Assembly: GCA_963555985.3 (NCBI GenBank)
Contig: CAUVXV020000001.1
Coordinates: forward strand, 1 to 13,668
Origin: Dehalococcoidia bacterium
Lineage (GTDB): Bacteria; Chloroflexota; Dehalococcoidia; Bin125
Length of the DNA stretch: 13,668 nt
Reading direction: 5' to 3'
Part shown: positions 1-13,668 of the stretch, one piece after another
Layout: every line of letters begins with the position of its first letter
Position numbering within the stretch: the first letter of the stretch is position 1
The notes under the pieces: generated by a model
Databases searched by the model: none
The model's input: the letters and a program-made list of their open reading frames with translations, nothing else
Told to the model about the DNA's origin: nothing
Program-made: the position numbers and the translations under genes

Positions 1-648
1 CGGGAGCCGTGGCCCGGGGTGCCGATCGAGGTGAGTTGGAGCCAGCAGATGTCTTTTTCGTTGGTGGCGACGGAGAAGATGTTGGCCTCTTCGCCCATCA
101 GCTGGGTTGAGCCGGCCAGCCTTGCCCTCGGAGAGTTCGAACTCGACATCGACGAGGTCGGGGCGGTTTTTGCAGAGCCAGTCCATGCCCCAGACTGAGC
201 CGGCCTCCTCGTCGGGGACGCCGCAGAAGACGAGGTCGCGCTTGAGCGGGACGTTGTTGCGCTTGAGTAGCAGCATCGTCATCAGGTGCATGATGCCGCA
301 ACCCTTCATGTCGACCGCGCCGCGCCCGTAGACCTTGCCGTCTTCGATGTGGCCCTCGAAGGCGGGCTTGGTCCAGTAGGCCTCCTCGACGGGAACGACG
401 TCGGTGTGGTTGCAGAGCATCATGGGGCGCTTGGAGCCGTCGCCGCGCAGCCAGGCGAAGACGGCTTCGCGCTCGGGCTGGATTTCGACGTACTCGACCT
501 CCATGCCTTCGTCGGCGAGGATGGTGCCGAGCCAGCGGGCGGCGGGTTTCTCGTTGCCCGGAGGGTTGGTGGTGTTGATCTGGAGGTAGTTGACGAAGTA
601 GTCAAGGGCCTGGTCGAAGACGGGCTGCCAGTCGATTTGGGTGGTCAT
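1..648 (-). CDS. M20/M25/M40 family metallopeptidase (ArgE/DapE/aminoacylase-like); 3' end outside the window; one frameshift near 114-125
   Basis: Not in the ORF track; translated by hand from ATG at 648 with SD AAGGAG upstream: [33 protein letters not shown]...[10 protein letters not shown]...[11 protein letters not shown]...VPDEEAGS...ELSEG. After removing one base it continues ...[24 protein letters not shown]. HxDVV, GRGxxDMK, DEE and GHxS are M20 signatures. Confidence 0.92.
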
Positions 649-673
649 GGTCGGCTCCTTCGGGGTATGGCTG

Positions 674-681
674 AGAGTAGC
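674..681 (-). promoter_or_regulatory. Putative sigma70-type -10 element (GCTACTCT) of the peptidase gene
   Basis: GC-TANNNT about 25 nt upstream of the start codon; the same motif precedes six other genes in the window. Confidence 0.45.
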
Positions 682-766
682 GGTGTTCAGGTGTTCAGCG
701 GAGAATTTTTTCGGGTGCTCGAAATCGCGGATCTCCTGTGTTTTCTGGGATATTGGCGATCGGGGC

Positions 767-846
767 GTTCAGGTTTGTTCAGGTTTAGGCGTTCGGTGGT
801 GTTCGATTCCGTTCGATTCTGTTCGGTGGCGTTCGCTGGTGTTTGG
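767..846 (+). repeat. 10-bp-phased GTTC(G/A) direct repeats in the divergent intergenic region
   Basis: GTTCAGGTTT x2 (767-786), then GTTCG at 791, 801, 811, 821 and 831, and GTTTG at 841. Confidence 0.7.
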
Positions 847-1010
847 GTTTGGAGGGGGGTTGTTTGAGGATGTGTTGGTCTGTGTTGGGGCGTTTGGATG
901 GCGGGCATGGGAGCTTTGCAGCGGGTTTGGCGCGGGAATGGATCGTCGATCTTACAGGCACTGATGTTCGGTGATCAAGTTGGGGATGTGTCCTGGTGAA
1001 CTGTTCGGTC

Positions 1011-1018
1011 GGTATGCT
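1011..1018 (+). promoter_or_regulatory. Putative -10 element (GGTATGCT)
   Basis: TANNNT followed by SD GGAGAGG (1024-1030) and ATG at 1037. Confidence 0.45.
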
Positions 1019-1036
1019 GGGTCGGAGAGGGTTGTG

Positions 1037-1336
1037 ATGGCGATCTTCAACACGGCGCGGCTGCGAGACATCCTGGTGGGTGGGCAGATTGCGGAGGCGG
1101 AGCCGGCGACGGAGTTTGTTCAGGAGCTGGAGGAGCAGATGAGTGAAGCGCTCTCGGAGTACGCGACGCAGGATCGACTGAGCCTAGAGATCGGGCGAGT
1201 GCTGCGGGCGATCGCGGAGGCGGACGCGCGGGCAGCGGAGCGTGAGGCGCGGATCGTGAAGCTGATCATGCAGGCGGTAGGGATTCTGCTGGCGGGGACG
1301 GCGCTGGCGGTGGGAATCATTTTGGGGTTTGGCTAG
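1037..1336 (+). CDS. Small (99 aa) coiled-coil protein with a C-terminal membrane anchor (DUF1640/CCDC90-like architecture)
   Basis: SD GGAGAGG before ATG 1037. Helical E/A/R-rich body with a YAT..D..L motif and a hydrophobic tail (AVGILLAGTALAVGIILGFG). The family call is by resemblance only. Confidence 0.75.
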   Translation: MAIFNTARLRDILVGGQIAEAEPATEFVQELEEQMSEALSEYATQDRLSLEIGRVLRAIAEADARAAEREARIVKLIMQAVGILLAGTALAVGIILGFG

Positions 1337-1349
1337 AGGGCACAGCCGA

Positions 1350-2945
1350 CTAGGTCCCGGCTTCTGTTTGGCGGCGTTGGGCGATGCGGGCGGCGAGGTA
1401 GTCCATGTCGCGGTTGCCTTTGACGCGGTTGCACCAGCCGCAGAGGAGTTGGGTGTTGTCGGGGGTGTACTCGCCGCCGGCGGCGCCGGGGCGGATGCGG
1501 TCGATTTCGAGCAGGTGGATGGGCAAGGCGGTGTCGCAGCCCGGGCCGGCGCAGAGGGCGTGGGGGATCGGGTAGTGGTCGGCGGCGACCGACTGGCGCG
1601 CGAACAAGGCCGCTTTGAGTTCGGCTCTGGTCAGGGGCGGTTCGGTGATGTCGGTGCGCGTGGGGACGGCTCGGGTGACGTTGACGTCGTGGGCCCAGAT
1701 GGCGATGCCTTCGTCCTGTTCGCGGAGGCGTTTGCGGACGAGGATGCCGGCGCGGGGGGAGCGGTCCATGCCAACCCACTGGCGATTGAGGCGCTCGGCG
1801 GCGACGCAGGCGGTGGCGCAGCCGCAGAAGGGATCGAGCACCATGTCGCCCGGTCGGGAGGAGGCGGCGATCACGCGCTCGAGCAGGGCCAATGGCTTCT
1901 GGGTGTCCCAGGGCTGCCACTCTTTGGAGCCAGCCACGACCGGATTGATGTCGGCCCAGATCGTGCCGGGCACCTGTCCGGCCGTAGCCGCCAGGTAGCG
2001 CTTGAGTTCGGGCGTGCCGGTTCGCGTCCAATGGATGAGGCCGTGGGCATCGAGAGCGTCGAGGCGGTCGTGGACGCCCTCAATCGCTTCGTAGCCCGGG
2101 ATGATGTTCTCGGCGATCCAATCGGCGTACTCGCCCCGTCCGATTGCGCGGGGCACCGACCAACAGCGTCCGATCTCAGTGGGGTTGTAATCTCGCCAGG
2201 GCTGACCGCTCTCGCCGACGGAAATGCCGGGGCCGGTCAAGTCGCTTCGCCGCCATCGGCCTCTGGGGTCATTTCTGCCGCGACTGTATTCCCTCGTCAC
2301 GTAGCCGCGATCGAGCGCGCGCGCGACTCCCTCACGATCGAATAGAGATTCGTTTGACATTGCGTAAAACAGGAGATGGTCCGCGATTCGTCCAAAGCTG
2401 CCTGCGTCGTTATGAGCGCTGGTGCGCTGCCAGGTGATCATGTTGCGAAAGCTGGACCGCCCGAAGATGGCGTCCATGAGGGCTCCTAGCCACAAGCCTT
2501 CGGTGTCGTCGCAATGCAGGTAGATGCTGCCGGTGCGCTTGAGGATGCGGCGCATTTCGACCAGGCGCTCCCACATGAAGGTGAGGTAGGCTTGCGTGCC
2601 CGGTCCGACGGCTGCGCCGGCGGCGGCAATGACGTAGCCGGCGGGTTCGCCGTTGTCCAAGAGTTCCTGCAAGGTGCGCTGGTCGAGATCGTCGAGGGTG
2701 AAGGCGTCCTTGAACTTGTCGATGCCGTTGCCGCCGATCAGGTTTTCGAGGGCTTCGTCGTCGAGGTCGTCCTCGTCGGTGGGGTTGTCGTCCCAGTCGA
2801 GTTCGTCGGTGCCGATCGGCCACTGGTACTCGCCGCGGCTGTTGAAGGGCGGATCGAGATAGATGAGGTCGACGGAGTCGCTGTCGATGCCGCGCAGGCG
2901 CTTGAGGTTGTCGCCGATGTAGATGGTGCGGTTGCGGAGGTTCAC
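1350..2945 (-). CDS. Site-specific DNA amino-methyltransferase (N6_N4_Mtase, beta order) with a C-terminal HNH domain
   Basis: GTG start with SD GGAG. Motif IV LIYLDPPFN, then GSIYLHCD, a variable target-recognition region, TQKPLALLERVI and motif I VLDPFCGCAT. The C-terminus CAGPGC...EIDRIRP...GG....DNTQLLCGWCNRVKG is a Zn-binding HNH pattern. Confidence 0.93.
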   Translation of the reverse strand: MNLRNRTIYIGDNLKRLRGIDSDSVDLIYLDPPFNSRGEYQWPIGTDELDWDDNPTDEDDLDDEALENLIGGNGIDKFKDAFTLDDLDQRTLQELLDNGEPAGYVIAAAGAAVGPGTQAYLTFMWERLVEMRRILKRTGSIYLHCDDTEGLWLGALMDAIFGRSSFRNMITWQRTSAHNDAGSFGRIADHLLFYAMSNESLFDREGVARALDRGYVTREYSRGRNDPRGRWRRSDLTGPGISVGESGQPWRDYNPTEIGRCWSVPRAIGRGEYADWIAENIIPGYEAIEGVHDRLDALDAHGLIHWTRTGTPELKRYLAATAGQVPGTIWADINPVVAGSKEWQPWDTQKPLALLERVIAASSRPGDMVLDPFCGCATACVAAERLNRQWVGMDRSPRAGILVRKRLREQDEGIAIWAHDVNVTRAVPTRTDITEPPLTRAELKAALFARQSVAADHYPIPHALCAGPGCDTALPIHLLEIDRIRPGAAGGEYTPDNTQLLCGWCNRVKGNRDMDYLAARIAQRRQTEAGT

Positions 2946-2987
2946 GGATGTGCTCCGGTTTGCGGTGGTCGGTGATCCGCTGATCTC

Positions 2988-2995
2988 ACGCTAGC
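2988..2995 (-). promoter_or_regulatory. Putative -10 element (GCTAGCGT) of the MTase gene
   Basis: GC-TANNNT about 42 nt upstream of GTG 2945. Confidence 0.4.
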
Positions 2996-3123
2996 CGTTG
3001 TGCGGCGTTGGGCGACGTTCTTGGTCTTCCGCGCATACGTTCGCATGGACTGTCTGGTTTGGCAAGTGGGTGGGCGGTCTGTACATAGTGGGTGGGAATG
3101 TGCGGTGAGGTGTTCGTCCAGAT

Positions 3124-3164
3124 CCCTCTGTTGCTGCGTGACCTCCCCTTAACTGAGGAGGAGA
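3124..3164 (+). repeat. REP-like double-hairpin element, degenerate copy (family A)
   Basis: CCCTCTG-TTGC-TGC-GTGAC-CTCCCCTT-AACTG-AGGAGGAGA; aligns with the copies at 3197 and 10582. Confidence 0.65.
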
Positions 3165-3196
3165 GCTGGTGTACCGGAGAGGACTGCGGTGTTCTC

Positions 3197-3240
3197 ACCC
3201 CCTCTGCCCCGTTGGGGCATCTCCCCCTCAAGGGGGAGAT
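3197..3240 (+). repeat. REP-like double-hairpin element (family A)
   Basis: ACCCCCTC + TGCCCC-gtt-GGGGCA + ATCTCCCCCT-ca-AGGGGGAGAT (the two stems share the A at 3219); both inverted repeats are perfect. Confidence 0.8.
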
Positions 3241-3327
3241 CGATCAGGGTTTGCGTGCAAGTCTCCAGAGGAGAGAGAGGGTAGACCTCTGGCGTGTTGG
3301 CTCTTTGCCAGATAGAGTACGAAACGT

Positions 3328-6300
3328 ATGAGTCAGGCAGATTCTCCTCCGGTGTCCGCTTTGGACGATTTTCATCCGTTGGTTCGGGACTGGTTTGTCT
3401 CGCGCTTTGGGGGAGCGACGTTTGCGCAGGAGGATGGGTGGCCGGCGATTCGGACCCGGCGGGATGTGCTGCTGGCGGCTCCGACGGGGTCGGGGAAGAC
3501 GCTGACGGCGTTTCTGGCGGGGATTGACGATCTGGTGCGGGAAGGTGAGCGGGGGGCGCTGCCGGATGAGGTGCGGATTTTGTATGTGTCGCCGCTGAAG
3601 GCGCTTTCGAGTGATATCCGGCGGAACCTGGAGGAGCCGCTGCGGGAGATCCGGGCGCTGGCCGAGGAGCGGGGGGTGACGCTGCCGCGGATCCGGATGG
3701 GGCTGCGCACGGGGGATACGCCGCAGTCGGAGCGGCGGGCGATTGTGAAGAATCCGCCGCACATTTTGATTACGACGCCGGAATCGTTGTACCTGATGCT
3801 GACGGCGGAACAAAGCCGGGCGGTGCTGCGGACGGTGACGACGGTGATCGTGGATGAGATTCATGCGGTCGTGCGGGATAAGCGGGGATCGCATTTGGCG
3901 TTGTCGCTGGCGCGGTTGGATCATGTGGCCGAGCGGCGTCCGGTGCGGATTGGGTTGTCGGCGACGCAGAAGCCGATGGATCAGATTGCGGCGTTTTTGA
4001 CGGGGGTGGACGAAGAGGGCGCGGCGCTGCCCTGCCGGATTTTGGATTTGGGTCACAAGCGGGAGTTGCAGCTATGGCTCGAGACGACCGATGTTCCGAT
4101 TCCGGCGATCCCGACGCATGAGCTGTGGGACAGCATCTACGACCGTCTGGCAGAGTTGGCGGTGCAGCACCGGACGACGCTGATCTTCGTGAATACGCGG
4201 GCGCTGGCGGAACGGGTGGCGCACCGGCTGGGGGAGCGGGTGGGTAAGGAGAATGTGGCGGGGCATCATGGGTCGCTGGCGAAAGAGCGTCGGCAGGTGA
4301 TGGAGGAGCGGCTGAAGGCGGGCGATCTGAAGGCGGTGGTGGCGACGGCTTCGTTGGAGTTGGGGATTGATATCGGCAGCGTGGATCTGGTTTGTCAGAT
4401 CGGTTCGCCGAGACGAATTGCGACGTTCTTGCAGCGGGTGGGGCGTTCGGGGTCACGCGCTGGGGCGGGTACCGCACGGGGCGCTGTTCCCGACCTCGCT
4501 GGACGAGTTGGTGGAATGCGCGGCGATGGTGCGGGCGGTGCAGAGCGGGGATCTGGATCGGATTCGGCAGCCGGAGGCGCCGATTGAGGTGCTGGCGCAG
4601 CAGATCGTGGCGGAGACGGCGGCGGAATCGTGCAGCGAGGACGAGTTGTACGAGCGTTTCCGGCGGGCGGCGCCGTATCGGGGTCTGGCGCGGGAGACGT
4701 TTGACGAAACCGTAGAGATGCTGGCAACCGGCGTGGGCGAAGGCGGGGGGCGTTCGCGGCCGCTGGTGCATCGGGATCGGATCCAGGGGATGGTGCGGGC
4801 GCGGCGCGGGATCGCGTGCTGACGGCGATCGTGAACGGGGGGACGATCCCGGAGACCGGCGATTTTCGGGTGGTGAAGGAGCCGGAGGGTGCGTTCATCG
4901 GGACGGTGAACGAGGACTTTGCGATTGAGTCGCAGGCGGGGGATATTTTTCTGTTGGGCAGCACTTCGTGGCGGATCCGGCGGGTCGAGAGCAAGGGCGT
5001 GGTGCGAGTGGAGGACGCGCAGGGGTTGCCGCCGACGATCCCGTTCTGGCTGGGGGAAGCGCCCGGGCGGAGCGTTGAGTTGTCGCGTGAGGTGGGTTGT
5101 CTGCGGCGGGATGTGACGGAGACGATTGACGATGCGGAATCGACTTCGGCGCGGTTGCAGCGCGAGTGCGGGATGAACTCGGTCGCAGCGGAGCAGATGC
5201 TCGAGTACCTGGGTTCGGCGCAGGATGCGTTGCAGGTGATGCCGTCGGATACCGATGTGGTGTTCGAGCGCTTTTTCGACGAGGCGGGCGGGCAGCAGTT
5301 GGTGGTTCATGCGCCGTTCGGGTCGGGCGTGAACCGGGCCTGGGGTCTGGCGCTGCGCAAGCGCTTCTGCGTGCGCTTCGACTTCGAGTTGCAGGCGGCG
5401 GCGAACGAAGAGGGGATCATCCTCTCGCTGGGGCCGTCGCAGTCGTTCCCGCTGGAGGAGGCGTTTGGCTACCTGTCGGCGGAGAACGCGGAGCAGTCGC
5501 TGCGTCAGGCGGTGTTGTATGCGCCGTTCTGGAACACGCGCTGGCGCTGGGCGGCGACGCGGGCGCTGGCGGTACCGCGTCGTCGCGGGGGCAAGGAAGT
5601 GCCGCCGAATTTGCAGCGGATGATCGCGGACGATTTGCTGGCGGCGGTGTTCCCGGCTCAGGTGGGGTGTCAGGAGAATCTGGCCGGCCCGTTGGAGGTG
5701 CCCGATCATCCGCTGATCGCGCAAACGATGGATGACTGTCTGCACGAGGCGGTCGATACCGATGCGCTAGTGGGGGTGTTGGAGCGGATCGAGCGCGGCG
5801 AAATTCGGCTGCACGCTCGGGATACGGTGACGCCCTCGCCGATGGCGCAGAGCATTATCAACGTGAACCCGTTCGGGTTTCTCGACGATGCTCCGTTGGA
5901 GGAGCGGCGGGCGCGGGCGGTGATGACGCGGCGGACGCTGCCGGAACAGCAGCGGGATCTGGGTCGGCTGGATCCGGACGCGATTGATCGGGTGCGGGAG
6001 GAGGCGTTGCCGCCGGTTCGTGATGCGGACGAGCTGCATGAGTTGCTGATCTCGCTGGTGGCGTTGGGGGAGCGGAACCTGTCACATGTGCGCTCGCTGG
6101 CGGAAGAATTGGTTGCGGAGGGTCGGGCGGCGCTGGCGCGGACAGAGGACGGGGCGGTCTGGTTTGCGGCTGAGCACCTGTCGGCGATTCAGTTGCTGTT
6201 GCCGGAAGCGGTGATCGAACCGGCGCTGGAGGTGCCCGAAGCGGCGTTGATCGAGGTTGCGGATCGGGAGGATGCGCGGCTGCGGCTGGCGCGGGGTCAC

Positions 6301-7640
6301 ATGGAGGTCGTGGGGCCGATCACGGCGGCCGGGCTGTCGCGGCGGTGCGGGTTGTCGGCGCGGGATGTGGGCTATGCGCTGCAACAGCTTGAGGCGTACG
6401 GCGAGATCATGCGGGGACGGTTTAGCCCAGCGGAGTTCCTGGGCGAAGGGGAGGAAGAGTATTGCGACCGGCGGCTGCTGGCGCGGATTCACCGCTACAC
6501 GATCGCTCGGTTGCGAGCGGAGATCGAGCCGGTCACGGTGCAGCAGTACCTGCGCTTCCTGCTGCGCTGGCAGCGGCTGACACCGGATACGCGGTTGACG
6601 GGCAAGGCGGGGGTACGGGCGGTGATCGAGCAGTTGCAGGGGTTTGAGGCGCCGGCGGCTGCCTGGGAGCGGGATCTGCTGGCCCCGCGCGTGGCGGACT
6701 ATCGGGAGGCGTGGTTGGACGAACTGTGTTTGGCGGGGGAGATCGCGTGGGCGCGGTTGACGCCTCGGGCGGCGCGGCGCGCGCCGACCAAGTCGACGCC
6801 GATCACACTGGCGTTGCGGCGGGATTTCCGCTCGCTGCTGGCGGCGGTGCGGCGTCCTGCGCCAGCGCCGGCGGCTCGGGGGCGATCTGCGCCGCCGCCT
6901 GAACCGGATGTCGCCGAGCAGGTTCATGCCGACGGCGGGGCCGCGAGCCAGATTTTGCGGATGTTGAACGAGCGCGGGGCGCTGTTCTTCGATGAATTGG
7001 TGGACGGCACGCGACGGATCGCGACGGATGTGGAGAACGGGCTGCGCGAGTTGGTCGCGTCGGGGTTGGCTCATGCGGACGGATTCCAGGGCTTGCGGCA
7101 ACTGATTCGTCCGGCTCGTAACGGTCGGCGGCGGCGTCCGCGTTATGGCGGGGGCGGGGTGTTCATCGGGGAAGGTCCGGCCGGTCGCTGGGCGGCGTTG
7201 TCGCCGGTTGCGCCGCCGCCGGTGGATGCGGAAGAGGCGGATGAGTTGGCCGAGCGGATGGCTGTGCTCCTGCTGCGGCGCTACGGGGTGATCTCGCGCG
7301 AGTTGGCGACGCGAGAGAGTCTGACTCTCGCCTGGCGGGAGATTCTGCGTGCGCTGCGCCGCTTGGAGGCGCGTGGTGAGATTCGGGGCGGTCGCTTCAT
7401 TCAGGGTCTGATCGGGGAACAGTTTGCGTTGCCGCAAGCGCTCGATCAGTTGCGGGCCCGTGCGGCGCAAGGCGCTGGACGGGGGAGCGCGTGGTGATCG
7501 CGGCGGCGGATCCGTGCAATCTGGTGGGGATCTTGTTGCCGGGCGCGAAGGTGCCCTCGCGTCTGGGCGGGACGGTGACGCTGGTGGACGGGGCAGTGGA
7601 GGAGTCGGAGGCGTTGGCGGGGTCTGTAGCGGCGGATTAG
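3328..7640 (+). CDS. lhr: Lhr family SF2 DEAD/DEAH-box helicase, long form (~1435 aa); frameshifted at ~4450, ~4812, ~7458 and ~7483
   Basis: Motifs [49 protein letters not shown] and QRVGRSG/H. Lhr-specific [51 protein letters not shown] and AADP.NL also occur. Joins ORFs 3328-4587, 4367-4822, 4816-7497 and a tail ending at TAG 7640. Confidence 0.93.
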
Positions 7641-7662
7641 TCGTTGGGCGGCGGGCCTCCGT

Positions 7663-8188
7663 TCACTCCCACCGGTAGACCCGGCCAGCACGTGAATCCT
7701 CCAAGCCTTGTCTGACCTTCTCCCACAATTCCTCATCGGCGTGTACCGCCTTCAACAAGGCCTCGCGGTCGATTGGCTTCGGCTTGGGCACGGACCTTGC
7801 CAGGCCGGTGCGGAAGGGCACACGCATCTGTTCAAGATCGATCCGTCCTCCGTTCAGCCGGGCACTCTCGGCGAGCGCTTCCCAGCCGTACAGTTCGCCT
7901 ACGTGCGCGGTGCCCCGGACCGTGACGTTCGTAGATACCGCTGAGGAACTCGCGCGTCTCCGAATCGTCCGGCTCCTGAGCGCCTTCGCCGCCAATGTCG
8001 CTGAGCGCAATCACCGGTCCGGCATCGGAAACGTTGATCGGGTCGTCGAACAGGGGCTGTTTGAACATCAGCAGGGAAAATCCTTGTGCGGTGTAGAGCA
8101 GCGCCTGAAGCGTGCGCTCGTCAAGCGAGTCGCCACGCGACGCGGCGTGCGCGGTGAAGTATTGCGCGATCTCGTTCGCCGACGGCAT
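7663..8188 (-). CDS. Panacea (DUF4065/SocA/GepA-like) domain antitoxin-like protein, ~174 aa; frameshift at 7913-7916
   Basis: SANEIAQYF...LQALLYTAQG..L.MFKQPLFDDPI....AGPVI matches the Panacea pattern LQKLLYYAQG...PLF...I.AW..GPV. Removing one base joins it to ...LYGWEALA...EELWEKVRQGLEDSRAGRVYRWE. SD GAGGA favours ATG 8188; the alternative start is 8200. Confidence 0.75.
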
Positions 8189-8236
8189 TGGTGTCCTCAT
8201 TTCGTCGCTCAGCGGGGATGCTGGGGTAGCGTGTTC

Positions 8237-8244
8237 ACGATAGC
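8237..8244 (-). promoter_or_regulatory. Putative -10 element (GCTATCGT) of the Panacea gene
   Basis: GC-TANNNT in the short gap between recQ and the Panacea gene. Confidence 0.4.
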
Positions 8245-8257
8245 GGGAGCGGATTGG

Positions 8258-10496
8258 CTACGACTCCTGTTCCAGATGCAGAAGCGCGAGGCGAATTTCG
8301 ACTCTGGATACTCGTTCGTTGAGGATTTCGTGTATGCGTTCCCGGCTGGCGTCGGGTTCGTTTGCGAGTACGCCGCGCACGGCTGCAATGACGGTTGGGG
8401 ACGGTCCGTCGCTGCTGAGATCGACCGGTTCGCTCTTGCTGATCGCCGTTCCGAGGTGGGAAACGACGGTCAGCGGGGAGAGCATCCGGCGCTCGGCGAT
8501 GGCGAGTACGGTATGGCCCTGGCGATATAGCTCCAGCGTTACTTCCCAGCTTGATTGTTTCTCTGAATCGGTAGTCTCCCGTCGAAGCCGGCAGGATAGC
8601 TTGCTGCGGTTCTTTGGCTATGATCAAAGCGTCGGCATAACGTTCGATTGCTATAGAGCCGACGCCTTCGATTTGGGCGAGCTCCGCCTGTGTCTGCGGT
8701 GGTTCCTGGGCGAGTTGGCGCATGGCCGGGTAGGTGAGTAAGTCGTTGGCTTCGAGGCCGAGTTCGTCGGCAGTCTGCTTGCGCCAGTCGGCGAGCTCGT
8801 TGAAACGCTGTTGCCACGCTTCCGGTGGCGCCTCGTCACCAGCAGCCTCTGACATGGTTGACATGCGTTGCTTCTCCGGACTCGACGGTTCCTGTAGGAC
8901 GTTTGTCGCAGCGTGTTCGTCGATCACGCGGAGGAACGCTTCGCCATACGCTTCGACCCTTTTCAGACCGAAGCCTTTGACGTGAAGCATCTCCGACTCT
9001 GTCCGAGGCCGCTGCTGGGCCAGCGCTGCCAGGTCGCGATTGCTGGCCACGACGAACGCCGGCACGTCTTGTGCCCGGGCTAACTCCAGCCGCGTTTGGC
9101 GCAGGGCCTCGTAAAGTCGCTCTTCATCTGGCATCGGAGGTTTCGGCTCCTCACCGCCCAGCGTCGGCGGTGGATCAACGGGATTGACCCGTCGCGGCAG
9201 ACCAGCGGTGCCGCTTGGCGTCGGCGGTGGATCAGCGGGATCGACCCGTCGCGGCAGACCGGCGGCCAGCGGCCTCCGCGTCTTCACCGATGCAGAGATC
9301 GCAGTGTCCGCACTCAGGCGAGGCTGGTGATTCGCCGAAGTACTTGAGGATGGTCGACCAGCGGCAGGATTGCTGCTCGCAGAAGTCCATCATCCGGCGT
9401 AGGCGGCGGACGCGGGCTTCGCGCTCGCGTTCGTCGCGGATTTGGCGGAGGAAATACTGCTGCTGCGCCCAGACGCCGCGAGTGTAGAAGAGCAGGCATT
9501 CTGAGGGTTCACCGTCGCGTCCCGGCGCGGCCGGTCTCCTGGTAGTAACCCTCCATCGAGGGCGGCATATCGAGGTGGGCGACAAGGCGGATATCGGGTT
9601 TGTCGATGCCCATACCGAAGGCGATCGTGGCGCAGATCACCGGAGTCTGGCTGCTGCTGAACTCGTCCTGGACGCGGGCTCGCTCGTCGCCGGTCATGCC
9701 GGCGTGGTAGTGGGCAGCGGGAATACGGGCGCTGCGTAGTTTGGCGGCGGTTTCTTCGGCGCTTGAGCGAGAGCGGCAGTAGACGATGGCGGATTCGCGC
9801 GGAAGCTCACGCAGCCGCTCAATCAGACGCTCAACCGACTCACGCTTGGGCACGATCCGGAGCGTGAGGTTGGGTCGCATGAAGCTGGTGGCGAAGCGCT
9901 GCATTCGGGGGCGGTCAAGCTGGTCGACGATGTCGCGCTGCACCTGCGGAGTAGCGGTTGCGGTGAGGGCGGCGACGGGCACATCGGGGAATTGAGCGGT
10001 GAGGCGGCGCAGTTCGCGGTAGTCGGGGCGAAATTCGTGTCCCCATTCAGAAATGCAATGGGCCTCGTCGATGGCGATGAGTGCAGGCGGGCGGCGTTCG
10101 AGCAGCGAGGCGAAGCGGGGAGTGTTGACCCGCTCCGGGGCGGCGTAGAGGAGTTGGATGCCGCCGTTGGCGACCAGCTGCTCAATTTGTGCGGCGGCGG
10201 TTGTGGTGAGCGTGCTGTTGAGGTAGGCGGCGCGGAGATCGTTGGCGCGCAGCGCCTGTACCTGATCCTGCATCAGCGCGATTAATGGCGAGACGACCAC
10301 GGTGAGTCCGTCGGAGAGGACGGCGGGAAGCTGATAGCAGAGCGACTTGCCGCCGCCGGTGGGCATGAGCACGAGCGCGTCGCCGCCGTCGCGGATGTGT
10401 TGGATGGCTTCGCGTTGTTGGGGGTCGGAAGTCGGAGAAGCCGAAGTGCTGGTTGAGGGCGTCGTGGAGGGGGTCGAGCGCGGATGATTGGGGCAC
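8258..10496 (-). CDS. recQ: RecQ family helicase (~744 aa): helicase core, Zn-binding domain, Pro-rich linker, two HRDC domains, C-terminal HTH; frameshifted at ~10422, ~9522, ~9265-9290 and ~8550-8620
   Basis: HFGFSDFRP/QQREAI, MPTGGGKSLCYQLP, DEAHCISEWGHEFRPDY, LTATAT, CATIAFGMGIDKPD, YYQETGRAG/RDG, CRW...YFGE...CGHCDLC. HRDC1 is LYEALRQTRLELARAQDVPAFVV...KGFGLKRVEAYG and HRDC2 is LADWRKQTA...EGVGSIAIERYA. HTH_40-like tail TLELYRQGHTVLAIAERRMLSPLTVVSHL, ending at TAG 8258. Confidence 0.9.
9161..9265 (-). repeat. Intragenic tandem duplication in recQ (two 48-bp copies, 57-bp period)
   Basis: 9161-9208 and 9218-9265 differ at 3 positions; they encode AGLPRRVDPADPPPT and AGLPRRVNPVDPPPT. Confidence 0.95.
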
Positions 10497-10535
10497 GGCG
10501 GATTCTCGCTGGCGCGGTCGGCGCGGGGTGGAGTG

Positions 10536-10543
10536 AGCCTAGC
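10536..10543 (-). promoter_or_regulatory. Putative -10 element (GCTAGGCT) of recQ
   Basis: GC-TANNNT about 40 nt upstream of GTG 10496. Confidence 0.4.
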
Positions 10544-10581
10544 GATCGCTTGCAGCGGCGGTCTACCGGGTGTCTTGCCGA

Positions 10582-10630
10582 ACCCCCCTCTGTCACTTCG
10601 TGACATCTCCCCCCGCAGTGCGGTGGGAGA
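10582..10630 (+). repeat. REP-like double-hairpin element (family A), just downstream of the selenoprotein gene
   Basis: ACCCCCCTC + TGTCAC-ttc-GTGACA + TCTCCCCCCGCA-g-TGCGGTGGGAGA; same layout as 3197-3240 with compensatory changes in the first stem. Confidence 0.8.
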
Positions 10631-10641
10631 GGATCGTGGGC

Positions 10642-11971
10642 TTACGCCTCTTCGCCGACCAGATAGGGGATGGCGCTGCGGATGAAGTCGATCGGGTGGA
10701 CGCCTTCGGGTGGAACGGCCCCAGGACACATCACCATCCCAGAAGCCTTCGGGGACGATGAAGCCTCGCATCCGCATCAGGCGCGGTTCGCCTGCGTCGG
10801 TGATCTGCTGGCCGACCTGCCGGATCGCTTCGCCGAGCGCGGTTTCTTCGAAAATCCAGCTGTGCATGTCGTGCTGCGAGGGTGCGCCGGAGCCGGGCTG
10901 GGAGGTGACCGCCTCCTGGTAGAAGGCGCGCAGGTCTTCGACCACAAAGCGAGTCAGCAGCGGCATCTTGTGGGTCCAGTTGGGAGCGGTTGCGCGGGCG
11001 GGAACTTCGCTGAACCCGGAGCCCTCGGCGATGGCGACGATGAACGACACGACGTCGTCGATTTGCTCGGGCGTCGCGCCGCTGATGCCGACCGTGGTTC
11101 GGCCTCGGCGTCGGCGCGCCTCGTCGTACCAGGGGGTGAGCAGATCGACCTCGGCGCGCAAGGCGGATTCGAGATCGCTCAACTCCGGTTGCGGCAAGGC
11201 GACCGAGCAGGCCCAGACACCGTCTCCGCCGCCGTCGGGCGCGTCCTGGGGGTAGTCCGCGATCGTGGGCTCGGTCGCAGTCTCCAGGAGGCCCAGCACG
11301 TTGCGCAGTACGTCGCGCTGGAAGTCGGGATCGTCGGCGATGCCGAGGGGCCGTCCGAGCGGGAACGGAACCCAGAGCGCGCGCGGCGGCTTGAACACCT
11401 CGGTGTGTTCGCGGATCAGGCTGATGCCGGTGGTGGCGATGCCGTGTTGCTGGAGGAAGTGTGAGAGGGCGCCGACGGCGCTCGTGCAGGCCGGTCAAAC
11501 CGGTACGAGCAGCGCGCTGGCGACGCCCGAGTCGACCATCCGCCGGGCGATGTCCGCGCCGGCCTGCGCGAACGCAGCCGGGTTCGGACTTGCGCCCTGC
11601 ACCGAGTAGTGCCACTCGGAGGCAGCGCCGACTTCGCCTAGCTCGACCAGCTCGTGCAGCCGATCGAGCGGTAGGACGACGTTGTGGTCGCGCTGAAAGT
11701 GGGTGCGATCGAAGTTAACGCTGACGTGGGTCTGGACGAGCTCGGCGGGGTCGATGTCGTCGGGGATCAGGCGGTAGCCGTGGTCGCCGAAGCGGAAGGG
11801 GCGGTCGTCGCGGCGATGCAAGGCTGCGGTGGTAAGGAGCGCGATCTTGGCTTCCGCCAGCGGGGGTGGCGTGAGCCAGGGAGTCGTGCCGATGTCGAAC
11901 TGCGCAAAGCGCTGGATCGCGTTGCGCATACCCTGGGCTTCTTCGGGGTGGAGGTCGGAGAGTCGGACCAT
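10642..11971 (-). CDS. GrdB/PrdB-family (glycine/sarcosine/betaine/D-proline reductase component B-like) selenoprotein, ~442 aa, Sec at codon 159, with a C-terminal extension; one frameshift near 10717-10722
   Basis: ORF 11495-11971 (KIALLTTAALH, D.GYRLIP, H..FDRT...RDHNVVLPLDRLHEL..GEVG, HYSVQG, ALLVPV) ends at TGA 11497-11495. The same frame continues PACTSAVGALSHFLQQHGIATTGIS...KPPRALWVPFPLGRPLG, giving VPV-U-PAC (UxxC). Removing one base near 10720 gives ...VHPIDFIRSAIPYLVGEEA with TAA at 10644-10642. SD AAGGA precedes ATG 11971. Confidence 0.88.
11465..11483 (-). promoter_or_regulatory. Putative bacterial SECIS hairpin
   Basis: mRNA reads UGA-CCGGCCUGCACGA-GCGCC-GUC-GGCGC-CCUC. The apical loop starts with GU 18 nt after the UGA, fitting the general bacterial SECIS model. 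Confidence 0.65.
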
Positions 11972-12003
11972 TGGTGGTTCCTTTGGCGGGTTGGATTGGT
12001 GGG

Positions 12004-12011
12004 AGGGTAGC
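12004..12011 (-). promoter_or_regulatory. Putative -10 element (GCTACCCT) of the selenoprotein gene
   Basis: GC-TANNNT about 32 nt upstream of ATG 11971. Confidence 0.45.
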
Positions 12012-12046
12012 CGAAACCGGCCGGATCCCTCTGACCCCGCGCCTCT

Positions 12047-12147
12047 TCCGTCATACCCGCGCTTGCCGCGGGTATCTCGCTGAGTCGAGCACGGACGTCG
12101 GTGCAGAACGCAGCGAGATTGCCGCGGCGGAGCGCGGCAATGACGGA
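12047..12147. repeat. Inverted doublet of CGTC-type REP elements (family B)
   Basis: TCCGTC-ATACCCGCG-cttgc-CGCGGGTAT-CTCGCTG (12047-12082) and, on the opposite strand, TCCGTC-ATTGCCGCG-ctccgc-CGCGGCAAT-CTCGCTG (12147-12111), separated by 28 bp. Confidence 0.85.
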
Positions 12148-12181
12148 GTCTCGGATTGGCGACCGCCGATGTGTACAGGAA

Positions 12182-12535
12182 CTACGGCGCTTCCTCGATC
12201 GTCGCTGAGAGCGACCCCTTGCAGTGGACAATCCTCGGATCGGGGCCCCAGCCGTGGATCTGATCCTGGTGATCCTTGACCGTGTTGTAGTCGGCGGTTT
12301 CGACGATTCCGCGTCCGTGGCCGTCGATCATTGAGGCGATGGCGAACGCTTTCTCCTTGCTGTAGCCGAAGACGGCTCCGAGCATTTCGATCACGTATTC
12401 GTAGGTGTGGTCGTCGGAGTCGTGGAGGAAGAGGTGGTAGCGCTTCTCCAGCTCGCTCTCGCGATCCGCGTCGACATCTTCCTCAACGAGGATGTCTGGG
12501 CGCGGCGTGGCGGGCTGGATTTGGGCGCGGGTCAT
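12182..12535 (-). CDS. clpS: ATP-dependent Clp protease adaptor ClpS (divergent type)
   Basis: YHLFLHDSDDHTYEYVIEMLGAVFGYSKEKAFAIASMIDGHGRGIV...LSATIEEA matches the ClpS pattern; 117 aa; ATGA overlap with the upstream gene. Confidence 0.85.
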   Translation of the reverse strand: MTRAQIQPATPRPDILVEEDVDADRESELEKRYHLFLHDSDDHTYEYVIEMLGAVFGYSKEKAFAIASMIDGHGRGIVETADYNTVKDHQDQIHGWGPDPRIVHCKGSLSATIEEAP

Positions 12536-13668
12536 GCGGCGGCCTCGCGGAGGGCTTGGACGTCGGCGGCATTGGGATCGGCGTCTGGCCAGAGGTCTTG
12601 GGCCTGGCGGAAGGAGGCTTTGGCAGCTTCGAGCTGTCCCTGCGCGGTCTGAGCGCGGCCGAGGCGGAAGAGATCGCGCGCGGTTGCGCCGCCACTGAGG
12701 CGGTCGTTGAGTAGCTCGAAGGCGCGCTCCAGGTTGCCAGCGCGGAGGTGGGCTTCGACCAGGGTTTCTTCGAAGACGTCGCGCTGGGCGTTGGAGCCTC
12801 CGAGTTCGACCAGGCGATCGCGGACAGCATCGAGGCCGTCGGCGGCGGTAGCGTAGTCGCCCTGTCCGAAGGCGGAGAGCGCCTCGACGGTCGGCGCGAC
12901 GACTTCGCCGGCGATGGCGTGTCCGCGCTTGGCGGCCTCGGAGAGTCCGTCGAGCAGCTTGCCCAGACCGACCTCGTCTCCCAATGCCGCCAGCGCCATC
13001 GCGCGGTGGACATCGACCCAGGCGACGCCGGGCTTGGGGAATGCGCCGTCGGCGAGATCGGCGATCGCTCGCCAGTCGAAGGCTTCGTCGCCGTCGTGGA
13101 GGCGGCAGCGCCAGAGCAAGGAGGCGGAATCGGCGACGCCGCCGAGCGCGTCGCCGTGCGGGTCAGCGCCGGGGCGGATGATGTTGTCGTGGAGAGCGAG
13201 CGCGTCGCTGCGGCGTCCGTTGGCGAGCAGGAAGAGAGCTTGGTGCCAGGTGAGATGGCGGTGGAAGCCGGCGCGGTGCGGGTGGTCGGTCAGCCAGTCG
13301 CCGAGCCAGCCGGAGCCTCCCTCGACATCGTGCTCCTCGAAGAAGACGTGCGCCATTGCATGGGCGGCCTGACCGTTCTCACGGCGTAATTCGGCGCTGC
13401 GTTCGACCAGCACACGTGCGGTCTCGAGCTGATCGGACTCGTGGTTGGCGAAGGCGTGCCAGCCGAGGAACCACCAGTCGTCGCCGTAGTGCGGGGCAAG
13501 GCGGTCGAACTGCTCCAGCATCCGCTCGCGCTTGTTCGGTCCGCCGTTGTAGAAGTTGGCCCCGAACCACTGCATTAATACGGGCGCGTCGCTGGGATAG
13601 TCGCGCAGATGTTGGTCAATCCATTCGGGCGCTTTCGAGCCTTGGCCACGCACACTTGCGCCGAGGAT
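12532..13668 (-). CDS. TTC38-like tetratricopeptide repeat protein; 5' end outside the window
   Basis: WFLGWHAF...E, AAHAMAHVFFE, HLTWHQALF, DSASLLWR and GGSNAQRDVFEETL are characteristic of the TTC38 family. The frame stays open to position 13668. Confidence 0.85.
   Translation of the reverse strand: MLGASVRGQGSKAPEWIDQHLRDYPSDAPVLMQWFGANFYNGGPNKRERMLEQFDRLAPHYGDDWWFLGWHAFANHESDQLETARVLVERSAELRRENGQAAHAMAHVFFEEHDVEGGSGWLGDWLTDHPHRAGFHRHLTWHQALFLLANGRRSDALALHDNIIRPGADPHGDALGGVADSASLLWRCRLHDGDEAFDWRAIADLADGAFPKPGVAWVDVHRAMALAALGDEVGLGKLLDGLSEAAKRGHAIAGEVVAPTVEALSAFGQGDYATAADGLDAVRDRLVELGGSNAQRDVFEETLVEAHLRAGNLERAFELLNDRLSGGATARDLFRLGRAQTAQGQLEAAKASFRQAQDLWPDADPNAADVQALREAAA

Follow-up and report, generated by a model that had tools for sequence, protein, structure and literature searches.

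The window analyzed here, a stretch of 13,668 nucleotides from a Dehalococcoidia bacterium, is the whole of contig C2 of the host genome assembly. Direct reading and the list of open reading frames identified, on the minus strand, a frame that opens with an ATG at 11971-11969 and runs for 158 codons to a TGA at 11497-11495, with clpS lying upstream and recQ downstream. When the TGA was read through, the residues around it were LLVPV-U-PAC. The features of the locus are as follows.

10642..11971, minus strand: predicted PrdB-like selenoprotein gene with two domains, 442 residues when intact (sequence and chromosomal allele)
11979..11983, minus strand: candidate Shine-Dalgarno-like AAGGA, 7 nt 5' of the ATG (direct sequence reading)
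11495..11497, minus strand: UGA codon 159, predicted selenocysteine (read-through frame, homologue alignment, TGA in public-run contigs)
11486..11488, minus strand: codon for Cys162, second residue of the UxxC motif and proposed resolving cysteine (invariant in 42 of 42 sequences)
11467..11483, minus strand: SECIS-like hairpin with a seven-pair stem (core of four pairs) and a GUN loop (pairing across homologues)
11273..11863, minus strand: PrdB/GrdB-homology alpha/beta domain, residues 37-233 (Pfam and NCBIfam profiles, structure model, GrdB alignment)
11207..11209, minus strand: codon for the invariant Cys255, in a low-confidence interdomain linker (42-sequence alignment, AF2 model)
10645..11200, minus strand: C-terminal helical domain, residues about 258-442 (conserved; without a Pfam family or solved-structure match)
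10715, minus strand: extra base, TT against T in the chromosomal allele, giving a +1 frameshift in codon 419 (allele comparison)

The initiating methionine and an N-terminal MVRL motif were conserved among the 42 homologues. The gene had been credited with a promoter of its own, which was not borne out by a scan of 10400-12400 for sigma-70-like promoters, where no site was returned; promoters of this phylum may differ. The only terminator-like site in the scan was on the opposite strand, inside the gene.

The original prediction held that the TGA is in frame inside a single domain and that it specifies a selenocysteine at the catalytic-loop position of the GrdB/PrdB superfamily. Both points were supported by comparison with known proteins. 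The NCBIfam PrdB model TIGR04483 aligned in one stretch, residues 37-233 on positions 26-222 of 238 (E 1.9e-25), and crossed residue 159, while BLASTP against a classical GrdB that adjoins a GrdE-like gene in another genome (E 1e-11) placed U159 on U348 of that protein. Full-length homologues of about 415 residues were also found with Cys in an invariant PV-[U/C]-P-x-C motif; among their names were 'glycine/sarcosine/betaine reductase selenoprotein B family protein' (two) and 'D-proline reductase (dithiol) PrdB' (one). Residue 159 was thereby paired with Cys in contiguous homologues and with Sec in GrdB.

The machinery for selenocysteine insertion was found in the host genome, comprising selA (531 bits), selB (349 bits), a tRNA-Sec with anticodon TCA (74.3 bits) and selD (366 bits), which has an in-frame TGA of its own. 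The codon was conserved in relatives as TGA, rather than as UAA or UAG, in 74 of the 74 best loci from species-representative genomes, the loci fetched being all Sec forms and coming from Dehalococcoidia/Chloroflexota, Acidimicrobiia/Actinomycetota, SAR116 and other Alphaproteobacteria, Gammaproteobacteria, Desulfobacterota and one Clostridiales MAG. A match was present in 44 of 61 related genomes (35 of 36 in the same family), and 96 of the 98 matches contained an in-frame TGA, the other two not reaching residue 159. Between the window and the chromosomal allele 56 codons differed, 47 synonymously and nine non-synonymously, and the synonymous differences were divided into 23 before the UGA and 24 after it, one of these being the stop codon. 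The record of public-run contigs over 11311-11723 showed 15 other letters, which is the number of differences between C1, the chromosomal contig, and C2 there; none stood at 11495-11497, and the TGA, not TGC or TGT, was retained in these contigs, which carry the C1-type allele. No RNA run was among the listed public runs holding the sequence. Comparative evidence of this kind indicates that the TGA at 11497-11495 encodes selenocysteine and that the gene is a genuine selenoprotein gene.

A hairpin with a GU loop had been described 18 nt after the UGA. On the minus strand its 5' arm occupies 11483-11477, the loop GUC 11476-11474 and the 3' arm 11473-11467; the stem begins 11 nt and the loop 18 nt after the UGA, and six of the seven pairs form in the window. 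The single-sequence fold was not more stable than shuffled sequences (z +0.53), and the RNAalifold consensus retained only a four-pair core. Pairing across homologues was examined in 36 distinct stretches from relatives, in which 85.7% of cells were paired compared with 35-56% when the partner was slid by one to three columns, and in 63 distinct stretches from all six groups, in which the value was 87.3% against 36-58% for the slid controls. None of 500 shuffles reached the observed pairing or covariation. Pair 28:36 was GC in 19 cases, AU in 14, UA in one and GU in one, pair 25:39 was CG in 34, GC in 16, GU in five, UG in two and UA in one, and the first two letters of the loop, G and U, were invariant. 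Since the hairpin overlaps conserved V-G codons, its conservation is partly driven by the protein, and the covariation of a non-synonymous first with a synonymous third codon position is the stronger argument for the predicted structure. The hairpin is thus present, conserved and marked by compensatory changes; an Rfam scan of 10400-12400 returned no SECIS family at E <= 1, its only hits being weak miRNA-precursor matches on an upstream palindromic repeat. The element is best termed SECIS-like, and would presumably be bound by SelB.

The domain content of the predicted protein was compared with profile libraries. Pfam GRDB (PF07355) was matched at 26.2 bits against a gathering cut-off of 22 (E 6e-06), with residues 85-156 on positions 274-345 of 347, and precomputed annotation assigns PF07355 to the full-length Cys homologues. 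The PrdB equivalog model TIGR04483 scored 89.7 bits, below its cut-off of 300, and TIGR01918, which describes the selenoprotein B subfamily of glycine/betaine/sarcosine/D-proline reductase, scored 30.2 bits, below its cut-off of 65.45. Pfam places the protein in the GRDB superfamily, and the NCBIfam cut-offs exclude it both from the PrdB equivalogs and from the GrdB/PrdB subfamily.

An AF2 model built on a 42-sequence alignment (pLDDT 91, pTM 0.91) predicted an alpha/beta domain spanning residues 36-240 or so, where U159 comes after strand 152-156 and just ahead of helix 160-175; beyond this domain are a low-confidence linker at 249-251, which adjoins the invariant Cys255, and a C-terminal helical domain at 267-437. 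The residues invariant in the 42 sequences included R67, D88, D95, N97, P157, U/C159, P160, C162, R197, Q218, C255, E274, D346, Y351 and E353. No PDB entry was matched at E <= 1 by a sequence-profile search, nor at E <= 0.001 when Foldseek was run against the PDB with the whole model and with the C-terminal domain. In VIA-align, the highest Z for the whole model was 8.6, reached with LacI/periplasmic-binding and short-chain dehydrogenase folds and over residues 36-252 only; these matches of the modelled N-terminal domain reflect a generic Rossmann-like alpha/beta arrangement. The C-terminal domain was also modelled alone (pLDDT 91.5), and here the best Z was 5.0, which is under the usual noise for helical proteins, and a Pfam scan assigned no family. 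This conserved domain of about 185 residues is confidently modelled and resembles no solved structure found. A query of a protein atlas with a Cys-form homologue returned only the name of its own family. The conserved extra C-terminal domain had not been mentioned in the original prediction. The idea that it is a cryptic remnant of PrdA/GrdE was also tried and gained no support, hhalign against two GrdE-like proteins giving a probability of <= 0.1%.

The gene had been proposed to stand apart from any grd or prd partner, and this was upheld beyond the window. The host genome is a MAG that is 96% complete with 7.5% contamination. A profile search of it with PF09338 (GrdE/PrdA) gave no match, the same search giving matches in two of five other genomes as a positive control, and for GrdA (PF04723) the best place scored 20.2 bits against a cut-off of 22, in a search without a positive control. 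All open reading frames of >= 90 residues in the 74 loci were clustered, and no neighbour family common to several phyla emerged other than the gene itself and its antisense shadows; no partner gene was conserved near these loci. The neighbours that recurred, in at most 10 of the 74 loci, were an ABC ATPase, an enoyl-CoA hydratase, a short-chain dehydrogenase and a luciferase-like monooxygenase, and because these families are very large their recurrence is read as chance. As neither GrdE/PrdA, nor GrdA above its cut-off, nor a conserved neighbour was detected, the prediction that the gene stands alone, without the usual reductase partners, holds. The genome does contain a second, diverged Sec copy at C1:145199-146368 (389 residues, 34-36% identity according to the alignment used), and a whole-genome scan with TIGR04483 marked three places at 86.5-111.1 bits. 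Relatives carry up to five diverged copies per genome, some of them in tandem.

The gene had been presented as hidden; its family was found to be already in print, in the accessible text of the Sargasso Sea and GOS selenoproteome papers (PMC1088965, PMC2398784). In the former, 'proline reductase PrdB' (UxxC, pfam07355) ranks third in abundance among the selenoprotein families of the Sargasso Sea, with 42 Sec genes, and the latter counts 235 Sec and 110 Cys genes in GOS. 'Proline reductase' selenoproteins are listed for Anaeromyxobacter and Geobacter in the available part of PMC1794560, and a 2026 review (PMC13188914), in the portion available, assigns substrate binding to the selenoprotein GrdB and treats PrdB as the homologue that contains Sec in D-proline reductase. 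The present gene would belong to the published marine 'PrdB' family, to which it is matched by motif, Pfam family and habitat and not by the sequences themselves. As far as the accessible text describes that family (Zhang, Fomenko & Gladyshev 2005; Zhang & Gladyshev 2008), the two share PF07355, UxxC and the existence of Cys homologues, and also marine, largely aerobic hosts, the relatives of the present gene including SAR116, marine Acidimicrobiia and Gammaproteobacteria. The same portions of both papers treat the family as PrdB, and the missing PrdA, the C-terminal domain and the expansion of paralogues in Dehalococcoidia go undiscussed there. No paper on the absent PrdA or the C-terminal domain of marine PrdB was found in the literature searched (subscription journals and supplements aside), and among the papers listed, titles and abstract openings yielded none on the selenoproteins of Dehalococcoidia, SAR202 or sponge lineages. 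What is known is thus the marine PrdB-like selenoprotein family, and what is new is one further member gene.

Clostridial PrdB (TIGR04483) resembles the present protein in that almost the whole 238-position model aligns and the Sec lies in UxxC; however, the score here is 89.7 against 300 bits, there is no PrdA, about 200 extra residues follow at the C terminus and the present host, unlike that of clostridial PrdB, is not a Stickland fermenter. With GrdB/GrdF/GrdH it shares a homologous domain (24% identity over 218 columns, E 1e-11, Sec on Sec). GrdB has this domain as its C-terminal half, with another domain of some 210 residues ahead of it, whereas the present protein has it at the N terminus and continues into an unrelated helical domain; the Sec motif reads U-x-x-C here and U-x5-C in the GrdB compared. 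In contrast to the glycine reductase systems, the present host genome has no GrdA, GrdC, GrdD or GrdE, the search for GrdE giving no match and that for GrdA staying under the cut-off.

The overall explanation favored, with high confidence, is that the locus encodes a real 442-residue two-domain Sec-protein of the GRDB (PF07355) superfamily, belonging to an orphan marine 'PrdB-like' subfamily. Translation would start at the ATG at 11971, and the UGA at 11497-11495 would be decoded as Sec by SelB and tRNA-Sec under the direction of the hairpin 18 nt downstream, with GU first in its loop; in the intact allele, translation would end at the stop corresponding to 10644-10642. In the AF2 model the Sec, part of a PV-U-P-x-C motif, directly follows a beta-strand and opens a helix. 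Selenoether and selenenylsulfide chemistry is that of the GrdB/PrdB relatives. By analogy with these, the selenolate of U159 may attack the substrate, and the adduct may then be resolved by Cys162, with formation of a selenenylsulfide (Se-S bond) that a thiol system may re-reduce. Such chemistry would have to proceed without a pyruvoyl subunit (PrdA/GrdE) and without GrdA, the family-specific C-terminal helical domain presumably supplying substrate binding or a partner interface. Both chemistry and substrate are projected from distant relatives only (24% identity to GrdB) and, since there is no pyruvoyl partner, substrate activation must differ from that of these relatives. The proposal of a Sec redox enzyme acting outside the classical complexes was thus sustained as regards Sec, superfamily and absent partners; for the chemistry it leans on the relatives.

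With regard to function, a substrate-specific reductase was given roughly an even chance, which makes it somewhat more likely than a generic redox protein. In the latter case the enzyme would be a general thiol/selenol-disulfide oxidoreductase or peroxidase serving as a redox buffer, and not a reductase that cleaves C-N or C-X bonds, a possibility that is regarded as rather doubtful. A UxxC motif placed where a strand passes into a helix is a typical feature of thiol oxidoreductases, the accessible Table 3 of Zhang et al. (PMC1088965) places the family among 'thiol-dependent redox selenoproteins', the family occurs in aerobic marine lineages, and the substrate-activating pyruvoyl partner is absent. 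Set against these points are the residues that are invariant outside the motif (R67, D88, D95, N97, R197, Q218, E274, D346, Y351 and E353), the size of the protein, about 440 residues including a second domain of its own, and the presence of up to five diverged copies per genome, which together suggest substrate-specific enzymes over a generic redox carrier. A further reading would be a self-sufficient Sec reductase, in which a PrdB-like catalytic domain is joined to a helical domain, not described before, that replaces the pyruvoyl subunit in substrate binding or activation; this is considered unlikely. If it were true, the invariant Cys255 might take part in the redox chemistry as a third residue or mark a site of processing, the gain of copies in sponge-associated Dehalococcoidia (up to five, some in tandem) would reflect substrate diversification, and the suggested role would be the reductive cleavage of marine nitrogenous osmolytes or DOM-derived compounds under oxic conditions.

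The integrity of the window copy was assessed by comparison with the chromosome. The span 10642..11971 had been given for the gene; the start and the TGA were confirmed, and the frame as far as 10642 was not, an extra base at 10715 having been missed. From 11971 to 10642 there are 1330 nt, a length not divisible by 3. The in-frame reading misses the TAA at 10644-10642 and continues open into recQ because codon 419 contains one base too many, a T on the coding strand at 10715, by which the last 25 codons are shifted. Contig C2 is a strain-variant duplicate of C1:3054802-3069691 (95.2-97.6% identity), and all small contigs of the assembly likewise duplicate stretches of C1. The chromosomal allele, at C1:3056506-3057834, lacks the extra base, encodes an intact protein of 442 residues and ends in a TGA stop codon. 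Eight single-base insertions and no single-base deletions inside genes were counted in the window relative to C1, five of the eight, including that at 10715, lying at short runs of one base, and Lhr, recQ and the PrdB-like gene were all split. The extra base was absent from the contigs of three of three public runs covering that place; these runs come from one study and carry the C1-type allele, so the intactness of the window allele is not proven by them. Because the indels are all insertions, fall mostly at base runs and split Lhr and recQ too, the extra base is very probably an assembly error of a low-quality strain-variant contig and not biology.

Alternatively, the frameshift in the window copy could be real, this copy being a decaying allele from a minor strain and the chromosomal copy the functional one. 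The extra base does stand in an assembled contig, and no listed public run matches half or more of the words of the window allele. The one-sided pattern of eight insertions in eight single-base indels, mostly in base runs and with Lhr and recQ also split, argues against this reading, as do the 47 synonymous and nine non-synonymous codons relative to the intact allele, a ratio that indicates no relaxed selection in the window allele. The decaying allele is judged improbable, and the assembly error is retained.

The gene could also encode the B subunit of a classical glycine, betaine, sarcosine or D-proline reductase, with the other subunits elsewhere in the genome, and membership of Pfam GRDB, a best NCBIfam match to PrdB and a MAG of 96% completeness and 7.5% contamination, from which genes could be missing, would fit; it is nevertheless very unlikely, since PF09338 gave no match though the search works elsewhere, GRDA lies under its cut-off, the scores fall well short of the NCBIfam cut-offs (89.7 against 300 and 30.2 against 65.45), the domains are arranged differently, none of the 74 loci has such a neighbour, and hhalign of the family against two GrdE-like proteins gave a probability of <= 0.1%. 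Scarcely any weight is given to an ordinary stop at the UGA, leaving two genes (158 and about 275 residues) or a dead gene broken at codon 159: table 11 gene calling gives exactly such a split, the first 72 database rows contain only pieces 245-284 residues long, the start of 122 of the best 150 representatives falls immediately after the site and the hairpin is not significant in the single sequence, but one domain model crosses the site, the Cys forms are contiguous, TGA is conserved in 74 of 74 loci and 96 of 98 matches across phyla, divergence is mainly synonymous and equal on either side of the codon, the full Sec machinery is in the genome and the hairpin covaries. An alternative code, with TGA read as Trp or Gly, was rejected in view of the TGA stop of the chromosomal allele and the Cys found in homologues that lack the TGA.

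The selenoprotein reading has consequences for annotation. The family is among the most abundant selenoprotein families of ocean metagenomes according to the accessible text of PMC1088965 and PMC2398784, and is without a known substrate, a solved structure or a dedicated annotation model. If the genes were annotated correctly, with read-through, a conserved two-domain enzyme would be recovered in Chloroflexota, marine Actinomycetota, SAR116 and others, and the expansion in sponge-associated Dehalococcoidia offers a concrete place to look for function. The window itself is an ordinary result, adding one more, slightly damaged copy to a known but uncharacterized orphan family.

It had been anticipated that gene callers would split the gene, and this proved to be general for the family, with table 11 fragments in the databases. 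In a word-indexed search, the best 72 rows were fragments of 245-284 residues that comprise only the part behind the Sec codon, and of these C-terminal-piece relatives the few with a name are called 'hypothetical protein', most being unnamed. An exhaustive search of representatives gave 4363 proteins at E <= 0.001, 2353 at 1e-10 and 642 at 1e-30. Most catalogue members are stored as two fragments, and for 122 of the best 150 representatives the start falls within profile positions 157-189, immediately after the Sec codon.

Positions 1-13668 of the window, the whole of the small contig C2, were compared with the main 3.1-Mb contig of the same genome (C1) and were found to be 95.2-97.6% identical to C1:3054802-3069691. 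The entire window is a strain-variant duplicate of that one stretch of C1. The remaining small contigs of the genome (C3-C11) were all likewise observed to be duplicates of C1 stretches, and it is because of this duplication that the assembly carries a 7.5% 'contamination' value and that selA is apparently doubled.

Comparison with C1 also revealed single-base insertions in the window, most of them located in short one-base runs, and two genes that are broken into separate ORFs:

Window 4452, 4810, 4817, 7459, 7485, 9523, 10424 and 10715: eight insertions of one base each when set against C1
Window 3328-4587 and 4816-7497: Lhr helicase, in two ORFs
Window 9512-10597, 9232-9585 and 8235-9287: recQ, in three ORFs

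The C2 contig looks prone to indel errors. The insertion at 10715 shifts the frame in the last 25 codons of the PrdB-like gene, and the reading then runs on into recQ. The database protein P0081, a 740-residue gene call in a different assembly, has the tail of the PrdB-like family fused to RecQ domains, with 79% identity to the PrdB-like query over 37% of the query. It is the same run-on reading as the frameshifted window yields.

At a limit of E <= 1e-20, the stretch at window 7641-9331 could not be matched to C1 at the nucleotide level, although it encodes the Zn-binding and HRDC parts of recQ. The segment measures 1.7 kb in the window versus 2.9 kb in C1, and is interpreted as locally far more divergent, or replaced.

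The PrdB-like gene is flanked by two interspersed repeats:

Window 12040-12155: palindromic repeat of ~100 nt, between clpS and the PrdB-like gene
Window 10570-10645: second repeat, core of ~50-60 nt with a short inverted repeat, immediately 3' of the PrdB-like stop codon

By BLAST, the first repeat is matched ~199 times across the genome. It was also weakly hit by miRNA-precursor (long hairpin) models, and on these grounds it resembles a MITE or REP element. The second has ~140 matches within the genome, and depth in public contigs jumps there from ~16-20 to ~700. A stretch of similar appearance, judged from translations only, also lies behind the PrdB-like paralogue at C1:146.4 kb.

The following genes were also recorded:

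C1:145199-146368 (positions 1432-2601 of extracted locus L027): second PrdB-like Sec gene, 389 residues, adjoining a carboxyltransferase gene
Window 1350-2945, (-) strand: ORF of 531 residues with an N6/N4 DNA methylase domain and a C-terminal HNH nuclease domain

The 389-residue product is 34-36% identical to that of the window gene, the value varying with the alignment. Related Dehalococcoidia (G013, G018, G027, G030 and G035 among them) hold up to five PrdB-like copies per genome, some of which stand in tandem, two or three in a row, together with a shorter form that matches the N-terminal domain only and again contains a TGA. Finally, an in-frame TGA is present inside selD (G000:C1:1998583-1999506), and the selD product of this genome is therefore probably a selenoprotein as well.
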